A DNA stretch of 50,828 nt from a phage: the sequence record PZ452605.1; one strand, 5' to 3'. This document shows, one piece after another, positions 1 to 50,828 of this stretch. The notes beneath the pieces were generated by a model. It saw only the letters and a list, made by a program, of their open reading frames with translations, was not told the origin of the DNA and ran no database searches. How positions within the stretch are numbered: position 1 is the stretch's first letter; each line of letters starts with the position of its first letter. The position numbers were made by a program, and so were the translations under genes.

Positions 1-1569
1 ATGATCATATGGGAAGATTTGACGGCGGCGCAAAAGCGAGCCATTAAAGAAATCAGTGAGCATTCATTCGAAAAGATGATCAGAATCTGGTTTCAGTTAT
101 TGCAGGGGCAAAAATTCCAGAGCAACTGGCATTTTAGCTTATTGTGCAGTGAGGTAGAGAAGATCATCAATGGAGAGTCGCAGAATGTGATTTTCAACAT
201 TACGCCAGGTAGCGGTAAGACTGAGATTTTCTCGATCCACATGTCACCCTACGCGTCATTGAAAAGTCGTAAGGTGAGAAACCTTAACCTTTCGTTTAGT
301 GATGGACTTGTCCAGCAAAACAGCAACAGGATAAAGGAGATTATCGGTTCTCCTGAGTGGCAAGAGCTATGGCCAGGAAAACTGGCAAAGGCGAGCGCAA
401 AAGATCTCATAGTTACGGATGGCGGCAAGGTTAAATTGCAAGTTAACTCACGTTCTATTGGCGGACAGGTAACAGGTTTGCGTGGCGGCTATATGGATGA
501 TGGTTTTACTGGTATGCTGGTTCTGGACGATCCAGACAAGCCTGATGATATGCTTTCTAAGGTCAAGCGTGAGGCGATCCACATGAGGTTAAAAAACACA
601 GTGCGTTCTCGTCGAATGAAAGACACCACGCCAATTGTTATGGTGCAACAGCGACTACACGTTAATGATTCCACCTGGTTCATGCTTAATGGCGGGATGG
701 GCGGTATTGAGTTTAAAGTTGTGAGCATTCCTGCGCTGGTTACGAAAGAATACCGCGAAACGCTTCCTGATTGGTTGAAGCCTGAATTTGATCGTGATGT
801 GTTGTCAAGTAAGCCAGTGATGATAGATGGAGTTGCTCATTATTCATTTTGGCCTGCAAAGGAAAGCGCGGAGGAATTGCTTGCATTGCGCAATGCAGAT
901 CCTTACACGTTCGCCAGCCAATACCAACAACAACCCATCGCGCTTGGCGGCAACGTGTTTAAAACAGAGTGGTTCCAGTATTACGGCAGCGGCGAAAAAT
1001 GCGCACTTCCTAAACCGGATCGCTTTGAATACACATTTATTACTGGAGATACAGCACAGAAGGCCGGAGAGCTTAACGACTATTCAGTTTTTTGTTATTG
1101 GGGGATGTATAAAAATCGCGTTTACTTCATTGATGGCATTCGCGGCAAGTGGGAAGCGCCAGATCTTGAATTAAATTTTATTGCCTTCGTTAATCAGTGC
1201 TGGAAGCGCAATAAGGAGTGTGGCAGCTTGCGACGTATTCACATTGAGGATAAGGCCAGCGGCACGGGTTTGATTCAGGGGGCCAAAAAGAAGATCCCGA
1301 TTGATATAAATCCCGTTCAGCGAAGCAATGACAAGGTAACGCGAGCAATGGACGCCGCGCCAGTAATGAGGGCAGGACGTGTGGCACTGCCAGAAAGTCA
1401 TCCCATGTTACCTGAGATACTGGCAGAGGTTGCAGCGTTCACTTTTGACGATTCTCATCCCCATGATGATATTGTCGATAATATAGTTGATGCTGTTAAC
1501 GTAGAAATGAACTTGGCAGATGATCCGGTAGCAAGGATGAAAAAGCTGGCTGGTCTACGCAATAAATAG
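1..1569 (+). CDS. terL: terminase large subunit
   Basis: 522-aa ORF, ATG at nt 1; Walker A-like PGSGKT near N-terminus; followed by portal gene. Window end (ta) plus nt 1 (a) would form TAA overlapping this ATG if the sequence is circular. Confidence 0.8.
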   Translation: MIIWEDLTAAQKRAIKEISEHSFEKMIRIWFQLLQGQKFQSNWHFSLLCSEVEKIINGESQNVIFNITPGSGKTEIFSIHMSPYASLKSRKVRNLNLSFSDGLVQQNSNRIKEIIGSPEWQELWPGKLAKASAKDLIVTDGGKVKLQVNSRSIGGQVTGLRGGYMDDGFTGMLVLDDPDKPDDMLSKVKREAIHMRLKNTVRSRRMKDTTPIVMVQQRLHVNDSTWFMLNGGMGGIEFKVVSIPALVTKEYRETLPDWLKPEFDRDVLSSKPVMIDGVAHYSFWPAKESAEELLALRNADPYTFASQYQQQPIALGGNVFKTEWFQYYGSGEKCALPKPDRFEYTFITGDTAQKAGELNDYSVFCYWGMYKNRVYFIDGIRGKWEAPDLELNFIAFVNQCWKRNKECGSLRRIHIEDKASGTGLIQGAKKKIPIDINPVQRSNDKVTRAMDAAPVMRAGRVALPESHPMLPEILAEVAAFTFDDSHPHDDIVDNIVDAVNVEMNLADDPVARMKKLAGLRNK

Positions 1570-1585
1570 CACTAATTGCTAAAAA
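1566..1585 (+). repeat. intergenic motif copy, co-directional (variant ATAGCACTAATTGCTAAAAA)
   Basis: contains terL stop TAG; followed by TATAAT and terminator. Confidence 0.5.
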
Positions 1586-1597
1586 GTTATATAATCA

Positions 1598-1625
1598 AGG
1601 CTGGATTTTTCCAGCCTTTTTTATT
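1598..1625 (+). terminator. rho-independent terminator-like hairpin
   Basis: AGGCTGG-ATTTTT-CCAGCCT followed by T-tract. Confidence 0.5.
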
Positions 1626-1639
1626 ATGGAGATTTGACG

Positions 1640-2932
1640 ATGAGCGAAAAAACAAGGCTAGTTAAGGCCGATGGATACAACGAGATTTTCAAGGGCAGCA
1701 AGGGTAATGGGCGTGTAGAGTTGCCTTTCTTTATGCAAGGTTTCGAATACACCACGCACGCTGATTTTTACATTCGCGATGGACTAGCAAAACGAATTAT
1801 CGACGTTGTTCCAGAAGAAATGGTGACGCCTGGATTTAATATTGATGGCGTGGAAGATGAGGAAGGTTTTAGATCTTTGTGGGATGAGAAGAGACTAAAC
1901 GATAAAATCATTGATGCGCTTTGCTGGTCGCGTCTTTTTGGTGGCGCTGCAATCGTAGCAATCGTTCAGGATGGCAGGGCTTTGAAGTCACCTGTAGCGC
2001 CTGGTGCAATCCTTGAAGATGTTCGCGTTTACGATCGCTTTCAGGTTCGCGTAGAAAAGCGAGAAACTAATCCGCGCAAGGTGCGATATGGTGAGCCACT
2101 AATTTACACCATTGCACCTGGTGCCGACTTGCCAGAATACCAGATTCACTATTCGCGAATCTGTATTATCGACGGTGAGCGGCTACCAAATCAGCGGCGT
2201 CAATCAAATGATGGTTGGGGTGAGTCAATCCTGAATAAGCGATTGGTTGAGGCTATTTGTGATTACAACTACTGCGAAAACTTAGCAACTCAATTGTTGC
2301 GACGTAAGCAACAGGCAGTATGGAAAGCTAAAGGACTTGCCGATCTTTGTGATGATGATGATGGTGTTAACGCCGCGCGTTTGCGCCTTGCTCAAGTTGA
2401 TGATGAGGGTGGCGTAGGCCGTGCGATCGGCATTGATGCGGAAGATGAGGAATATGATGTTTTAAATTCTGATATTTACGGCGTCGATTCATTCCTGGAA
2501 AAGAAGATGGATCGCATTGTATCTCTTTCCGGCATACATGAAATCATCCTCAAAAACAAGAACGTTGGCGGTGTTAGCGCTAGCCAAAACACGGCGCTTG
2601 AAACCTTCTACAAGCTGATCGATCGAAAGAGAAAGGAAGAATACAAACCAATCCTTGAATTTCTGATCCCGTTCCTGATTCAAGAGGAAGAATGGAGCAT
2701 TCAGTTTGCGCCGTTGAGCGTTCCCAGTGAAAAGGACCAGGCCGAGATCTTGAACAAGAATATTGATTCTTTGAGCAAGGCTATTGACGGTCAATTCATG
2801 GATACAGAGGAGGCGCGCGACACATTGCGAGCCATTGCGCCTAACGTTAAACTAAAGGACGGCAATAACATTAAATTACCTGAGCAGGACGTAGAGCCGG
2901 AGCCAGGAACAACCGAGGGTAGCAATCAATGA
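1640..2932 (+). CDS. portal protein
   Basis: about 430 aa, acidic C-terminus, directly after terL; GGAG RBS 8 nt before ATG. Confidence 0.7.
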   Translation: MSEKTRLVKADGYNEIFKGSKGNGRVELPFFMQGFEYTTHADFYIRDGLAKRIIDVVPEEMVTPGFNIDGVEDEEGFRSLWDEKRLNDKIIDALCWSRLFGGAAIVAIVQDGRALKSPVAPGAILEDVRVYDRFQVRVEKRETNPRKVRYGEPLIYTIAPGADLPEYQIHYSRICIIDGERLPNQRRQSNDGWGESILNKRLVEAICDYNYCENLATQLLRRKQQAVWKAKGLADLCDDDDGVNAARLRLAQVDDEGGVGRAIGIDAEDEEYDVLNSDIYGVDSFLEKKMDRIVSLSGIHEIILKNKNVGGVSASQNTALETFYKLIDRKRKEEYKPILEFLIPFLIQEEEWSIQFAPLSVPSEKDQAEILNKNIDSLSKAIDGQFMDTEEARDTLRAIAPNVKLKDGNNIKLPEQDVEPEPGTTEGSNQ

Positions 2933-3684
2933 TAGTGAAAGGCGTCGTTAAACAATGGCGCTTTCCTGAGGCAAGCGAGCGGCAATTGCGCCGCTCAATT
3001 CAGGAGGCGATAAGGGATCTTGTTGTGCTGATGCGCAGCAAAACAAAGGAAATGAAATTTGACGCGGACACCGAAGAAATCAACGCCGCAGAGGATGAGA
3101 TTAGTAGCTTCGCGTTAAAGCTAATAGCTGGCATCGCCGCATCACTTCCGGCTATCGGTCTTGCTGTTTATAAATTCAACGCGAAGCAATTTATTAACGT
3201 AGCCAAATCAACGGGAGGCAAGTCAAATTCAGCCGTTATCATCCTTATGGCTATTGGGGCCAATGCGAATGAGAGTTGGTATAGGACGCTATACGGTCAA
3301 TGGCATGACATGACGATCGCATCTCTTCAAAAGCTATTTGGAAACATCGTGTCTGACTGGTCAACCAATATTAGATTGGCAAACTTTCGCGGAATGAGAG
3401 ATAGCCAGGTTAATGAATTGGCTGGTAAGAGGTTCGCAGTGTATAGCTCTTGGGGTAAGACCAGGGCGGAAAACATCATAGGCGCTTGGAATAGTAGACT
3501 CATGCGCCAGCGTCTTTATGATTCAAAAGTAACTCATTATTTTTGGCATGGTATGCTTGATGACAGAGAGCGATTGCAGCATGTACAATGGGAAGGTAAG
3601 CGCATTGCGCTAGATTCTGAACATGATTTTCCTGGTGAGCCTTTCGGTTGTCGTTGTTGGGCCATACCAGATTGGAACAGTTAA
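2929..3684 (+). CDS. head morphogenesis / minor capsid protein (F-like)
   Basis: 251 aa, start overlaps portal stop; position after portal. Confidence 0.45.
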   Translation: MIVKGVVKQWRFPEASERQLRRSIQEAIRDLVVLMRSKTKEMKFDADTEEINAAEDEISSFALKLIAGIAASLPAIGLAVYKFNAKQFINVAKSTGGKSNSAVIILMAIGANANESWYRTLYGQWHDMTIASLQKLFGNIVSDWSTNIRLANFRGMRDSQVNELAGKRFAVYSSWGKTRAENIIGAWNSRLMRQRLYDSKVTHYFWHGMLDDRERLQHVQWEGKRIALDSEHDFPGEPFGCRCWAIPDWNS

Positions 3685-3694
3685 GAGGTATTAA

Positions 3695-4810
3695 ATGAAG
3701 GCAAAACAAAGATTTGATAGCGCCAAAGTAAAGGCGCACTTTGATGATAACGGGTTTTTAGTTGATCGCCCTATCGTGGCGCGAATTGGTTTACAAGTCT
3801 ATCAGACTCCTTTCGGTGAGCGCAGAGAATTTCGTCCGGCGTCCGAAGTATTCAAGGCCGACTCACTCGCCACCTTCGCAGGGAAGCCAGTCACGGTTGG
3901 TCACGTTACGGTAACTCCAGAAAACGCCGAAAAGGTTGTGGTTGGTTCTTGTGCTGGCGCTGGTGTGCCGAACGGGATCGGCGTAGAGGTTCCGTTAAGC
4001 ATTTACTCAAAACGAGCAATCGAAAGCGCGAAGAAGCGAGACACGGCGGAAATTTCAGTTGGTTATACATCGGTTGATATTGATAAACCTGGCTGGGGCA
4101 ATAATAAAACTGGTGAGTACGTTTTCGATGAGGATGTTAGCGAAGACTGGAAACCGGATTCTCCTGATTGGGTTAAGTTTGATGCAATCCAGACTGAAAT
4201 CAAGGTAAACCACATCGCGTTAGTCTTCCGAGGTCGTGCTGGTATTGCAAAATTAAACCTTGATAGTCAGCAAGATTTTCCGTATAGTGACGAAGTTATT
4301 AACAACAAAGAGGATCAAATCATGACTGTAAAAATTAAACTAGATGGCGCTGTAGAATTTGATGTTCCGAAAGCAGTTGCGGATCACATTGAATCACTGA
4401 AAGCTGATGCCAAAGCACAGAAAGAAAAGGCGGACGGCCTGGAAGCTGAGCGAGATGCACTGCAAACCAAAGTAGATGGCATTCAGGATCAGATTGATGC
4501 CGCAGTCAAGAAAGCCAAAGAAGATGCCGCGCAACATGCTCAATTAGTAGCAGACGCTAAAGAGTTAGGCATCAAGTGCGACGGCCTGGATGCGAAAGCA
4601 ATCAAGGTTGCATACATCAAGGAAGTTATGGGGAATGACGTTTCCGATAAAACTGATGCCTATATCGAAACAGCTTTCGACATTGCCAAAAACTCTGATA
4701 AAATGGCGGCGCAGCGTAAGGGCATTAAAGGCGACTCTTTCGCGAATGAAAAGCAGGATGACGCAGGTTCTAAGCTGAATCCTAACGCTCGTTTTGAGAA
4801 ACTGAAATAA
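3695..4810 (+). CDS. scaffolding-like prohead protein (possible protease-scaffold)
   Basis: 371 aa; C-terminal K/E/A/Q-rich coiled coil; position before capsid genes. Confidence 0.4.
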   Translation: MKAKQRFDSAKVKAHFDDNGFLVDRPIVARIGLQVYQTPFGERREFRPASEVFKADSLATFAGKPVTVGHVTVTPENAEKVVVGSCAGAGVPNGIGVEVPLSIYSKRAIESAKKRDTAEISVGYTSVDIDKPGWGNNKTGEYVFDEDVSEDWKPDSPDWVKFDAIQTEIKVNHIALVFRGRAGIAKLNLDSQQDFPYSDEVINNKEDQIMTVKIKLDGAVEFDVPKAVADHIESLKADAKAQKEKADGLEAERDALQTKVDGIQDQIDAAVKKAKEDAAQHAQLVADAKELGIKCDGLDAKAIKVAYIKEVMGNDVSDKTDAYIETAFDIAKNSDKMAAQRKGIKGDSFANEKQDDAGSKLNPNARFEKLK

Positions 4811-4822
4811 GGAGTAATTAAA

Positions 4823-5332
4823 ATGGCTAAAATTGGAGCAAGTTATTTTGACACTATGGCGCGTGCGCTTCCTGGTCAGGTATCCGACACGTCAGCATAT
4901 AACATCGACGGCGCTTGCGTTCGTGACAAGGAAGACGGCATCCCAATCCTGGTTGGCGTGGCTGTTAAGCTAAAAGGCGTTGACTCAATGGGTAACAAGC
5001 TGATCGACTCCATTTCCGCTGACGATGATGTTCCTTATGGCGTTGGCATCCGTTCTCACTTTCAAACCACGGCTGATAATGGTCGAATGGTTTATGAGGT
5101 TGGCGGCGGAATCAACGTTATGACAGAGGGCCGCGTTTGGATGATTGGCGATGATTCAGATAAGACCAAAGAGCCATCGTATCGCGAGCTTGTAAAAATT
5201 GATGAAAACACTGGCAAGGTGAAAAGTGGTGGCGCTATCAATACCAACTGGATTTACACGGGAGATAAAACCACATTTGGAACTGGCGAAGATGTGTTGA
5301 CTTTGTTTGAAGTTCAGGTCTTCCCAAGCTAA
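4823..5332 (+). CDS. head decoration-like protein, paralog 1
   Basis: 169 aa; shares YNIDG, VGVAV, INVMTEGRVWM, WIYTGD blocks with next gene; strong RBS; terminator follows. Confidence 0.4.
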   Translation: MAKIGASYFDTMARALPGQVSDTSAYNIDGACVRDKEDGIPILVGVAVKLKGVDSMGNKLIDSISADDDVPYGVGIRSHFQTTADNGRMVYEVGGGINVMTEGRVWMIGDDSDKTKEPSYRELVKIDENTGKVKSGGAINTNWIYTGDKTTFGTGEDVLTLFEVQVFPS

Positions 5333-5336
5333 AATT

Positions 5337-5365
5337 AAGGCGCTCGCTTGAGCGCCTTTTTTATT
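5337..5365 (+). terminator. rho-independent terminator
   Basis: GGCGCTC-GCTT-GAGCGCC then T6. Confidence 0.6.
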
Positions 5366-5382
5366 ATGTAAGGAGAAATGAA

Positions 5383-6165
5383 ATGGCTAAAGATTATTCA
5401 TCTGTTATGGGTCTTTCTTGCCCTGGTTGTTTGGTTGACTCTACTCGCTACAATATTGATGGAACTGGCGTTTGTGGTTCTGAGTCGATTATTGCTGGTA
5501 AGGTTGTTTTCTTCAAAGAGAGAGTAGAAGGTTATAGCATATTTGTTGATCATAAAGAGCATGATGCGGTTGTTGCTGGCGTCGCGCTAAGGAGCAACAT
5601 AACAACGACAGTTAACGAGGAAGACGGGTATTCAGACTACAAGGAAGGAGACGCCATCAACATTTTGACAAGAGGTGTTGTATGGTGTGTAACTCAAACA
5701 ATTGAATCTCCTCCTGAACATGGCGATCTTGTTTATGTTAACAATGATGGCTTTGTAGCAAAGAGTGACGGGGATGAAATCGTCGATGGCTGGATTTTTA
5801 CTGGTGACTTCTACAAGTTTGATGAAGCAATAAACATAGTAGGAGTAAGGATAACGCCGCTTCATCATAGAAAATACCTTCTTACTGGTGCGATGATTGA
5901 GGCTGAAAATGGCTACATAGAGGGAACAGAGACGATTAATAACGTTCAATTAAAGGTAACGGTTGTTCCTACTTGGGCTGATGACAAAACGGGTCAGTGG
6001 ACAATTACAAACGAGCAAGATCCAAAGGTTGCCAGCGTTAGCCGTACAGGTCTTGTTGTTCCTACTGGTGTAGGAGGCAGAGTTAACGTCAACTGGACTG
6101 CTAATGATGGTTCTGGAGTTGCTGACCAGTTTGATATTGTATTTAAGAAAACCGCTGACGCATAA
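5383..6165 (+). CDS. head decoration-like protein, paralog 2 with C-terminal extension
   Basis: 260 aa; N-terminal 150 aa paralogous to 4823..5332; C-terminal beta-rich (possibly Ig-like) extension. Confidence 0.4.
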   Translation: MAKDYSSVMGLSCPGCLVDSTRYNIDGTGVCGSESIIAGKVVFFKERVEGYSIFVDHKEHDAVVAGVALRSNITTTVNEEDGYSDYKEGDAINILTRGVVWCVTQTIESPPEHGDLVYVNNDGFVAKSDGDEIVDGWIFTGDFYKFDEAINIVGVRITPLHHRKYLLTGAMIEAENGYIEGTETINNVQLKVTVVPTWADDKTGQWTITNEQDPKVASVSRTGLVVPTGVGGRVNVNWTANDGSGVADQFDIVFKKTADA

Positions 6166-6189
6166 CTGATAGCATAAAAAAACATTGCA

Positions 6190-6209
6190 CGTTTAACAAA
6201 AAGTGCTAT
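6190..6209 (-). repeat. intergenic motif copy, inverted relative to flanking genes
   Basis: GTTTAACAAAAAGTGCTAT upstream of capsid gene hairpin and RBS. Confidence 0.55.
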
Positions 6210-6232
6210 CATCTAGGCCGTTACATTTAACG
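6206..6232 (+). terminator. hairpin with T-tract upstream of capsid gene
   Basis: GGCCGTTACATTTAACGGCC then TTTTTT. Confidence 0.5.
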
Positions 6233-6255
6233 GCCTTTTTTATGGAGGAAGCAAA

Positions 6256-7227
6256 ATGGCTAAAAAATACGATGAATTAGATGCTACCATTGTAGCAAAT
6301 CATTTACAGGTTCAGGGCGTTAAGGGTGATGCTTCTGATATGGGTATTTGGACCGCTCAAGAGCTACACAAGATCCGTTCAACGACATACGAGAAAGAGT
6401 ATCCAGCAGGTTCCGCACTTCGCGTATTCCCTGTAACAAACGAGCTTTCTGATACTGATAAGACTTTTGAGTATCAGACTTTTGATAAGGTTGGCTACGC
6501 GAAAATTATCGCCGACTACACCGACGATCTGCCGACTGTGGACGCGCTGATGACTTCTGAGTTTGGCAAAGTGTTCCGCCTGGGTAACGCTTATCTGATC
6601 TCCATTGATGAGATTAAAGCAGGTCAGCGAACTGGCAAGAGCCTGTCAACTCGCAAGGCTAACGCCGCGCAAAATGCACATGATCAGCTGATTAACTTCC
6701 TGGTGTTCAAAGGTTCCAAGCCTCATAAGATCGTTTCCGTTTTCGATCACCCTAACCTTACGAAAATTGTTTCTAAAGGATGGATGAGCAAGGATGGAAA
6801 CACCAAGTTCCCTGATGTGGCAAGCGATGAACTGGAGGCTGCAATCGAGACTATCGAGGAAGTAACCAAAGGTCAGCACCGCGCGACTAACATCCTGATC
6901 CCGCCGTCCATGCGTAAAGTCTTGACGGTTCGAATGGAAAATACCACTGAAAGTTATCTTGAATACTTCCAGAAGCAAAACGGCGGCATCACTATCGACT
7001 CTATCGCAGAGCTTGAGGATATTGACGGCAACGGTACGAAAGGTTGCTTGGTTTACGAAAAAGATCCAATGAACATGAGCATTGAGATTCCAGAAGCGTT
7101 TAATATGCTTCCGGCGCAGCCAAAAGACCTTCACTTCAAGGTTCCTTGCACTTCCAAGTGTACTGGCCTTACAATTTATCGTCCGTTTACGATGGTGCTT
7201 ATTACTGACTTGAAAAAGTCAAATTAA
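6256..7227 (+). CDS. major capsid protein
   Basis: 323 aa; strong GGAGG RBS; flanked by terminator hairpins on both sides; position in head module. Confidence 0.55.
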   Translation: MAKKYDELDATIVANHLQVQGVKGDASDMGIWTAQELHKIRSTTYEKEYPAGSALRVFPVTNELSDTDKTFEYQTFDKVGYAKIIADYTDDLPTVDALMTSEFGKVFRLGNAYLISIDEIKAGQRTGKSLSTRKANAAQNAHDQLINFLVFKGSKPHKIVSVFDHPNLTKIVSKGWMSKDGNTKFPDVASDELEAAIETIEEVTKGQHRATNILIPPSMRKVLTVRMENTTESYLEYFQKQNGGITIDSIAELEDIDGNGTKGCLVYEKDPMNMSIEIPEAFNMLPAQPKDLHFKVPCTSKCTGLTIYRPFTMVLITDLKKSN

Positions 7228-7238
7228 TTAGATAACAT

Positions 7239-7269
7239 GGGGAGCCTTAAGGGTTCCCCCTTTTTTTTT
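7239..7269 (+). terminator. rho-independent terminator
   Basis: GGGGAGCC-TTAA-GGGTTCCCC then T9. Confidence 0.6.
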
Positions 7270-7287
7270 ATTTATGGAGCACGCAAA

Positions 7288-7554
7288 ATGAGCAAAAACT
7301 TAAAACTTAAAGTAACTGGCGTTTGCATGATCATTATGAACGGTAAGCGTTATCATCCTGGTGATGAAATTGAAATTGAATCCGATCGCATTAATGATTC
7401 CGCAATTGAATACCTGATCGCTCGCGGCGATGTGGAAGTTAAAGACAATTCCGAAATTAACGAGCAAATCAAGGAGAAAGCGGAGAAGAAGCGCAAAAAA
7501 GATCCTACCGAGGGCAAGAGCCGCAAAGAGCTAGAGGATGGCGGCGAATATTAA
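7288..7554 (+). CDS. hypothetical head-associated protein
   Basis: 88 aa from ATG with RBS; basic K/E-rich C-terminus. Confidence 0.4.
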
Positions 7555-7600
7555 TAATTGGGGCGCTTATGCGCCCCTTGTCATATCTGGAGAAAACAAA

Positions 7601-8020
7601 ATGGTAGATGAATTTTACACAGACGCTGAAATCGTTCAGCAAATCGTAAAGTTGGCCCCACCAATGCAGCAGGTTGATCCCGATTTAATTGTGGCATGGA
7701 TTGAGCTTGCTAAAGAATTTGTTTGCAAAAAACGGTTTAAAAACTCATACCCTAAAGCGGTTGCGCTTTACACTCTTCACCTTATGACCTTAGACGGGGC
7801 AATGAAACAGGAAGGTGAAAGCGTAGAAAGCTACTCCCGACGCGTTGCCTCGTTCACTCTGACTGGTGAATTTAGTCAGACGTTTGATCGAATTTCTTCC
7901 GATACAAGCGGAAAGCAGATCCGACAAACGCCGTGGGGCAAAATGTACGAAGTGTTAAACCGTAAGCACGGTGGCGGCTTTGGCCTTGTGACTGGATTGC
8001 GCCGGAGATGCTGCCGATGA
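7601..8020 (+). CDS. head-tail connector / adaptor-like protein
   Basis: 139 aa; position between capsid and tail genes; GGAG RBS. Confidence 0.4.
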
Positions 8021-8391
8021 ACTACAATGAGATTGCAAGAATGGCTACGGCTGGGATTAACTTTTTCAGCGATGCTAACGGTATGTTTAAGTGCATCACG
8101 CAGCAGGGAGGGGTTGAGATTATCGGCGGAGAGGAAGTTACCAAGCCTGAGGTTTCAGTGATGATAAAGGGGCTTGTTAGATCTCCGAGGACTAGAGAGG
8201 TTGACGGTGAAACGATCCGAGTAACCGACAAGTTGGGGATATTCACCAATGAAACTGAGATCAAAAATGGTTATCAGATTGAAATTGATGGCGATCGTTA
8301 TGTTGTCGTTGAAGCAAGACCAGTCAGGCAGACTAACATCACGGCAGCTTATCGTCCGATATTAAGGAGGATTGCTGTGCATGGCGGATAA
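8017..8391 (+). CDS. head-tail joining protein
   Basis: ATGA overlap with upstream stop; position. Confidence 0.35.
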
Positions 8392-8824
8392 TTATAAGAT
8401 CAGGGAATTTCACGGTGATATAAGCAGATGGATTGATTCAGTAAGCAGCGGCCTTGTTGATTGCGTTGAAATGTTCGCGACAAACGTCCACGAGGATCTT
8501 GTAAAGCGTTCGCCAGTTGATACGGGCCGATATAAAGCTAACTGGCAGGTAACAGCAAACAAGCCGCCGCTATATGCGCTCAATCAATACGATCGCGATG
8601 GTAGTAAAACCATTGCAGAAGGCAAGCGAGCAATATATGCAATCATGCGGGGCGGTGGCGCGGTGCGGTCAATCTATTTTTCAAACATGCTTATTTACGC
8701 CAATGCGCTTGAATACGGGCATTCAAAACAAGCGCCGTCCGGCGTGCTGGGAATCGTGGCGGTAAAGCTGCGATCCTATATGACTAAGGCAATAAAGGAT
8801 TCGAGGGCAAAAAATGCACTATGA
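8381..8824 (+). CDS. HK97 gp10-like head-tail joining protein
   Basis: 147 aa; AAGGAGG RBS; position. Confidence 0.4.
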   Translation: MADNYKIREFHGDISRWIDSVSSGLVDCVEMFATNVHEDLVKRSPVDTGRYKANWQVTANKPPLYALNQYDRDGSKTIAEGKRAIYAIMRGGGAVRSIYFSNMLIYANALEYGHSKQAPSGVLGIVAVKLRSYMTKAIKDSRAKNAL

Positions 8825-9215
8825 TTTAATGTTAGCGGCAAGAAAGGCGCTGGCGGCGGAATATGAATCACGATTCAAGATCGCCTATGAAAACGTTGAT
8901 TTTGTTCCGCCTGGTGATGGTTCGATGTGGTTAAAATTTGACTACATGGAAGCCGACACAGATCGCATATCTCTTGATAGAAAATGCGTTTCTTATGTCG
9001 GATTGGTTCAGGTTGGAATTGTTGTGCCTCCTGGCGGCGGCACTGATAAAGCGCGTTTGCTGGCTAAAGAGATTGCGAGATTTTTCTATGATGGTAGAAT
9101 GATTGAAACTGGCTATATTAGCGAGGGGGCAAAGGTCCACACATTACTAAAAAGTGAAACAGGTTGGTTCTTACCGATCCGTTTCAGTGTTAGGCTTGAT
9201 ACAAAGGAGGAATAA
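8814..9215 (+). CDS. tail terminator-like protein
   Basis: 133 aa; immediately precedes major tail gene. Confidence 0.35.
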   Translation: MHYDLMLAARKALAAEYESRFKIAYENVDFVPPGDGSMWLKFDYMEADTDRISLDRKCVSYVGLVQVGIVVPPGGGTDKARLLAKEIARFFYDGRMIETGYISEGAKVHTLLKSETGWFLPIRFSVRLDTKEE

Positions 9216-9217
9216 TC

Positions 9218-9880
9218 ATGCACTTGCCTAATGGTTCTCAAATTTTCATCGGCGTTAATATGGGTGATCCGATTCAGGTTACGGCTATTTCAAATGCTGA
9301 CGATCCTGTTTTTACTACTGACAGTCCTCAAAATATTGAGAAGGGCGCTTATGTTCTTATTGAAACATCTTCCTGGGGAAAACTTGTTAGTCGAGTCCTT
9401 CGAGTAAAGGAAGTAACTGGCAATCAAGGTTTTACTCTTGAGGGTGTAAGCACGAAAGACACCAATGTTTTTCCGGCTAGTTCTAATACAGCAACCTTCC
9501 GAGAAGTAAAATCATGGGTAGAGATTCCTTGCGTGCAGGATCTTGCGCAGGACGGCGGCGAGCAACAGTATTACACTTATCAGTGTTTGGCTGACGACCA
9601 GGAGCAGCAGTTACCGACCTATAAGAGCGCCGCTTCTCTTACCTACACTTTCGCGCATGAATATGATAACCCGATTTATCCGATCTTGCGCAAGGCTGAG
9701 GAATCCGGCGACGTAACAGCTTTGCGTATGTACGTTCCTAAAGCTAAAGAGATGCGTTGCTGGGCTGGCGTATTGTCCTTTAATGACATTCCGCAAACAA
9801 CTATGAACGAAATGGAAACTGTTTCCCTTTCCGTATCTCTGAAAGGTCGATTCACGTTCTTACCTTCTGACGTTAAGTAA
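9218..9880 (+). CDS. major tail protein
   Basis: 220 aa; AGGAGG RBS; followed by strong terminator and then the chaperone/tape-measure genes. Confidence 0.55.
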   Translation: MHLPNGSQIFIGVNMGDPIQVTAISNADDPVFTTDSPQNIEKGAYVLIETSSWGKLVSRVLRVKEVTGNQGFTLEGVSTKDTNVFPASSNTATFREVKSWVEIPCVQDLAQDGGEQQYYTYQCLADDQEQQLPTYKSAASLTYTFAHEYDNPIYPILRKAEESGDVTALRMYVPKAKEMRCWAGVLSFNDIPQTTMNEMETVSLSVSLKGRFTFLPSDVK

Positions 9881-9885
9881 AACAA

Positions 9886-9907
9886 GGGGCGTTGCGCCCC
9901 TTTTTTC
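9886..9907 (+). terminator. rho-independent terminator
   Basis: GGGGCG-TT-GCGCCCC then T6. Confidence 0.65.
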
Positions 9908-9945
9908 ATTCCTGTAAAATCAATCTATCAAATAAATCAATTTCA

Positions 9946-9965
9946 CTTTTAACAAAAAGTGCTAC
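9946..9965 (-). repeat. intergenic motif copy, inverted, abutting RBS of chaperone gene
   Basis: CTTTTAACAAAAAGTGCTAC then AAGGAG. Confidence 0.6.
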
Positions 9966-9979
9966 AAGGAGATCTTGAG

Positions 9980-10297
9980 ATGGCAAAGATGAAACTAACG
10001 TTAGGCCCACTGCCTGATTTTAAGCTGCCTGTTTCTTTCGTGCTTCCAAATGGTGATGAGCAAGTTATTGTTTTTACCGTGCGCCACAAGAAGGCAAGCG
10101 AAATTCACGAACGATACACGGCAGAAAAGCCGATGAGCGACGTAGAAATGATCACCTTCCTTGCTTCCGGTTGGGATTTGGAAGATGAATTTAACGAGGA
10201 AAACGTTGCTAAATTGCTGGATTATTACCCGTCTGCGTCATTATCGCTGACTGGTCATTATATGAAAGCACTTGCGGGGCAGCGGGTAAAAAACTAA
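9980..10297 (+). CDS. tail assembly chaperone (G-like)
   Basis: about 105 aa directly upstream of tape measure; AAGGAG RBS; ends just after slippery heptamer. Confidence 0.6.
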   Translation: MAKMKLTLGPLPDFKLPVSFVLPNGDEQVIVFTVRHKKASEIHERYTAEKPMSDVEMITFLASGWDLEDEFNEENVAKLLDYYPSASLSLTGHYMKALAGQRVKN

Positions 10298-10614
10298 AGC
10301 GGGCGGTTTACCTGTTTTACCTCAAGCCGCCAACTGACGCACAATTAGAGGCCGTCGGCCTATCCCGTTCAGACTACGAAGGGGAGGATCCGCCGGAGGT
10401 AATTTTTGATGAATCAATGTTTCAATCTTGGGATCTGTTTTGCGCTATGCAGACGCAATGGAGATCGACTAGCGGCAGTGTGTATGGGTTCGACTATAAC
10501 GTTTTGCCTATGCTTTTTGACATTTACAAGATTGAGGATCGGGAGATGGCGCTAAATGATTTGCGCATCATGGAACAAAAGGCGCTAGAAATGATTCATT
10601 CAAACAAAACATAA
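9980..10614 (+). CDS. tail assembly chaperone G-T fusion (via -1 frameshift)
   Basis: -1 frame has no stops between slippery site and ORF 10417..10614; conserved G/GT arrangement upstream of tape measure. Confidence 0.5.
10288..10294 (+). promoter_or_regulatory. -1 programmed ribosomal frameshift slippery heptamer A_AAA_AAC
   Basis: heptamer in zero frame 3 nt before G stop; -1 frame open from 10285 through 10614. Confidence 0.55.
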
Positions 10615-10635
10615 GCGCCGCGAGGCGCTTTTTTA
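10613..10635 (+). terminator. terminator-like hairpin
   Basis: GCGCC-GCGA-GGCGC then T6. Confidence 0.45.
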
Positions 10636-10653
10636 ATATCTGGAGGTTTTAAA

Positions 10654-13335
10654 ATGGCTGAAAAATACGCTAGCCTAACGCTAGGCGTTGACGTGTCGCA
10701 GGTCAACAATGCTGTTAAATCATTGCAGCAATTCAAGAAGGCAAACGACGACGCAAAAAAAAGCGTTAATGAATTTGTTGATTCTGAGGTTGTGGCGCGA
10801 CAGCAAGCAAAACAGTTTGCCGAAGAACTGGCGCGCCAGAAAGCAGAATTTAAGAAAATCCAGGAGTCAATTGATCCCACCGCGTCAAAGATGGATAAGC
10901 TGCGAAAGGCAGCGACACAGCTTGATGCGCTATGGAAAAAGGGCATTGTTCCTGATGAGACTTTTTTTGAGCTTGGGGCAATTCTTGAGACACAGCAAAA
11001 CAAGCTGATCGCAACCAAAAAAGCGATGACAGAGGAAGGACGCGCGGCACTTGAGGAATCAAAGAACAAAGCGCGTGCAGCGGAAGAGGCTAAAAAATTC
11101 GTCCAGGCTTTGCGTGAGCAGGAAGAAGCAGCCGGAAAAAGCAAGTCTGAATTGCTGGAAATGAAAGCGGCACAGCTTGGTGTTAGCCAGGAGGCAGCGC
11201 CTTACATCGCAAGGCTGAAAGAGCAGGAAAAGCAGATCCAAAAACTTGGAATTTCTACGGGTCAATACAAACAAGCAATGGCGCAATTGCCAATGCAGAT
11301 CACAGACGTGGTGACTTCACTTGCTTCTGGAATGCCTGTTTGGTTGGTCGCAATCCAGCAGGGCGGACAGATTAAGGATTCTTTTGGTGGCGCATCCAAT
11401 GCTTTAAAAGCGTTGCTATCTTTCCTGAATCCGGCAAACGTGGCGTTTGGCTTACTTTCAGGCACGCTGGCAATTGCTGCATATAATGCCTACAAAACAC
11501 AGACAGAGTTTGAGGCAATTAAAAAAACCGTTCAGGAAACAACTGGCTTGACTGGTGATTTTGCCGAAAAGATTGCTACCGGAATACAGGAGCTTTCCGA
11601 CAAGACAGGCGAAAGCGCCGAAGATCTTGCAAAGGCTTACATCACCACGAAAGACGGCGCGAGCGAGGCGATTAAAAAACTTGTTGACGTTGGCATGACT
11701 TATGATGACGCAAAAAAGAAAGTCAACGAGTACAAGGGCGCGTCTAGCTTTGTCAGCTTGAATAACGAAATTGCAAACCACAAAAACAAAGTCCTTGAGT
11801 TGGGCGATTCGTGGTATGAGGTTTTGAAAGCGAAGCGTGATTACGCTTCCCCGTCCGGCGGCCTGTTAGGTAAGGAGCTTGGCTATGTTAACCCTATGCT
11901 TAAGTTTGCACTTAACACTTATGAAGACATTGGAAAGGTCGTAAAAGATGCGAATAAGGACATGGCGGAACGAGCGGAAAGGATCGACAAAGAAAACCTG
12001 GCCTTAAACAGAGTGCGCGCAGCACAGGAGGCTTTAAACAAAGCCATTGAGGATCAGAAAAATGTGGCGCGTTCGGCTGATGAAGAACTGAAAAAGCGCG
12101 CGGCTGAAAACGTGGAGTTTAGGCGCAAAGAGCTTGAGGAAATCAAGAAGCAGGAGCAGAAAAAGAAAGAGGCTAAAGGTGGAATAGTTCGCGGCCCGAC
12201 TGAGCAGCTTGATAAAGAGTTGTACGTTTTAAAAGCGCAACTGGAGATGCTTAAAGAGCATCGCACTGTTAACGATGTTATTTCTCGCCAGCGTAAATCA
12301 TTATGGAGTATCGAAAAGCAGATCGAGATCCTGGAGGATGCGCAGAGCAAGCGTAAATTGACCGGAGCGGAACAGGCGCTACTAAACGAGCAAAAAGCCG
12401 TTCTTGAAATGGCAAGGCAAAAAGCGGAGCTAGGGGATCAGATTGTTTTACAGGAGCGCAAAAACAAGCTGGAGCAAGATAGCATTAAGTTTATCCGTGA
12501 AACTCAGGCGGCTATTGATGTGCTTGGCCTTAAGCAACTTGGCTACACTGAAAAGCAGATCGAGCGTGAGCTAGAGTTGCGCAAGCTGCGCACCGACTAC
12601 GAGGCGCAAGGCGGAAGCGTTAGCGATGAAGTTTTTCAGCAAATGGAGGCGAAACTTAAGCAGTATTATCAGACACAGGATGAGGTTCAAGGCAACTGGT
12701 TGGCAGGAGCAAAAAACGCATGGGAGATGTTCGCGGAAGATGCAAACAATGCCTATGGCAATGTTCAGCAGATCGCAAGCGAGGCGTTAAACGGCCTTAC
12801 AAACCAATTAGCGAATTTTATCGCTACTGGCAAGGCAAACTTTAAAGACTTCTCGACGGCTATCATCAAAATGATTATTCAGATGATCACGAAAATGGTC
12901 GTCTTTAATGCGTTATCTGGCCTGATGGGTGGTCAAACCTGGACGATGGGGAGCTTGCTTAAGAATATTGGCGGATTTGCTGGCGGTGGATACACTGGAG
13001 ACGGCGGGAAGTATGAGCCAGCCGGAATTGTCCATAAAGGTGAATTTGTCATGACGAAGGAGGCGACGCAGCGTATCGGGGTAGGAAACTTGTACCGCAT
13101 GATGCGAGGCTATGCTAACGGTGGCGCGGTTGGTAGTTCCGGCTATACTGGCGGTGGAGCTGTCACTGGTGGAGCGCCTCAATTTAACATTGGGGGGATT
13201 GATGTTAGCATCACTAACGGAAACGATCCGAAGGGCATCGAAACTGGTGTTAAGATGATTTTTACTGATATGATTAAACGTTCCTGTATGCAGGGCGGCG
13301 AGGTTTACGAATTTGTTATGAGCAAGCGAGGTTGA
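10654..13335 (+). CDS. tail tape measure protein
   Basis: 893 aa, long alpha-helical K/E/A/Q-rich protein with Gly-rich C-terminal part; after G/GT. Confidence 0.85.
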   Translation: MAEKYASLTLGVDVSQVNNAVKSLQQFKKANDDAKKSVNEFVDSEVVARQQAKQFAEELARQKAEFKKIQESIDPTASKMDKLRKAATQLDALWKKGIVPDETFFELGAILETQQNKLIATKKAMTEEGRAALEESKNKARAAEEAKKFVQALREQEEAAGKSKSELLEMKAAQLGVSQEAAPYIARLKEQEKQIQKLGISTGQYKQAMAQLPMQITDVVTSLASGMPVWLVAIQQGGQIKDSFGGASNALKALLSFLNPANVAFGLLSGTLAIAAYNAYKTQTEFEAIKKTVQETTGLTGDFAEKIATGIQELSDKTGESAEDLAKAYITTKDGASEAIKKLVDVGMTYDDAKKKVNEYKGASSFVSLNNEIANHKNKVLELGDSWYEVLKAKRDYASPSGGLLGKELGYVNPMLKFALNTYEDIGKVVKDANKDMAERAERIDKENLALNRVRAAQEALNKAIEDQKNVARSADEELKKRAAENVEFRRKELEEIKKQEQKKKEAKGGIVRGPTEQLDKELYVLKAQLEMLKEHRTVNDVISRQRKSLWSIEKQIEILEDAQSKRKLTGAEQALLNEQKAVLEMARQKAELGDQIVLQERKNKLEQDSIKFIRETQAAIDVLGLKQLGYTEKQIERELELRKLRTDYEAQGGSVSDEVFQQMEAKLKQYYQTQDEVQGNWLAGAKNAWEMFAEDANNAYGNVQQIASEALNGLTNQLANFIATGKANFKDFSTAIIKMIIQMITKMVVFNALSGLMGGQTWTMGSLLKNIGGFAGGGYTGDGGKYEPAGIVHKGEFVMTKEATQRIGVGNLYRMMRGYANGGAVGSSGYTGGGAVTGGAPQFNIGGIDVSITNGNDPKGIETGVKMIFTDMIKRSCMQGGEVYEFVMSKRG

Positions 13336-13337
13336 TA

Positions 13338-13688
13338 ATGAAGCTGGATCAGTTTAAGTGGTGTACGCAGGTTCAGAATGGTGGCGGGGCCATGACGTCA
13401 TCGAATAACGATCGAGAGATTGCATTCGGTAACGGATACACACAGGTAGCATCTGGAGGTTTTAACACAATCCGGCGAGAGTTCAGCATTGTTTACGCTG
13501 GGCTTGATTACAGAGATGTTGTCAAGTTCCTGAATGAGCACAGGCTAAAACCTTTCTTGTGGATCATGCCAGATGGAAGCCCTGGATTGTTTAGGGTGAA
13601 AAGCGGTAGCGTCGGCCTTACTCCATTGTCGCCAACCGTTCAGGAAGTAAAAGCCACTTTTACGGAGCAATTTACATCAATGCAGTAA
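13338..13688 (+). CDS. minor tail protein (lambda M-like)
   Basis: 116 aa immediately after tape measure. Confidence 0.55.
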   Translation: MKLDQFKWCTQVQNGGGAMTSSNNDREIAFGNGYTQVASGGFNTIRREFSIVYAGLDYRDVVKFLNEHRLKPFLWIMPDGSPGLFRVKSGSVGLTPLSPTVQEVKATFTEQFTSMQ

Positions 13689-13692
13689 TTTA

Positions 13693-13717
13693 AAGCCGCC
13701 TTTGTGCGGCTTTTTTC
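13693..13717 (+). terminator. terminator-like hairpin
   Basis: AGCCGC-CTTTGT-GCGGCT then T6. Confidence 0.5.
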
Positions 13718-13750
13718 TTGATGTTACAATGAGCAAAAAGGAGGTAGAAA

Positions 13751-14512
13751 ATGGCTAATAAAGAATCAGGTAGAGTTGAATTTGAGAACTGCCTACAAAG
13801 TTTGTACCCAGGCGAAATTATAACGCTTGTGGAGATTGACGGGACGAAGTTCGGGGCAAATATTTACCGATTTCACAATGAGAACATCTCTTATACTGCC
13901 GAGGAATTAATGCAAGCGCAGCAAACCGGAATCTTGCCGCCGAAAGATATTATTTTTCAGGGTGATGTTTACGGAGCGCGGCCTTTCGGTGTGAGCGGGA
14001 TTAACTTCACAAGTAACGGCAGGGCAGATAAGCCTCAGCTTATAGTGTCAAACCTTGATAGCAGGGTGAGCGCCATGATCAGAAATTACAATGGCATGAT
14101 GCAAGCAAAGGTGACTTTCTGGATAACGGCAAAGGAATTTATCGGAGAAGGCGGAGCAATCAAAGATGGCGCTTACAGAAAATTGGTTTATTACATTGAG
14201 CGCCCAAGCCAGTACAATAGAGAGATAGCGAAATTTGATCTAACATCGCCTTACGATATGGATGGATTAATGATCCCGCCGCGCATCACTCAAAGCGTCT
14301 GCTATTGGGCGCAAAGGGGGTGGTACAGGAGCGGAAAGGGTTGCTCTTATAACGGATCGGCAATGTTCGATAAAGACAATAATCCAGTAACAGATCCATC
14401 ACAAGACTATTGCGCCGGGACTGTAACGGCTTGCAAATTGAGATTCGGTCAGCAAAACGAGTTGGATTTCGGCGGTTGCGCGGTGGCGTCACTGCTACGG
14501 AGGAATCAATAA
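13751..14512 (+). CDS. minor tail protein (lambda L-like)
   Basis: 253 aa; C-terminal Cys cluster; position between M-like and K-like genes. Confidence 0.65.
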   Translation: MANKESGRVEFENCLQSLYPGEIITLVEIDGTKFGANIYRFHNENISYTAEELMQAQQTGILPPKDIIFQGDVYGARPFGVSGINFTSNGRADKPQLIVSNLDSRVSAMIRNYNGMMQAKVTFWITAKEFIGEGGAIKDGAYRKLVYYIERPSQYNREIAKFDLTSPYDMDGLMIPPRITQSVCYWAQRGWYRSGKGCSYNGSAMFDKDNNPVTDPSQDYCAGTVTACKLRFGQQNELDFGGCAVASLLRRNQ

Positions 14513-15243
14513 TGATTAGTGCAAAAATTAAACTTGAAATAATGCAGCACGTTAAAGAGGAATACCCTAAAGAGGCTTGCGGCGTCATAACTCAAAAGTC
14601 ACGGGTACAGAAATATCACCGCATAACCAACGTGCATGACGATCCAGAAAATCACTTTGAAATGGACGCCGTAGAATACGCTGAATCGCTCGACAAAGGC
14701 GAATTAATCGCGGTGGTGCATTCCCATTGCGGGGATGGTGCTAGCACGATACCGAGCGCGCACGACTCATGTATGTGCGATGAAATGGGTGTGTCGTGGA
14801 TTATAGTATCATGGCCCGAAGGTGACATGAGAATTGTCGAGCCGCAGGAGAGGCCGCTTATCGGTCGCCCGTGGTCGCTGGGGTCGTTCGATTGCTGGGG
14901 TCTTATCATGGCATGGCATAAACAGCACGGAGTAGTATTGAATGACTTCCGAAAGCCTTACGAGTGGTGGAAGTCAGAATATGGTGAAAATCTTTACCAG
15001 GATAATTATTTGAAAGAGGGATTTGTTGAAACTAACGAGCCTCCAAAACCTGGTGATATGGTGATTATGCAACTATCATCACCAGTCTGGAATCATGCGG
15101 GAATTTATTTGGGTAACAACCAGCTATTACATCATGCGTTTGGAAAGCTATCTCGCATCGACTTGTATTCTGGATGGTATCAGGAGCACACTGTAAAAAT
15201 TTGCCGACATAAGGATCTGAAATATGACATTGAAAGTAATTAA
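14512..15243 (+). CDS. tail tip assembly protein (lambda K-like, MPN/JAMM + NlpC/P60)
   Basis: TAATG overlap with L-like stop; JAMM-like EACG and HSHCGDG...SxxD motif; C-terminal Cys/His of NlpC/P60 type. Confidence 0.7.
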   Translation: MISAKIKLEIMQHVKEEYPKEACGVITQKSRVQKYHRITNVHDDPENHFEMDAVEYAESLDKGELIAVVHSHCGDGASTIPSAHDSCMCDEMGVSWIIVSWPEGDMRIVEPQERPLIGRPWSLGSFDCWGLIMAWHKQHGVVLNDFRKPYEWWKSEYGENLYQDNYLKEGFVETNEPPKPGDMVIMQLSSPVWNHAGIYLGNNQLLHHAFGKLSRIDLYSGWYQEHTVKICRHKDLKYDIESN

Positions 15244-15820
15244 GCTATCTGGTTCTCTGGGGCGTAGATTTGGCGTCTTTCACAAAATGGCGGTTGACTC
15301 ATACCCCGAAGCAATACGTGCGTTATCTTCCCAGGTTGAAGGGTTCAAAGACTACATGCAAAGCGAAGTAGGATCGCGCATGAAGTACGCTGTATTCGTT
15401 GACGGTAAAAACGTTGGTCAGCATGATGAAAAATCATGGAAGTGCGCGCGAGAGGTTCGAATAGTTCCCGTTCCAACTGGTTCTAAGTCCGGCGGCCTGT
15501 TTAATGTTGTTCTTGGCGCTGCAATTATGGCTACTGCGTTCTTTACTGGTGGTGCAAGTCTTGCTGCTATGGGTGCTTTTGCATCTTCCGCATTTATGAT
15601 GGGTGGTGCTATCGCGCTTGGCGGTGTCATGCAAATGATCTCGCCGCAGCAGGGAGGAATGAAACTGCAAAGCCAATCAGCAGAAAACAAGCCTTCTTAC
15701 GCTTTCGGCGGTGCTGTAAATACCACGGCGGCAGGTTATCCGGTTCCTTTGCCATATGGATATAGGACAGTAGGCGGCGCAATCTGGTCGGCTGGCAGCT
15801 ACGCAGAAGATAAAGCATAA
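15224..15820 (+). CDS. tail assembly protein (lambda I-like)
   Basis: 198 aa; Gly/Ala-rich hydrophobic C-terminal half; position between K-like and J-like. Confidence 0.55.
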   Translation: MTLKVIKLSGSLGRRFGVFHKMAVDSYPEAIRALSSQVEGFKDYMQSEVGSRMKYAVFVDGKNVGQHDEKSWKCAREVRIVPVPTGSKSGGLFNVVLGAAIMATAFFTGGASLAAMGAFASSAFMMGGAIALGGVMQMISPQQGGMKLQSQSAENKPSYAFGGAVNTTAAGYPVPLPYGYRTVGGAIWSAGSYAEDKA

Positions 15821-15824
15821 AAAA

Positions 15825-15850
15825 ACACCCGCCTTGCGCGGGTTTTTTTG
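15825..15850 (+). terminator. terminator-like hairpin
   Basis: ACCCGC-CTTGC-GCGGGT then T7. Confidence 0.5.
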
Positions 15851-15898
15851 TGCATTTATAATGTGCAAACCAAGAAACAGCACAAAAGGTTAAAAGTC

Positions 15899-18800
15899 AT
15901 GGCTAAATATATGATAAGCGGCAGTAAGGGCGGAAGCAAAAAGCCATACGTGCCAAAAGAGATGGAAGATAACCTGATCTCGATAAACAAGATTAAAGTT
16001 TTGCTGGCTGTATCTGATGGCGAGTGCGATCCAGATTTCACGTTGCGTGATCTTTATCTTGATGATGTTCCGGTTATTGTCAGCGATGGCACTGTTAACT
16101 ATGATGGGGTAACGGCTGAATATAGACCAGGCACACAGACGCAAGATTACATCCAGGGGTTTACTGACACATCAAGCGAGGTGATAGTTTCGCGAGACAT
16201 TACAACAGACAATCCCTATATTATCTCTGTGACAAACAAAAATCTTTCTGCAATAAGAATCAAGATTCTGATGCCAGTTGGCATAAAACAGGAGGATAAC
16301 GGCGATCTTGTTGGCGTAAGGGTTGAGTATGCCGTAGATATGGCTATTGATGGCGGTTCTTATAGCGAGGTTATGAGGGATGTAATTGACGGCAAGACAA
16401 GATCAGGATATGACCGCAGCAGAAGGATTGATCTTCCTAAATTTGATGAGCGTGTTTTAATACGAGTCAGGAGAATGACGCCAGATAGCACGTCTTCAAA
16501 GGTGACTGATAAAATCAAGCTGCAAAGTTACGCTGAGGTTGTTGATGCAAAATTCCGTTATCCTCTGACTGGCCTTGTATTCGTAGAATTTGACAGCGAA
16601 CTGTTTCCTACGCAAATCCCTAACATTTCTATAAAAAAGAAATGGAAGATTATTAATGTGCCAAGCAACTATGATCCAATATCAAGAGAATATCACGGGT
16701 CATGGGATGGGACTTTTAAAAAAGCGTGGTCAAATAATCCGGCTTGGGTTCTTTATGATCTGGTGACAAATCAGCGTTACGGACTTGATCAGCGAGAGTT
16801 AGGAATACAGATCGACAAGTGGAGCTTATACGAGGCGGGTGTTTACTGTGATCAGAAAGTTCCAGACGGCAAGGGCGGTACAGAGCCTCGCTACCTATGC
16901 GATGTGGTGATTCAGAATCAAGTTGAGGCTTATCAGCTAATCCGTGACATTTGCTCAATCTTTCGCGGAATGAGTTTTTGGAATGGTGAGAGCTTATCAA
17001 TCGTGATTGATAAGCCGCGCGATCCATCATACGTGTTTACTAATGAAAACGTCATCAACGGTGATTTTCAGTACACAAACGCAAGCGAAAAAAGCATGTA
17101 CACGCAGTGTAACGTGACGTTTGACGACGAACAAAACATGTATCAGCAGGACGTAGAGGGGGTTTTTGATACTGAGGCTGCATTACGATTTGGATACAAT
17201 CCAACAAGCATTACAGCGATCGGTTGTACACGCAGGAGCGAAGCGAATCGTCGCGGTCGGTGGGTTTTGAAAACAAACCTTAGAAGCACTACTGTAAACT
17301 TTGCTACCGGACTAGAGGGGATGATTCCATCAATAGGTGATGTGATTGCTATCGCTGATAATTTTCAGAGCAGCAACCTAACGTTAAACCTATCAGGCCG
17401 AGTGATGGAAGTTTCAGGATTGCAGGTTTTCGTTCCGTTTAAGGTTGATGCTCGTCCTGGTGATTTTATTATCATCAACAAGCCGGACGGAAAGCCAGTT
17501 AAGCGCACGATCTCAAAGGTTAGCGCAGACGGAAAAACCATTGAGTTAAATATTGGATTTGGTTTTGATGTTAAGCCTGATACTGTTTTTGCGATTGACC
17601 GTACTGACCTTGCGTTGCAGCAATACGTTGTGACAACTATCAGCAAGGGTGATGACGAAAACGAGTTTACCTATTCAATCACGGCTGTGGAGTACGATCC
17701 GAACAAATACGACGAGATTGATTATGGCGTAAACATTGATGACAGGCCGACTTCAATTGTTCAGCCTGACGTGATGGCAGCGCCTGAGAACGTTAAGATC
17801 TCATCTTATTCTCGCGTCGTGCAGGGTGTTAGCGTTGAGACTATGGTTGTTTCATGGGATAAGGTTCCTTACGCATCGCTTTATGAAATGCAGTGGCGAA
17901 AAGGTGATGGTAACTGGCTGAATACGCCGCAGACCGCTAACAAAGAGATAGAGGTAGAAGGGATTTATTCAGGCAACTACCAAGTAAGGGTGAGATCCGT
18001 TTCTGCAAGCGGTAACACTTCCCCGTGGTCAAAGATTGCAACCGCAACCCTGACAGGTAAAGTTGGCGAGCCAGGAGCGCCGATTAGTCTTACAGCCTCT
18101 GATAATGAAGTTTTTGGCATTCGTGTTAAATGGGGTATGCCGGAAGGTTCAGGCGATACTGCCTACATTGAGCTTCACCAATCGCCAGATGGAACGGTGG
18201 AAAACTCAAGTCTTCTTACGCTGATCCCATATCCGCAATATGAGTATTGGCATAGCACTTTACCAGCGGGGCAAGTTGTATGGTATAGAATCCGCAGCGT
18301 TGACAGAATAGGCAACGTTTCCGGCTGGACTGACTTTGTTCGTGGCATGGCGTCAGATGATGTTGACTCTGTTTTAGGCGACATTCTGGACAAGATTTTT
18401 GATACCGAAGCTGGTCAAGAAATCAAAGAGAACGCCATAGATAGTGCCAACAAAATCAAAGACCAGGCGCAATCAATCATCCAGAACGCATTGGCAAACG
18501 ATGCTGATGTGAAGTGGACGCGAGTGCAAAACGGAAAGCGCAAGGCTGAATATGGTCATGCTCTTGAGCTTATCGCCAATGAAACAGAAGCGCGCGTAAC
18601 TCAAATCGAAGAGTTAAGGGCTTCAATTGATGGCGAGATAACATCAAGCATCAAGACAGTGCAGGAGGCAATTGCCACTGAATCAGAGACGCGAGCGACT
18701 CAAATTCAGCAGCTTGATTCTAAATTCACAAAAGAAATCGACGGCGTGCGCAAGGATACTTCTGCAAGCATTAGCGATGTAAGGCAGACAATCACTAACG

Positions 18801-19477
18801 AGTCAGAAGCGCGCGCTCAGGCCGTTCAGCAGCTTGACGCTAAGTTCACGAAAGAGATAAACGACCTTGACGGAGTTATCAAAACAGAAGTCGAGGCTAA
18901 CATCTCAGAAGTGAAACAGGCGATCGCCAATGAGACAGAGGCAAGGGTTCAGGCTGACCAGGCATTAACAGCACGATTTGGCGACGTTGAATCTGCATTG
19001 GTTGAAAAGTTGGATTCTTGGGCGAGCGTTGATTCAGTTGGCGCTAAATACGCTATGAAACTTGGCCTTACTTACAAAGGCCAGCAATACAGCGCAGGAA
19101 TGGTGATGCAGCTTTCGCAGGGTTCATCCGGCCTTATCTCGCAAATTTTGTTTGATGCTAACAGGTTCGCCATTATGACTAGCTCTACTGGAGGGACTTT
19201 TACTTTGCCTTTCGTGGTTGAGAATAATCAGGTTTTCATTAATAGTCTTTTGGTGAAGAACGGTTCAATCACTAATGCGATGATTGGTAATGTGATTCAG
19301 TCAAACAACTTTGTTCAAAACCAGCAAGGATGGAGGCTTGATAAGAATGGGCGATTTGAGAACTACGGTTCTACGGCTGGAGAAGGTGCAATGAAGCTGA
19401 CCAATGAAACGATAAGTGTGCGAGACGCAAACGGGCAATTGCGCGTTCAGATTGGCAGGCTGACTGGTACTTGGTAA
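15899..19477 (+). CDS. host specificity / central tail fibre protein (lambda J-like)
   Basis: about 1190 aa; largest ORF after the tip assembly genes; fibronectin-like middle and repeat-rich C-terminal part. Confidence 0.8.
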   Translation: MAKYMISGSKGGSKKPYVPKEMEDNLISINKIKVLLAVSDGECDPDFTLRDLYLDDVPVIVSDGTVNYDGVTAEYRPGTQTQDYIQGFTDTSSEVIVSRDITTDNPYIISVTNKNLSAIRIKILMPVGIKQEDNGDLVGVRVEYAVDMAIDGGSYSEVMRDVIDGKTRSGYDRSRRIDLPKFDERVLIRVRRMTPDSTSSKVTDKIKLQSYAEVVDAKFRYPLTGLVFVEFDSELFPTQIPNISIKKKWKIINVPSNYDPISREYHGSWDGTFKKAWSNNPAWVLYDLVTNQRYGLDQRELGIQIDKWSLYEAGVYCDQKVPDGKGGTEPRYLCDVVIQNQVEAYQLIRDICSIFRGMSFWNGESLSIVIDKPRDPSYVFTNENVINGDFQYTNASEKSMYTQCNVTFDDEQNMYQQDVEGVFDTEAALRFGYNPTSITAIGCTRRSEANRRGRWVLKTNLRSTTVNFATGLEGMIPSIGDVIAIADNFQSSNLTLNLSGRVMEVSGLQVFVPFKVDARPGDFIIINKPDGKPVKRTISKVSADGKTIELNIGFGFDVKPDTVFAIDRTDLALQQYVVTTISKGDDENEFTYSITAVEYDPNKYDEIDYGVNIDDRPTSIVQPDVMAAPENVKISSYSRVVQGVSVETMVVSWDKVPYASLYEMQWRKGDGNWLNTPQTANKEIEVEGIYSGNYQVRVRSVSASGNTSPWSKIATATLTGKVGEPGAPISLTASDNEVFGIRVKWGMPEGSGDTAYIELHQSPDGTVENSSLLTLIPYPQYEYWHSTLPAGQVVWYRIRSVDRIGNVSGWTDFVRGMASDDVDSVLGDILDKIFDTEAGQEIKENAIDSANKIKDQAQSIIQNALANDADVKWTRVQNGKRKAEYGHALELIANETEARVTQIEELRASIDGEITSSIKTVQEAIATESETRATQIQQLDSKFTKEIDGVRKDTSASISDVRQTITNESEARAQAVQQLDAKFTKEINDLDGVIKTEVEANISEVKQAIANETEARVQADQALTARFGDVESALVEKLDSWASVDSVGAKYAMKLGLTYKGQQYSAGMVMQLSQGSSGLISQILFDANRFAIMTSSTGGTFTLPFVVENNQVFINSLLVKNGSITNAMIGNVIQSNNFVQNQQGWRLDKNGRFENYGSTAGEGAMKLTNETISVRDANGQLRVQIGRLTGTW

Positions 19478-19520
19478 AATCAAGGCGGGGCATTTGCCCC
19501 GCACTTATGGAGGTTTAATA

Positions 19521-19832
19521 ATGGCTGAATATGGAATCTCAACATGGGATGCAAACGGAAGATATAATAACTACGGCATCAAGCCATCGGTTGTTGTTGG
19601 AATGTTCTCACTTTCTACAGGTCAGGTTTCTGGCAGTTATACATTTAACGTACCTTCTGGATACAAGCTATCATACGCAATATCACTTGATGAAGGGAGT
19701 AGTGCCGGAGATAGGAGAAAAATCACAATATCAGGCAACAAAATTACTATTTCAAATGCCGGGGCATCAATAGGCGCTGACATATGGCCTACAACAAAAT
19801 GCGATGTTATTGTTTTTTTGGAGACTGCATAA
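19521..19832 (+). CDS. hypothetical tail-associated protein (paralog A)
   Basis: 104 aa; GGAGG RBS; N-terminus MAEYGIS resembles next gene MAQYGAS. Confidence 0.4.
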   Translation: MAEYGISTWDANGRYNNYGIKPSVVVGMFSLSTGQVSGSYTFNVPSGYKLSYAISLDEGSSAGDRRKITISGNKITISNAGASIGADIWPTTKCDVIVFLETA

Positions 19833-20426
19833 ATGGCGCAATACGGAGCAAGTTTTAAACTACCAAATGGGAATGTTTTCGTTACCCCTGACGCAAGTCC
19901 TTTATGCCTTTATAGGCGCATGACGCTAACATCAAATTACCAATCAGTGACAATTCCATCTGGCAAGCCTGTCATGTATTTTTCTCGCGACGCTGACGGA
20001 ATATCAATGGCGTTTAGAAAATCAGCAACAGAATTGTTGGTAGGGCCAGGCAATGGGGTTGGTTACATTTTTACTATATTTACACCTTCTCTTCCTAAGT
20101 ATGGGATGGGTATCTGGAATGCAGAGGGGCAATTGATATTGACCAACGAATCAAGGATTTTAACAGATCTTGTTAAGGTTGGAACACCTGGAAATCAAGG
20201 TGGAATATACATAGATCAGACTCTTACAGGTTCTTATGCAATTGCACCTCAATTGCTTGGTGCTATTGTGGGAATGGGGTCTGCATCAATTTATGCAGCA
20301 ACAAAATATAACGGAAGCACGACAAGAATTTATGGCAAGGCCGCAGGGCAGCCGCCAGGTGCTCAAGGTTATATTAATCATGGAAATATAATAACAGCAA
20401 TCAAGACTGATATTTACGACCAATAA
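19833..20426 (+). CDS. hypothetical tail-associated protein (paralog B)
   Basis: 197 aa; ATG directly after upstream stop. Confidence 0.4.
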   Translation: MAQYGASFKLPNGNVFVTPDASPLCLYRRMTLTSNYQSVTIPSGKPVMYFSRDADGISMAFRKSATELLVGPGNGVGYIFTIFTPSLPKYGMGIWNAEGQLILTNESRILTDLVKVGTPGNQGGIYIDQTLTGSYAIAPQLLGAIVGMGSASIYAATKYNGSTTRIYGKAAGQPPGAQGYINHGNIITAIKTDIYDQ

Positions 20427-20429
20427 AAA

Positions 20430-20455
20430 AAGGGGCTTAAGCCCCTTTGTTATTT
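20430..20455. terminator. bidirectional terminator
   Basis: A7-AGGGGC-TTAA-GCCCCT-TTGTTATTTT between convergent genes. Confidence 0.6.
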
Positions 20456-20689
20456 TCACAGACTGCAATCATCGTTTTTAAAGTTATCAACGCTTACCCA
20501 CTGAAAATTAAACGGATAGCCAGCCTTAACCAGCGTCTGATCACCAACTCTTTTAGCGCCAAAAATAGCGACAGAATATTCCATGCCACTATTTTCATAA
20601 GTGGCCGTGCATTCACGTTTAGGCATATTTGCGCAACCAGTCAGGGCAACGGCGGCAATTAAAACTGCGATTAACTTTTTCATCTTCAA
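20456..20689 (-). CDS. cor: small lipoprotein, Cor-like superinfection exclusion candidate
   Basis: 77 aa; signal peptide with lipobox LTGC; sits right after tail fibre genes on opposite strand, as cor does in T1/phi80-type phages. Confidence 0.5.
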   Translation of the reverse strand: MKMKKLIAVLIAAVALTGCANMPKRECTATYENSGMEYSVAIFGAKRVGDQTLVKAGYPFNFQWVSVDNFKNDDCSL

Positions 20690-20738
20690 TACTCCTTAGT
20701 TGTTGTTGGCTGCAACTATACACGATCTTGGGCATCGC

Positions 20739-20757
20739 GTTTAGCAAAAAGTGCTAT
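20739..20757 (-). repeat. intergenic motif copy (variant) in cor-exonuclease control region
   Basis: GTTTAGCAAAAAGTGCTAT. Confidence 0.5.
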
Positions 20758-21125
20758 TTGTTATTTTTGTTTTCCGGTGTTATAGAATTTAAGACGGCGT
20801 AAATTTAGCGCAAATTTTAGACAACATAAGATCAATAAACAATCAATAAAATAGATATATACATATAAAATCAATAGTTTATTTATTTATGTATGTATAT
20901 TTGTTTTTTCTTGTTATCTTCGTTTCTTGTGGTTTTGGTTGTTTGTGGTGATTTTTCTTTCTGAGTATCTGTATATGCCATCATTCATGTGTATTTATAT
21001 AATCCGGCGTACCTGAGAGAACAGGGGAACAAGAAAAATAACACATATTAATCATTAACTTATGAGTCAAATCTGTTTTCTTGCCATCTGAGAACGTTTA
21101 GAAAACAGAAAAAACAAAACAGCTA

Positions 21126-21153
21126 TTGACTAAATCAACCAAATGGCTACAAT
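21126..21153 (+). promoter_or_regulatory. sigma70-like promoter (TTGACT-16-TACAAT)
   Basis: near-consensus -35 and -10 with 16-nt spacer, 30 nt upstream of exonuclease ATG. Confidence 0.55.
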
Positions 21154-21183
21154 GCACGCATAAAGCAACAAGGAGCATTAAAG

Positions 21184-22239
21184 ATGAGTGATTTTAACGC
21201 CTACACTAGCGAAGAAATGAGCAACGAGCTTTATCATGATCCTAACGCGTGGACGGCTGAATATGTCAGCGGTTCCAGCCTGGCGGAGATTTACAGCACT
21301 TGCCCGGCGTACTGGAAGTACAAGCCGCGCCAGGAAACTAAAGCACTTGTTTTCGGTACGCAGTCGCATACCAACTTTGAAAGCAAGGAGCTATTCGAAA
21401 AAACATATCGCCGCGCACCGTCGCAGGATGATTTTAAAGATCTGATCACTAGTCAAACGGCGTTAGCATCAAAGCTGAAATCTTTTGGCCTGAAAGGTAC
21501 GACGGGTAAACAATACCCTGAATTGCTGGAAATGCTGTACAAGTGCGGCGAGGATCTCAATGTGTGGTGGCTTATCGAAATGATGGCAGAATGCCAGGCC
21601 GCAGCGGACGGAGTGCAGTTAATAGACGCTAAAGATTATGATGCCTGTGTAGCGATGCGGCGCGTACTTGAGGCCATACCGGAGCATAACGCTTGCATGA
21701 ACAGCCCAACCGCGCAGCGTGAAATGTCAATATTTGGGATCATCAACGGCGTAAAAGTAAAAGTGCGTCTTGATCACGTTGACGTAAACAAGGATGTAAA
21801 GGCAACAATCATTAACGGTTACGACGAAAAAGGCAGGCCGATTTATGAAGAAGTCACCTATCCAGAAGCGGTGATTATCACTGACTACAAAACAACGGTT
21901 AGCGCAAATCCGGTTGACTTCCAGCGCCTGGCTTACAATCACGGCTATTATCTTAAAATGGCTTTGCAACATGACTTATTCAAAAAGGCGTATCCAGACG
22001 AGGAAAGGCCAGTAATTGTAAGATTGCTTGCTCAAGAGAAGAAAGAGCCTTACTTGCCGCTCGCATTCCGCATGAACATTGAGCAGTTGAAGATTGGACG
22101 TATCCAGTACATGAGCGTGATCAACAAGTTTAACGTTTGCCAGCAGTTAGATGAATGGCCTTCGTATGCAAACGGACAACCAGAAATTGATCTTGATACT
22201 CCTGATTGGGTCCGTGCTCAATTCAGGCAGTATCTGTGA
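21184..22239 (+). CDS. RecB-family (Cas4/RecE-like) PD-(D/E)XK exonuclease
   Basis: 351 aa; RLDHVD ... IITDYKTT nuclease motifs; precedes Erf and SSB. Confidence 0.65.
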   Translation: MSDFNAYTSEEMSNELYHDPNAWTAEYVSGSSLAEIYSTCPAYWKYKPRQETKALVFGTQSHTNFESKELFEKTYRRAPSQDDFKDLITSQTALASKLKSFGLKGTTGKQYPELLEMLYKCGEDLNVWWLIEMMAECQAAADGVQLIDAKDYDACVAMRRVLEAIPEHNACMNSPTAQREMSIFGIINGVKVKVRLDHVDVNKDVKATIINGYDEKGRPIYEEVTYPEAVIITDYKTTVSANPVDFQRLAYNHGYYLKMALQHDLFKKAYPDEERPVIVRLLAQEKKEPYLPLAFRMNIEQLKIGRIQYMSVINKFNVCQQLDEWPSYANGQPEIDLDTPDWVRAQFRQYL

Positions 22240-22314
22240 CAAACTAAACAAATAGCTAAACTTTTATAATGGTTGGTGATATAATTCGCCAACCAGATAA
22301 CGGGAGAATGAGAA

Positions 22315-22572
22315 ATGACAGATAAAGACAATGCCACATTATTGCATTTAGAACGATTCATTGATCGAGTAACCATTGCAATGAAAGAATTTATTAAGCC
22401 GATGAACATTAAAGAGTCGGAAGAAATGAAGACTTATATCAAGGACGTGGTTGCATCCATTGACAACGTTATCCTTGTTGCAACGATGAGCAAGGGAAAC
22501 AAAGAGCGCGAGAGGTTGGTTGCTGAATCAACAGAAGAATTTATTAAAATGCTTGAAAGCGAGAAGGAATAA
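22315..22572 (+). CDS. hypothetical protein
   Basis: 85 aa between exonuclease and Erf. Confidence 0.4.
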   Translation: MTDKDNATLLHLERFIDRVTIAMKEFIKPMNIKESEEMKTYIKDVVASIDNVILVATMSKGNKERERLVAESTEEFIKMLESEKE

Positions 22573-23229
<657 letters not shown>

Positions 23230-23233
23230 TAAA

Positions 23234-23255
23234 CGGGGCGCTTGCGCCCCTTTTG
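23234..23255 (+). terminator. terminator-like hairpin
   Basis: GGGGCG-CTTG-CGCCCC then TTTT. Confidence 0.5.
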
Positions 23256-23272
23256 TCATAGGAGAAAACAAA

Positions 23273-23725
23273 ATGCACGTTATTACAGGTGAGATTCGAA
23301 AAGAGCCAAAAGTAAAGCAAATGCCTAACGGCAGCACGCTATATGTTATTGAGCTTTCCGAGCGATACAAAGACCGAGAGGGAAATTGGCAGTATACAAA
23401 CTATGTGTTTTTCTTTAACGCGAAAACAGACGGCCTGAATGGTTGGTATGCCGAGGCGTTCCAGGTAGGCAAGGTTGTTTCTGTTTCCTGCGATACCTTG
23501 CGAGTTGAAACGCGAGAATACAACAGAAAGATTTACAGCACCGTGCAGCCTGGCGGATTTGCAAACTTGCTATTTAGCCAGAGAGGTGAAAGCCAGCAAC
23601 AATATCAGCAGCGAACGCAAGGAGGCTGGGGGCAACCACAACAGCAACAGCAACAAAATACTCAACAGCAGCCGCAGCAAAGCAATCAGCCTCCGATTGA
23701 CTTTGACGACGATATACCATTCTGA
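23273..23725 (+). CDS. ssb: single-stranded DNA-binding protein
   Basis: OB-fold N-terminal region, Q/G-rich linker and acidic tail DFDDDIPF. Confidence 0.85.
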   Translation: MHVITGEIRKEPKVKQMPNGSTLYVIELSERYKDREGNWQYTNYVFFFNAKTDGLNGWYAEAFQVGKVVSVSCDTLRVETREYNRKIYSTVQPGGFANLLFSQRGESQQQYQQRTQGGWGQPQQQQQQNTQQQPQQSNQPPIDFDDDIPF

Positions 23726-23729
23726 TAAC

Positions 23730-23760
23730 AAAAAGCCCCGCATATGCGGGGCTTTTTTTA
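23730..23760. terminator. bidirectional terminator
   Basis: A5-GCCCCGCATATGCGGGGC-T7 between convergent SSB and fibre genes. Confidence 0.7.
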
Positions 23761-24321
23761 GTCTAACGTGGTTGGTTTGTTTACCAGTGCCGCTACAACC
23801 GCTTTTAGCTCGTCAATTTCTTTTCTCATCTCATCGTTTTCCGCTTTCAGTTTCTTAACGTGGTGAATCAGTGGAACAGTGAGGCGGTCATACATAACGC
23901 CTTCCGCCACCATGCCATTACTTGAAGCAATGGCAGGATCTTCTCCTTCTTGCAGCGGTCGCCAGTGAACGTACTCCGGCGCAATTTCTCCAACTTCCTC
24001 TGCAATCAGTCCGTACCATCCCCAATCTTTACGGTCGCTTTCACAGGTTGACCGATACCACACAGGACGCATTTCAAGCATCAGATCCGCATATTCATCA
24101 ATAACCGATTCTACGCTGCGCTTATAACGAGAAGAGGAAGTGGAGCGTAAAACTTGCGACACTCCAGCATTTGGATCAAGCCATAAGTTTGCTGATTGAG
24201 CGGTTGTGTTTAGTCTAAACAAATAAAATGCCTCGTTACCAGTCAGGGGGTAAAAATTGCCACCATACCTTCCGCTATCCAACTCGGACGATAGATCATT
24301 TTGTTTTAGATACAACTTCAA
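23758..24321 (-). CDS. short tail fibre-like protein with C-terminal intramolecular chaperone (peptidase S74-like) domain
   Basis: 187-aa ORF; SDRKDWGWYGLIAEEVGEIAPEYV resembles the autoproteolytic chaperone domain of fibres/tailspikes. Confidence 0.55.
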   Translation of the reverse strand: MKLYLKQNDLSSELDSGRYGGNFYPLTGNEAFYLFRLNTTAQSANLWLDPNAGVSQVLRSTSSSRYKRSVESVIDEYADLMLEMRPVWYRSTCESDRKDWGWYGLIAEEVGEIAPEYVHWRPLQEGEDPAIASSNGMVAEGVMYDRLTVPLIHHVKKLKAENDEMRKEIDELKAVVAALVNKPTTLD

Positions 24322-24496
24322 CTTATTGTCAACATCAGTAGTTGATGCTTTTCCTGCAACATCCTGTTTTAGTGTCGAAACATCACTTTTCAGCTTCGTT
24401 ATATCACCAGGAATAGTAGCAACATCCTGTTTTAGTGTTGAAACATCATTTTTCAGCCTTCGTTATATCACTAGGTATAACAGTTACTGTAGCCAT
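24322..24496 (-). other. out-of-frame N-terminal segment of the fibre gene (ATG 24496 with AAGGAG RBS)
   Basis: ATG at 24496 encodes MATVTVIPSDITK then stops; one extra nucleotide near 24458 in repeat copy B separates it from the downstream frame. Confidence 0.45.
24356..24483. repeat. two tandem copies of a 63-bp coding repeat
   Basis: copy A 24356-24418 and copy B 24419-24483 differ by one C-to-T change and one inserted C (cagcttcg versus cagccttcg). Confidence 0.8.
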
Positions 24497-24508
24497 TTTC
24501 CTAACTCC

Positions 24509-24787
24509 TTAAGCCCATTCTCTAATCGGCTGATCTAACTCAACCACGTAGCCATTAAAAATTACGGCATCAAACTCATCATCAATGATTCGCACATTAA
24601 CGAAATAGCCGTCGTTCTTTCGCGCAATCTCCTCGCCATCGTCAGATCGTGCAATTACTGTATAAGTATTGCCGATTACATCGAGCAGGATTGCATCCTG
24701 AATGGATTCGTTATCATCCCAATTAATTTTTCCTAAAAAGGCCGAAAACTCGGCCTTGTCTGCAAATTTTAATGTTAAATCACGCAT
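24509..24787 (-). CDS. hypothetical protein between the two fibre genes
   Basis: 92 aa from ATG overlapping the upstream stop (TAATG). Confidence 0.4.
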   Translation of the reverse strand: MRDLTLKFADKAEFSAFLGKINWDDNESIQDAILLDVIGNTYTVIARSDDGEEIARKNDGYFVNVRIIDDEFDAVIFNGYVVELDQPIREWA

Positions 24788-26749
24788 TAAACAATTTCCC
24801 CCAATTGATGATCTGTTAGCGCCTTGTGCCATATACGGAAGTTTCTAACGTGCCCGAAAAGATGGCGTTCGCCTGTACTTATTGGTCCGCCAATCCTTAT
24901 AGTAGCCGTCGATCTTATGTATCTCCATTCCGTTTTTGTTTCGCTTGATATTCTGGCATTACTTACACAGCAATTATTGTAATCACTCTTTACTCTCATT
25001 CCCATGATCATCTTTTTTAGTTTCGCATTCTCGTAAACCCTTCGGTTTGAGTTACCTATATCGCAACAAGGGAATCCGTCATTATCTCCCTCAGCAGACC
25101 CAAAAGCAAGAATAATTGCCGCTCCGGTCTGATGGCCTCCTGTATCAAAAACACGCGGTGCTGCGTTTGGCGTTATACTCCAGTTTTTATGAGCTTCCAC
25201 AAGCACTGTAAAAGGCAAATTGTAAAGGTTGTTTTTTATTGGCAATGTAACCATATCGCTTGCTCTTGTTGTTGGCGTACCATTAGAGATAATAAACGAT
25301 GATGCACATGTTCCAAGCTCAATTTGTGGTGTAGCTAGCGTAATCGTTGAATCTTCATAAAATGGCTCTTTGCTAATCTTGTTAGCAAAAAAGAAAGAAC
25401 AGTTTATAGCGTTGCGATCAGCGTCTGCCGTGTATGTCACTTCAAAATAAAGCCATTCTCCGCGCTGTTCAACTTTTGATCTAATGAGATTGGTTTGACC
25501 GCTTACTGAAGCTGTTACTGAATCAAAGTCTAGATATGCGTCTGCCGAAAAAACGTCAGCACCACCATCCCCAGCATAAGCCACTCTCGCACGGAGTCTG
25601 CACTTGCTACCTTTGGCACGACAAGAAAAAGTGAAACTTTCACCGCTAAGTAGATTAAACCTATCTCTGGTGGCAACAGTGATTATAGTGTATCCGCCTG
25701 TTGTCCCTATGATATCATTAGTCGGCGATACTGTTGCGTAGTTGAAGTTAAAGTTGTCGCTACCAAACTCTTTATTTAGTGATGCGTGTATAGACCACGA
25801 CTGCGGATTATTTGAGTTTAACAGATAATTAGTTCTCTGCCCCTCAATCAGCAATCCTTCGCGTTCAAAACGTGGCTCATTAATACCAGCCACAGTTAAA
25901 ACACCTGATTTGTTAATGTAAGTAGCAGTGCTTGCGCGTGAGAAAGAAACGACTTTATCTGATGATATTGTTTTTTCTTCCCCATCAATGGTTACTTTTT
26001 TAGTGCCTTGTCCGTAGCCCGTGATCATATCTAGAGAATCGTTAAACGGGATCCACACGTCAGGCAGAGGCTGCAATAAATCTTTGTAAGGTTCTGCGGC
26101 CTGCTTTGCGTATTCCTCCGCTTGATCTCTAGCACTTTCAGCACCTGTCTTTGCGGCATTCGCAGCATCACGCGCAGTTTCAGCGCCTTTTCTTGCAGTT
26201 CCAGCGCCAGTCTTTGCGGTATTTGCAGCGTCACGCGCGGATTCAGCGGCAGCCTTTGCAGTATCAGCACCTTTCTTGCTATTCTCTGCATTTGTTGCGC
26301 TTGTCTTTGCGTTATTCTCGCTAGTTTTAGCTGCCTTCTGGCTTGCTGCGGCTGCGTCAGCATTTGTCTTTACGTCTTTCTGGATCTTCTGTAGCTTATC
26401 CCAATCAAAATCCTTGATGATCTCAATAAATCCAGCAAACTCCGATTCCTTCCCCTGGTAATAACGCAACGTTTCCGCTACGTCTTGCGCAAGACCGTCA
26501 ACCGTTAACGAGTCATGAAGCAAGATCAGGTAATTTGTCTTCTGGACTACCGCGCCGCCAGTAGTAATTGCGCGAATGCTTGTATCGCTAATCACTTCCG
26601 TAATCACAGCAGCTTGCAAAGGTTGAGCAAGAAAGAAAATAGTTGCACCTGGGCGAATCAAGGTTAATTGCTCACGCCATTTTGTACCGTAACCAGTTAC
26701 ATAACCTTGCGCGTCCATAGACGCTTGGCCTTGTCTGTAAATCGCCATT
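24787..26749 (-). CDS. side tail fibre protein (Stf-like)
   Basis: about 650 aa; Ala/Thr/Lys-rich AKTSENNAKTSATNAENSKK repeats like lambda Stf; beta-rich C-terminal domain; AGGAGG RBS. Confidence 0.7.
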
Positions 26750-26766
26750 TGTAAAATCCTCCTAAA

Positions 26767-26786
26767 TAGCACTTTTTGCTAATGAC
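26767..26786 (+). repeat. intergenic motif copy abutting RBS of minus-strand fibre gene
   Basis: ATAGCACTTTTTGCTAATGA; inverted relative to the fibre gene. Confidence 0.55.
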
Positions 26787-26811
26787 AATGCAGATAATAG
26801 CATTTTCAAGT

Positions 26812-26840
26812 GCAAAAAAAAACCCCGCATAAGCGGGGCA
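26812..26840 (-). terminator. rho-independent terminator (minus strand)
   Basis: CCCCGC-ATAA-GCGGGG followed on minus strand by T-tract; downstream of primase. Confidence 0.6.
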
Positions 26841-26854
26841 ATACTAGCGGAGTT

Positions 26855-27784
26855 TTATAGCAGTGATTCGGGCTTGTAGAGTTTTCTTTCTACGCCCTGT
26901 TTAAAATTATCGTTAACAGGCATCATTATGTCAAGCCCTCTTTCCTCTGCCGCGATTATCACATCACGATCATCTTTCCGGCAGACTACGCGCATTCTTC
27001 TTTCTCCTTTATATCTATGCGCAACCATTTCAAGATTTGAAGGAGTAAAACAGGCCCACACCTCTTGACCAGTTGATAAATGAACATGCTGAGAATCAAC
27101 CCAATCAAGGCACAAATAGATCGTCTTATCTGTGCTACCTGTTTTAACAACAGATCCGCGCGTGTAGTCGCGAGCTAAAAACCAATCCTTTCCATCCTCA
27201 TCAATGAAAAGCACGTTACACATTTCATCATCCAGCCCGTCATCATGCACCAGGTGACAAGGTAGCGCGTGAATGTATCGACCATCCTTGACGCCGCAAT
27301 CATAATGACAATCTTCCGGCGGATATATCCCTTCATAAACACTTAAAGGTGTGCGATCGAATTTTAATGTTTTTGCCATCACTTTTTCGCAGCATTCATG
27401 ACTTGCCTGTTTCCCGAACGAGTAACCAGAAGAACGCGAAGCGCGTTTGTTTGCTCTGATCCTGTAATCCTGCGGCACTTTTCCGAGGAAGCGGCCCAAA
27501 ATGTTGATGGCCTCGCTGTAAGGTTCGCCAGTTAATTTCATTAACCAACCGATCCCCGTGTCGTTGCCGCATACGTTGCAGATCGCGCCGCCGTCGCCCT
27601 CTTCATTTAGCTTATCAGTCCATCTAAAACGATCCTTACCGCCGCAGTGTGGGCAAGGTTGATGCTTTTTGTTGAAAACATCGCTATGCAGTCCACAAAT
27701 GCTTTGTAGTGCTTCACGCCATAACCCCTTCATATATGGCAAAACATCTTCTTTCTGATAGGTCATAAAGTTTTCAGTATTCAT
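26855..27784 (-). CDS. DNA primase (zinc-ribbon + TOPRIM type)
   Basis: CPHCGGKDRFRW zinc-binding motif and second CNVCG motif; acidic DxD-type region. Confidence 0.65.
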   Translation of the reverse strand: MNTENFMTYQKEDVLPYMKGLWREALQSICGLHSDVFNKKHQPCPHCGGKDRFRWTDKLNEEGDGGAICNVCGNDTGIGWLMKLTGEPYSEAINILGRFLGKVPQDYRIRANKRASRSSGYSFGKQASHECCEKVMAKTLKFDRTPLSVYEGIYPPEDCHYDCGVKDGRYIHALPCHLVHDDGLDDEMCNVLFIDEDGKDWFLARDYTRGSVVKTGSTDKTIYLCLDWVDSQHVHLSTGQEVWACFTPSNLEMVAHRYKGERRMRVVCRKDDRDVIIAAEERGLDIMMPVNDNFKQGVERKLYKPESLL

Positions 27785-27839
27785 GGCAAACCTCAATAAA
27801 AAAGCCCAGCAAATATTATCATTTCGCTGAGCCTTATCA

Positions 27840-28316
27840 TTAGCTATTTGTGCTGTTATCACCTTTGTAGAATCGTCCGCCTGGTTCGTAGTCTGAATTT
27901 TTGACTACGCGCAACATCTCGTATTTGTCGCAACGGGTAGTAAGAGGCTTACCGTTAGAATCAAACCGCAGATCTGGACGACAAAATGATGCGCGGTATC
28001 CTTTGCATCCATTATATTTGTAGTCGTTATGCACCTTTTGTGCTCCAGCGGCTGAAATCATACCACGCTTTCGCCATTGGTTAACGACTTGCTGAGATAC
28101 GCGTAGACGTCGAGCCATAGCAGGAACACCGCCATAATACTCGATCAGAATATCCAAGCGAGATTTCAGGCTTGCTTTTACCTCATCTCGCAGGATAAGA
28201 AATCCGGTTCGGTGTTTTCGTGGCTTTTTGTCTTTACCTCGTCGCGTTCCGTTGTTACCGTTAATAGTGCGCTTGTCGATCTCACCCGTAGACACCGCAA
28301 TTCGTGCATCTTTCAT
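27840..28316 (-). CDS. HTH DNA-binding protein (Cro/YdaS-like)
   Basis: YGGVPAMARRLRVSQQVVNQWRKRG helix-turn-helix signature; Cys-containing C-terminal extension. Confidence 0.5.
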   Translation of the reverse strand: MKDARIAVSTGEIDKRTINGNNGTRRGKDKKPRKHRTGFLILRDEVKASLKSRLDILIEYYGGVPAMARRLRVSQQVVNQWRKRGMISAAGAQKVHNDYKYNGCKGYRASFCRPDLRFDSNGKPLTTRCDKYEMLRVVKNSDYEPGGRFYKGDNSTNS

Positions 28317-28327
28317 CTAGTCACCTC

Positions 28328-28347
28328 ATAGCATTTTTTGTTAAAAC
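28328..28347 (+). repeat. intergenic motif copy abutting RBS of minus-strand HTH gene
   Basis: ATAGCATTTTTTGTTAAAAC in helicase-HTH divergent region. Confidence 0.55.
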
Positions 28348-28404
28348 AGTTTATTGTAATGAGTCTATTATATACTCCAAATGGCATTTTTTTAAAGGTT
28401 TAAG

Positions 28405-30402
28405 ATGATTCCAAATATCGAAAAACAAATATCAGCGTTAGGCGAGGCAGTAATAAAAAGCATCCAAGAGCGATTCACGGTTGGCAATATAGTGCCTTAT
28501 CCTTATCAGTGCGTTGCGTATGCCGAGATCGCAAAGCGCATGAAAAACTATGAGCATCCTTTCTTTGTTAAGGCTTCTGTGTCGGCTGGCAAAACATTGA
28601 TGTTTGCGATGGTTGCGGCGCAATGCCGCAAAATGGGATTGAAAATGATGGTCCTTGCTCGCCAGGCTGAAATTGTTGATCAGGATTCGGAAGAGATCAG
28701 CAATCTTGGAGTGCCAAACTCAATCTATTGCGCCGGACTGAAAACAAAAAGCGCATACTTTCCGATCGTGGTCGGTTCTGAGGGCACTGTAGTAAACGGA
28801 TTGTTTAAGTCGTTAGGTGATTATGTTCCGCACGTTATCGGTATTGATGAATGTCACCAGGTGGATTGGGAGGATCTCGCGGACGCGATAGAAAATAATG
28901 AATCTTACCAGCAGATGACCACTAAGAAGGATTTGCCAGTACTGATTGGAGAAGAACAGCAATTTGATTCCAATGGCGATCCAATGTTCGGAACAGGACG
29001 CACACAGTACACCGTAATAATCATGGAAATGATGCGCAGGTGTCGCGAGGCATACGGGCACGAATTGCGAATATTCGGTATGACTGGATCTGAATTTCGC
29101 GGCGTGGTTCCAATACTGGTTGAAGATAAGAACAAAAAGGGATTCTGGCGTGAGCAGGTGACTAACATAGACACAAACTACTTAATCAAATTCGGTTCGG
29201 TAGTGCCAACAAACTTCGGCGACGTAGGCGACCTGGGTTATGACCTTTCAGAGTTCGAAGCCAGTAGCGAGGATGGCGTTTCAGACTTTGACGCTAAAAC
29301 ATTGCGCAAGATGGAAGAAAAGATCCATCAAGACGCAACAATGACACAGAAAATCATGGCTAAAGTCCATGAGATATGCAAAGACAGGAACGGAGTTTTA
29401 GTTACATGCGCAGGGGAAAGGCACTGCAAGGAGGCCGCCGCCGCACTGCCGCCAGGCGTTGAATACAGGATCATAACTGGCAAGACTGGAGATAATCAGC
29501 GTAAAGAGTGGCTGAGGGAGGCATGCGAGGGAAAAGTAAAATACATCTTCCAGGTACAGGCGCTTACCACTGGCGTTAACGTTCCGTTTTGGGATACTTC
29601 GGTAATACTGAGAAAGATAGGATCTCTAACATTGCTTATCCAGCTTTTGGGGCGCGGCATGCGACTGCTTAAGCAATGGCACATTGAGCAGGGATTCAAG
29701 AAAAAAGATCATCTTGTATTGGATTTTGCAGGTACTATGGATGAGTTAGGTGATTTGTATTTCGATCCAATCCTTGAGCAAGCGCAATTCCAAAAGAGAT
29801 TTACAAACGGGAAAGAGCCTAAGACTTGTCCGATATGTGGAACGCTAAACAGCTTTTACGCTCGCCGATGTATGCACGTAGACGATAACGGGAAGCGATG
29901 TGAGCATTTTTGGACTTACAGAATTTGCGAGGACCAGGTAGATCCGAGAACGAAAAAGATAATCAAGCGCGGTTGCGGAACAAAAAACGACGTAGTGGCG
30001 AGAGTATGCCGTTGTTGCGATATTTCTCTTGTCGATCCTAACGAGAAGTTAAGCGGTAAGCACTACACCAAAAACGATTGGTGCAACGTTAAATCTTTCC
30101 GCGTTGATATGACGAAAAACCAGAAAGGAATTATTTTTTGCTATGAGCTTGAGGCCAACGGCGACACGTTCAAGGCATACGAAAGATTTTTCCCTGAGTC
30201 AGAAAGCAACATTTGCCGGACGATATGGAGAAAAATAGCATTGCAGCACATACCGGATCGCAAGATTGCTGGTATGGTGGCGAGCTATAGAAATGCTCGT
30301 AAAATAATGTCATACGCTCATCACATCATGCCGCCTGTACGCGTAACGCATCGCAAAAACGGCAAAGGTGAGGATAACATTGCAAAACGGGAGTTTGTTT
30401 AA
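28405..30402 (+). CDS. SF2 DEAD/DEAH-type DNA helicase
   Basis: 665 aa; Walker A SAGKT, motif II IDECHQ, C-terminal CxxC zinc-finger cluster. Confidence 0.7.
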   Translation: MIPNIEKQISALGEAVIKSIQERFTVGNIVPYPYQCVAYAEIAKRMKNYEHPFFVKASVSAGKTLMFAMVAAQCRKMGLKMMVLARQAEIVDQDSEEISNLGVPNSIYCAGLKTKSAYFPIVVGSEGTVVNGLFKSLGDYVPHVIGIDECHQVDWEDLADAIENNESYQQMTTKKDLPVLIGEEQQFDSNGDPMFGTGRTQYTVIIMEMMRRCREAYGHELRIFGMTGSEFRGVVPILVEDKNKKGFWREQVTNIDTNYLIKFGSVVPTNFGDVGDLGYDLSEFEASSEDGVSDFDAKTLRKMEEKIHQDATMTQKIMAKVHEICKDRNGVLVTCAGERHCKEAAAALPPGVEYRIITGKTGDNQRKEWLREACEGKVKYIFQVQALTTGVNVPFWDTSVILRKIGSLTLLIQLLGRGMRLLKQWHIEQGFKKKDHLVLDFAGTMDELGDLYFDPILEQAQFQKRFTNGKEPKTCPICGTLNSFYARRCMHVDDNGKRCEHFWTYRICEDQVDPRTKKIIKRGCGTKNDVVARVCRCCDISLVDPNEKLSGKHYTKNDWCNVKSFRVDMTKNQKGIIFCYELEANGDTFKAYERFFPESESNICRTIWRKIALQHIPDRKIAGMVASYRNARKIMSYAHHIMPPVRVTHRKNGKGEDNIAKREFV

Positions 30403-30821
30403 TGGCTATAACTGATAAAGGAGATTATCTTGAGTTTTACGAAAGAGATCCAACCGACACGAGAAAGGAAGTTAATCACCAGATAGATAGCTTTCAGTGG
30501 TTGACTTATGCTCATCCTTATTTGCTAGCGTGGCATACGGTAAACGAGAATGAGAAGTCGAAAGTAACTGCGATGATTGATCAGCAGTCCGGCTTGGTTA
30601 AGGGGGTAAGCGATTTCATCATCCTGATTGGTTCAAACGGAAAATACCCCTTTGCAGCGATTGAGATCAAACGAGTGAATAAATCAGGCAAGGGGAAAGC
30701 ATCACCAGTCAGCGATGAACAAAAGGCTTTTTTGCGTCGCGTTCGCAGCTTAGGAGGATTCGCTGCGGTCGCCTACGGATTTAATCAGTTTAAGTTAGCT
30801 ATTGAATACATGCTTAAATAG
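30402..30821 (+). CDS. VRR-NUC domain nuclease
   Basis: 139 aa; GVSDFIIL ... AIEIKR PD-(D/E)XK-like core; ATG overlaps helicase stop. Confidence 0.55.
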   Translation: MAITDKGDYLEFYERDPTDTRKEVNHQIDSFQWLTYAHPYLLAWHTVNENEKSKVTAMIDQQSGLVKGVSDFIILIGSNGKYPFAAIEIKRVNKSGKGKASPVSDEQKAFLRRVRSLGGFAAVAYGFNQFKLAIEYMLK

Positions 30822-30837
30822 CACTTTTTGTTAAAAC
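30818..30837 (+). repeat. intergenic motif copy, co-directional
   Basis: exact ATAGCACTTTTTGTTAAAAC containing stop TAG of VRR-NUC gene. Confidence 0.65.
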
Positions 30838-30901
30838 TGGCGCGATGGATTGCGCCATAATTCAATAACACGAGATGGCTTTTAATAGCGGAGAAATGAA
30901 A

Positions 30902-31627
30902 ATGGCTAAAGATATTTTAGATAAAGACACCCATGACGCATTCGTTAGCTTTGAGCAGTTGGAGAGAGAAACGTTTATAGGAAATGCTCTTGCAACTGGA
31001 GGCCATTACCAGGCAGTAAAGCCAAATCAATATTATAAGGTAAGCGGCAACCGATACGCTGGAAGCACTACGCCGGACGTTGTGCGCGATATGTGGAGCA
31101 CGCCTCAAGAGATCGTGGAGTGGATGGAATCAGAATTTGGTGAATACGATCTCGACGCGGCAGCAAGCCAGGAAAACGCAGTTTGCGAGAAGTTCTACAG
31201 CAAGGAAACAAATTGCTTAAAGCGTTGGTGGGGTAGCAACAAGCACGTATGGCTTAACCCGCCGTACAGCAACCCAACTCCATTTATCAAGAAAGCAATT
31301 GAGCAAATGGAGCACAACAACCAAATTGATGTTTTGTTGCCATCCGACAACTCTACAGCATGGTTTTATGAGGCGCAGAAAAACGCGGCTGAAATCATCT
31401 GGATCACTGGCGAGGTTTGCGAAGAGGGTGGAGTAGAATACTCCCGCACAGGAAGAATCGCCTTTGTGTCTGGATTGACTGGCGAGCCTGTACAGGGCAA
31501 CAACAAGGGAAGCGTGATTTTTGTCATGCGCAAACTTAAAGAAGGAGAGGAGCAGAAAACGCGATACGTTAAGATCAGCGATATTTGCCCCTCTGTAACC
31601 GAACGCCGCGCGCGCAAACGGAGCTAA
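30902..31627 (+). CDS. dam: DNA N6-adenine methyltransferase (phage Dam type)
   Basis: DLDAAAS and NPPYS motifs; GGAG RBS 8 nt before ATG. Confidence 0.75.
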   Translation: MAKDILDKDTHDAFVSFEQLERETFIGNALATGGHYQAVKPNQYYKVSGNRYAGSTTPDVVRDMWSTPQEIVEWMESEFGEYDLDAAASQENAVCEKFYSKETNCLKRWWGSNKHVWLNPPYSNPTPFIKKAIEQMEHNNQIDVLLPSDNSTAWFYEAQKNAAEIIWITGEVCEEGGVEYSRTGRIAFVSGLTGEPVQGNNKGSVIFVMRKLKEGEEQKTRYVKISDICPSVTERRARKRS

Positions 31628-31631
31628 CACG

Positions 31632-31889
31632 ATGAAAAAAGAGAGAAGCGTTTATTTAAATGAAACTGGCGAGTGGTTGTTATTTCGCGCTATGGTGTGC
31701 GATGCACTTGATAAAAACCCTAACGTGAAAAAGATGATTGATTGCGATCCGTGGGAATTTTCAAGCGCATTAGATATGAGCTTTGATGAGACAAGAAAAC
31801 TCCCTCTTGAAAAATGGCACGAACAAATCAGAAATGATATGCAAGAGTTTGTAGATTCGTGGAATTTTCAGAACGGAATGATCCACTAA
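31632..31889 (+). CDS. hypothetical protein
   Basis: 85-aa ORF; stop followed by intergenic motif. Confidence 0.4.
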   Translation: MKKERSVYLNETGEWLLFRAMVCDALDKNPNVKKMIDCDPWEFSSALDMSFDETRKLPLEKWHEQIRNDMQEFVDSWNFQNGMIH

Positions 31890-31908
31890 TAGCACTTTTT
31901 GTTAAAAC
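31889..31908 (+). repeat. intergenic motif copy, co-directional
   Basis: exact 20-mer directly after stop TAA; followed by hairpin, CATAAT and CATCGAAACGAAC. Confidence 0.65.
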
Positions 31909-31964
31909 GCCCGGCATTTTGTCGGGCATAATTATTTCATCGAAACGAACGTGAGGAAATGAAA

Positions 31965-32144
31965 ATGGTAGTATATAGCAAGAAAGCATTTGACAAGGCG
32001 CAACAAGCCGCACGCGAGGCGGTAAAAGGTGGAACGAAAAACAATATGCAGCTTGATTGGGGCGCTGCAATGATTCTACTTCGCGTTGCATATGGTCACT
32101 ACCCATTAGAATTTGCGGAGGCATATTATAAGCATGAAGGTTGA
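31965..32144 (+). CDS. hypothetical protein
   Basis: 59 aa from second ATG with GAGG RBS. Confidence 0.3.
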   Translation: MVVYSKKAFDKAQQAAREAVKGGTKNNMQLDWGAAMILLRVAYGHYPLEFAEAYYKHEG

Positions 32145-32376
32145 ACAAGGTAGAGAGGCGGTATGGAATCACGCTAAAGAATGCGGAATAGCCGACGATA
32201 TAAAGAAGATCGCGCAATACTTTGATATTGCAGATGTGAGCATAATTAGCGGCGATAAGATGACTTTCCTCAAGGAAAGGCCGCGAAAAATGGTAAGAGC
32301 TCCAGCAGTTCCAACAAAAATTGATTTCAAAGAGGCAATGGCTAAAATCCGAGAGCCTCGCAAATATTATAAATGA
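32134..32376 (+). CDS. hypothetical protein
   Basis: 80 aa; ATG overlaps upstream stop region. Confidence 0.3.
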   Translation: MKVEQGREAVWNHAKECGIADDIKKIAQYFDIADVSIISGDKMTFLKERPRKMVRAPAVPTKIDFKEAMAKIREPRKYYK

Positions 32377-32470
32377 GGATAGTTATCATGTGGCGCTTGT
32401 TTGTTCTACCGTTACCCGTTATCATCGCTGTTACAGTTATGTACCATATAGTGATGAGATAGGTAGCAGA

Positions 32471-33586
32471 ATGAAAAATGTAAAAATTACAGATGAGCAA
32501 TTCAAGATCGAACGGGCGGCGGGTAAGACATATAAACAGATCGCTCAAGAGTACGGAATGAATGTGAGAAGCGTCGAGCGTCGCGCGGCGCGACTTGCAA
32601 AGCAAGGCCAGGTATCCACCATTGGAGCGCCTGGTTTTGGCGTTCATGGTGAGTCAGTAATGACTGACAAAGAAGGCAACATAATCCTAAAGTGGACTAA
32701 AACCAGCAAGGATAAAGAGCAATTAGAAGCATTAATGCGCGCAGCAATGGAGGCATTTAGCGAGGAAGTGCCGCGATTAGATCCGGTTCCATTACAGGAG
32801 CGCGACTATAACGAAACGCTTTCCTTGTATCCGATCTTTGACATGCACTTAGGCGCTATGGCCCATAAGCACGAATGCGGCGAAAATTGGGATACTGCCA
32901 CGGCAGAGCGCGTTATGAATAACTTTATCGACTATGCTTTAATGTGCGCACCGGATAGCGAAAAGGCTGTCATCCTGATTGGTGGCGATATGCTGCATAG
33001 CGACGGCCTGGAGGCGGTTACACCTGCAAGCGGTCACGTACTGGATCAAGATAGTCGATATGCAAAATTGGTTTACGTTGCCATCCGTGCAATGCGACGC
33101 GCAATCAATAAAATGTTGTTAAAGCATAAACATGTTGAAGTCCAGATCGTAGAGGGCAATCATGACCAATCAGGAATGATTTGGCTGCGCGCAGCAATGG
33201 CGGCAGCATATGAAAACGAGCCGCGCGTTTACGTTGATGTTTCACCTCGCGTTGTGCACCACACGCAATACGGAAAAACTTTCCTTGCGTACCATCACGG
33301 GCACACAGTGCGTAAACCGGAGACTTTGCTAATGATGTGCGCGTCAGATTGGCGGGAGGACTTCGGAAACTCAAAAACGATGTATGCGCACGTAGGGCAC
33401 TGGCATCACCAGACCGTGACAGAAACGTCGCTTGGCATCGTTGAGGTGCATAGCACCCTGGCGGCAAAAGACGCATACGCCGCGCGCGGTGGCTGGAGAT
33501 CTCGACGCCGTGCGGCGGTTATCATTTACGACAAAGAGCATGGAGAGGTGGGGCGATTTGTTCACTATCCAGAAATGATGAATTGA
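32471..33586 (+). CDS. calcineurin-like metallophosphoesterase with N-terminal HTH
   Basis: GDMLHSD, GNHD and GHWHH phosphoesterase motifs; N-terminal KQIAQEYGMNVRSVERR helix-turn-helix. Confidence 0.6.
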   Translation: MKNVKITDEQFKIERAAGKTYKQIAQEYGMNVRSVERRAARLAKQGQVSTIGAPGFGVHGESVMTDKEGNIILKWTKTSKDKEQLEALMRAAMEAFSEEVPRLDPVPLQERDYNETLSLYPIFDMHLGAMAHKHECGENWDTATAERVMNNFIDYALMCAPDSEKAVILIGGDMLHSDGLEAVTPASGHVLDQDSRYAKLVYVAIRAMRRAINKMLLKHKHVEVQIVEGNHDQSGMIWLRAAMAAAYENEPRVYVDVSPRVVHHTQYGKTFLAYHHGHTVRKPETLLMMCASDWREDFGNSKTMYAHVGHWHHQTVTETSLGIVEVHSTLAAKDAYAARGGWRSRRRAAVIIYDKEHGEVGRFVHYPEMMN

Positions 33587-33732
33587 TGAATTTTTATTTA
33601 AATCAATGACAAATTAAATCAAAAACTTGCAAGGGGGCGGCGTTTGTCGCCTCTTTTTTTTGTTTAATTTTTTTACCATGTACGTTTATCATGCTGTCAA
33701 TATATTGACTTTAATTAATATGGAGAATAAAA

Positions 33733-33948
33733 ATGAAAGATTTTATTAACGCAGCTACCGCCGGATCTGGCGGTTCATCTATCGCAAGCGCCGCTACAGG
33801 GCAGTTAACCATTGCTATTGCCAGCTTTGTTTTAATGGCTGCATTCGGTGCATGGGGCGCTTACCTTCGCTGGCGTGATAGTAAAAAATTCCACGAGGCG
33901 ATCGAAAAAGGTGATATTCAAAAAGCTATTGAAATCAGGGGCAAGTAA
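33733..33948 (+). CDS. holin
   Basis: 71 aa; central hydrophobic helix and charged C-terminus; directly precedes endolysin. Confidence 0.6.
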
Positions 33949-34439
33949 TGAGCATAAAGAACAGGGTAGCGGCGGCGGCCTTTGGCGTTGCGGTTGCCTT
34001 GACTTCTCCACTTCTTGAAGAGATCGAAGGGGTAAGATACAAGCCATACAAAGATATTGCGGGAGTATGGACGGTTTGCGCAGGAATCACCGGACCCGAT
34101 GTTATCCTGGGGAAAACGTACACTAAAAAAGAGTGTGATGCTTTGTTGGCTAAGCATATCCAGGTTGCTAAAAAGGAAGTTGACAAGCAAGTTAAGGTTG
34201 ACATTCCTGATAGTATGCGTGCAGCAATGTACTCATTCACTTACAATGCAGGTGTGGGAGCTTTCAGAAATTCAACAATGCTGAAACTCATCAACCAGGG
34301 GAAATTAAACGAGGCTTGCGATCAGCTTTATCGTTGGACTTATTACCATAACCCAAAAACAGGAAAGCGCGAGAAGTCTAAAGGCTTACTTAACAGGCGC
34401 AAGGTCGAATACAAATATTGCACAATGGATCTGAAATGA
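33948..34439 (+). CDS. SAR endolysin (T4-type lysozyme)
   Basis: Ala/Gly-rich N-terminal signal-anchor-release segment; E-D-T catalytic triad region [16 protein letters not shown]. Confidence 0.75.
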
Positions 34440-34831
34440 TGAAGAAATTTTTAATCGCACCAATCGCAATGGCGGTGATCTTGTCTGGATGTTCAAGCGT
34501 TACGCCACTGACCGGATTAATCGGCAGTAAGCCGGAAATCACAGCACAGGCTGGCGCGGAGAACGTGAAGCAGACAGTTGGCATTACAGCAAAGCAGGAC
34601 TCCAGCACAAAACAGGAAACCACAATAAAGGAATCTGCGGTTGACAAGGTGGACACGTCCATCAAGAAGGATTTCACAACATCAACCATTCAGGCCAATA
34701 CCATCAAGGCAGACAAAATTCAGGTCGTGCAGGGTAATAACGGCAGATGGTACGATCCGGTAATCATATGCGTGGTTGTGTTAATTGTGCTGATTTGTCT
34801 TTACTGGAGAGAAAAGAAAAAGGAGGCTTAA
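34436..34831 (+). CDS. unimolecular spanin (u-spanin)
   Basis: N-terminal lipoprotein signal with lipobox LSGC plus C-terminal transmembrane helix [16 protein letters not shown]; same architecture as T1 gp11. Confidence 0.65.
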
Positions 34832-34848
34832 TGCCTCCTTTATTTTTA
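34818..34848. terminator. bidirectional terminator
   Basis: AGGAGGC-TTAAT-GCCTCCT then T-rich; between convergent lysis and early leftward genes. Confidence 0.6.
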
Positions 34849-35070
34849 TGCGTCGGGCCACATATGAGTTTCGTTTGTTGGCTTGTTCGATTCGTCGTAC
34901 TTCCTTACTTCAATGCTGCAAGTGTCGCCATACATTTCTGCAATCTTGCGCTCATTTTCAACCGCCGATTGCTCACTCCATCCAAAACCTCTGTCGTAAA
35001 TTGTCGGGATTTCAGCAGAAGATCCGTTGTCATGATTATATACGCGAACTACTAAAAACTTGCTGGACAT
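34846..35070 (-). CDS. hypothetical protein
   Basis: 74-aa ORF, last gene of leftward cluster. Confidence 0.35.
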   Translation of the reverse strand: MSSKFLVVRVYNHDNGSSAEIPTIYDRGFGWSEQSAVENERKIAEMYGDTCSIEVRKYDESNKPTNETHMWPDA

Positions 35071-35130
35071 AATTTTACCTTTTGGTTGTTTCGTTTCAAT
35101 GAAACAAATATACCCGACACTAGGCCGGGC

Positions 35131-35150
35131 GTTTTAACAAAAAATGCTAT
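35131..35150 (-). repeat. intergenic motif copy, co-directional (minus)
   Basis: reverse complement ATAGCATTTTTTGTTAAAAC containing stop TAG. Confidence 0.6.
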
Positions 35151-35341
35151 TCCATACGCTTTACCGTAACCAGTAATACACCATCATCATTGCATAAAAC
35201 ATGTTCAGTGGTGCTAAAAGCGCGCATATCTGAATAAAGTAGCGTAAGTAAAGCATGAATAAAATCCTCATGTGATATTGAATTTACGGCGCAGTGCTTC
35301 AAGATCTTGTCTATTAGCTTTTGCCTGGAACAATTCATCAT
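35147..35341 (-). CDS. hypothetical protein (start uncertain)
   Basis: 64-aa ORF overlapping upstream gene by 74 nt. Confidence 0.25.
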   Translation of the reverse strand: MMNCSRQKLIDKILKHCAVNSISHEDFIHALLTLLYSDMRAFSTTEHVLCNDDGVLLVTVKRME

Positions 35342-35663
35342 CGCCCATCTCCCCTATTCTAGCCATATCCCTGATCCAGTCGTTGCGCATACCATCCAGG
35401 CTATAAAATTCGAATCCGAAAGGCCGCTTTGACGATCCTTTGGACCAGTATTTACCGCAGACCCCATCTATATAGCCAGCCGTCATCATTCTTGCGCAAA
35501 ATTCCTTAGATGCAAGGCTGGCGAACATTCGCGGCGTAAGTCCGGCGGCCCGTGCGAGCCGCTCACATTCTCTATGCTGATAGATAAATTTGGCTATGTG
35601 CTGCCTGTTAAACCAGTCGTATGACTCACACCATTTATACAGATCAAGCAAAAACATAATCAT
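35268..35663 (-). CDS. hypothetical protein
   Basis: 131-aa ORF, start overlaps upstream stop. Confidence 0.4.
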   Translation of the reverse strand: MIMFLLDLYKWCESYDWFNRQHIAKFIYQHRECERLARAAGLTPRMFASLASKEFCARMMTAGYIDGVCGKYWSKGSSKRPFGFEFYSLDGMRNDWIRDMARIGEMGDDELFQAKANRQDLEALRRKFNIT

Positions 35664-37240
35664 CCCAGCAGTATTGGATTGACAAAAATAACACCATTAA
35701 TCACACAAACATAATTTCTTTCTTCCAGCATTGGCAGCAAGTGCCCTTCTATCCTCTTCATTACGCCAGCCTGACCAACGAAAGGTTTTACCTTTCTCGC
35801 TGATTCGTACAGGGCGCGAATATTCAGGATCCCTTTGTTAGCCTTGCCGTGCCTCGTGATCAATTCAATCAATTTACCCATTTCAGCATCATCACCAGCA
35901 TAACCAGAAGCATTGGCGGCGCTAATGTATGTTTTGCTCAACTCCTGAAACATGATCAGAGCCTCTTGCATTGTATCTACGTCGATCTCTTTCGACTTCT
36001 GCGGGTATCCAGCAGGATTAAACCAGTTGCGTATAACATGCAGGACGGAAGCAAGCCTGATCACCTGTTTATCCATTTTACCCAGCGCACCGCGTAACAT
36101 TGTATGAGAATACTTTCCTCCGTCTGCAAGATGCGGTTCCATATCCTGGCGAGCAATGTTGAGCACTCGCATAGCTGAACGGCTTATTTTCAGCGATATA
36201 TTTGATTCGCCCATGATGTTATGCACCAATTGATAATATTGGGCTTTCAATTCAGAATCCACCGCCTCATAGGTAGAATCACCATTTTCATCAATGAATG
36301 AGCGACGGCCTAAGAATGATTCCTCGCGGACCAACAAAAAACGCTCACTAACACCGATGCCTCGCGATCCAGCGTCCATTATTCCGCTTATCGTTTCATC
36401 CTGGGCTATAACGCTCATACATCCAAGCGCGCGAAAACTCATATTATTGTCAGCATTAGCGCGGGCAATTGATACGTGACCATTATCCCACGCCTTAAGC
36501 ACTAACTCACTGTTAGTCTTCCTTTCGCTATTTGCATAGGTCAAGCCTAACAGACTGTTAATACTTGTTGCTTCATCAGATATTACGGCAAAGTTACCTT
36601 GCTTGTTGTTGATTTTCGCCAAGCCTTCTGGAGTTGTATCTGAAACAGGAAAAGTTATATCACACATTTTTTCCAGCTTTTCCTCCAGATCCTCTTTTTC
36701 CTGGTATAGAGATTCCATATCAGCGCCGGATCTTTCGCTTTTCATCTCCTTTGCAAGACCTGCCAGCTTTGCCTGTATTTTCTTTCTTTCCTTGCGGCGT
36801 TGCTCGTTGATCTTCTCAACTTCCGCAATCATCGGAGCAATAGCCATGCTGTTGATCGCAGATTTACCAGTTGACGGCGGCTGGCTTGTAACGACGTAAA
36901 GCGCAGTCGGCTGATCGGTTCCGTGATAGTCAACCGTAAAGCGTCCAAGCATAGCGGCAGAAATGCAGCCGATAAAGTGCATGTAAGCCGATGATTCAGG
37001 GAATTGAACGGATCGCGCAATGCTGCGTGATAACTTGCCGACAACATCAATATCATTACCAAGAGAAATAACGGGGTAGCGATCGTGACCGCTATTCACA
37101 TCCTTTACGTCGCCCCAAAAGCTGGACGACTGGCGATAGCCGTTAGCCTGAATTGATACGCGAACTGGTGAGAGGTTCTGGCTTTCAGCCATAGCGATTA
37201 TTTGCTGTGGAGTTAATTTGTTCGTTTCTAATGAAAACAT
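35660..37240 (-). CDS. DUF3987-like P-loop NTPase
   Basis: 526 aa; P-loop-like VVTSQPPSTGKSA; largest protein of the early leftward cluster. Confidence 0.45.
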   Translation of the reverse strand: MFSLETNKLTPQQIIAMAESQNLSPVRVSIQANGYRQSSSFWGDVKDVNSGHDRYPVISLGNDIDVVGKLSRSIARSVQFPESSAYMHFIGCISAAMLGRFTVDYHGTDQPTALYVVTSQPPSTGKSAINSMAIAPMIAEVEKINEQRRKERKKIQAKLAGLAKEMKSERSGADMESLYQEKEDLEEKLEKMCDITFPVSDTTPEGLAKINNKQGNFAVISDEATSINSLLGLTYANSERKTNSELVLKAWDNGHVSIARANADNNMSFRALGCMSVIAQDETISGIMDAGSRGIGVSERFLLVREESFLGRRSFIDENGDSTYEAVDSELKAQYYQLVHNIMGESNISLKISRSAMRVLNIARQDMEPHLADGGKYSHTMLRGALGKMDKQVIRLASVLHVIRNWFNPAGYPQKSKEIDVDTMQEALIMFQELSKTYISAANASGYAGDDAEMGKLIELITRHGKANKGILNIRALYESARKVKPFVGQAGVMKRIEGHLLPMLEERNYVCVINGVIFVNPILLG

Positions 37241-37292
37241 TCGTTAGCTTCTCCTTTGTGGGCCGTAAATTTTAACGGCCCAATACTACCCC

Positions 37293-37312
37293 GTTTTGTC
37301 AAAAAGTGCTAT
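37293..37312 (-). repeat. intergenic motif copy, co-directional (minus)
   Basis: ATAGCACTTTTTGACAAAAC containing stop TAG. Confidence 0.6.
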
Positions 37313-37530
37313 TTGATCCGCTCTATTGCAACCAGAAGTCGATCAGGCTGGCGGTCGCTGTAGCATTCTCCTGTAATCCCATCCTTAAACGTAAAGTAAA
37401 GCGCCTTATGATATGAAAAACCAATCAGCCAACCTACCGCCGTTTTTTTGATGGGCCTGACTATATCGCCAGGCTTGAAAGTCTTTGTGGTAGAATGCGT
37501 TACTTTGTAACGGTTTTCACTGTTTATCAC
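37309..37530 (-). CDS. hypothetical protein
   Basis: 73-aa ORF; stop embedded in intergenic motif. Confidence 0.4.
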   Translation of the reverse strand: MINSENRYKVTHSTTKTFKPGDIVRPIKKTAVGWLIGFSYHKALYFTFKDGITGECYSDRQPDRLLVAIERIK

Positions 37531-37919
37531 AGATATTTACCCTCAAAAAGATAACAGCCGCCAGCAGAGAATCCGACCTCTTCACGGTACAGGTTCCAGC
37601 GGTCGCCGCACTCATCAAAAACATAACCAGCAATGCTTCCAAGCGGTCGCCCTTTCTCGATCTGGTATCTCTTTCCCTGCTTAAAGTGCTTTTTGCACGG
37701 CATATTATGATCTACAAACGTGCAAAGAACGGTTTTTGTGTTAATGGCGCGGTAATCATCTCGGTTTGCTGGAAGCCAGCGGCTACCCTTAACAAGCGTC
37801 TTAACCTGGAATTCTTCCACCTCGATCACATCATTACTTCCTGCAATCTTCTGATAAACCGTTTTAAAACGGCCTTTCATCAATACGTTGGTTTCATTAC
37901 AGATAACATTCATGATCAT
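37527..37919 (-). CDS. hypothetical protein
   Basis: 130-aa ORF; AAGGAG RBS. Confidence 0.4.
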   Translation of the reverse strand: MIMNVICNETNVLMKGRFKTVYQKIAGSNDVIEVEEFQVKTLVKGSRWLPANRDDYRAINTKTVLCTFVDHNMPCKKHFKQGKRYQIEKGRPLGSIAGYVFDECGDRWNLYREEVGFSAGGCYLFEGKYL

Positions 37920-37965
37920 ATCTCCTTTGTTTGTTCGATGTGATTATGCCAGGTTTTACACCTGG

Positions 37966-37985
37966 CTTTTAACAAAAAGTGCTAT
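37966..37985 (-). repeat. intergenic motif copy, co-directional (minus)
   Basis: ATAGCACTTTTTGTTAAAAG containing stop TAG of methylase gene. Confidence 0.65.
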
Positions 37986-38692
37986 TTTGAGTTTGACTCA
38001 AAGACGGCGCGAGCAAAGCCGCGCGGAGTGAGGGAGCGGATCATCTTTGTGCGTGATGACTTGCCACCAGTTTTGGCCCAGCCTGGATTATCTTTGTCGT
38101 TCTCTTTCGGCAGGATTAAAGCGCGTGGAGGAATAACAAAGCCGTTGCCAGTCCAGAGGCACGTTTTCTTAAAGTAGCGATCCCGCGCCGGAATAATATC
38201 AGGGAAGTCGGGATGTTTATCATCTTCCGGCAGATAGCCAGCGTAATCGCACGGATGGAACGTATAATCAGGCTTACGCCATAACGTTGACAACTTGCCA
38301 ACCGGATTTTCGATCATGTAAGGAACACCGAAATAATCAGCTATATCAGCAGCGATTCTGCAAGTGTCGGCGGCCTCATCCTGGAACAATGGATTCTCAA
38401 GTCGTTTTTTGGCCCAATGGCGAGATCCGCTATTTGCAAGGTCGGTGCATGGTGGGAAGGCCATAATAAAATCAGGATTGCCCCACTCATTATTGATTGC
38501 CTTAACATAAAAAGCATCATCAATCCAGACGTTAACGTATTCGATATTCTTATGCTGTATGCGCACTGACTGGTAATCACCGTGATCGCCGCCGTCAGCA
38601 TTAAAGCAAATGCACTTATAGCCATTATCAGCCCAATCTTTAACGGCTTTACCAGATCCATCAAATAGGGAGAATATTAAACCTTTATACAT
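37982..38692 (-). CDS. DNA cytosine-5 methyltransferase (short orphan Dcm type)
   Basis: motif I FSLFDGSG, motif IV PPCTD catalytic Pro-Cys, motif VI ENP; GAGG RBS. Confidence 0.7.
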   Translation of the reverse strand: MYKGLIFSLFDGSGKAVKDWADNGYKCICFNADGGDHGDYQSVRIQHKNIEYVNVWIDDAFYVKAINNEWGNPDFIMAFPPCTDLANSGSRHWAKKRLENPLFQDEAADTCRIAADIADYFGVPYMIENPVGKLSTLWRKPDYTFHPCDYAGYLPEDDKHPDFPDIIPARDRYFKKTCLWTGNGFVIPPRALILPKENDKDNPGWAKTGGKSSRTKMIRSLTPRGFARAVFESNSK

Positions 38693-38702
38693 CGTCATTA
38701 CC

Positions 38703-38927
38703 TCAAAACGGAAAACAGCGCGGACAACTAGGATCGAAATCGCATCCACAATCATTAACAATCATATTGGGATCTGCAAATATTGCGCTTGATTCAAGAT
38801 CCATATCCATATCACCTAAAGCCTCATCAAGAGTCTTAATTTTATATGCCACTTCAAGCGCCGCCTCTTTATTTAGTCCGGCATCTTCTGCCATTTGAAG
38901 GCGTTCAAAAAATCCGTCCTGACTCAT
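38703..38927 (-). CDS. hypothetical acidic protein with C-terminal Cys cluster
   Basis: 74 aa; CGCDFDPSCPRC at C-terminus. Confidence 0.4.
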   Translation of the reverse strand: MSQDGFFERLQMAEDAGLNKEAALEVAYKIKTLDEALGDMDMDLESSAIFADPNMIVNDCGCDFDPSCPRCFPF

Positions 38928-39040
38928 CGCATAACTCCCTTAATAACAGCCAAGATAATGGCCAGGCCAGCAGCAGTAACCAAAAATCCAACCGCGCCAA
39001 TAATCGAATAAAAAAATAAATCAATAGCTTTATCTATCAT
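38924..39040 (-). CDS. small hydrophobic membrane peptide
   Basis: 38 aa MIDKAIDLFFYSIIGAVGFLVTAAGLAIILAVIKGVMR; GAGGTG RBS; ATGA overlap with next gene; below ORF-track size cutoff. Confidence 0.3.
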   Translation of the reverse strand: MIDKAIDLFFYSIIGAVGFLVTAAGLAIILAVIKGVMR

Positions 39041-39082
39041 TTTCCACCTCATTTAAAAGGCGGCAAAACGCCGCCAGATTAA

Positions 39083-39310
39083 TTAAAGAGCGCGCCAACT
39101 TTGAATATAGAAAGCGTTTTCTTCCAGTAATTCTTTTACCTGATCTTTATTGTATTTGCGCACCTTACCGCCTGGATGGATACCAATAAGATAGCCGCCT
39201 TTGCCCTCTGTGATAGTGATTTGGCTAATTCCGCAGGACTTATCAAGTTTTACAGCCACGCGGTGATGAGCGTCAATAGTTGCCATAATGTTTAAAACTT
39301 TTGCTTTCAT
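39083..39310 (-). CDS. hypothetical protein
   Basis: 75-aa ORF. Confidence 0.4.
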   Translation of the reverse strand: MKAKVLNIMATIDAHHRVAVKLDKSCGISQITITEGKGGYLIGIHPGGKVRKYNKDQVKELLEENAFYIQSWRAL

Positions 39311-39466
39311 TTAAATATCCTCAATTGAAATATGAATGACGTGGCGCTCTTTTTCCGTCGCCGCCGTAATGGTCATTTGCAACCGCCACCATCCAAGCGT
39401 TTTTGAAAATAAATAGCCTCATTTCTTATTTTCAGCTTAAATTTATGGCCTGGAACACCAGCGCCA

Positions 39467-39748
39467 TTATGCGATCCCAGTTACGTTAAAACTTACAGCC
39501 TTTGTTGCGCTAAATACATAAGCATCAACAGCGCCGCAAAATACACGAATTTTACCCTGGCCGTACTGCGCATTCATATTTCGCCAAACCGTTCTATTAG
39601 AGCAGAATGCGCTACCAGTCTTAATAAGCATATCCATCTCTTTTCTTAGATCGCGATAGTCAAGCCAGAATCTAAAGGCGCGCTGTTTAATTCGCGCCGC
39701 CTTGATTTTTTCTCTTGCGCTATTGAAATCATTCTTTTCGTATGCCAT
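39467..39748 (-). CDS. hypothetical protein
   Basis: 93-aa basic ORF. Confidence 0.4.
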   Translation of the reverse strand: MAYEKNDFNSAREKIKAARIKQRAFRFWLDYRDLRKEMDMLIKTGSAFCSNRTVWRNMNAQYGQGKIRVFCGAVDAYVFSATKAVSFNVTGIA

Positions 39749-39945
39749 TAAATGATCTCCATGTATGTTTCAAAGCCATTTAACTTGAACAGGCCGTTTT
39801 CACATTTGCGCACGTTCCAAGTTAGCCCTGAGTGGTACGCCTCCATATCATCAAGGTCAATGGTGATTTCAGCACCTTTCTTAAACAAACCTTTTTCGTG
39901 AGACTTGTCGCGCTTAACAACTTTAACATCAACCTGATTTTCCAT
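39748..39945 (-). CDS. hypothetical protein
   Basis: 65-aa ORF; start follows motif-hairpin-leader element. Confidence 0.4.
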   Translation of the reverse strand: MENQVDVKVVKRDKSHEKGLFKKGAEITIDLDDMEAYHSGLTWNVRKCENGLFKLNGFETYMEII

Positions 39946-39999
39946 CTTTAAATCCTCGTTTGTTGTCGATGCGCTTACTATACCAATCAGCAGCGCATC

Positions 40000-40020
40000 G
40001 TTTTTAACAAAAAGTGCTAT
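40000..40020 (-). repeat. intergenic motif copy, co-directional (minus)
   Basis: ATAGCACTTTTTGTTAAAAAC right after stop TAA. Confidence 0.65.
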
Positions 40021-40281
40021 TTAGTTCAGAAATTCGATTTCACGCTCTCCAGTTAGCGGATCTACAAGCCAGAATCCGAGCGGTTCGTGAGCACCGCCAT
40101 AGAATCCAAGCGCCGCCAGATCTTCACCTTTAACGAATACCAGATTTCCGCTACGGCTTACGTGAGACACGTTAACGATAACCGGAAATGTGCGATCCTT
40201 AAATGCAGGCCGCAGGGCGTAACATCCGTTATTGAGCAAACGTGCTTTGCGCTTAACTGGAATAGGTGCATTAATTTTCAT
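40021..40281 (-). CDS. hypothetical protein
   Basis: 86 aa; AAGGAG RBS 8 nt upstream. Confidence 0.45.
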   Translation of the reverse strand: MKINAPIPVKRKARLLNNGCYALRPAFKDRTFPVIVNVSHVSRSGNLVFVKGEDLAALGFYGGAHEPLGFWLVDPLTGEREIEFLN

Positions 40282-40293
40282 GGTTATTACTCC

Positions 40294-40506
40294 TTATCGT
40301 AAAGATTTAAAGACGTATAGTTTATTGCGGTAACTATATATCCGCATTGTTATTTCTCGCAGTGCAATATATTCCTTCCTGTTTTCCGGCATACTGGCGA
40401 GCAATAACAGGCAGTATTTATAAGCGCGGTCAAGATTTCTTTCCGTGCCCCTGCAATATCCCTTGTTGCGCCTGGAGCGGCACAGCCATAACAATTTCTT
40501 GAACAT
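40294..40506 (-). CDS. hypothetical basic Cys/Arg-rich protein (uncertain)
   Basis: 70 aa from internal ATG coupled to upstream stop (TGAAATG); composition is unusual. Confidence 0.2.
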   Translation of the reverse strand: MFKKLLWLCRSRRNKGYCRGTERNLDRAYKYCLLLLASMPENRKEYIALREITMRIYSYRNKLYVFKSLR

Positions 40507-40507
40507 T

Positions 40508-40717
40508 TCAGATCCGCCCATACAGATCGCAAACTTCGTTGATAAAACAGCGTTGAGACTCTTTATCCTGCTTCTCAAACATCGCACGGCACTCATAGCG
40601 GTGATTATGCACGATGACAACAACCATATTTTCAGGCGCTGACGGGTGACGCGCGGAAGCGTCGCAGATTGAAACATCCATACCCATCTCATGTGCTTTC
40701 TTGATCACATCCAACAT
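40508..40717 (-). CDS. hypothetical protein
   Basis: 69 aa from ATG with GGAG RBS. Confidence 0.35.
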   Translation of the reverse strand: MLDVIKKAHEMGMDVSICDASARHPSAPENMVVVIVHNHRYECRAMFEKQDKESQRCFINEVCDLYGRI

Positions 40718-40971
40718 TTTTTCTTCTCCTGCAATAAGCAAACATCATTGATAAAATCAGTACGGCCCTTAATGTTGCTGATGTGGAACGTCTTTTCAGC
40801 GTACAGGCCATCACCTTCAATCACGATCATTACGCGAGTCGGTTTATTCACGGGCGCACGAGAAAAGGGTTGGCGCACCGGAAGAAATTTAGTAGCCACA
40901 TCCAGGTTAGCCCTGGCGGCCCTGCAAAACACCTCCGCCAGATCCAAATCATTTTCGGTAATCACCGCCAT
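40705..40971 (-). CDS. hypothetical protein
   Basis: 88-aa ORF. Confidence 0.4.
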   Translation of the reverse strand: MAVITENDLDLAEVFCRAARANLDVATKFLPVRQPFSRAPVNKPTRVMIVIEGDGLYAEKTFHISNIKGRTDFINDVCLLQEKKKCWM

Positions 40972-41243
40972 TACTTCTTGATCTCCTCACTGATAAATTT
41001 CAGCACCTGACGCAAGAAAACTTCGTTGTTGATAGTCGCTGGCAATTCTTCTTTCACTTCTTGCGGCAGATAGATATTGCCGTGCCAGGTCAAGCAATCG
41101 TAGTTAATACGATAAGAGCAAAGCCACTCGCAATCGTTATCTGCTTCCCATATGCAGAGTTGCAGAACATCGCCAAAATCTTCAACAGTCAGATCCAGAC
41201 CGTGACGCTTAGCGAAATTGAAAGTGGTTTTGCTGATGTTCAT
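40971..41243 (-). CDS. hypothetical acidic protein
   Basis: 90-aa ORF with GGAG RBS after motif-hairpin-leader. Confidence 0.4.
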   Translation of the reverse strand: MNISKTTFNFAKRHGLDLTVEDFGDVLQLCIWEADNDCEWLCSYRINYDCLTWHGNIYLPQEVKEELPATINNEVFLRQVLKFISEEIKK

Positions 41244-41302
41244 TTACTATCTCCTGAGCGGTTCGTTTCGATGGGATAACTATACCAGGTTATCCCGATC
41301 AG

Positions 41303-41322
41303 CTTTTAACAAAAAGTGCTAT
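41303..41322 (-). repeat. intergenic motif copy, co-directional (minus)
   Basis: ATAGCACTTTTTGTTAAAAG right after stop TAA. Confidence 0.65.
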
Positions 41323-41625
41323 TTATTGTTTTGCGTGGCGCTCAATGTAAGCGCGGATAGTTTCAGCGGTGTCTTTCGCAGATCCAAACGTGCCCTTTAC
41401 ATGGCGAGCGTCGCGGTAAGCCTGGAAGAATTTACGCGCGATATTTGCAAACATTGCACCAGTAACGCGAGCGTCGCCAAAATTTGTTTCAATGGCATTG
41501 CTGATGCCGTCCTGGAATTCATGCTCAGTCATGAACAGTTCAGCCATTTCTGCTGTTTCGAACAGGTCAGCCAGTGCTGCCATATTCTCGTGGTCTTTAG
41601 CGGTGAACAGGTTCATGTTAATCAT
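41323..41625 (-). CDS. hypothetical protein, first gene of early leftward cluster
   Basis: 100 aa from ATG with GAGGA RBS. Confidence 0.45.
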   Translation of the reverse strand: MINMNLFTAKDHENMAALADLFETAEMAELFMTEHEFQDGISNAIETNFGDARVTGAMFANIARKFFQAYRDARHVKGTFGSAKDTAETIRAYIERHAKQ

Positions 41626-41689
41626 TGTTTGGTCCTCATTAAGTGCGGTTCGTTTCGATGTGTGCAATGTACCCGATCAGGCGGCCTGA

Positions 41690-41709
41690 GTTTTAACAAA
41701 AAGTGCTAT
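41690..41709 (-). repeat. intergenic motif copy upstream of first early leftward gene
   Basis: exact 20-mer with no upstream gene; iterons lie just upstream on minus strand. Confidence 0.65.
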
Positions 41710-41740
41710 TTGACGGTTAGCACCAGGATTGCGATCTAAA

Positions 41741-41828
41741 TAATCAAAAGTAATCATTCGTAATCAAATCACGTCAAAATGATGATTGCCTTTGCAAATT
41801 TGATGAGAAAAGTAATCACGTTTAATCA
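41741..41828. repeat. five TAATCA iterons at 10-bp phasing
   Basis: TAATCA at 41741, 41751, 41761, 41813, 41823; in divergent early control region. Confidence 0.6.
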
Positions 41829-42264
41829 TTGGTTGCAGGGGAGATAGTGAAACCTTCCCCTCTTGCCTCACTTTTCCGCCCGGCTGTCAGTGGTTGTTGT
41901 CTTTTGTTCACCCCTGTTACCGATTTCAGGCGGCGTGTTTCCGCGCGGTTTTCCGGTGTAGCGAAAACGGAAAAAACAAAGAAAATCCTCTATAATACAT
42001 TGAAAATAAAGATTATTTATTTATATATATCTATAATGTTTTCTTTTTGTTCTCACTGTTACAGTGCTTTTTGTTGGTTATGGTGTGGTTGTGTGTGGGT
42101 ATATATGGATAGTTGCGCGCGCGGCGGATTGCATATGTATATATACTTTTTCCGGCGGATTGCGTTAACAGCGTGAACAGAAAAATAACAGCCGCGAAAT
42201 CAATAACTTGCGCATGATTTTGTAGTTTTTCGATATTGGTAACGTTTTGAATACAACAAAAACA

Positions 42265-42292
42265 TTGACACGCACCAAATAGCTTTTATAAT
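42265..42292 (+). promoter_or_regulatory. consensus sigma70 promoter (TTGACA-16-TATAAT)
   Basis: perfect -35 and -10 hexamers with 16-nt spacer, 30 nt upstream of ATG 42324. Confidence 0.65.
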
Positions 42293-42323
42293 GCGCCAAC
42301 AGTCAACAACCGGAGGAAAGGAA

Positions 42324-42788
42324 ATGGAACAGAAAACCACTAAGGACTATTGCGATTGGCTTCGCGAGCTTGGTCGCCGCCTGGCTAGTGGAGATATTGA
42401 AGAGTATAAAATGTCACTAATTGACCTTGCCGGAATGTTAAGCGGTGACGACTGCTACAAGATCACGCGCAGTTCATCCTACAGCCGGACCATTATCAAC
42501 CGCGTTCCAGAAGTAAGGGCCGCAGGTCGGGTAAGTATCAAGGTCGAGGAAACGGAAGATGATAAATTTTACGTTTTCCGCATGGTCCGCGAATCGAAAA
42601 GGAAAATCATCACACCCGAAGAATTGCCAGCCATCAAGGCAAGGGCGATCAAAAAGTTTGCCGATCGCTTGCTGGCAGCAATCCCGAATATCGTTGACCT
42701 GGAAGGGGATAAACTGGCTGGAGCTTGTGAGGGCGTAAGCCGCTACCAGGATATGATCCGCGAAATCATCAAAGAGGAAGAGCAATGA
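42324..42788 (+). CDS. hypothetical protein, first gene of early rightward cluster
   Basis: 154 aa from ATG with GGAGG RBS. Confidence 0.45.
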   Translation: MEQKTTKDYCDWLRELGRRLASGDIEEYKMSLIDLAGMLSGDDCYKITRSSSYSRTIINRVPEVRAAGRVSIKVEETEDDKFYVFRMVRESKRKIITPEELPAIKARAIKKFADRLLAAIPNIVDLEGDKLAGACEGVSRYQDMIREIIKEEEQ

Positions 42789-43057
42789 AAAAGGCATTAA
42801 TCAGCGTTTTGGCGGCAATGGCATTCCTGACCGGATGCAAAGAAGATGGCGCGCATGTTGGCAATGTGCAGATGGCTAACCCTGGCGATGACTACAGCGT
42901 AAGGGAGCTATTCACCGCTGACGGTTGCACAGTTTACCGATTCTATGACGATCGCACTGTTTACTTCACCAACTGCAAGGGAACGACTAGCTGGGAAGTG
43001 TCGAAAAGCAATGGCAAAGGCACGAAGACAGAACATATGACCGTCGAAACAAAATAG
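42785..43057 (+). CDS. small lipoprotein (second)
   Basis: 90 aa; signal peptide with lipobox LTGC; two further Cys in mature part. Confidence 0.55.
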   Translation: MKKALISVLAAMAFLTGCKEDGAHVGNVQMANPGDDYSVRELFTADGCTVYRFYDDRTVYFTNCKGTTSWEVSKSNGKGTKTEHMTVETK

Positions 43058-43073
43058 CACTTTTTGTTAAAAC
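43054..43073 (+). repeat. intergenic motif copy, co-directional
   Basis: exact 20-mer containing stop TAG of lipoprotein gene; precedes candidate structured RNA. Confidence 0.65.
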
Positions 43074-43106
43074 TCAAAAGCGATAACCAGGCATAATACA
43101 CACATA

Positions 43107-43262
43107 GACGGGCGGCAAGGATTGCTGCGGGAGAGGAGTAACGCAGGGGCTTGATCGAAGTGTCAGGATTCCCAACCGTGAGGCCAGAACTATCACACTA
43201 GCCACCAGGCAGAACGCTAGATAGGTCACTGAGCTGAGGCTACCGACGAAGTGAAGCCCGTC
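43107..43262 (+). ncRNA. candidate structured RNA / structured 5' leader
   Basis: 155-nt GC-rich ORF-free segment; 7-bp closing helix GACGGGC/GCCCGTC; internal hairpins CTGCG...CGCAG and GCAA-GGA-TTGC. Confidence 0.3.
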
Positions 43263-43299
43263 ACAAAAGATTAAACGATTATTTATGTGAAAGGGGTTA

Positions 43300-43482
43300 A
43301 TGATGGATAAGATCATCAAAATGAGCGAAGTCAAGCCGGGAATGATGGTTAAGTTTGCTGGCAAATATCGCCTAGTGCTGGATAACTGCCGCAAAGAGAA
43401 CATTCTTACCATTCGTGTAAATGGCAAGGCGCAGCTATTCGCCCCTAACGCAGATATTGACGTTGAAGTTAGAATTAAGTAA
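43300..43482 (+). CDS. hypothetical protein
   Basis: 60-aa ORF with GGGG RBS. Confidence 0.35.
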   Translation: MMDKIIKMSEVKPGMMVKFAGKYRLVLDNCRKENILTIRVNGKAQLFAPNADIDVEVRIK

Positions 43483-43497
43483 TTAGGAGGAAACACC

Positions 43498-44391
43498 ATG
43501 TTAAAACTTGCTGACATTAAATTCCCGATCACCTTCGAATCTCGCGGCATTGGTCATTACATTTTTACTGATGAAAAAACATGCCATAAAGTTGATTTGC
43601 ATAGCTACAAGCGTGCTCCATCAGGCATGGAGATTGAACACTTCATTGATGCACATAACAAGCACTACAGCGCACTTAAAGACTATGGCTATGCAATGCC
43701 AGGCTACACATGTTTGCACTACAAGCCATATAAGGGCCAGGTGTTACCAGTGCGCTCACCGGAACGCGCAGAGATTCCGATGGTCAATATGAAAACCTGC
43801 GACTACAAAAAGCTGTGGTGCTTAAGTCTGGACAATATCAAGTATCCGATCACGTTCCACACGACTGGTAAGTCAACGATTCGCTACACATCGCGCGACA
43901 ATGGCGTTTATAGCGATGGCACGAAATCAGAGTTGAAAGTTGATTTCTTTGTTGATGGTCACAATAGATACAATCCACACAACGAAAAAGATAAGGTGTA
44001 CTACGTGGAAGACATTACAAAACACTTATTTGGAGAAACACCATTCGGCGGCGGGAAGACGTCAATTCAGAAAATAATTGGCGAGGAGATCCACAAATCG
44101 GCTAGCGAAATAAAAGCGCCTGGAGGCTGGCGTATTGATAAGAGCGCCTTTGCCAATCAAGAAATCGTAACGCAGGGCGCAATTGAAGACATGCCAGTTG
44201 CAGCCACGCTAAAAGGAGTCCAGCTTGATGATGGTTCATGGTATGAACTAACTGCGAAACCAAAGACGATTGAGATTCATGATGATGCTGTTATCCTTCT
44301 GCTTCACTATGGCAGCGCAAAAAACCGGACTGTTGCGGGTGAGATCAGCATCAAGTGCGGAACGATGGTTAAGTGGAAGGTAAAAGTGTAA
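43498..44391 (+). CDS. hypothetical protein with internal tandem duplication
   Basis: 297 aa; AGGAGG RBS; repeats LADIKFPITFESRG and LDNIKYPITFHTTG. Confidence 0.5.
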   Translation: MLKLADIKFPITFESRGIGHYIFTDEKTCHKVDLHSYKRAPSGMEIEHFIDAHNKHYSALKDYGYAMPGYTCLHYKPYKGQVLPVRSPERAEIPMVNMKTCDYKKLWCLSLDNIKYPITFHTTGKSTIRYTSRDNGVYSDGTKSELKVDFFVDGHNRYNPHNEKDKVYYVEDITKHLFGETPFGGGKTSIQKIIGEEIHKSASEIKAPGGWRIDKSAFANQEIVTQGAIEDMPVAATLKGVQLDDGSWYELTAKPKTIEIHDDAVILLLHYGSAKNRTVAGEISIKCGTMVKWKVKV

Positions 44392-44411
44392 ATAGCACGA
44401 ATTGTTAAAAC
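44392..44411 (+). repeat. intergenic motif copy, co-directional (variant)
   Basis: ATAGCACGAATTGTTAAAAC after stop TAA; TATAAT 18 nt downstream. Confidence 0.6.
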
Positions 44412-44464
44412 TCAAATGTGGGGCCAGGTATAATGGCCTCACTTTCAACGAAGGAGATAAAACG

Positions 44465-44683
44465 ATGTACATTAGCAAGAAGATGAAATGCGTTTCCGTT
44501 GGCTATGGTTGCGCTGGCATGTTTAAGCCTGGCGAAATCTATACGGCGCAAAAAATGAAATCATCAACCGGATCTTTTTACGTGAGCAATAGCAAGGGGC
44601 ATCGCATGTTCCTGAACGGCGGCGAAGGCACTAAGGTTATGGCGCACGCGATGGTAATTGCTGAATTTGAGGAAGTGAAATAA
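44465..44683 (+). CDS. hypothetical protein
   Basis: 72 aa from ATG with GGAG RBS. Confidence 0.4.
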   Translation: MYISKKMKCVSVGYGCAGMFKPGEIYTAQKMKSSTGSFYVSNSKGHRMFLNGGEGTKVMAHAMVIAEFEEVK

Positions 44684-44865
44684 TGGATGATTTTACTCGG
44701 CTTGTTCTAGGCTGGATTGTATTTCTTTTTGCGTGGCTTATCCACTGTGCGAGACATAAATTCAGACTGAGCTATGATAATTCATTCGTTATGACCTGCT
44801 TCAGTTTTCCAGGATGGATCATTTTACTTGGGGCTACTGCTGAATACATCCATAAAACATTTTAA
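44683..44865 (+). CDS. small membrane protein
   Basis: 60 aa, two hydrophobic segments. Confidence 0.4.
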   Translation: MDDFTRLVLGWIVFLFAWLIHCARHKFRLSYDNSFVMTCFSFPGWIILLGATAEYIHKTF

Positions 44866-44875
44866 GGATTAATAT

Positions 44876-45415
44876 ATGAAAAAATACACTTTCGAACTAT
44901 GGGGCAAGAAATACGAATTAATGACCAGCAAGCCGATTGTTATCGTTGATCTGGATGGCACACTATCGGACGGATCGCATCGTTTGCATTTGCTGCCAAC
45001 TGAAAACTTACACCTTACGGAATCGTGGAGCGAATTTAACAGGGCCGCCGCCGGAGATTCACCGATTAAAAGCACGATCGCGGTTATTAACGGTTTATGG
45101 GTGTCGGGATTTGCCATCGTCATCTTGACCGGACGCAGCGACGAGGTGCGCTATGAAACCTGCAAATGGTTGAATGAGAGCGGCGTGAAGTTTGACGAAA
45201 TCATCATGCGCCGCCAGGAGGACAACCGAAAGGATACGGTTATTAAAGAAGAAGCCTTGCGCGCTATTGGCCTGGACAATATTGTTTGCGCCTTTGACGA
45301 TTCGCCGAACGTGGTTAAGCACTTCCGCAGCCTGGGAATCACAACCTATCAGGTCACGGAATACGACAAGCCACACGCTCACCTGCAATCTCACGGCGTG
45401 GAGTGTTTAAAATGA
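44876..45415 (+). CDS. HAD-superfamily phosphatase (nucleotidase / PNK-phosphatase-like)
   Basis: HAD motif I VIVDLDGTLSD; 179 aa. Confidence 0.6.
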   Translation: MKKYTFELWGKKYELMTSKPIVIVDLDGTLSDGSHRLHLLPTENLHLTESWSEFNRAAAGDSPIKSTIAVINGLWVSGFAIVILTGRSDEVRYETCKWLNESGVKFDEIIMRRQEDNRKDTVIKEEALRAIGLDNIVCAFDDSPNVVKHFRSLGITTYQVTEYDKPHAHLQSHGVECLK

Positions 45416-45573
45416 CTTGGTTGCTTTTAATCTTTGTCACAAGTTACAACTCCGCAGCTATTGAGTCGCAGGAGTTCCACGGCGAATCAAGATGCCAGGA
45501 AGCGCGAAAGCAAGTTGTTCTCCACATGTCAGATAGTGGGAAGGATGTAACAGCGTTATGCGTTCGTAAATAG
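45412..45573 (+). CDS. small protein with N-terminal hydrophobic segment
   Basis: 53 aa; ATGA overlap with upstream stop; stop TAG embedded in motif; below ORF-track cutoff. Confidence 0.3.
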   Translation: MTWLLLIFVTSYNSAAIESQEFHGESRCQEARKQVVLHMSDSGKDVTALCVRK

Positions 45574-45590
45574 CACTTTTTGCAAAAAAC
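45570..45590 (+). repeat. intergenic motif copy, co-directional (variant)
   Basis: ATAGCACTTTTTGCAAAAAAC containing stop TAG of small ORF. Confidence 0.6.
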
Positions 45591-45645
45591 AGATTAACGG
45601 GCTTGCGGTATAGTAAGCCCATCAACAACAAACGAGGATTAAATC

Positions 45646-45909
45646 ATGGCTGACAAGATCGAGTTTTTTAAAGCTGTAGACATTATCGACGGCGCGCCTA
45701 GCTTCTTTGCTATCCATTCTATTGACGGCAAGGATATTGGGTACAACGTTATCCGTCGAGATGGAATCTCAAAACTTAGTGACCTAGTAGGCCATATTGT
45801 GTCAAACGGGAAATGCGCATGGCCCGATTCGCCACGAGAGCCACGCCGCCGCGACATGGTAGAGCCTGTTCTGCTTTACACTCTGGTAGTAGAAGGAGAA
45901 AATAAATGA
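45646..45909 (+). CDS. hypothetical protein
   Basis: 87-aa ORF. Confidence 0.4.
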   Translation: MADKIEFFKAVDIIDGAPSFFAIHSIDGKDIGYNVIRRDGISKLSDLVGHIVSNGKCAWPDSPREPRRRDMVEPVLLYTLVVEGENK

Positions 45910-46091
45910 TTTGGTTACTTGCTTTTTTTGTTGTTTTTCTTTACATTTCAGGCTTGTTTACGTTCCGCGCGTTGGTGAAATATTCTGACGCGACAGACAA
46001 AGACGATAAAATCGTTCTCGCTTTCTGGTTTGTTTGGGTGTGGTTAGCAATTTACGAGATCATCAGAGACAAACAGAAATTTGATTGGTGA
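45906..46091 (+). CDS. small membrane protein
   Basis: 61 aa, two hydrophobic helices. Confidence 0.35.
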   Translation: MIWLLAFFVVFLYISGLFTFRALVKYSDATDKDDKIVLAFWFVWVWLAIYEIIRDKQKFDW

Positions 46092-46147
46092 TTCTTGCTA
46101 TGGCGCATTCATGCAGTGCGCCATGTTGAGAAAACCTAAAGGGGGAA

Positions 46148-46291
46148 ATGATGCGTAACTTTGAAAAAATCGTTACCAAAAAGAATCGTCGCGGATACGA
46201 TGAGCATGTAGAGTTTGTGAACAAGCAACGCAAGAAGCGCCATAGACGCGAAATGCTGCATAATATCAACTCACGCTATGGAGATCATTAA
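46148..46291 (+). CDS. small basic protein
   Basis: 47 aa, K/R-rich; GGGGG RBS; stop overlaps kinase start. Confidence 0.3.
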   Translation: MMRNFEKIVTKKNRRGYDEHVEFVNKQRKKRHRREMLHNINSRYGDH

Positions 46292-46293
46292 TC

Positions 46294-46884
46294 ATGAAGC
46301 GAGACATTATCATCCTTAATGGGCCGCCAGGCTGCGGGAAGGACACTATTGCAGCTTACCTAACGGGCCATCGTTACCCTGCTGTCAAGGCGTCATTCAA
46401 ACAGCCGATGTTCGATATTGCTTTTTCTATGCTGGGCGTGTACCGATACGATGAATTTATGGACATGTACAACGACCGAGAGCAAAAAGAAAAGCCTCAA
46501 GTTATCTTAGGAGGCAAGTCACCTCGACAATTCATGATCTGGATTAGTGAGGATGTAATGAAGCCAGTTTTTGGGGGTCACTATTTCGGGCGTCGAATGG
46601 TTGAAGAGATTCACGAGAGGTACCGAGATTTGGCGGTTGTAATCAGTGATGGCGGATTCCCCGAAGAAATCAAGCCGCTTGTTAAGGCAGGGCATGAAGT
46701 GCATATTTGCCGATTGCATCGCGACGGCTTCACGTTTGCTGGCGATTCGAGAGACTACATTGACCTGAGCGGTTATCACTATCGAATCCATCACTATGAT
46801 TTCCACTTGCAGGAAGGTAAGCCGGAACTGGCTGTAAGCGAGATCGTCAATGCAGTCAAATGGAAGCACACACAGATTAAATAG
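46294..46884 (+). CDS. P-loop kinase (dNMP kinase-like)
   Basis: Walker A LNGPPGCGKDT resembling phage dNMP kinases; 196 aa. Confidence 0.55.
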   Translation: MKRDIIILNGPPGCGKDTIAAYLTGHRYPAVKASFKQPMFDIAFSMLGVYRYDEFMDMYNDREQKEKPQVILGGKSPRQFMIWISEDVMKPVFGGHYFGRRMVEEIHERYRDLAVVISDGGFPEEIKPLVKAGHEVHICRLHRDGFTFAGDSRDYIDLSGYHYRIHHYDFHLQEGKPELAVSEIVNAVKWKHTQIK

Positions 46885-46899
46885 CACGAATTGCTAAAC
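46881..46899 (+). repeat. intergenic motif copy, co-directional (variant)
   Basis: ATAGCACGAATTGCTAAAC containing kinase stop TAG; hairpin then TATAAT. Confidence 0.6.
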
Positions 46900-46954
46900 G
46901 CGGGGTTATCGGCCCCGCTATAATGCTCACATCAACAAGTAAGAGGAAATCACA

Positions 46955-47335
46955 ATGGTTAACATCCGAAAAATCCGCGTCGGCACTAAATTCTTAGTTA
47001 CTTACGCAATTCCAGATAGCGGAATGAAGAAGGGCCAGATTGTTAAGGTTGATAGCAAAAGATTCGGAATCCCTGGTATCAATGGCTATCTAATCAATAA
47101 AGATCTTGGATTCGACGGATTCGCTATCCGTTCGCTTGAGGGTATTGTTGCCACCCTTAAACGAATCACCAATCATCGCGGCTGCCCAATCAAGACGATT
47201 AAAGCGCCAACCAATTACGGCAAACTGGATAATCGTCGAATCCGCCGCCTGGCGCGTAACGCGTTAAAATTCCGTGGCGTAGGCGATGATTTCTACTATG
47301 GATACAAGAGGATTGCGCGCAATGCTGGGAAATAA
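46955..47335 (+). CDS. hypothetical basic protein
   Basis: 126-aa ORF with AAGAGG RBS. Confidence 0.4.
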   Translation: MVNIRKIRVGTKFLVTYAIPDSGMKKGQIVKVDSKRFGIPGINGYLINKDLGFDGFAIRSLEGIVATLKRITNHRGCPIKTIKAPTNYGKLDNRRIRRLARNALKFRGVGDDFYYGYKRIARNAGK

Positions 47336-47684
47336 CAATAACGCAACGAATCCTAAGCCACCTTTTGATTTTCATTCCGCAATGATTGCGGTATTATCAA
47401 TGCTACTTTTTCTTTATAGCATGAGGGCGCTACTATGGTTTTTTAACGCATTGAAACGACTGTTTAAGCCGGAATACCGGATCGTATTTTGCCGCGACTG
47501 TTCTACTTATCATGTGCAGCGACGCAGATTAGGCGGCAATTGGCACTATGTTACAGATGACTTTTTCGGCATCATTGCCACTGAATTTAAGTGTTATAGC
47601 GATGCTTATATGTACGTCAAGAAGCGCCACCGCTTACGCAAGTGTCGTTTTTCCGCACTGATTCACGTTAATGATTGTTACTGA
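47322..47684 (+). CDS. membrane protein with C-terminal Cys-rich region
   Basis: 120 aa; hydrophobic helix then CRDC...C...C. Confidence 0.35.
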   Translation: MLGNNNNATNPKPPFDFHSAMIAVLSMLLFLYSMRALLWFFNALKRLFKPEYRIVFCRDCSTYHVQRRRLGGNWHYVTDDFFGIIATEFKCYSDAYMYVKKRHRLRKCRFSALIHVNDCY

Positions 47685-47691
47685 GGTGAAA

Positions 47692-47874
47692 ATGAAAACT
47701 GGTATTATTATTCTTTTTCTGATCCTTTTCGGCAGCCATTTAACCATTAACTATGAGGGCATTATGGCCTTTTGGGGCAACTTGATGATGTTTGCCGCTG
47801 GTTCAATTGCTGGCTACTCTGACGGGAAAAAGGATGGTGTGCGCAAGATGCTGATGGGGCTTAAACAAAAATAA
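47692..47874 (+). CDS. small membrane protein
   Basis: 60 aa, two hydrophobic helices; GAGGTG RBS. Confidence 0.35.
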   Translation: MKTGIIILFLILFGSHLTINYEGIMAFWGNLMMFAAGSIAGYSDGKKDGVRKMLMGLKQK

Positions 47875-47885
47875 GGGGATATGAA

Positions 47886-48176
47886 ATGGCAAACAAAACT
47901 TACCGCAAACTACTGGTTAACGCTTTTGAAAACATCGCGCAGTGTAACAAGTGGAACGACTCTAAACACTCGCCAGTCACAATGAAGCGCGCCGGATTCA
48001 AAAATGCTCGTTCATGGGCGCGAGCTTTCGCATCTTGCTATATGCCTGATGGCGGATTAGGAGCGATGAACGATTTTTTAATCAACATGATAGAGGAGGC
48101 TGCGCGAGAGGATCGACCGCTGACACAGCGAGATTTTGACGACTTCGCGCGCGATGAGCTTTACTATCTGAGCTAA
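47886..48176 (+). CDS. hypothetical protein
   Basis: 96-aa ORF. Confidence 0.4.
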   Translation: MANKTYRKLLVNAFENIAQCNKWNDSKHSPVTMKRAGFKNARSWARAFASCYMPDGGLGAMNDFLINMIEEAAREDRPLTQRDFDDFARDELYYLS

Positions 48177-48195
48177 TAGCACTTTTTGTTAAAAC
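48176..48195 (+). repeat. intergenic motif copy, co-directional
   Basis: exact 20-mer after stop TAA; followed by hairpin AAGGGCA...TGCCCTT. Confidence 0.65.
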
Positions 48196-48251
48196 TTCCG
48201 CAAGGGCATTTGGTAAAGTGCCCTTATTGAAGCGAAACAGAGGAAAGCGCA

Positions 48252-48464
48252 ATGAAAATCAAAATCACCAAAATCGACACTATCAACGGCGACGGATCAA
48301 TCACTCTTGAGCAATGCGGTTTGGTTGTTGGTGATGTGCTGGAAGTTGATGGACATTTCAGTGACGGATCTTATTGTGTTATTGCGCCGCGTAACAGCGA
48401 GTTTATCAAGGCTGGCGACAATATTAGTGTTAACCATGACGAATGCGAGGTAGTGGAAGAATGA
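48252..48464 (+). CDS. hypothetical protein
   Basis: 70-aa acidic ORF. Confidence 0.4.
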   Translation: MKIKITKIDTINGDGSITLEQCGLVVGDVLEVDGHFSDGSYCVIAPRNSEFIKAGDNISVNHDECEVVEE

Positions 48465-48724
48465 TCACGATTAACCTGTCAGAGCAGCAAGCGCGCATTA
48501 TATTAGCGGCCTTTGGCTGGCGAGATGATGACGGCATCCAGGCAACGGTTAAAATTCCTGAGCCAGTGGCGCGTGAAGTTTTCAGCCAGCTAGAACACGC
48601 ATTTGATCCTGCTGGGACTGAGCAAGCGGAAACTGCCGCATGGTTCGGAGAGAACGGATACAGAGATCAGCAAGTCGAAAACTGGAAGCGCATAAACGAG
48701 ACTATGGAGGAATCAGGTTTATGA
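48461..48724 (+). CDS. hypothetical protein
   Basis: 87 aa; ATGA overlap with upstream stop. Confidence 0.4.
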   Translation: MITINLSEQQARIILAAFGWRDDDGIQATVKIPEPVAREVFSQLEHAFDPAGTEQAETAAWFGENGYRDQQVENWKRINETMEESGL

Positions 48725-49035
48725 TTTATATTCACTACTACCAAATCGGAACTAACGAGAACAAGAAAGAGCATCGTTTCATCCATGATGATTTGGACAA
48801 GGCAAAGGCACAGCAACAGGTTTTAGGCGGTGTCATTCAGGCTTTTGAGCATGTAGAAGATATTGAGTACCGCGAGCATTTAAAAGATGTTGTTATTGAT
48901 GAGATCTCTTGCTTGATTGATGATATGACAAATCACGGCCCTGGTTCCCCGTGGGAAGATGCAGGATCTGTAACGTGGGATAAGGCCAAAGTTAAGACGC
49001 TAAACAACTTTCGAGAGATTCTCGACGGTTTTTAA
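48721..49035 (+). CDS. hypothetical protein
   Basis: 104 aa; ATGA overlap with upstream stop. Confidence 0.4.
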   Translation: MIYIHYYQIGTNENKKEHRFIHDDLDKAKAQQQVLGGVIQAFEHVEDIEYREHLKDVVIDEISCLIDDMTNHGPGSPWEDAGSVTWDKAKVKTLNNFREILDGF

Positions 49036-49105
49036 TTAAAAACGCATAGCCGTTAGAGCGCCTCAATCGCATTCTAACGAGCTATTTTTCTGGTAAGGTG
49101 ATTTA

Positions 49106-49243
49106 ATGGATGAGTACAAACAACCCTCGCAATGGTGCAAAGAGAAGCAGGAGGAAGCACTTGAGCGCGGAGATGTAGAAGAAGCTATGAACTATTTCAA
49201 ACTTGCGGAAGAATGGAAGGGGAGAGGATACTGATGTTCGGCA
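49106..49243 (+). CDS. small hypothetical protein
   Basis: 45 aa with AAGGTG RBS; below ORF-track cutoff. Confidence 0.25.
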
Positions 49244-49464
49244 TGAACGAGGCGCAATTCAACGCAGCTAAACGCCAGGCTAAAAAGTGCGGCGAGGCAA
49301 TGAAAGCGGATGTGGAAAAGCGCGGGAAGTATGTTGATGAAGTAATGAAGGGCATCATTGCAGAACACTACCAGCCAATCGCGCCAATGTTGACGATCAC
49401 TCAATTCATTTGGCTATGTGGTTACTTGCGCGGACGTTGGGGGAACGCTTTCGACAGGGAATGA
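49234..49464 (+). CDS. hypothetical protein
   Basis: 76 aa; TGATG overlap with upstream stop. Confidence 0.35.
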   Translation: MFGMNEAQFNAAKRQAKKCGEAMKADVEKRGKYVDEVMKGIIAEHYQPIAPMLTITQFIWLCGYLRGRWGNAFDRE

Positions 49465-49626
49465 TTGACAACTCTTTCCTGATTGGTTAGCATGGCGTCG
49501 TTTACATAAGAGCGGCTTTGTCCGAACGCGTGACGCGATAGTCACACAACAACGGCGATATGCAGGAGGTTTTTGCAATGCAAAATAATCCGTAAGACGT
49601 ATCGCCTTTTTTAATGGAGATCCAAA

Positions 49627-49860
49627 ATGATTAAATACAAATTAACCGTTTCTTTCCGTGATACCGTTATTCATCCTTTCTACAATAGCTTTGTTAACAG
49701 CTTTACAGTAGAAGCGACAGAGGATCAGCTTGACGGTGATGAAACTTGCATTTCTATCGGAAATGTTGCTTATCCGATTCACAACATTACCAGCATTAAG
49801 CGTGAGGTTGTCGCTGATGAATTACAAAGTGAAGATGACGATCCGGCGAATGGGGCGTAA
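49627..49860 (+). CDS. hypothetical acidic protein
   Basis: 77-aa ORF. Confidence 0.4.
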   Translation: MIKYKLTVSFRDTVIHPFYNSFVNSFTVEATEDQLDGDETCISIGNVAYPIHNITSIKREVVADELQSEDDDPANGA

Positions 49861-50002
49861 TTGCCAATCATGCAAACAGGAATATGAATGCGTAGTTGAT
49901 GCTCTTGATGAACTGGAAGCAGTAGCAAAAGCAAAAGAGCAATCGGGCGCTAATCCTGAAACACATCAATTTTCAATTAATCTTGTGAGGGCTTTACAAT
50001 GA
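49850..50002 (+). CDS. small Cys-containing protein (start uncertain)
   Basis: 50 aa from ATG overlapping upstream gene end; CQSCKQEYEC. Confidence 0.25.
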   Translation: MGRNCQSCKQEYECVVDALDELEAVAKAKEQSGANPETHQFSINLVRALQ

Positions 50003-50223
50003 TCGCATTATCTTTCTGCATTGGTTTTATCATGGCTATCATTATCTTTTCCGTTGTCATGCGCTTTGCTTATAAGTTCGTGATTAATAAAGGTTGGTAC
50101 GCTTCTGCAATCTGGAGCGAAAAACAAAAGAAATGGCTTGTCCGTGGTCAATACCTGATGATCGGCAGCAAGATCCTAAATTCCATTCGAGCCAAAGATG
50201 GAAAAGTAAAATATACAGCTTAA
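49999..50223 (+). CDS. small membrane protein
   Basis: 74 aa, N-terminal transmembrane helix. Confidence 0.4.
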   Translation: MIALSFCIGFIMAIIIFSVVMRFAYKFVINKGWYASAIWSEKQKKWLVRGQYLMIGSKILNSIRAKDGKVKYTA

Positions 50224-50228
50224 AAATT

Positions 50229-50252
50229 ACCCGCCGCACGGCGGGTTTTTTA
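50229..50252 (+). terminator. rho-independent terminator
   Basis: CCCGCCG-CA-CGGCGGG then T6. Confidence 0.65.
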
Positions 50253-50264
50253 TTGCCCGTTGTC

Positions 50265-50273
50265 TGGTATAAT
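50265..50273 (+). promoter_or_regulatory. extended -10 promoter element TGgTATAAT
   Basis: TGnTATAAT 28 nt upstream of terS ATG, directly after terminator. Confidence 0.35.
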
Positions 50274-50301
50274 CAGGCATCTAACCAAAGGAGGATTAAT
50301 A

Positions 50302-50828
50302 ATGGCTAAAAATGTTGAGCCTGCTGTAAAGGCATTAAATTTCAAAGAGTTATACAATAAAACTTATGGCGATATTGTCACGCTAAACAACCGCCACAAG
50401 TACACGCCGGAACAGGTTTTTGATATGGCGATCCGCTATTTCACTTGGGCCGAAGAGAATCACATCCAGGCGGCTGAAACTGCTTCCTTTCAGGGTGACG
50501 TGTACGAGAGCAGAGTTTACAAGCCTCGCGTTTTCACGGTTAACGGATTCAGCTTGTATCTCGGCGTTACCGAGGCGGCTGTAAGCAAGTGGCGTAAAGA
50601 GCCTGGATTCTGCGATGTGATGGAGTTTGTTGATAAAGTAATTTACGAGCAAAAATTCCAGCTTGCGGCAAATAACATGATTAACGCTGGATTTATCGGT
50701 AAAGAGATCGGAGTAGAGAAGCCAGCAACAGTGAGCGTTGAAGCGAGCGCGGCAGCTAATGCAAGCATTGACGCAGTAACTGCCGATGAGGTGAAAGAGG
50801 CTGTGATTGATATTCTGGAGCAACTTTA
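50302..50828 (+). CDS. terS: terminase small subunit (3' end runs off window)
   Basis: GGAGG RBS; open frame to window end; HTH-like N-terminal region typical of small terminases; precedes terL across the window junction. Confidence 0.65.
   Translation, partial: MAKNVEPAVKALNFKELYNKTYGDIVTLNNRHKYTPEQVFDMAIRYFTWAEENHIQAAETASFQGDVYESRVYKPRVFTVNGFSLYLGVTEAAVSKWRKEPGFCDVMEFVDKVIYEQKFQLAANNMINAGFIGKEIGVEKPATVSVEASAAANASIDAVTADEVKEAVIDILEQL

What the first reader, a model, noticed from the sequence alone, without database searches (positions are those of the whole stretch)
20456..20689. Cor-like lipoprotein after the tail genes
A 77-aa lipoprotein is encoded on the opposite strand right after the fibre-associated genes and is bracketed by a bidirectional terminator. 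This matches the position and size of cor, which blocks the receptor against superinfection in T1/phi80-type phages.
Basis: partly seen in the sequence, partly recalled or inferred. Interest (0 to 1): 0.45.

Follow-up and report, generated by a model that had tools for sequence, protein, structure and literature searches.

The report
Cor receptor-blocking lipoprotein of T1-like phage
This is an ordinary, already well-known phage gene (cor) whose small lipoprotein most likely shuts the host's FhuA receptor after infection, so that other phages and the phage's own progeny cannot attach to it.

Summary
Window 20456-20683 (- strand) encodes a 75-aa lipoprotein. The 77-aa TTG start is only the longest possible ORF; the Shine-Dalgarno site and all homologues point to the ATG at 20683. 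It matches NCBIfam 'phage exclusion lipoprotein Cor' end to end (71.8 bits, cut-off 31) and PHROG 1119 Cor (E 3e-30). It is 56% identical to T1 Cor, 40% to phi80 Cor, and 74/75 identical to a gene of phage PeterMerian, whose experimentally determined receptor is FhuA. It follows the J tail-tip gene and the same two small genes as in T1, phi80 and N15. dN/dS against relatives is 0.02-0.24. An AlphaFold model's best solved-structure match is T5 Llp bound to FhuA.

The hairpin at 20429-20448 is a bidirectional terminator, but it lies only at the 3' end and is shared with the converging gene, so it does not bracket cor.

The window is a Warwickvirus (Drexlerviridae) genome. Its closest backbone relatives (tunus, XY3) carry a different allele of this locus, one linked to BtuB. 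The FhuA-type unit (J tip, two small genes, mature Cor) was therefore exchanged as a block, with one junction inside the cor signal peptide.

This is known biology and of low interest.

The parts
20456..20683 (-). cor coding sequence: 75 aa plus TGA stop. The precursor is MKKLIAVLIAAVALTGCANMPKRECTATYENSGMEYSVAIFGAKRVGDQTLVKAGYPFNFQWVSVDNFKNDDCSL.
   Evidence: ORF list; NCBIfam Cor 71.8 bits; PHROG 1119 E 2.8e-30; dN/dS 0.02-0.24
20633..20683 (-). Signal peptide II and lipobox (codons 1-17; L14-T15-G16-C17). Cys17 becomes the lipidated N-terminus. Ala at +2 (not Asp) predicts Lol sorting to the outer membrane.
   Evidence: Sequence; Pfam LPAM_1 19.6 bits; G16 and C17 invariant or nearly invariant in alignments A1 and A2. 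The '+2 rule' comes from established knowledge of E. coli lipoprotein sorting.
20692..20697 (-). Shine-Dalgarno AAGGAG, 8 nt upstream of the ATG at 20683.
   Evidence: Sequence; conserved in XY3 and PeterMerian
20429..20448 (.). Bidirectional intrinsic terminator hairpin, with an A-run on the left and a T-run on the right. It is shared by cor (-) and the converging 197-aa gene (+).
   Evidence: Terminator scan hits on both strands. T1 has annotated terminators at the equivalent place.
20715..20747 (-). Candidate cor promoter: TTGCTA at 20747..20742 and TATAGT at 20720..20715. The 21-nt spacing is non-canonical, so this is only a lead.
   Evidence: Alignment with XY3, PeterMerian and T1; T1 has TTGCAA-17-TACAAT at the aligned position. 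The consensus scan found no - strand promoter here.
19521..19832 (+). 103-aa gene (phrog_557, labelled 'outer membrane protein'), homologue of T1 gp32 and N15/phi80 gp22. It is a putative part of the FhuA-specific receptor-binding module.
   Evidence: PHROG E 1.8e-30; 53% identical to T1 ST32; 97/103 identical to PeterMerian
19833..20426 (+). 197-aa gene (phrog_425, labelled 'membrane associated protein'), homologue of T1 gp31 and N15/phi80 gp23. It is a putative receptor-binding protein of the module.
   Evidence: PHROG E 5e-44; 40% identical to T1 ST31; 193/197 identical to PeterMerian
15899..19477 (+). J-like tail-tip protein (1192 aa from the ATG at 15899). Its last ~100-200 nt belong to the exchanged unit.
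   Evidence: ORF list; annotations in relatives; mismatch profile
19300..20662 (.). Exchanged host-recognition and exclusion cassette (approximate limits). It is PeterMerian-like (FhuA type) inside a tunus/XY3-like backbone.
   Evidence: blastn breakpoints at 19493 and 20630; per-segment identities; 100-nt mismatch counts; alignment of the cor 5' end

Best explanation
The gene is cor, the superinfection-exclusion lipoprotein of a lytic T1-like phage (genus Warwickvirus, Drexlerviridae).

Shown by computation here:
- It encodes a 75-aa prolipoprotein of the Cor family.
- The gene is under purifying selection.
- It sits tail-to-tail with the two small genes that follow the J tail-tip gene.
- Those two genes and cor form the FhuA-type allele of the host-recognition locus.

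Inferred from the family and from the T5 Llp-FhuA structure:
- After infection the gene is transcribed on its own from the spacer upstream and terminated at the shared hairpin.
- The precursor is exported. It is lipidated on Cys17 and cleaved by signal peptidase II.
- The 59-residue mature beta-rich domain is probably closed by a Cys25-Cys73 disulphide.
- It binds the periplasmic face and plug of the TonB-dependent transporter FhuA and locks it in a state whose outer loops no longer accept phage receptor-binding proteins.
- The infected cell and its debris would then stop adsorbing FhuA-dependent phages, both competitors such as T1, T5 and phi80 and the phage's own progeny.
For: - Family membership: NCBIfam NF047972 Cor at 71.8 bits (cut-off 31), full length; PHROG 1119 at E 2.8e-30.
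- Identity to known Cor proteins: 56% to T1 Cor and 39.5% to phi80 Cor.
- Conserved residues: lipobox Cys17, Cys25, Cys73 and G55-Y-P-F58 are invariant or nearly invariant across T1, phi80 and metagenomic homologues.
- Real gene: dN/dS 0.02-0.24.
- Context: J, phrog_557, phrog_425, cor, as in T1 and phi80.
- Receptor: the cassette is 94-95% nt identical to that of PeterMerian/Bas05, and Cor is 74/75 aa identical. Bas05 is listed with terminal receptor FhuA (PMC8594841 supplementary table). An independent survey found the three-gene cor cassette in the FhuA-using Drexlerviridae and Dhillonvirus phages of the BASEL collection (PMC13164509).
- Mechanism by analogy: the AF2 model (mean pLDDT 77, about 90 over residues 25-65) has as its best PDB match Llp in the FhuA-Llp crystal 8A60_B (TM 0.51/0.61, rmsd 2.6 A over 55 columns). 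The best PDB sequence hit is the same chain. The best viral-model hits are a T1-like exclusion protein and lipoproteins of phages I recognise, from my own knowledge, as T5-like.
- Published basis: van den Berg et al. 2022 show that Llp is periplasmic, binds the FhuA plug and folds loops EL7 and EL8 inward. They state that Cor proteins share about 20% identity with Llp, including the disulphide, and likely work the same way (PMC9586334).
Against: - No experiment exists on this phage or this protein.
- The similarity to Llp is weak (E about 0.03 by both sequence and Foldseek), and the model rests on only 12 sequences.
- The molecular mechanism of Cor itself is described as not yet elucidated in a 2026 preprint (10.64898/2026.03.26.714494).
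- No canonical sigma-70 promoter was found upstream. The best hexamers are 21 nt apart, so timing and level of expression are unknown.
Confidence: 0.88

Rival explanations
1. It is a Cor-family lipoprotein that blocks an outer-membrane receptor other than FhuA, for example BtuB, because Cor-like lipoproteins in this phage group come in receptor-specific alleles.
For: The closest backbone relatives (tunus, XY3) carry at the same locus an 89-aa lipoprotein that still matches PHROG 1119 Cor weakly (E 8e-8). That lipoprotein is 98.9% identical in FritzSarasin/Bas04, which uses BtuB. PMC13164509 also notes Cor-like proteins in BtuB-using phages.
Against: The window's mature domain is not that allele. 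Only the signal peptide aligns with the XY3 protein. The window protein is 74/75 identical to the PeterMerian protein (FhuA user) and 56% identical to T1 Cor. It passes the Cor equivalog model by 40 bits. The two adjacent genes are 94-98% identical in protein sequence (97/103 and 193/197) to those of PeterMerian.
Confidence: 0.04
2. It is Cor and excludes FhuA-dependent phages, but not by an Llp-like periplasmic jam of the FhuA plug. Instead it acts through other outer-membrane proteins or by another route that lowers functional FhuA.
For: The title of Arguijo-Hernandez et al. [quoted passage not shown] The Cor mechanism is stated to be unresolved. The strongly conserved GYPF motif of Cor has no counterpart in Llp.
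Against: The fold and the Cys pair are shared with Llp. A published AlphaFold3 model docks a T1-like Cor on the periplasmic face of FhuA with ipTM 0.84 (PMC13164509).
Confidence: 0.07
3. It is a conserved ORF that is not expressed, or a structural or assembly accessory of the tail tip rather than an exclusion factor.
For: No consensus promoter was found upstream. PeterMerian's authors left the gene as 'hypothetical protein'.
Against: It shows strong purifying selection, a good Shine-Dalgarno site and its own terminator. A lipoprotein signal peptide is incompatible with a cytoplasmically assembled virion part. Its orientation is opposite to the tail operon.
Confidence: 0.01

Closest known systems
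Cor of coliphage T1 (ST30, YP_003915) and of other Drexlerviridae, e.g. SLUR29 KMB87_gp57 and PeterMerian bas05_0025
   Same: Same length (75 aa), lipobox, Cys pair and GYPF motif. Identity is 56% to T1 and 74/75 to PeterMerian. Same place and orientation: a solitary gene on the opposite strand between the J-gp32-gp31 genes and the exonuclease VIII gene, with a shared terminator.
   Different: Asp71 where all close relatives have Ala. The upstream promoter hexamers are 21 nt apart instead of 17 as in T1. Here the cassette sits in a tunus-like backbone whose nearest relatives carry another allele.
Cor of temperate phages phi80, N15, HK022 and mEp167 (the original cor, which excludes FhuA-dependent phages from lysogens)
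   Same: Same family (39.5% identity to phi80 Cor over the full length) and same three-gene order after J.
   Different: In phi80, cor is on the same strand as the tail genes; that it is expressed from a prophage is general knowledge, not checked here. In the window it is on the opposite strand of a phage of a lytic family, so exclusion would operate during the lytic cycle, as for T5 Llp.
Llp of phage T5 (PDB 8A60 chain B, FhuA-Llp complex)
   Same: A small outer-membrane lipoprotein of similar size, with the lipid Cys and the following Cys aligned. It is the best solved-structure match of the model. It has the same target (FhuA) and the same proposed effect (PMC9586334).
   Different: Sequence similarity is only marginal (E 0.033; 22% identity in the structural alignment). 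Llp lacks the GYPF motif. It is encoded next to the single large receptor-binding protein pb5, not next to phrog_557 and phrog_425 genes.
BtuB-type allele of the same locus (tunus gp02-gp04, XY3 GNY05_00049-51, FritzSarasin)
   Same: The same three protein families (phrog_1119, phrog_557, phrog_425), the same flanks, and almost the same first seven codons and upstream spacer of the lipoprotein gene.
   Different: All three genes lie on the strand opposite to J. The mature lipoprotein domain is unrelated at BLAST level. The allele is linked to BtuB, not FhuA.
Rtp45 of phage Rtp (exclusion lipoprotein acting on LptDE)
   Same: A small periplasmic outer-membrane lipoprotein encoded in the receptor-recognition locus of a T1-like phage. 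It changes the outer loops of the receptor from the periplasmic side (PMC12685063).
   Different: Different receptor, which is not a TonB-dependent transporter. No sequence comparison was made here.

Membership tests
Cor superinfection-exclusion lipoproteins (NCBIfam NF047972, PHROG 1119) | Full-length match to the curated family model above its cut-off | tested here: met
   71.8 bits against a cut-off of 31, residues 1-73 on model positions 1-76 of 78; PHROG 1119 E 2.8e-30
Cor superinfection-exclusion lipoproteins (NCBIfam NF047972, PHROG 1119) | N-terminal signal peptide II with a lipobox cysteine, and no Asp at +2 (outer-membrane sorting) | tested here: met
   MKK, a hydrophobic core, then L-T-G-C17 followed by A18. 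C17 is invariant in A1 and A2. Pfam LPAM_1 scores 19.6 bits.
Cor superinfection-exclusion lipoproteins (NCBIfam NF047972, PHROG 1119) | Two further conserved cysteines (intramolecular disulphide) and the G-Y-P-F motif | tested here: met
   C25 is invariant, and C73 and G55-Y56-P57-F58 are at least 90% conserved across T1, phi80 and metagenomic homologues. That the pair forms a disulphide is inferred from Llp Cys11-Cys58 (PMC9586334).
Cor superinfection-exclusion lipoproteins (NCBIfam NF047972, PHROG 1119) | Position directly after the J tail-tip gene and the gp22/gp23-like gene pair | tested here: met
   Window order is J, phrog_557, phrog_425, cor. The order is the same in T1 and phi80.
Cor superinfection-exclusion lipoproteins (NCBIfam NF047972, PHROG 1119) | The carrying phage uses FhuA as terminal receptor | tested here: inconclusive
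   Not measurable for this phage. The near-identical cassette of PeterMerian/Bas05 goes with FhuA, and the cassette tracks FhuA use across the BASEL collection.
Cor superinfection-exclusion lipoproteins (NCBIfam NF047972, PHROG 1119) | Expression excludes FhuA-dependent phages and inactivates FhuA transport | not testable with these tools
   Needs plating, adsorption and ferrichrome or albomycin assays.
T5 Llp (lytic conversion lipoprotein) | Significant sequence similarity to Llp | tested here: inconclusive
   phmmer against the PDB gives 8a60_B as top hit, but at E 0.033 and 17.6 bits.
T5 Llp (lytic conversion lipoprotein) | Llp fold | tested here: met
   Foldseek on the AF2 model ranks 8A60_B first: probability 1.00, TM 0.51/0.61, rmsd 2.6 A, E 0.035. 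This is modest support from a model built on a shallow alignment.
T5 Llp (lytic conversion lipoprotein) | Encoded next to a pb5-type receptor-binding protein gene | tested here: not met
   The neighbours are phrog_557 and phrog_425 genes. It is therefore filed as Cor rather than Llp, with the mechanism taken as Llp-like.
Moron (independent transcription unit within a phage operon region) | Own promoter and own terminator, transcribed independently of its neighbours | tested here: inconclusive
   The opposite strand and the terminator are confirmed. The promoter is not convincingly identified.

The most novel reading that the evidence does not exclude
The receptor-binding genes and the receptor-blocking domain of this phage group are exchanged as one recombination unit with fixed ends. 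One junction lies in the last ~100-200 nt of J. The other lies inside the signal-peptide codons of the exclusion lipoprotein gene. A conserved promoter, Shine-Dalgarno site and first signal-peptide codons in the backbone can therefore drive whichever mature exclusion domain arrives with a new receptor specificity (here FhuA type in a backbone whose closest relatives are BtuB type). That such loci move horizontally is already published (PMC8594841). Only the placement of a junction within the lipoprotein signal sequence may be a new detail.
Probability: 0.6. Interest if true: 0.3.

Novelty: already known. Interest (0 to 1): 0.12.

Why it matters
It matters little beyond correct annotation. It identifies the gene as cor and predicts that this phage uses FhuA and makes infected cells refractory to FhuA-dependent phages such as T1, T5 and phi80. 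That is useful for predicting receptor use and cross-exclusion in phage cocktails. PeterMerian's near-identical gene, still labelled 'hypothetical protein', can be annotated the same way. The mapped exchange of the whole unit (J tip, two small genes, mature Cor) illustrates how receptor specificity and self-exclusion stay matched when T1-like phages switch receptors. It also marks natural junctions that could be used to re-target such phages.

Tried and rejected
- Pfam has no Cor model. Only sub-threshold hits to the lipid-attachment site and to unrelated lipoprotein families appeared, so they were not used.
- The 77-aa TTG start was rejected, because its Shine-Dalgarno spacing would be 2 nt and all homologues start at MKK.
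- 'Bracketed by a terminator' was rejected. No terminator-like site lies upstream of the gene.
- A canonical sigma-70 promoter for cor was sought but not found. Only the divergent promoter-like site TTGACT-16-TACAAT for the exonuclease gene (21126-21153) is clear and conserved to T1.
- Repeats in the 500-nt AT-rich spacer are short, low-complexity matches with no convincing iterons or operators.
- Rfam (gathering thresholds) and ARAGORN found nothing in the whole window.
- The word-indexed protein search returned only 11 close homologues.
- The first blastn script pooled all loci in one file and had to be rerun with subject names.

Full report
**Observation.** The ORF list shows a 77-aa ORF at 20456..20689 on the - strand, starting at TTG. 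The sequence shows that TTG-AAG-ATG precedes the body of the gene. AAGGAG at 20697..20692 lies 8 nt before the ATG at 20683 but only 2 nt before the TTG. All homologues and all annotated relatives begin MKK. The gene is therefore 20456..20683, encoding 75 aa.

The product has a basic N-terminus, a hydrophobic stretch and the lipobox L-T-G-C17, so it is a lipoprotein precursor (Pfam LPAM_1 19.6 bits). Residue +2 is Ala. Under the E. coli '+2 rule' (established knowledge) this means sorting to the outer membrane.

The hairpin AAAGGGGCTTAAGCCCCTTT (20429-20448) has an A-run on one side and a T-run on the other, and it scores as terminator-like on both strands. It separates cor from the converging 197-aa gene. 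It is thus a shared 3' terminator. Nothing terminator-like lies on the 5' side of cor, so 'bracketed' is imprecise.

**Is it a real gene?** Against seven relatives the Nei-Gojobori dN/dS is 0.02-0.24. For example, 10 synonymous changes and 1 non-synonymous change separate it from PeterMerian, and 22.5 against 5.5 separate it from SLUR29. This is coding sequence under purifying selection.

**What is it?**
- NCBIfam NF047972 'phage exclusion lipoprotein Cor' (equivalog) matches residues 1-73 at 71.8 bits, with a cut-off of 31.
- PHROG 1119 'Cor superinfection exclusion protein' matches at E 2.8e-30.
- tblastn finds it in 231 phage records. Identities are 98.7% to PeterMerian, 77-92% to other Tempevirinae (many annotated as Cor or super-infection exclusion protein), 56% to T1 Cor and 39.5% to phi80 Cor.
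- In an alignment with T1, phi80 and metagenomic homologues, C17 and C25 are invariant. G16, C73 and G55-Y-P-F58 are nearly invariant.

**Context.** The window is a complete-looking Drexlerviridae genome of the genus Warwickvirus, about 97% identical to XY3, JK16 and tunus over about 95% of its length. Upstream of cor on the + strand lie three genes:
- the J-like tail-tip gene (15899-19477);
- a 103-aa gene (19521-19832; phrog_557; 53% identical to T1 gp32);
- a 197-aa gene (19833-20426; phrog_425; 40% identical to T1 gp31).

Downstream, across a 500-nt AT-rich spacer, come exonuclease VIII and ORFs that correspond to genes annotated in close relatives as a recombination protein and SSB. T1 has exactly this arrangement, with cor alone on the opposite strand. 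phi80 has the same gene order, but with cor on the same strand as the tail genes.

**Which receptor?** PeterMerian/Bas05 has proteins 97/103, 193/197 and 74/75 identical to the three cassette proteins. It is listed with FhuA as terminal receptor in the BASEL supplementary table (PMC8594841). That paper matches alleles of the locus downstream of gpJ, including 'cognate superinfection exclusion proteins', to receptor specificity. A 2026 survey found the three-gene cor cassette in the FhuA-using Drexlerviridae and Dhillonvirus phages of the collection (PMC13164509).

**How it most likely works.** AlphaFold2 on a 12-sequence alignment gives a small beta-rich domain. Mean pLDDT is 77 overall and about 90 for residues 25-65; the signal peptide is low, as expected.
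- The best match among solved structures is chain B of 8A60, T5 Llp bound to FhuA (probability 1.00, TM 0.51/0.61, rmsd 2.6 A, E 0.035).
- The same chain is the top sequence hit in the PDB (E 0.033), with the lipid Cys and the next Cys aligned.
- Among viral models the best hits are a T1-like exclusion protein and lipoproteins of phages I recognise, from my own knowledge, as T5-like.
- van den Berg et al. showed that Llp is periplasmic, binds a non-native state of the FhuA plug and folds loops EL7 and EL8 inward, so that the receptor-binding protein cannot dock. They state that Cor proteins share the disulphide and probably act alike (PMC9586334).

[quoted passage not shown] These steps are inferred, not shown. 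The Cor mechanism proper is still called unresolved, and a 2018 title suggests that other outer-membrane proteins are involved.

**Expression.** The spacer upstream of cor is conserved in XY3 and PeterMerian. The consensus scan found no - strand promoter. The best hexamers, TTGCTA (20747..20742) and TATAGT (20720..20715), are 21 nt apart, whereas T1 has TTGCAA-17-TACAAT at the aligned place. The promoter and the timing of expression therefore remain open.

**A by-product: cassette exchange.** The nearest backbone relatives do not have this cassette.
- Homology to XY3 and tunus stops at about 19493 and resumes at 20630.
- In between, those phages carry three genes, all on the strand opposite to J: an 89-aa lipoprotein, a 92-aa gene and a 204-aa gene.
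- These genes belong to the same three PHROG families but are barely alignable with the window's.
- That lipoprotein is 98.9% identical in FritzSarasin/Bas04, a BtuB user.
- A finer count puts the left junction inside the last ~100-200 nt of J. Mismatches to XY3 rise from 0-1 per 100 nt to 17 and then 41, while those to PeterMerian fall to 3.
- The right junction lies inside the cor signal peptide. The first 21 nt of the gene and the whole upstream spacer are XY3-like (97.8%), while the rest of the gene is PeterMerian-like.

The J tip, the two putative receptor-binding genes and the mature Cor domain thus travel together. This fits the published view that these loci move horizontally and keeps receptor choice and self-exclusion matched.

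**Verdict.** This is a known gene family in a known position in a known phage group. Novelty is nil apart from the junction detail, and interest is low.

Noticed in passing
window 19300-20662, compared with L004 (XY3) and L005 (tunus): The host-recognition and exclusion cassette differs from that of the closest backbone relatives. The window has the FhuA-type allele (PeterMerian-like). Tunus, XY3 and FritzSarasin have a BtuB-linked allele with all three genes inverted relative to J. The junctions lie in the last ~100-200 nt of J and within codons 7-18 of the lipoprotein signal peptide.
   Followed up: yes
window 20684-21183: A 500-nt AT-rich, low-complexity spacer lies between cor and the exonuclease VIII gene. 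It is 97.8% identical to XY3. It holds a conserved + strand promoter-like site, TTGACT-16-TACAAT (21126-21153), that is also recognisable in T1, but no canonical promoter for cor. Only short imperfect repeats were found.
   Followed up: partly
L001 5057-5284 (PeterMerian bas05_0025) and L001 4122-5027: In the GenBank record of PeterMerian, the Cor orthologue (74/75 identical) and the two genes before it are annotated only as 'hypothetical protein'. They can be named from this analysis.
   Followed up: yes
window 19485-19502: A GC-rich hairpin (GCGGGGCAAATGCCCCGC) lies just after the J stop codon. It scores as a terminator on the - strand only. In the tunus-type allele it would end the - strand three-gene operon. 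In the window it precedes the 103-aa gene, so that gene's transcription must read through it or start anew.
   Followed up: no
window 15848-15898 and 19494-19520: The mechanical ORF list over-extends two genes at TTG codons. J most likely starts at ATG 15899 (1192 aa, as annotated in relatives). The 103-aa gene most likely starts at ATG 19521, not TTG 19494 (112 aa).
   Followed up: partly
window 20471-20473 (codon 71 of cor): Asp71 in the window's Cor replaces the Ala found in all close relatives, giving KNDDCSL instead of KNADCSL, two residues before the C-terminal cysteine. Its significance is unknown.
   Followed up: no
window 23758-24321 (- strand): A 187-aa ORF on the - strand corresponds to the gene annotated in relatives as the lateral tail fibre chaperone ('chaperone of endosialidase'). 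It begins the lateral tail-fibre block, which is only about 76% identical to PeterMerian. This is another variable host-range module.
   Followed up: no

What the first reader, a model, noticed from the sequence alone, without database searches (positions are those of the whole stretch)
20690..21183. Second long control region sharing AT/TG-rich blocks with the early control region
This 490-bp non-coding region between cor and the recombination module contains ATCAATA repeats (20831, 20842, 20870). Its block TTATTTATTTATGTATGTATATTTG followed by TG-rich GTGGTTTTGGTTGTTTGTGGTG resembles the block at 42011-42090 in the other divergent region. It also carries a variant motif copy and a near-consensus promoter at 21126. 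Two paralogous control regions imply shared regulation or shared host-factor binding.
Basis: seen in the sequence. Interest (0 to 1): 0.5.

Follow-up and report, generated by a model that had tools for sequence, protein, structure and literature searches.

The report
Duplicated origin-like control module in T1-like phage
The two long non-coding regions of this T1-like phage really do share an ancient, conserved 400-bp DNA module (phased short boxes, IHF-type sites, the genome's easiest-to-melt AT tract, a strong early promoter), which looks most like a pair of so-far-undescribed replication origins or, nearly as likely, a shared early-gene control platform.

Summary
Region A (20758-21160) and region B (41897-42294) align collinearly: 65% identity over 381 columns, local score 71 against 24±4 for shuffles that keep local composition and order.

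The duplication is old and family-wide. A profile built only from region-A orthologs finds near full-length B copies in most related T1-like (Drexlerviridae) phages. A-B identity within a genome (0.58) matches that between genomes (0.56).

Both copies share this order:
- GTT boxes
- AAC boxes
- an AT-rich palindromic centre with an IHF-consensus site
- three GTT boxes
- a G+T-only tract
- CCGGCG
- three AAC boxes (GTGAACA type)
- a second IHF-like site
- more AAC boxes
- a near-consensus rightward sigma-70 promoter

The two AT centres are the least stable duplex in the genome, also in T1 and a Tlsvirus. The G+T tracts are the two most strand-skewed windows.

I found no RNA family match, no conserved ORF and no DnaA boxes. 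Region B also carries phased TAATCA repeats where the TLS and T1 records begin, so it probably holds pac.

Best reading (about 0.4): a pair of initiator-type replication origins. Close rival (about 0.35): an IHF-assisted operator/enhancer for the early promoters. Function is inferred, not shown.

The parts
20456..20684 (-). cor (superinfection-exclusion lipoprotein) gene, left neighbour of region A
   Evidence: The ORF is listed and the ATG at 20684 with its AAGGAG ribosome-binding site is read. Homologous records annotate a Cor protein here.
20715..20760 (-). Leftward cor promoter: a copy of the 21-nt repeat (20739-20760, read on the - strand as CAAATAGCACTTTTTGCTAAAC) plus a -10 TATAGT (20715-20720). 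It is not part of the duplicated module.
   Evidence: One search found about 20 copies genome-wide, each with a -10-like hexamer roughly 20 nt downstream. The block is conserved in cor-containing orthologs. The repeat class is described for TLS in PMC11447400. Promoter function is inferred.
20758..21160 (+). Copy A of the shared ~400-bp module
   Evidence: nhmmer matches profile positions 2-396. Searches align it with copy B. 29 orthologous copies lie upstream of exoVIII in the related loci searched (the 43 IMG/VR loci plus three GenBank loci).
20768..20782 (+). L1: two GTT boxes 10 bp apart (TGTTT at 20768, TGTTA at 20778). Orthologs read TGTTC-N5-TGTTCAC here.
20795..20804 (+). CGGCGTAAAT block, first of two internal copies (the second is at 21004-21014)
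20812..20911 (.). AT-rich centre and candidate DNA-unwinding element. It is the least stable 100-bp duplex of the genome (z 5.2; the 60-bp minimum is 20842-20901, z 4.9). It forms an imperfect palindrome, 20838-20870 against 20883-20915.
   Evidence: The same property holds in T1 and in a Tlsvirus.
20869..20881 (+). IHF-consensus site 1, AATCAATAGTTTA (WATCAANNNNTTR)
   Evidence: an exact match at the same module position and strand in many A and B orthologs. Binding was not tested.
20902..20925 (+). L2: three GTT boxes at 20902, 20912 and 20921 (spacing 10 and 9 bp), inverted relative to R1 and R2
   Evidence: Inverted-repeat pairs I3 and I7.
20900..20966 (+). G+T-rich tract. In the 50-nt window from 20900, G+T is 0.90, the highest strand skew in the genome. 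The composition is conserved but the sequence is not.
21004..21043 (+). CCGGCG followed by R1: three AAC boxes (GAACA at 21019, GAACA at 21027, TAACA at 21039). Orthologs read GTGAACA here.
21050..21062 (+). IHF-like site 2, AATCATTAACTTA (one mismatch to the consensus; an exact match in many orthologs)
21072..21121 (+). TCTGTTTTCT / AGAAAACAGA inverted pair and R2 AAC boxes (AACGTT at 21092; AAACA at 21103, 21112 and 21117), immediately upstream of the -35
21126..21153 (+). Rightward sigma-70 promoter TTGACT-16-TACAAT for the exoVIII/erf/ssb operon. The sequence, spacer included, is highly conserved in A orthologs.
21184..22239 (+). Exonuclease VIII (RecE-like) gene, right neighbour of region A
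41690..41712 (-). Copy of the 21-nt repeat in region B. It drives the leftward early operon, whose first gene starts at 41625.
41741..41828 (+). B-specific segment, absent from region A: TAATCA at 41741, 41751 and 41761 and at 41813 and 41823, exactly 10-bp phased. Candidate pac / small-terminase binding region.
   Evidence: The TLS record starts inside the corresponding TGATT-rich segment, about 125 nt left of the module. The T1 record and its 2.8-kb terminal repeat start in a similar TGATT/AATCA-rich stretch. PMC7718038 places pac in this untranslated region. The assignment is inferred.
41897..42294 (+). Copy B of the shared module
   Evidence: nhmmer with the A-only profile matches positions 4-391, E 2e-39.
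41905..41978 (+). B L1 boxes (TGTTCACC at 41905-41912, TGTTA at 41915), CGGCG at 41931, and AAC boxes at 41965 and 41974
41972..42071 (.). B AT-rich centre. It is the second least stable 100-bp window of the genome (z 4.3; the 60-bp window 41988-42047 has z 4.7) and is palindromic. It is flanked by inverted arms at 41970-41985 and 42039-42054.
42037..42115 (+). B L2 GTT boxes (42037, 42048, 42057) and G+T-rich tract (the 50-nt window from 42066 has G+T 0.86, second highest in the genome)
42152..42210 (+). CCGGCG, R1 AAC boxes (TAACA at 42166, GTGAACA at 42173-42179, TAACA at 42186) and the IHF-consensus site AATCAATAACTTG (42198-42210)
   Evidence: Inverted pair I1.
42240..42292 (+). R2 boxes (AACGTT at 42240, AAACA at 42260) and a perfect-consensus rightward promoter TTGACA-16-TATAAT (42265-42292). 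The first gene starts at 42324.

Best explanation
Regions A and B each contain one copy of an ancient, conserved ~400-bp cis-acting module on which a nucleoprotein complex assembles. I think the most likely function is a pair of phage replication origins.

Proposed mechanism, all inferred:
1. A phage-encoded initiator binds the helically phased GTT/AAC boxes (G-N-N-AACA, often GTGAACA). The boxes are arranged as inverted arrays on both sides of the AT-rich centre.
2. Candidate initiators are the MCM-like AAA+ helicase with a C-terminal winged helix (35663-37240), the primase with a P4-alpha-like N-terminal domain, or an unidentified early protein.
3. Host IHF bends the DNA at the two consensus sites.
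4. The complex, helped by negative supercoiling behind the strong outward-reading early promoter(s), melts the TATATA-rich centre, which is the weakest duplex in the genome.
5. The adjacent G+T/C+A strand-asymmetric tract offers a strand-specific single-stranded landing zone for helicase or primase.

What is shown: the duplication, its conservation, the motif architecture, and the thermodynamic and compositional extremes. What is inferred: binding, melting and initiation.
For: 1. The module is real and constrained.
- A and B align far above composition-matched shuffles.
- A profile built only from A orthologs recovers near full-length B copies in most relatives searched (E 1e-39 to 1e-15).
- B-B orthologs (0.56 identity) are as diverged as A-B paralogs (0.56-0.58), yet the same blocks survive in both sets. 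That argues for purifying selection on shared motifs, not recent copying.

2. It has unwinding-element properties.
- The two AT centres are the top two least-stable duplex windows genome-wide in this phage (z 4.9 and 4.7; next best 3.5).
- The same holds in T1 (5.8 and 5.5; next 3.8) and in a Tlsvirus (5.2 and 5.0; next 3.3).
- The centres are palindromic and flanked by inverted box arrays.

3. It has iteron-like boxes.
- TGTT/AACA boxes recur at 9-11-bp spacing in conserved positions and orientations.
- GTGAACA occurs at 1.72 per kb in 32 elements against 0.04 per kb in background.

4. IHF-consensus sites lie at two fixed positions, 16-fold enriched.

5. The G+T tracts of A and B are the two most strand-skewed 50-nt windows of the genome.

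6. The phage encodes its own initiation-type machinery.
- A primase is homologous to the N-terminal primase domain of P4 alpha (E 1.6e-15).
- A DUF3987 protein gives a confident model (pLDDT 88) that matches MCM helicases (Foldseek E 1e-5 to 1e-3). It ends in a winged-helix domain.

7. 400 bp of slowly evolving non-coding DNA is long for a phage promoter region. In Tlsvirus, copy A keeps its distal half although there is no leftward gene or promoter.

8. The papers I could read state that no origin has been found in T1-like phages (PMC11447400; PMC7718038). The role is therefore vacant.
Against: - There is no experimental evidence of initiation at either site.
- No initiator has been shown or predicted to read the boxes. 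The winged helix of the MCM-like protein resembles generic and protein-interaction winged helices (best Foldseek E 0.03). It did not retrieve the P4 alpha origin-binding domain.
- Box sequences do not clearly co-vary between A and B within a genome.
- There are no DnaA boxes, and GATC is not enriched.
- Each copy is always fused to a strong early promoter, and the last boxes lie at about -38 to -65, where UP elements or activator sites sit. A transcriptional role would therefore explain at least the promoter-proximal half.
- AT-rich, IHF-containing upstream regions are also typical of strong phage promoters.
Confidence: 0.4

Rival explanations
1. The module is an early-promoter control platform. 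Under this reading it is a long upstream operator/enhancer for the two strongest sigma-70 early promoters (21126 and 42265). A phage regulator binds the phased GTT/AAC boxes, for example the Cro-like HTH protein at 27843-28316. IHF bends the DNA at the two sites, wrapping it to boost immediate-early transcription and/or to shut it off later. The two operons are therefore co-regulated. This is essentially the first reader's view.
For: - Every copy ends in a conserved consensus-like promoter. In A orthologs even the spacer is conserved.
- The R2 boxes are A-tracts at UP-element positions.
- The genome-wide 21-nt promoter repeat contains a similar TTAACAAAAA box.
- IHF-consensus sites lie about 100 and 285 bp upstream of the predicted start.
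- The phage encodes a Cro-like HTH protein.
- Only the promoter-distal half is strongly shared in some B orthologs, and the spacer between the halves tolerates insertions. The two halves may therefore have separate roles.
- A precedent from general knowledge: the Mu operator/enhancer region, with many short repressor boxes plus an IHF site between divergent promoters.
Against: - This reading does not need, and does not explain, several features: the weakest duplex of the genome, a palindromic TATATA core, a composition-only conserved G+T strand-skewed tract, or conservation out to -400.
- HTH dimers usually read closely spaced inverted repeats, not 9-11-bp phased direct arrays.
- My rough curvature model shows no outstanding intrinsic bend in A.
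Confidence: 0.35
2. The shared module is a packaging or genome-end element, meaning pac or an accessory terminase or end-protection site.
For: - Region B coincides with the conventional genome end of T1-like phages. The T1 record and its terminal repeat start there, and the TLS record starts there.
- PMC7718038 places pac in this untranslated region.
- The layout of boxes plus an IHF site resembles lambda cosB and P1 pac (general knowledge).
Against: - The TLS and T1 record starts fall in the B-specific TGATT/AATCA-repeat segment, left of the shared module.
- Copy A lacks that segment and lies about 21 kb away, in the middle of the genome.
- A second pac 21 kb from the first is not known for T1 (general knowledge).
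Confidence: 0.08
3. The similarity is a by-product with no function of its own: a recent duplication, gene conversion, or convergent AT-rich low complexity.
For: Both regions are AT-rich and contain simple TATATA runs. The window's copy B scores higher against the A profile than the other B copies do (133 bits against 104 or less), so some local exchange is possible.
Against: - Block shuffles that keep local composition reach at most 38 against the observed 71.
- The paralogy is present across genera, and within-genome identity is not elevated.
- Positions and orientations of specific motifs are conserved in 32 elements.
Confidence: 0.03
4. The module encodes a structured non-coding RNA or a small peptide.
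For: Some GenBank records call small hypothetical ORFs in these regions. T/G-rich sequence stays open in some reading frames.
Against: - No Rfam family reaches its gathering score anywhere in the window, and there are no tRNAs.
- RNA folding z-scores are only -1.2 to -2.4, which the inverted box arrays can explain.
- No ORF is conserved in position, strand or frame, and some orthologs have none of 25 aa or more.
- The module lies upstream of both flanking promoters.
Confidence: 0.03

Closest known systems
Satellite phage P4 ori / crr (two cis-required regions with type-1 iterons TGTTCACC, bound by the alpha primase-helicase)
   Same: - Two separated cis regions per genome carry the same short box in both orientations at about 10-bp spacing next to AT-rich DNA.
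- The box core is the same 7-mer. P4 has (G)GTGAACA(G), verified in the annotated P4 record. Here GTGAACA is 43-fold enriched, and an exact TGTTCACC occurs at 41905-41912.
- The phage primase is homologous to the N-terminal primase domain of P4 alpha (E 1.6e-15).
   Different: - There is no detectable sequence homology between the modules (nhmmer finds no hit at E<=10).
- No homolog of the alpha C-terminal origin-binding domain was found.
- The boxes here are degenerate (G-N-N-AACA), and IHF sites plus a G+T tract are present.
- The 7-mer identity could be coincidence.
Origins built as inverted initiator boxes flanking an AT-rich unwinding element, present in several copies and/or between divergent promoters: archaeal oriC (ORB repeats with Orc1/Cdc6 and MCM), HSV oriS/oriL, the SV40 core origin, SPP1 oriL/oriR (general knowledge)
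   Same: - Inverted arrays of short boxes lie on both sides of the least stable DNA.
- There is more than one paralogous copy per genome.
- The module sits in promoter-containing intergenic regions.
- The phage encodes an MCM-like AAA+ helicase with a C-terminal winged helix.
   Different: The resemblance is of architecture only. There is no homology, the initiator is unidentified, and initiation has not been demonstrated.
IHF-assisted phage operator/enhancer regions upstream of early promoters (Mu O1-O3/IAS between Pe and Pc; the lambda PL upstream IHF/UP region) (general knowledge)
   Same: - Many short boxes occur in both orientations.
- IHF-consensus sites are present.
- The location is next to, and in most genera between, early promoters.
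- A-tract boxes lie at UP-element positions.
   Different: - The module is much longer (about 400 bp).
- It contains an extreme AT-rich palindrome and a strand-skewed G+T tract.
- The phage is virulent, and no repressor is known to bind the boxes.
The 21-nt intergenic repeat of T1-like phages (aaATAGCACnnnTTGnTAAAA; described for TLS in PMC11447400)
   Same: One copy lies at the left edge of each region (20739-20760 and 41690-41712). It contains an AACAAAAA-type box like those of the module.
   Different: It is a separate, already described element with about 20 copies genome-wide. It is not part of the A/B duplication. In Tlsvirus it is absent from region A while the module remains.

Membership tests
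Initiator/iteron-type replication origin (generic) | AT-rich DNA-unwinding element of low duplex stability | tested here: met
   The A and B centres are the two least stable 60- and 100-bp windows in this genome, in T1 and in a Tlsvirus.
Initiator/iteron-type replication origin (generic) | Multiple phased copies of a short initiator-binding box next to the unwinding element | tested here: inconclusive
   Conserved GTT/AAC boxes occur at 9-11-bp spacing in inverted arrays, and GTGAACA is 43-fold enriched. The binding protein is unknown.
Initiator/iteron-type replication origin (generic) | Replication actually initiates there, or the site supports initiator-dependent replication of a plasmid | not testable with these tools
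   This needs marker-frequency, 2D-gel or plasmid-amplification experiments.
DnaA-dependent (oriC-like) origin | Clustered DnaA boxes TTWTNCACA (and GATC clusters) | tested here: not met
   There is no exact DnaA box in any of the 32 elements, and boxes with one mismatch or fewer are no denser than background. Each window copy holds a single GATC.
P4 ori/crr | Several exact or near-exact TGTTCACC type-1 iterons | tested here: inconclusive
   The 7-mer GTGAACA is enriched across orthologs (24 occurrences in 32 elements). The window has only one exact 8-mer, at 41905 in copy B, and none in copy A.
P4 ori/crr | Sequence homology to P4 ori or crr | tested here: not met
   nhmmer of the module profile against the whole P4 genome finds no hit at E<=10.
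P4 ori/crr | Alpha-type protein with a C-terminal origin-binding domain | tested here: not met
   Only the N-terminal primase domain of alpha has a homolog. No match to the alpha C-terminus appears in BLASTP, PDB sequence searches or the top 50 Foldseek matches.
Sigma-70 promoter with UP element / upstream IHF activation | Near-consensus -35 and -10 hexamers with A/T-rich DNA at -40 to -60 and an upstream IHF site | tested here: met
   The promoters are TTGACT-16-TACAAT and TTGACA-16-TATAAT. A-tract R2 boxes lie directly upstream, and an IHF-like site lies about 100 bp upstream. This covers only the promoter-proximal ~120 bp of the module, and activity was not tested.
pac site (headful packaging initiation) | Coincidence with the mapped genome end or terminase recognition repeats | tested here: not met
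   This holds for the shared module. The TLS and T1 record starts lie in the B-specific TGATT/AATCA segment outside the module, and copy A has no such segment. For the B-specific segment at 41741-41828 the feature is plausibly met.
Structured non-coding RNA | Match to a known RNA family, or stable conserved secondary structure | tested here: not met
   There are no Rfam or tRNA hits. Folding z-scores are -1.2 to -2.4.
T1-like 21-nt intergenic repeat (PMC11447400) | Match to aaATAGCACnnnTTGnTAAAA upstream of a gene, in the direction of transcription | tested here: met
   The copy at 20739-20760 is on the cor strand and the copy at 41690-41712 on the leftward-operon strand. This applies to the flanking motif only, not to the duplicated module.

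The most novel reading that the evidence does not exclude
The two modules are the long-sought replication origins of T1-like (Drexlerviridae) phages. In this reading they form a two-origin system in which inverted arrays of GTGAACA-type boxes and IHF sites flank the genome's weakest duplex. The phage's own MCM-like AAA+ helicase / primase machinery fires them, and the adjacent early promoters provide transcriptional activation. The architecture is otherwise best known from archaeal, herpesvirus and SV40 origins.
Probability: 0.35. Interest if true: 0.65.

Novelty: new variant of a known kind. Interest (0 to 1): 0.55.

Why it matters
T1 is one of the classic T phages, yet the papers I could read say its relatives' origin of replication has not been found. 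The same papers say the roles of their intergenic repeats are open questions (PMC11447400, PMC7718038).

This analysis gives two precisely delimited, family-wide candidate loci with explicit motifs: boxes, IHF sites, an unwinding centre and a strand-skewed tract. The question therefore becomes directly testable by marker-frequency sequencing, plasmid amplification and footprinting.

Even if the module turns out to be a transcriptional platform, it would define how the two main early operons are co-controlled. It would also separate that function from the neighbouring candidate pac repeats in region B.

There is a practical use as well. Many deposited genomes annotate spurious 'hypothetical proteins' across these regions, and those calls could be corrected.

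Tried and rejected
- **Low-complexity artefact.** Rejected by dinucleotide shuffles and by block shuffles that keep local composition.
- **Third copy.** None in the window.
- **Recent duplication or concerted evolution.** Rejected: within-genome A-B identity is 0.58 against 0.56 between genomes.
- **Non-coding RNA.** No Rfam or tRNA hit, and folding z-scores are weak.
- **Small peptide over the T/G-rich tract, or any conserved ORF on either strand.** None is conserved.
- **DnaA boxes and GATC clustering.** Both absent.
- **Intrinsic curvature.** I wrote a rough wedge-model script with parameters recalled from memory and did not validate it. Copy A is unremarkable (z 1.5) and copy B moderate (z 3.6). 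I treat this as inconclusive.
- **Homology to P4 ori/crr.** None, despite the shared 7-mer.
- **Presence outside phages.** No match in the plasmid or complete E. coli genome collections.
- **Shared module as pac.** The record starts map to the B-specific segment instead.
- **Right-hand early gene of region B as an anchor for orthologs.** It found only 2 loci, so I used the helicase as anchor instead.
- **Literature.** Searches for a described T1-family origin, or for these regions, found nothing. The Rtp genome paper (PMC1367250) is not held, and I could not read the 2004 T1 genome paper, so an earlier description there cannot be excluded.
- **Winged helix of the MCM-like protein against the P4 alpha origin-binding domain.** Only generic winged-helix matches came back.
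Full report
**What the window is.** The 50.8-kb window is a complete genome of a T1-like siphovirus (Drexlerviridae). The stretch around the finding is 93-98% identical to phages such as vB_Eco_SLUR29, JLBYU01, tonn and tunus. Region A lies between cor (20456-20684, minus strand) and an exonuclease VIII (RecE-like) gene at 21184-22239. An Erf-family annealing protein and an SSB follow. Region B (41626-42323) lies between the first gene of a leftward early operon and the first gene of a rightward early operon.

**Checking the observation.** The claimed resemblance is real.
- blastn aligns 20758-21116 with 41894-42264 at 65% identity over 381 columns (E 1.6e-25), and no third copy exists.
- The local alignment score is 71. 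Dinucleotide shuffles give 12.5±1.6.
- Shuffles confined to 25-nt blocks keep the order of AT-rich and GT-rich patches, and they give only 24.3±3.7 with a maximum of 38.

The similarity is therefore ordered and collinear, not compositional.

**How old and how widespread the duplication is.** I fetched 43 loci carrying the exonuclease gene with its upstream region, and 45 loci carrying the helicase that lies 4.4 kb from region B.
- A profile HMM built only from 15 non-redundant region-A sequences (the window's own plus 14 orthologs) finds the window's region B over profile positions 4-391 of 396 (E 2e-39).
- It also finds near full-length B copies in most related genomes (E 1e-30 to 1e-15).
- A-B identity within a genome (0.58) is no higher than between genomes (0.56). 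A-A orthologs are 0.67 identical and B-B orthologs 0.56.

The duplication is thus ancient and the copies evolve independently. What they still share is probably what selection keeps. T1 itself (subfamily Tunavirinae) has analogous regions, with TATATA centres and its own box variant TGTAACA/TGTTACA.

**Anatomy of the module.** The consensus of 15 A and 17 B sequences, with window coordinates for copy A then copy B, reads from left to right:
- Two GTT boxes 10 bp apart (20768, 20778 / 41905, 41915). Orthologs read TGTTC-N5-TGTTCAC.
- A CGGCG block.
- Two AAC boxes. These are degenerate in the window's copy A.
- An AT-rich palindromic centre with an exact IHF-consensus site in copy A (AATCAATAGTTTA, 20869-20881).
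- Three GTT boxes (20902, 20912, 20921 / 42037, 42048, 42057).
- A 50-70-nt tract made almost only of G and T. Its sequence varies but its composition does not.
- TATATAT, then CCGGCG.
- Three AAC boxes (21019, 21027, 21039 / 42166, 42175, 42186). These often read GTGAACA.
- A second IHF-type site (21050-21062, one mismatch / 42198-42210, exact).
- A TTTTGTT box.
- AACGTT plus two or three more AAC boxes.
- A rightward sigma-70 promoter (TTGACT-16-TACAAT at 21126 / TTGACA-16-TATAAT at 42265).

The GTT arrays and AAC arrays form long-range inverted repeats. In copy A one pair is 20896-20915 with 21028-21047 (80% complementary). In copy B one pair is 42037-42061 with 42166-42190 (80%). The AT centre is itself an imperfect palindrome. 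The spacer between the G+T tract and TATATAT tolerates insertions, and in some B orthologs only the distal ~166 profile positions are recognisable. The module may therefore be bipartite.

**Quantitative signatures.**
- Duplex stability. The two AT centres are the two least stable 60- and 100-bp windows of the genome (z 4.9 and 4.7; the next is 3.5). The same is true in T1 (5.8 and 5.5; next 3.8) and in the Tlsvirus Stevie_ev116 (5.2 and 5.0; next 3.3).
- Strand skew. The G+T tracts are the two most strand-skewed 50-nt windows of the genome, at 0.90 and 0.86.
- IHF sites. Exact IHF-consensus matches occur at 1.86 per kb in the 32 elements against 0.11 per kb in background. They are always on the + strand and at two fixed positions.
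- Boxes. GTGAACA occurs at 1.72 per kb against 0.04 per kb.

**What the module is not.**
- No Rfam family and no tRNA was found anywhere in the window.
- Single-strand folding is unremarkable, with z between -1.2 and -2.4.
- No ORF is conserved in position, strand or frame, so the 'hypothetical proteins' called here in some GenBank records are probably spurious.
- There are no DnaA boxes.
- The module is absent from the plasmid collection and from complete E. coli genomes.

**The flanking parts.** The 'variant motif copy' at 20739-20760 belongs to a class of about 20 intergenic repeats. That class is already described for phage TLS as aaATAGCACnnnTTGnTAAAA, with unknown function (PMC11447400). 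Here it sits about 20 nt upstream of a -10-like TATAGT on the cor strand, so I read it as the cor promoter. In Tlsvirus genomes cor and this motif are both missing, yet module A remains directly after the late-operon terminator. The module is therefore tied to the rightward promoter and not to a divergent arrangement.

Region B has an extra ~180 bp that A lacks. It carries TAATCA at exactly 10-bp spacing, three copies then two (41741-41828). The TLS record begins inside the corresponding TGATT-rich segment, about 125 nt left of the module; its authors mapped pac by restriction analysis and then assigned AGATTT as the pac sequence. The T1 record and its annotated 2.8-kb terminal repeat begin in a similar stretch. 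The SU57 paper places pac in this untranslated region. Region B is therefore a composite: a leftward promoter, a probable pac segment, the shared module and a rightward promoter.

**Candidate trans-acting factors.**
- The primase (26858-27862) has the primase zinc ribbon. It is homologous to the N-terminal primase domain of P4 alpha (24% identity, E 1.6e-15).
- Next to it lies a 158-aa Cro-like helix-turn-helix protein.
- The DUF3987 'helicase' (35663-37240) gives a confident AlphaFold model (pLDDT 88). Its best PDB matches are all MCM2-7 or archaeal MCM subunits (E 1e-5 to 1e-3).
- Its last 80 residues fold as a winged helix (pLDDT 90). That domain matches cullin, MCM, kleisin and MarR-type winged helices with TM 0.55-0.72 but weak E-values.
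- None of these proteins is shown to read the boxes.

**Comparison with P4.** The P4 record confirms that its type-1 iterons are TGTTCACC. They occur in both orientations at about 10-bp spacing, in two separate cis regions called ori and crr. The box core here is the same 7-mer, and one exact TGTTCACC lies at 41905. However, the module profile finds nothing in P4, and no homolog of the alpha origin-binding domain was detected. The module works like P4 ori/crr at the level of layout, but it is not a member of that family.

**Interpretation.** Two readings remain close. I favour an origin-type module at about 0.4. The reasons are the extreme and conserved duplex instability, the palindromic centre bracketed by inverted phased boxes, and the IHF sites. 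The strand-asymmetric tract, the length and slow evolution of the element, and the presence of phage initiation-type proteins point the same way. The papers available to me also report that no origin has been identified in T1-like phages.

The proposed steps are box binding, IHF bending, melting of the AT centre helped by promoter-generated negative supercoiling, and helicase/primase loading on the skewed tract. All of these are inferred.

The rival, at about 0.35, is an IHF-assisted operator/enhancer that co-regulates the two strongest early promoters. It certainly accounts for the promoter-proximal boxes at UP-element positions. A dual role, with a distal half acting as origin and a proximal half as promoter control, is compatible with the bipartite conservation. 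Packaging, by-product, RNA and peptide readings are unlikely for the shared module.

**Novelty.** I found no description of this paralogous module in the searchable literature. I could not read the original T1 and Rtp genome papers. I rate the module as a new variant of a known kind of element. It is of moderate interest because it turns an open question, where T1-like phages start replication and how their early operons are coupled, into a set of direct experiments.

Noticed in passing
window 41741-41828: A B-specific array of TAATCA at exactly 10-bp spacing (41741, 41751, 41761, then 41813, 41823), absent from region A. The TLS and T1 GenBank records start inside the corresponding TGATT/AATCA-rich segments, so this is a candidate pac / small-terminase binding site.
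   Followed up: partly
window, about 20 sites (e.g. 1563-1577, 6198-6212, 9954-9968, 26763-26777, 28325-28339, 30815-30829, 37301-37315, 40009-40023, 43051-43065, 48173-48187): This is the genome-wide 21-nt repeat (TTTTAACAAAAAGTGCTATTT and its complement), known from TLS with unknown function. Most copies lie about 20 nt upstream of a -10-like hexamer, often with an extended TG, on the gene strand. At least two copies (9954-9968 and 26763-26777) are in the opposite orientation, directly abutting the ribosome-binding site of the downstream gene. The motif may therefore have two modes of use.
   Followed up: partly
window 35663-37240 (- strand): The DUF3987 'helicase' gives a high-confidence model whose best structural matches are all MCM2-7 or archaeal MCM subunits, and it ends in a winged-helix domain. 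T1-like phages therefore appear to encode an MCM-like AAA+ replicative helicase.
   Followed up: partly
window 42108-42127, and the left edge of many region-B orthologs (e.g. L052, L056, L072): Short alternating GCGCGCGC runs, which are prone to Z-DNA, occur inside or beside module B but at different positions in different phages. In the window the run lies in the variable spacer as an insertion relative to copy A.
   Followed up: no
L007 / L088 (IMG/VR contig 3300045988_025133) compared with the window: This relative has an exonuclease VIII identical to the window's and a helicase 99% identical. Its module B, however, is only about 74% identical to the window's module B in the core. This suggests mosaic exchange at region B.
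   Followed up: no
whole window: GATC occurs 293 times (5.8 per kb, above the 3.9 per kb expected for a random tetramer). That is consistent with a phage Dam methylase, which T1 is annotated to encode. Each of the two modules contains only one GATC.
   Followed up: no
L005 19995-20405 (Stevie_ev116); L015, L017, L019: Tlsvirus genomes lack cor and the leftward promoter motif. Module A follows the late-operon terminator directly, yet its distal half is fully conserved.
   Followed up: partly
window 28317-28404: The short divergent region between the Cro-like/primase operon and the SF2 helicase gene holds two copies of the 21-nt repeat (28325-28339 and 28378-28392) plus a TATAAT. It is the fourth least stable 100-bp window of the genome.
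   Followed up: no

What the first reader, a model, noticed from the sequence alone, without database searches (positions are those of the whole stretch)
23758..24496. Short fibre gene with S74-like chaperone domain and a frameshift inside a 63-bp tandem repeat
The minus-strand ORF 23758-24321 ends in a sequence resembling the autoproteolytic intramolecular chaperone domain of tail fibres. An ATG with an AAGGAG RBS at 24496 opens the gene but stops after 16 codons. Removing one nucleotide near 24458 (the extra C in repeat copy B) gives one continuous protein of about 245 aa with two 21-aa repeats (IPxDITKLKxDVSTLKQDVA). This may be a sequencing error in a repeat, a programmed frameshift, or slippage-driven on/off switching of a fibre.
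Basis: seen in the sequence. Interest (0 to 1): 0.65.

Follow-up and report, generated by a model that had tools for sequence, protein, structure and literature searches.

The report
Knocked-out accessory tail-fibre gene
A one-base insertion has switched off a small, non-essential tail-fibre gene in this T1-like E. coli phage. This is not programmed recoding, and the same gene is broken in about 13 different ways in roughly 40% of related phage genomes.

Summary
On the minus strand an ATG at 24496, preceded by AAGGAG, opens a reading frame that stops after 16 codons. The rest of the gene continues in the +1 frame to 23758. The break is one extra base (24457-24460) in the first copy of a 63-bp tandem repeat.

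The window is a Warwickvirus (Drexlerviridae) genome. Its nearest relative, SLUR29, has an intact 245-aa gene that is 100% identical over residues 13-245. Of the 77 SLUR29 genes found in the window, only this one is disrupted.

The protein has a conserved N-terminal peptide, a heptad coiled coil, a small tip and a C-terminal S74/ICA self-cleaving chaperone domain. It is the third gene of a conserved cassette (Stf, a 92-aa protein, the short fibre) that also occurs in E. coli prophages and ~60-kb phages. It evolves under purifying selection (pN/pS 0.23).

No relative shares the window's frameshift. Instead, 14 of 35 GenBank relatives and several metagenome or read-archive contigs carry 12 other single lesions across the gene. 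The neighbouring genes are never broken.

Best reading: a non-programmed loss-of-function allele of a conditionally dispensable accessory fibre, comparable to the lambda PaPa stf frameshift. A sequencing error cannot be excluded without reads. Programmed frameshifting and repeat-slippage switching are not supported.

The parts
24505..24510 (-). Ribosome-binding site AAGGAG of the short fibre gene. It overlaps the TAA stop (24511-24509) of the upstream 92-aa gene.
   Evidence: Read directly. The same AAGGAG, spacer and ATGGC start is present in all 23 aligned orthologues.
24446..24496 (-). Truncated 5' reading frame: ATG plus 15 sense codons (MATVTVIPSDITKAEK), then TGA.
   Evidence: the first stop is at codon 17.
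24457..24460 (-). Site of the one-base insertion. The window has AAGG where relatives have AAG (consensus) or AGG (SLUR29, L036). It falls in codon 13 of the gene.
   Evidence: MAFFT alignment of 23 orthologues. L036 context. The exact 20- and 26-mers are absent from all fetched loci and from IMG/VR.
24356..24479 (-). 63-bp (21-codon, three-heptad) tandem repeat with 2 copies. It encodes the coiled-coil stalk. Copy number is polymorphic among relatives.
   Evidence: Tandem Repeats Finder. Gene lengths of 675, 696 and 738 nt correspond to 1, 1.33 and 2 copies. AlphaFold2 predicts a helix over residues 11-47.
23758..24462 (-). Remainder of the gene in the +1 frame, corresponding to residues 13-245 of the intact protein. 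The first canonical in-frame start is TTG 24321, which has no Shine-Dalgarno sequence.
   Evidence: tblastn of the SLUR29 protein gives 100% identity over residues 13-245 at 24459-23761.
24246..24250 (-). C5 run, intact in the window. It is C6, and therefore frameshifting, in orkinos, JLBYU19, AV105 and L036.
23761..24138 (-). S74/ICA intramolecular chaperone domain (residues 120-245). The predicted self-cleavage point lies before Ser120 (codon 24138-24136), with Lys125 at 24123-24121.
   Evidence: Pfam PF13884 on residues 120-176. pLDDT is about 90 over residues 130-240. Foldseek hits 7dc3, 3gw6 and 3gud. R117, S118, T119, S120, S121, Y124 and K125 are invariant in 33 homologues. The cleavage position is inferred, not shown.
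23731..23757 (.). Palindromic, bidirectional intrinsic terminator between the fibre gene and the convergent ssb gene.
   Evidence: RNA fold gives -21.3 kcal/mol, z -5.3. The consensus scan missed it.
24509..24787 (-). 92-aa gene of unknown function (phrog_1361), the middle gene of the conserved three-gene fibre cassette.
   Evidence: It is annotated intact in all 22 relatives first fetched. Homologues in the same position in L027 and L029 are 30% and 60% identical.
24787..26772 (-). Lateral (side) tail fibre gene stf, the first gene of the cassette. The probable start is ATG 26748.
   Evidence: phrog_1419 and other tail-fibre families. It is annotated as one intact CDS of about 1.96-2.0 kb in all 22 relatives.

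Best explanation
The locus encodes an accessory short tail-fibre protein, 245 aa when intact. It is the third gene of a mobile three-gene lateral-fibre cassette: Stf, a 92-aa protein, then the short fibre.

Inferred architecture of the intact protein:
- a conserved N-terminal docking peptide (MATxTxIPxDITxLK);
- a trimeric heptad coiled coil whose length is set by 21-aa repeats;
- a small distal tip of about 70 aa;
- a C-terminal S74/ICA intramolecular chaperone that folds the trimer and then cuts itself off before Ser120.

In this window a single extra base in codon 13 shifts the frame. Translation ends after 16 codons. The +1 frame has no usable start before TTG 24321, so the phage makes essentially no short fibre. 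This is an ordinary loss-of-function allele, not recoding.

The allele is tolerated because the fibre is dispensable for growth on the hosts used. It belongs to a wider pattern in which the gene is knocked out repeatedly and independently in this phage group, while being kept by purifying selection over longer times. That pattern fits a conditionally useful fibre whose loss is neutral or advantageous in some settings, as for the lambda PaPa stf frameshift.

Shown: the lesion, its uniqueness, the domain fold, the cassette, the recurrent lesions and the purifying selection.
Inferred: virion location, the cleavage site, and the selective advantage of loss.
For: 1. The lesion is real in the sequence and unique.
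-.
- SLUR29 has an intact 738-nt ORF.
- The exact allele is absent from 39 loci and from IMG/VR.

2. Assembly quality.
- 76 of 77 SLUR29 proteins are full-length and collinear in the window. This gene is the only exception.

3. Recurrent inactivation: 13 distinct lesions.
- window: +1 nt at codon 13
- L034: +TA at codon 22
- KMB46: 13-nt deletion at the repeat junction
- brachmannus: -A in an A4 run
- orkinos, JLBYU19, AV105, L036: C5 to C6
- JLBYU10: +CC
- L037-39 (metagenome): W158*
- ityhuna: -G
- Phunderstruck: G159*
- tuinn: E167*
- EC195, EC125, JLBYU07: Y175*
- JLBYU01: E219*
- SECphi27: -A
- Sources. EC125 was not fetched; it is counted from its tblastn row, which matches EC195's.
- 14 of 35 GenBank phages are broken.
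- Every allele examined base by base carries exactly one lesion.
- Shared lesions sit on different haplotype backgrounds.

4. Specificity.
- The neighbouring stf (about 2 kb), 92-aa gene and ssb are intact in all 22 annotated relatives.
- Genome-wide, orkinos has no other broken gene. EC195 has one other, a 61-aa ORF.

5. The gene is functional over evolutionary time.
- pN/pS is 0.23 overall and 0.115 in the chaperone part.
- The same three-gene cassette is kept at 30-60% identity in an E. coli prophage and a 60-kb phage.
- Short homologue clusters have 2928 and 650 member sequences.

6. Fold.

7. Precedent.
- Lambda Stf+ phages quickly give stf mutants: 19 of 21 isolates, 15 of them frameshifts (PMC2762979).
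- Laboratory lambda lacks side fibres because of a frameshift, and T5 fibres are non-essential on rough strains (PMC12617516).
- Drexlerviridae lateral fibres are thought to bind O-antigen without being required for host recognition (10.1101/2021.03.08.434280, section 8).
Against: - No reads are available, so a consensus error at this one base cannot be excluded.
- No experiment shows that the protein is in the virion, that it self-cleaves, or that its loss improves growth.
- Plaque-size selection cannot be the whole story. The Danish phages were obtained by two liquid enrichments without plaque purification (PMC7552041, Methods), and three of seven are broken.
- Broken alleles also occur in phages isolated on non-K-12 hosts (AV105, EC195, KMB46) and in metagenome contigs (L034, L037-39). 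The loss is therefore not purely a K-12 laboratory artefact.
- It is unexplained why this small gene is hit rather than the larger stf gene.
- The brachmannus record is flagged UNVERIFIED.
Confidence: 0.65

Rival explanations
1. Sequencing or assembly artefact. The phage really has an intact gene, and the extra base was introduced during consensus calling in a 91%-identical tandem repeat.
For: - The lesion lies inside a 63-bp tandem repeat where short reads can be misplaced.
- The two copies differ at exactly this spot in the nearest haplotypes: AGG in copy 1 of SLUR29 and L036, AAG in copy 2.
- No other record carries the same allele.
- No gene with the window's truncated product is on record in the assembly collection.
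Against: - It is the only frameshift among the 77 genes shared with SLUR29, so the assembly is not error-prone.
- The site is a dinucleotide, not a long homopolymer.
- Mixing the two copies would give a mismatch, not an insertion.
- The prior for a genuine knock-out is high, because about 40% of relatives carry one, including six nonsense-substitution sites that are not typical errors.
Confidence: 0.2
2. Contingency (phase-variable) gene. The fibre is switched off and on by reversible slippage, and the window shows the OFF state of a bet-hedging switch.
For: - A C5 run in the gene is C6 on four different haplotype backgrounds.
- SECphi27 and brachmannus lost one A from A4 runs.
- Phage contingency loci have been described, and Warwickvirus has the highest homopolymer density of 32 genera surveyed (10.1101/2025.10.21.683753).
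- Every broken allele examined base by base has only one lesion, and the gene stays under purifying selection. This fits short-lived OFF states.
Against: - The window's own lesion is at an AA/GG dinucleotide, not a repeat tract.
- Six of the 13 lesions are nonsense substitutions, and three more (a 13-nt deletion, +TA and a single-G loss) lie outside mononucleotide runs. The spectrum therefore reflects selection for any knock-out, not a dedicated switch.
- No within-population switching has been measured.
- Several alleles interrupt the C run (CCCAC) without consequence.
Confidence: 0.08
3. Decaying relic. The gene is the left-over 3' end of an ancestral long fibre gene displaced by the Stf cassette, is functionless, and is drifting to a pseudogene.
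For: - In other Drexlerviridae (L024, L025) the homologous tip and S74 module is the C-terminus of a fibre of at least 684 aa that abuts ssb.
- PHROG profiles align the 245 aa to the extreme C-termini of long fibres, for example phrog_3299 positions 1147-1384 of 1385.
- There is a high frequency of broken copies.
Against: - pN/pS is 0.23, and 0.115 in the chaperone part.
- The gene has its own conserved RBS and start in all orthologues.
- A conserved N-terminal peptide is shared with other short fibre families (phrog_4563 and phrog_19752).
- The same short gene sits in the same three-gene order in an E. coli prophage and a 60-kb phage at 57-59% identity.
- Each broken copy examined base by base has a single lesion rather than accumulated decay.
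Confidence: 0.05
4. Programmed +1 ribosomal frameshift at GAA AAA UGA, of the prfB type, producing the full-length fibre at a regulated level.
For: - The required shift is +1 and must occur between ACG and the UGA stop.
- A stop codon in the A site after a Lys AAA codon, with a weak AAGG Shine-Dalgarno-like element upstream, gives a superficial resemblance to prfB (read; the prfB features are from general knowledge).
Against: - None of about 40 orthologues has the shift. All intact ones read straight through.
- The insertion itself created the AAGG.
- The spacing to the P-site codon is 5 nt, against 3 nt in prfB.
- After a +1 slip, the Lys tRNA on AAA would re-pair with AAU, with a wobble-position mismatch.
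- Relatives are broken at 12 other places, which cannot all be recoding sites.
Confidence: 0.02

Closest known systems
Lambda PaPa stf frameshift (laboratory lambda lacks side tail fibres; Hendrix and Duda 1992, as cited in PMC2762979 and PMC12617516)
   Same: - A single-base frameshift abolishes a non-essential accessory tail fibre of an E. coli siphophage.
- The phage still plates normally.
- Independent knock-outs arise readily: 19 of 21 lambda isolates, 15 of them frameshifts (PMC2762979).
   Different: - Here the target is not the Stf fibre itself but a small downstream S74-domain gene. Stf stays intact in every genome examined.
- Lesions are seen across dozens of independent wild isolates, enrichment lysates and metagenome contigs, not in one laboratory lineage.
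- No fitness advantage has been demonstrated.
Peptidase_S74 / ICA intramolecular chaperone domains of phage fibres and tailspikes (endosialidase K1F 3gw6, GA-1 3gud, T5 pb1) and of MyRF (7dc3)
   Same: - A C-terminal domain with the same fold.
- A Pfam hit.
- An invariant Ser and a Lys five residues downstream.
- It sits after a trimeric fibre segment.
   Different: - The mature part would be only about 119 aa (coiled coil plus a small tip), far shorter than characterised fibres.
- Self-cleavage has not been demonstrated.
- No sequence-level match to any solved chain: a profile search at E<=0.1 found nothing, and the single-sequence search found only weak coiled-coil matches and one weak antibody match.
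Phage contingency loci (homopolymer slippage in T2/T4; 10.1101/2025.10.21.683753)
   Same: - Frameshifts inactivate non-essential phage genes.
- A C5/C6 run in this gene varies on several backgrounds.
- Warwickvirus is rich in homopolymers.
   Different: - The window's lesion and most of the others are not in simple-sequence repeats.
- Reversibility has not been tested.
T5-like fibre tips with a C-terminal chaperone domain on coiled-coil shafts in Drexlerviridae and Dhillonvirus (JakobBernoulli Gp36, RuthEpting Gp29; PMC11990801)
   Same: - An N-terminal coiled coil followed by a tip and a chaperone domain.
- The same phage family.
- A homologous module is fused to a long fibre in L024 and L025.
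   Different: - Here the module is a separate 245-aa polypeptide that has none of Stf's N-terminal region and is encoded downstream of a different fibre (Stf) and a 92-aa protein.

Membership tests
Peptidase_S74 / ICA intramolecular chaperone domain | A match to the family profile at or above the curated threshold | tested here: met
   PF13884 scores 22.5 bits against a cut-off of 22.0 on residues 120-176 of the repaired protein, which is marginal. PF13884 is precomputed for most homologues.
Peptidase_S74 / ICA intramolecular chaperone domain | The fold of solved ICA/IMC domains | tested here: met
   The AlphaFold2 model has pLDDT of about 90 over residues 130-240. Foldseek hits 7dc3 (E 3e-5, probability 1.0, TM 0.66 on the target), then 3gw6 and 3gud.
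Peptidase_S74 / ICA intramolecular chaperone domain | A conserved nucleophilic Ser and general-base Lys at the start of the domain | tested here: met
   S120, S121 and K125 are invariant in 33 homologues. The match to endosialidase Ser911/Lys916 spacing rests on recalled knowledge, not on an alignment made here.
Peptidase_S74 / ICA intramolecular chaperone domain | Autoproteolytic release of the domain after trimer folding | not testable with these tools
   Needs expression and SDS-PAGE or mass spectrometry, with an S120A control.
Programmed ribosomal frameshift | The shift site and two-frame arrangement are conserved among orthologues | tested here: not met
   No orthologue shares the shift. 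21 of 35 GenBank relatives are intact single ORFs, and the rest break elsewhere.
Programmed ribosomal frameshift | A slippery sequence with a stimulator in the correct register | tested here: not met
   A +1 shift is required. There is no X XXY YYZ heptamer. The AAGG element is 5 nt from the P-site codon and was created by the insertion itself.
Contingency locus (phase-variable simple-sequence repeat) | The inactivating indel lies in a homopolymer or short-unit repeat tract | tested here: not met
   The window's lesion is at AAGG, runs of only 2 bases. The criterion is met only for other alleles of the gene: C5 to C6 and A4 to A3.
Contingency locus (phase-variable simple-sequence repeat) | Reversible ON/OFF heterogeneity within clonal populations | not testable with these tools
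   Needs deep sequencing of stocks.
Loss-of-function alleles of non-essential side fibres (lambda PaPa type) | The phage stays viable with the gene broken | tested here: met
   14 cultured GenBank phages with broken copies were isolated and propagated.
Loss-of-function alleles of non-essential side fibres (lambda PaPa type) | Multiple independent inactivating mutations specific to the gene | tested here: met
   13 distinct lesions. The flanking stf, 92-aa gene and ssb are never broken.
Loss-of-function alleles of non-essential side fibres (lambda PaPa type) | Loss confers a growth or plaque advantage | not testable with these tools
   Needs competition assays. Indirect evidence only.

The most novel reading that the evidence does not exclude
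The short S74 fibre gene is a natural trade-off or bet-hedging gene of Warwickvirus-type fibre cassettes. Knock-outs are positively selected again and again, in enrichments and in the wild, for example by faster spread, by avoiding non-productive binding, or by escape from a host sensor of fibre tips. Intact alleles are restored or retained by recombination and purifying selection. The window would then capture one OFF state of a population-level fibre polymorphism that has not been described for T1-like phages.
Probability: 0.3. Interest if true: 0.65.

Novelty: new member of a known kind. Interest (0 to 1): 0.42.

Why it matters
For this window the practical message is about annotation. The 16-codon ORF and the 187-aa ORF are two halves of one inactivated gene, not a recoding signal or two genes.

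The wider pattern has three consequences:
- It is a ready-made natural experiment on the costs and benefits of accessory receptor-binding fibres. One small fibre gene is knocked out by 13 different lesions in about 40% of sequenced relatives, while the adjacent 2-kb fibre gene is never hit.
- It warns that deposited therapeutic or reference phages of this genus often lack a fibre that their wild relatives carry. That could change host range on O-antigen-bearing strains.
- It also explains inconsistent annotations of this gene, such as 'chaperone of endosialidase', 'tail fiber domain-containing protein (x2)' and 'hypothetical protein (x2)'.

Tried and rejected
- **Programmed frameshift.** Rejected for lack of conservation and lack of a motif.
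- **Re-initiation.** The only ATGs near the stop (in AATGATG) are in the third frame and open a 5-codon ORF. The fibre frame has no ATG, GTG or TTG before 24321.
- **Search for the identical allele elsewhere.** The aim was to show that it exists in independent data. Nothing was found in the fetched loci or IMG/VR. No gene with the 187-aa or 174-aa product is on record. This is uninformative about error versus mutation.
- **Sequence search of solved structures.** The single protein gave only weak coiled-coil matches and one weak antibody match, and the profile gave nothing. The fold search was needed instead.
- **Consensus terminator scan.** It found nothing because the hairpin is a perfect palindrome. 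Folding confirmed it.
- **Uncultured controls.** IMG/VR and JGI metagenomes gave only two near-full-length close orthologues, both intact (L023, L031). That is too few to compare with cultured phages. Logan and ENA contigs then showed that broken alleles also occur outside isolate records.
- **K-12-only adaptation.** Not supported as the sole cause. Broken alleles occur in phages isolated on ESBL, ECOR and clinical strains and in metagenome contigs.
- **Plaque-size selection.** Not supported as the sole cause. The Danish phages were never plaque-purified.
- **Enrichment of lesions in the repeat.** Not supported. 3 of 13 lesions fall in 17% of the gene.
- **Literature.** No paper in the searchable library mentions this recurrent disruption.
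Full report
**1. What is in the sequence**

Read on the minus strand, the 92-aa gene ends with TAA at 24511-24509. That stop overlaps an AAGGAG at 24510-24505, and eight bases further on an ATG opens at 24496. This frame reads MATVTVIPSDITKAEK and meets TGA at 24448-24446.

The +1 frame is open from 24462 to TAA 23760-23758. Its first ATG, GTG or TTG is TTG 24321, which gives the 187-aa ORF (in-frame starts are listed).

Tandem Repeats Finder reports a 63-bp unit with 2.0 copies at 24356-24479, with 91% matches and one indel. The indel is the lesion. Copy 1 reads ACGAAGGCTG and copy 2 reads ACGAAGCTG. Removing one base gives a 245-aa protein with two 21-aa repeats.

**2. What the window is, and whether the assembly is sound**

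The 1.2 kb around the gene matches 55 phage records. Every record fetched that carries a taxonomy line is Warwickvirus (Drexlerviridae, Tempevirinae). The best match is vB_Eco_SLUR29 at 99.6%.

Over the whole genome the window is about 97% identical to SLUR29. Of 78 SLUR29 proteins, 77 have a tblastn match in the window. Of those, 76 are full-length, collinear and free of stops. The single exception is this gene, which matches with 100% identity from residue 13 to 245. The assembly is therefore not generally prone to frameshifts.

**3. The frameshift is not conserved**

In SLUR29 the orthologue is one intact 738-nt CDS. I aligned the window with 22 relatives.

- None shares the insertion. The consensus is AAGCTG. 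SLUR29 and the read-archive contig L036 have AGGCTG (K13R). The window has AAGGCTG.
- Intact genes come in three lengths:
  - 738 nt (two repeat copies): SLUR29, XY3, two tunus isolates.
  - 675 nt (one copy): tinuso, JK16, swan01, G3B1, tonn, tunzivis.
  - 696 nt (one copy plus a 21-nt partial): JLBYU16, BEBK14, PeterMerian.
- The 63-bp repeat is therefore a natural, in-frame length polymorphism of the coiled coil. It is not a frameshifting switch.

A programmed shift would need +1 slippage between ACG and UGA. There is no slippery heptamer. The AAGG element was created by the insertion itself and lies 5 nt from the P-site codon. Programmed recoding is rejected.

**4. What the protein is**

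- Pfam gives a marginal Peptidase_S74 hit on residues 120-176, plus coiled-coil families at both ends.
- PHROG profiles align the protein to the extreme C-termini of long tail-fibre families (phrog_3299 positions 1147-1384 of 1385; phrog_454, 1699 and others). The first 26 residues match the N-termini of two short fibre families.
- A database search found 93 relatives. Among them are many short (220-270 aa) proteins with the same layout. These include E. coli clusters with 2928 and 650 member sequences, named 'tail fiber domain-containing protein'.
- An AlphaFold2 model built on 33 homologues is confident (pLDDT about 90) for residues 130-240. It predicts a long helix for residues 11-47 and is poor in between, as expected for a monomer model of a trimer.
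- Foldseek against solved structures returns the MyRF ICA domain (7dc3; E 3e-5, probability 1.0), then the endosialidase chaperone 3gw6 and GA-1 3gud.
- R117, S118, T119, S120, S121, Y124 and K125 are invariant. This fits a Ser/Lys self-cleavage site before Ser120. The cleavage itself is an inference.

**5. Genomic setting**

In the window the gene order is primase, stf (24787-26772), a 92-aa gene (24509-24787), the short fibre gene, a palindromic terminator (23731-23757), and the convergent ssb gene.

The same trio (long fibre, 89-92-aa protein, short S74 protein) is found next to the integrase of an E. coli prophage (L027) and in a 60.8-kb phage contig (L029). Identities to the window are 42-46% for Stf, 30-60% for the small protein and 57% for the short fibre.

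In other Drexlerviridae (L024, L025) the homologous tip and S74 module is instead the C-terminus of a fibre of at least 684 aa that abuts ssb. So the short gene probably arose by module shuffling. It is now a conserved, separately translated member of a mobile fibre cassette.

Across the Warwickvirus alleles pN/pS is 0.23, and 0.115 in the chaperone domain. This is purifying selection, so the gene is not a functionless relic.

**6. The unexpected part: recurrent knock-outs**

Distinct lesions in the orthologues (codon numbers follow the 245-aa form):

| Lesion | Where found |
|---|---|
| +1 nt, codon 13 | window |
| +TA, codon 22 | L034, a 51-kb read-archive contig |
| 13-nt deletion at the junction of the two repeat copies | KMB46 |
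| -A in an A4 run | brachmannus (UNVERIFIED record) |
| C5 to C6 | orkinos, JLBYU19, AV105, L036 |
| +CC | JLBYU10 |
| W158* (TGG to TAG) | L037-39, a 66%-identical orthologue on a 52-kb metagenome contig |
| -G at nt 437 | ityhuna |
| G159* (GGA to TGA) | Phunderstruck |
| E167* | tuinn |
| Y175* (TAC to TAA) | EC195, EC125, JLBYU07 |
| E219* | JLBYU01 |
| -A at nt 690 | SECphi27 |

Sources. EC125 was not fetched. It is counted because its tblastn row matches EC195's.

- That makes 13 different lesions. Fourteen of 35 distinct GenBank phages with this orthologue are broken, plus the window.
- Eight of the 21 phages counted as intact were not fetched. They are judged intact from a single annotated CDS under the full tblastn match.
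- Every broken allele examined base by base carries exactly one lesion.
- The C6 and Y175* alleles sit on different flanking haplotypes. This indicates recurrence or recombination.
- In contrast, stf (about 2 kb), the 92-aa gene and ssb are annotated intact in all 22 relatives first fetched.
- In a genome-wide check, orkinos has no other broken gene. EC195 has one other, a 61-aa ORF.
- If eight independent lesions fell at random over the 3.4 kb of these four genes, the chance that all hit the 738-nt gene is about (0.21)^8, roughly 5e-6. This is my arithmetic and ignores the essentiality of the neighbours.

**7. Interpretation**

The window carries a loss-of-function allele of a conditionally dispensable accessory fibre. 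The pattern has three features:
- many different single knock-outs;
- no secondary decay;
- long-term purifying selection.

This is what is expected when loss is tolerated or favoured in some settings and penalised in others.

The closest precedent is lambda. Laboratory lambda lacks side fibres because of a frameshift in stf (PMC12617516). Stf+ lambda rapidly yields stf mutants in lawns: 19 of 21 isolates, 15 of them frameshifts (PMC2762979). Drexlerviridae lateral fibres are thought to bind O-antigen without being required for host recognition (10.1101/2021.03.08.434280, section 8).

Two findings caution against a simple laboratory-artefact story.
- The Danish isolates came from two liquid enrichments without plaque purification (PMC7552041), yet three of seven are broken.
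- Broken alleles also occur in phages isolated on non-K-12 hosts and in metagenome contigs.

Why the small gene is hit rather than stf remains unexplained. Escape from a host sensor of fibre tips is conceivable, since Septu escapers map to fibre tips (10.1101/2022.08.27.505566). That is pure speculation here.

**8. Rivals**

- **Consensus error.** This remains possible (about 0.2) because no reads are available and no independent record carries the allele.
- **Dedicated contingency switch.** Partly suggested by the C5/C6 run and by the high homopolymer density of Warwickvirus (10.1101/2025.10.21.683753). However, the window's lesion and most of the others are not in repeat tracts.
- **Neutral relic and programmed frameshift.** Both are contradicted by the data above.

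**9. Novelty and verdict**

The object itself is ordinary: a frameshifted allele of a known kind of gene, with a well-known analogue in lambda PaPa. What appears unreported in the searchable literature is that this particular gene is a hot spot for knock-outs across a whole phage genus and beyond.

I rate the finding as a new member of a known kind, with moderate interest (0.42). The more interesting trade-off or bet-hedging reading has about a 0.3 chance.

Noticed in passing
window 23639-23655 (within ssb, 23222-23725 +): A CAACAG hexanucleotide array encodes the Q-rich tail of SSB. Its length differs in frame among relatives: XY3 and G3B1 have 6 nt more, and L023 has four more Gln.
   Followed up: partly
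window 23731-23757: A perfectly palindromic hairpin (GCCCCGCATATGCGGGGC flanked by A and T runs) serves as a bidirectional terminator for the convergent fibre and ssb genes. RNA folding gives -21.3 kcal/mol, z -5.3. The consensus scan misses it because the loop is too short.
   Followed up: yes
window about 45.9-46.1 kb (orthologue of SLUR29_00017, 61 aa): This small hypothetical gene has an internal stop in EC195 and a different N-terminus in orkinos. It is intact in the window. It is the only other lesion seen in the two genome-wide controls.
   Followed up: partly
window 43074-45567: A 2.5-kb stretch is absent from SLUR29. It carries ORFs of 297, 93 and 179 aa. The 179-aa ORF may be a polynucleotide kinase/phosphatase-like protein (HAD type), judged by eye only. 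EC195 annotates an ORF of the same length (894 nt) as the 297-aa one.
   Followed up: no
window 25293-26020 (middle of stf): The central part of the Stf fibre gene has no megablast match to SLUR29, although the flanks are 97% identical. This indicates a mosaic exchange inside the fibre. The Stf C-terminus ends with a motif (RIWHKALTDHQL) reminiscent of LamG/ConA-like lectin domains. This is recalled knowledge and was not tested.
   Followed up: no
L043 (KMB46) 244-970: The two 63-bp repeat copies are identical to each other, which looks like gene conversion. A 13-nt deletion sits exactly at their junction. This is the one relative whose lesion is truly repeat-associated.
   Followed up: yes
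L024 / L025 (IMG/VR) 124-2178: In other Drexlerviridae the homologous tip and S74 module is fused to the end of a fibre of at least 684 aa directly upstream of ssb. This shows that the short gene and the long fibres exchange this module.
   Followed up: partly
L027 (E. coli GCA_001647315.1 contig) 1-4769: The same Stf / 89-aa / 227-aa S74 cassette lies at the end of a prophage, next to DinI and an integrase, and adjacent to dus and pspG. A 95-aa hydrophobic ORF follows the short fibre gene.
   Followed up: no

What the first reader, a model, noticed from the sequence alone, without database searches (positions are those of the whole stretch)
32471..33586. HTH domain fused to a metallophosphoesterase just upstream of lysis genes
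An N-terminal helix-turn-helix is followed by a calcineurin-like phosphoesterase core (GDxxHxD, GNHD, GHxH). This could be a DNA-bound phosphatase or nuclease acting in late regulation or DNA-end processing. The 95-nt region upstream (32377-32470) has short repeats (GTTATCAT twice).
Basis: partly seen in the sequence, partly recalled or inferred. Interest (0 to 1): 0.5.

Follow-up and report, generated by a model that had tools for sequence, protein, structure and literature searches.

The report
Phage DNA-binding metallophosphoesterase, probable nuclease
This T1-like coliphage gene encodes a DNA-binding helix-turn-helix fused to an intact Mre11/SbcD-like metal-dependent phosphoesterase; it belongs to a very common, already catalogued but never experimentally studied phage family, and is most likely a DNA nuclease of the replication/nucleotide-salvage machinery, not a lysis or late-regulation factor.

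Summary
ORF 32471-33586 (+, 371 aa) has an N-terminal three-helix HTH (residues 8-44), a conserved beta-hairpin plus helix (56-97) and a complete binuclear metallophosphoesterase core (116-371). The window is a Warwickvirus-like Drexlerviridae coliphage. The protein is 100% identical to the "putative phosphoesterase" of phage tunzivis and matches PHROG 704 "DNA repair exonuclease" (E 5e-149).

The gene ends the helicase/VRR-NUC/Dam gene block, and a strong terminator separates it from the holin. Across 54 homologue groups its neighbours are lysis, nucleotide-salvage (Pnk phosphatase, dNMP kinase) and DNA-processing genes.

The "95-nt upstream region with repeats" is really a conserved 24-codon hydrophobic micro-ORF, and the repeat is incidental. 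RefSeq's longer 398-aa start is probably wrong.

Best reading: a DNA-tethered phosphodiesterase or nuclease. I found no experimental study. It is ordinary as a discovery, and the biochemistry is open.

The parts
32471..33586 (+). HTH-metallophosphoesterase gene (371 aa including its ATG; stop 33584-33586)
   Evidence: ORF. PHROG 704 'DNA repair exonuclease' E 5.4e-149 over the full length. 100% identical to the tunzivis 'putative phosphoesterase'. ATG 32471 is the conserved start.
32492..32602 (+). Three-helix HTH DNA-binding domain (residues 8-44; recognition helix 32-44)
32636..32761 (+). Family-specific beta-hairpin (56-80) plus helix (82-97), with near-invariant G69 and W75 ('WVKT' motif)
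   Evidence: AF2 secondary structure. G69 and W75 are at least 90% conserved. Present in 141/141 homologues. Role unknown.
32816..33583 (+). Binuclear metallophosphoesterase catalytic core (residues 116-371): motif I D124/H126, II G172-D173-x-x-H176, III G229-N230-H231-D232, IV H276(-G-H278), V G309-H310-x-H312
33020..33058 (+). Family-specific conserved loop between motifs II and III (T184-P-x-S-G-H-x-L191-D192-x-D194-x-R196)
   Evidence: T184 is invariant; L191, D192 and R196 are at least 90% conserved in 141 sequences. A candidate substrate-recognition element (inference).
32388..32462 (+). Conserved 24-codon hydrophobic micro-ORF (MWRLFVLPLPVIIAVTVMYHIVMR) that fills the 'upstream region'; contains or abuts both GTTATCAT copies
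   Evidence: The reading frame and hydrophobic peptide are conserved in Hanrivervirus, Klebsiella K50 phages, Tlsvirus and (diverged) Webervirus. tblastn finds 142 phage records, and some annotate it as a CDS. GAGGA lies 8 nt upstream of its ATG.
32390..32470 (+). N-terminal extension used in RefSeq (GTG 32390, 398 aa); probably not translated as part of the enzyme
   Evidence: RefSeq tonn CDS is 1197 nt. In four other genera the in-frame extension is closed by a stop 3-21 nt upstream of the ATG. A 5-nt indel breaks the frame. The PHROG and homologue alignments begin at residues 1-5.
33631..33666 (+). Intrinsic terminator (11-bp stem with 6 G-C pairs, then a T-run) between the gene and the holin
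28405..31627 (+). Co-directional upstream genes: SF2 helicase (28405-30402), VRR-NUC nuclease (30402-30821), Dam methyltransferase (30875-31627)
   Evidence: Pfam ResIII/Helicase_C and VRR_NUC. RefSeq annotation of phage tonn.
31632..32376 (+). Three small co-directional ORFs of unknown function (31632-31889, 31959-32144, 32134-32376)
   Evidence: phrog_2676, phrog_2180 and phrog_2817, all 'unknown function'. Annotated as CDS in related phages.
33733..34831 (+). Lysis cassette downstream (holin 33733-33948, endolysin 33948-34439, spanin to 34831); context only, not part of the unit
   Evidence: ORFs. RefSeq annotation of tonn.

Best explanation
The gene encodes a two-module enzyme.

- An N-terminal three-helix HTH of the LuxR / sigma-70 region 4 type binds DNA.
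- A conserved beta-hairpin plus helix connects it to the catalytic domain.
- The C-terminal domain is a binuclear metallophosphoesterase with a complete set of metal ligands. Its fold is closest to the nuclease members of the superfamily: PolD DP1 3'-5' exonuclease, Mre11 and SbcD.

It most likely works as a DNA-tethered, Mn2+/Mg2+-dependent phosphodiesterase, that is an exo- or endonuclease acting on DNA ends. It would do so without a Rad50/SbcC ATPase or a capping domain, with the HTH supplying DNA affinity.

In this phage it is made as the last gene of the helicase/VRR-NUC/Dam block and serves phage DNA metabolism. Two roles are plausible: processing ends or structures during recombination-dependent replication, and breaking down DNA to dNMPs for salvage.

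Shown: the domain architecture, the intact catalytic motifs, the fold neighbours, the operon position, and the spread of the family.

Inferred: DNA as the substrate, nuclease chemistry, and the physiological role.
For: - All metallophosphoesterase metal and catalytic residues are invariant or at least 90% conserved in 141 homologues at 30-86% identity.
- The AF2 model has pLDDT 93.6.
- The HTH fold is confirmed independently and is present in 139/141 homologues. DNA binding is therefore integral to the family's function.
- In the window the gene follows the SF2 helicase, VRR-NUC and Dam genes on the same strand and is followed by a terminator.
- In E. coli lambdoid prophages a 65%-identical homologue sits 18 nt upstream of the DnaB helicase gene in the early-right operon.
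- In an Autographiviridae phage it lies between a T7 gp6-like exonuclease, an annotated endonuclease (EndoVII family by the survey clusters) and Pnk, dNMP kinase and ligase.
- Across 54 homologue groups, the immediate downstream neighbours are Pnk-type phosphatase (8 groups, mostly position +1) and dNMP kinase (7 groups, mostly +2). dNTP diphosphohydrolase lies at -1 in 5 groups. Exonuclease, EndoVII and ligase each occur in 4 groups.
- A different, HTH-less phage metallophosphoesterase (mycobacteriophage A10ZJ24 Gp48) has been shown to have phosphodiesterase activity and to disrupt host DNA (PMC12287305). That shows the chemistry is plausible in phages.
Against: - I found no biochemical or genetic data for this family.
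- Sequence identity to any solved structure is only 12-21%, and there is no sequence-level PDB hit.
- The phage already has a RecE-like exonuclease, ERF, SSB and VRR-NUC, so the need for another nuclease is not obvious.
- Gene context is heterogeneous. Lysis genes are the commonest neighbours (18/54 groups), and terminase genes occur in 6/54.
- A LuxR/sigma-type HTH usually reads specific sequences, which fits a general nuclease less well.
Confidence: 0.55

Rival explanations
1. End-healing phosphoesterase. The domain removes 2',3'-cyclic or 3'-phosphate groups from broken nucleic-acid ends and works together with the phage polynucleotide kinase/phosphatase (and a ligase where present) to repair damaged DNA or cleaved tRNA. 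This would resemble the metallophosphoesterase module of bacterial Pnkp.
For: - A Pnk-type HAD phosphatase gene is the +1 neighbour in 8/54 homologue groups, and DNA ligase lies at +3 in 4/54.
- Examples are Webervirus, Yersinia phage vB_YenM_22, Pseudomonas phage MR4 with ligase and Pantoea phage AAS23.
- The window phage itself encodes Pnk (44876-45415) and dNMP kinase (46294-46884).
Against: - The adjacent Pnk already carries its own HAD 3'-phosphatase domain, which makes a second 3'-end healer redundant.
- In this window Pnk lies 11 kb away.
- The closest folds are nucleases.
- A dsDNA-type HTH is unexpected for tRNA repair.
- No RNA ligase was seen in the surveyed neighbourhoods.
Confidence: 0.15
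2. Regulator or signal-degrading enzyme. The HTH makes it a transcription factor at the early-to-late switch. The phosphoesterase domain would then act as a sensor, or would hydrolyse small nucleotide signals (cyclic oligonucleotides of CBASS, Pycsar or type III CRISPR, or (p)ppGpp/cAMP) as a counter-defence.
For: - The best Pfam and structural matches of the N-terminus are transcription-factor HTHs: sigma-70 region 4 and LuxR/GerE response-regulator domains.
- The gene recurrently lies at the boundary before late genes. Lysis genes are within 5 genes in 18/54 groups, antiterminator Q at +1 in 3/54, and terminase in 6/54.
Against: - A strong terminator separates the gene from the lysis cassette here.
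- No repeated operator-like motif was found: the only local repeat is coding sequence and is not conserved.
- Promoter-like sites are no more frequent than in shuffled sequence.
- There is no match to PADLOC models. PADLOC holds defence-system proteins only, so it does not test counter-defence.
- Boundary position is what any last gene of an early or middle operon would show.
Confidence: 0.1
3. NinI-like Ser/Thr/Tyr protein phosphatase (lambda phosphatase type) that dephosphorylates host or phage proteins.
For: It belongs to the same superfamily. In three homologue groups the gene lies directly upstream of an antiterminator Q gene. From memory, that is the slot lambda ninI occupies.
Against: - The motifs are GDMLH, GNHD and GHWH. 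From my own knowledge the PPP signatures are GDxHG, GDxVDRG and GNHE.
- An HTH has no obvious role in a protein phosphatase.
Confidence: 0.03
4. Non-catalytic scaffold. Like the B-subunits of eukaryotic replicative polymerases, the phosphoesterase fold would serve only as a protein-protein adaptor in the replisome, recruited to DNA by the HTH.
Against: All seven metal ligands and the catalytic His are invariant across 141 diverse homologues. From my own knowledge, inactive B-subunits have lost these residues.
Confidence: 0.03

Closest known systems
PHROG 704 'DNA repair exonuclease' / GenBank 'putative phosphoesterase' of Drexlerviridae (for example phage tunzivis, tonn gp49, AAS23 gp38)
   Same: Full-length match at E 5.4e-149. 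The tunzivis protein is 100% identical. Gene position is the same across Tempevirinae.
   Different: Nothing differs: this is the family it belongs to. The family name is a homology-based label, and I found no experimental work on it.
Mre11 / SbcD nuclease domain (including phage T4 gp47 and T5 D13)
   Different: - 13-21% identity, and no sequence-level hit.
- Only 59 residues follow motif V, so there is no capping domain.
- There is no Rad50/SbcC-like ATPase in the phage.
- It has an N-terminal HTH and hairpin module that Mre11 and SbcD lack.
Archaeal PolD small subunit DP1 (3'-5' proofreading exonuclease)
   Different: 14% identity. No DP2 catalytic partner. No DNA polymerase was seen among the window ORFs examined. 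That DP1's N-terminus is an OB fold rather than an HTH is from my own knowledge.
Mycobacteriophage A10ZJ24 Gp48 metallophosphoesterase (PMC12287305)
   Same: A phage-encoded metallophosphoesterase with demonstrated phosphodiesterase activity that damages host DNA. It is a functional precedent.
   Different: Its motif I starts at D10, so it has no N-terminal HTH module. It belongs to a different phage lineage, and I did not establish homology beyond the superfamily.
Bacterial ligase-associated nuclease MPE / PdeM (P. putida MPE, PDB 6nvo)
   Same: A stand-alone metallophosphoesterase nuclease that works without Rad50. Weak profile hits at motif III.
Lambda NinI (lambda protein phosphatase, PPP family)
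   Same: Same superfamily. It occupies a similar late-early slot near Q in some temperate phages.

Membership tests
Calcineurin-like metallophosphoesterase superfamily | Five motifs that supply the binuclear metal site: DxH, GDxx(D/H), GNH(D/E), H, GHxH | tested here: met
   D124/H126, G172-D173-x-x-H176, G229-N230-H231-D232, H276 and G309-H310-x-H312 are invariant or at least 90% conserved in 141 homologues.
Calcineurin-like metallophosphoesterase superfamily | Alpha/beta sandwich fold shared with solved members | tested here: met
Calcineurin-like metallophosphoesterase superfamily | Pfam PF00149 score above the gathering threshold | tested here: not met
   16.8 bits against a cut-off of 21.5, E 0.0098. 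The family is too divergent for the Pfam model, so membership rests on motifs and fold.
PHROG 704 (phage 'DNA repair exonuclease') | Full-length profile match | tested here: met
   E 5.4e-149; residues 5-370 align to profile positions 3-389 of 390.
Mre11/SbcD nucleases | Nuclease-domain fold and motifs | tested here: met
Mre11/SbcD nucleases | C-terminal capping domain after the phosphoesterase core | tested here: not met
Mre11/SbcD nucleases | Cognate Rad50/SbcC ABC-ATPase encoded alongside | tested here: not met
   Every ORF of 500 aa or more in the window is accounted for: TerL, tape measure, GpJ, tail fibre, SF2 helicase, DUF3987. None appeared among the recurrent neighbour families annotated in the 54-group survey.
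Mre11/SbcD nucleases | Homodimer; Mn2+-dependent 3'-5' exonuclease and ssDNA endonuclease activity | not testable with these tools
   Needs biochemistry or multimer modelling.
PolD DP1 / polymerase B-subunits | Partner catalytic polymerase subunit and an OB-fold N-terminal to the phosphoesterase domain | tested here: not met
   No polymerase gene was seen among the window ORFs examined. The N-terminus is an HTH plus a hairpin.
PPP protein phosphatases (lambda NinI type) | GDxHG, GDxVDRG and GNHE motifs, and close fold similarity | tested here: not met
LuxR/GerE or sigma-70 region 4 type HTH | Three-helix HTH with a recognition helix; profile score above threshold | tested here: inconclusive
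Known anti-phage defence proteins (PADLOC) | Match to any PADLOC model | tested here: not met
   No family at E <= 1.

The most novel reading that the evidence does not exclude
The family could be a new class of Rad50-independent, sequence-directed phage nuclease. The sigma/LuxR-like HTH would target the Mre11-like active site to specific sites on host or phage DNA at the early-to-late transition. That would couple DNA breakdown and dNMP salvage, or genome processing, to the onset of lysis and packaging. It would explain why the gene travels with lysis, terminase and nucleotide-salvage genes in unrelated phage lineages. A further possibility is that it is carried in the virion, as one proteomic detection in phage AAS23 hints.
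Probability: 0.1. Interest if true: 0.6.

Novelty: new member of a known kind. Interest (0 to 1): 0.3.

Why it matters
The family is one of the commonest uncharacterised 'DNA metabolism' genes of tailed phages. It occurs in about 2,000 sequenced phage genomes, including the T1-like, Jersey-like, Dhillon-like and Weber-like phages used in therapy collections. It has 4,616 clusters at 50% identity in metagenomes.

If it is a self-sufficient Mre11-like nuclease that replaces Rad50 and the capping domain with an HTH, it would be a compact model for how this nuclease fold is targeted to DNA. It could also explain host-DNA breakdown and nucleotide salvage in phages that lack their own polymerase.

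Two practical points follow. The RefSeq start codon of this gene is probably wrong in many records, and a conserved micro-ORF upstream is mostly unannotated.

Tried and rejected
- Sequence search of the PDB with the single protein gave nothing relevant. With the family profile it gave only marginal HTH and motif-level hits.
- Pfam on the whole alignment failed because it exceeded the size limit.
- The afdb50 fold library was unavailable.
- The search for related loci with the broad alignments A2 and A3 failed for lack of a conserved 7-10 column stretch. Queries P0180 and P0253 found no IMG/VR relatives. The neighbour survey therefore rests on two sub-lineages plus annotated phage records, and it is not a random sample of the family.
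- Literature searches for functional data found no study of this family. I tried Drexlerviridae plus phosphoesterase, SECphi27 escape mutants, the CRISPRi-ART, HIDEN-SEQ and transposon essentiality papers, and T1 gene 2.5 / host DNA degradation. The Stokar-Avihail escaper screen does not implicate this gene.
- Regulatory direct repeats upstream: rejected.
- A structured RNA in 31500-34000: rejected, no Rfam match.
- A defence-system protein: rejected.
- NinI-like phosphatase: rejected.
- The 398-aa RefSeq gene model: rejected.
- Functional coupling to the lysis cassette in this phage: rejected, because a terminator intervenes.
- The enrichment of lysis genes near homologues (18/54 groups) could not be tested against a whole-genome null. 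It may simply reflect module-boundary position.

Full report
**What the window is.** The region 32300-33700 is 99.0-99.6% identical at the DNA level to Warwickvirus-type T1-like coliphages (tonn, tunzivis, swan01, SECphi27, JLBYU10) of Drexlerviridae, subfamily Tempevirinae. The 371-aa product of 32471-33586 is 100% identical to the "putative phosphoesterase" of phage tunzivis. RefSeq calls it "DNA repair exonuclease".

**Checking the observation.**
- The ORF, its coordinates and the motifs are as described.
- Against 149 representatives of 50%-identity clusters, and in a 141-sequence alignment at 30-86% identity, D124, H126, D173, T184, N230, H231, H276 and H312 are invariant. G172, H176, D178, G229, D232, G277, G309 and H310 are at least 90% conserved. 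The binuclear metal site is therefore complete and under strong selection.
- Pfam sees the domain only weakly: Metallophos E 0.0098, below threshold. It sees the N-terminus as several sub-threshold HTH families at residues 12-48.
- PHROGs gives a full-length match to phrog_704 "DNA repair exonuclease", E 5.4e-149.

**Structure.**
- An AlphaFold2 model built on the 141-sequence alignment has mean pLDDT 93.6.
- It shows helices at 8-16, 21-28 and 32-44 (an HTH), a beta-hairpin at 56-80, a helix at 82-97, a linker, and the phosphoesterase core at 116-371.
- Nucleases are therefore the nearest neighbours, but the margin over other phosphodiesterases is modest.
- The family profile also weakly hits GerE, DesR and RhlR.
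- Only 59 residues follow motif V, so there is no Mre11-type capping domain.
- No Rad50/SbcC-like gene exists in the phage. All ORFs of 500 aa or more are TerL, tape measure, GpJ, tail fibre, SF2 helicase and DUF3987.

**The family.**
- tblastn finds relatives in 2,042 phage records. They include T1-like, Webervirus, Jerseyvirus and Dhillonvirus phages, Vibrio siphophages, N4-like roseophages, a Pseudomonas autographivirus and Campylobacter phages.
- An exhaustive HMMER scan finds 4,616 clusters at 50% identity with E <= 0.001.
- The HTH columns are filled in 139 of 141 homologues, and the hairpin-helix columns in all 141. An HTH-only HMM hits 120 of 149 representatives.
- The "fusion" is thus the ancestral architecture, not a local event.
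- There is no match to PADLOC defence models.
- I found no experimental study of the family.
- The nearest functional precedent is an HTH-less mycobacteriophage metallophosphoesterase, Gp48. It has phosphodiesterase activity and disrupts host DNA (PMC12287305).
- One proteomic study detected the homologue of Pantoea phage AAS23 (gp38) in purified virions (PMC8004638).

**Start codon and the "upstream region".**
- RefSeq starts the gene at GTG 32390, giving 398 aa.
- In Hanrivervirus, Klebsiella K50 phages, Tlsvirus and Webervirus, the in-frame extension is closed by a stop 3-21 nt upstream of the conserved ATG. A 5-nt indel also shifts the frame. ATG 32471 is therefore the real start.
- The 94 nt before it are not non-coding. 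They hold a 24-codon ORF, 32388-32462, encoding MWRLFVLPLPVIIAVTVMYHIVMR, with GAGGA 8 nt upstream of its ATG.
- The frame and the hydrophobic character of that ORF are conserved in those genera. It is found in 142 phage records, and some annotate it.
- The first GTTATCAT ends in its start codon. The second encodes Val-Ile-Ile. In relatives one or both copies carry mismatches. The repeat is incidental.
- No Rfam family matches 31500-34000.

**Context in the window.**
- The gene is the last of a co-directional block: SF2 helicase, VRR-NUC, Dam methyltransferase, three small ORFs of unknown function, then the micro-ORF.
- An 11-bp-stem terminator with a T-run lies at 33631-33666, before the holin at 33733.
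- A weaker terminator-like site lies at 31909-31927.
- Promoter-like sites in the region are no more frequent than in shuffled sequence.

**Context elsewhere.**
- In Webervirus, Pnk and dNMP kinase genes lie between this gene and the holin.
- In Jerseyvirus the gene is in a small reverse-oriented island inside the tail genes, after a superinfection-immunity membrane protein.
- In Dhillonvirus it lies between the lysis genes and the terminase.
- In Pseudomonas phage MR4 the order is exonuclease, endonuclease, this gene, phosphatase, dNMP kinase, ligase.
- In a Yersinia phage it lies between a peptidoglycan hydrolase and Pnk and dNMP kinase.
- In an N4-like roseophage it is among nucleotide-metabolism genes.
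- In E. coli lambdoid prophages a 65%-identical copy sits in the early-right operon, 18 nt upstream of DnaB.

**Neighbour survey.** I surveyed 172 loci, which fall into 54 groups at 70% identity of the enzyme; 43 groups have at least four genes on each side. The counts below are the number of groups with each family within five genes.

| Neighbour family | Groups (of 54) | Usual position |
|---|---|---|
| Phage lysozyme | 13 | +2 to +4 |
| Pnk-type HAD phosphatase | 8 | mostly +1 |
| dNMP kinase | 7 | mostly +2 |
| HNH endonuclease | 5 | |
| dNTP diphosphohydrolase | 5 | -1 |
| DUF3310 | 5 | |
| M15 endolysin | 4 | -1 |
| T7 gp6-like exonuclease | 4 | -2 |
| Endonuclease VII | 4 | -1 |
| DNA ligase | 4 | +3 |
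| Antiterminator Q | 3 | +1 |
| Large terminase (3 clusters) | 6 | |

- Grouped together, lysis genes occur in 18 groups, nucleotide metabolism in 13, DNA processing in 12 and terminase in 6.
- The sample comes from two sub-lineages plus the annotated records, so these are indicative frequencies only.
- The picture is of a gene that sits at the end of the DNA and nucleotide-metabolism module, next to the late genes. Its most specific recurrent partners are nucleotide-salvage and DNA-processing enzymes.
- In the window itself Pnk (44876-45415) and dNMP kinase (46294-46884) are encoded elsewhere.

**Interpretation.**
- The best-supported mechanism is a DNA-tethered, metal-dependent phosphodiesterase acting as a nuclease on DNA. 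The HTH would supply the DNA affinity that Mre11 and SbcD obtain from the capping domain and Rad50/SbcC.
- The architecture, the catalytic residues, the fold neighbours and the genomic position are shown. The substrate, the chemistry and the physiological role are inferred. The candidate roles are end or structure processing in recombination-dependent replication, or DNA breakdown feeding dNMP salvage.
- From memory, and not verified here, T1 degrades host DNA and re-uses its nucleotides, which would fit the salvage version.
- The rivals, in order of my confidence:
  - an end-healing phosphoesterase working with Pnk (0.15);
  - an HTH regulator or small-nucleotide phosphodiesterase (0.10);
  - a NinI-like protein phosphatase (0.03);
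  - a non-catalytic scaffold (0.03).

**Verdict.** The object is a member of an already catalogued, very widespread but biochemically unstudied phage family. It is ordinary as a discovery, and its mechanism remains an open and testable question.

Noticed in passing
window 32388-32462 (+): A conserved 24-codon hydrophobic micro-ORF (MWRLFVLPLPVIIAVTVMYHIVMR) lies directly upstream of the enzyme gene. It is present in several Drexlerviridae genera, is mostly unannotated, and could be a membrane micro-protein or a translational-coupling leader.
   Followed up: partly
window 32390-32470; RefSeq NC_049815 and related records: RefSeq starts the enzyme gene at GTG 32390 (398 aa). This overlaps the micro-ORF in another frame. 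The extension is closed by stop codons in four other genera, so the start is probably mis-annotated.
   Followed up: yes
GenBank MG0656xx 'Campylobacter phage' records (e.g. MG065640 A14b); 'Streptococcus phage MBBL140' (P0050): Fifteen to seventeen records labelled as Campylobacter phages and one labelled as a Streptococcus phage carry sequence related to T1-like coliphages (about 65-96% peptide identity in the listed hits; the MBBL140 enzyme is 77% identical). The host labels look like contamination or mislabelling.
   Followed up: no
homologues: phrog_20703 / phrog_20762; Jk06 JK_64P, Salmonella phage 36, Roseobacter phage RDJL Phi 1, Shigella phage 2019SD1 (P0080): In some phages the gene is split into N- and C-terminal halves or is interrupted. 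An HNH endonuclease gene lies beside it in 5 of 54 homologue groups. This suggests homing-endonuclease or intron-type insertions, or sequencing errors.
   Followed up: no
window, 8 sites (3235, 3744, 7349, 9663, 24710, 32382, 32418, 33518): The octamer GTTATCAT occurs 8 times against 1.7 expected from shuffles. At least three copies are in-frame Val-Ile codons, so codon usage is the likely cause. This was not examined further.
   Followed up: partly
L009/L010 (E. coli prophages), 10001-11119: A 65%-identical homologue sits in a lambdoid early-right operon between an ANT/Bro antirepressor gene and a DnaB-type helicase gene, with a gap of 18 nt. A Lin1244_N replication protein gene lies upstream and NinB downstream.
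   Followed up: partly
Pantoea phage AAS23 gp38 (PMC8004638): LC-MS/MS detected the homologous phosphoesterase in purified virions. It could be virion-associated or a contaminant.
   Followed up: no
L005 5759-5938 (Jerseyvirus): In Jersey-like Salmonella phages the gene lies in a reverse-oriented island inside the tail module. A 59-aa, apparently two-transmembrane protein annotated as a superinfection-immunity protein precedes it.
   Followed up: no
window 31909-31927 (+): A second terminator-like hairpin (8 bp, 6 G-C pairs) follows the 85-aa ORF 31632-31889. It may subdivide the helicase-to-phosphoesterase gene block.
   Followed up: no
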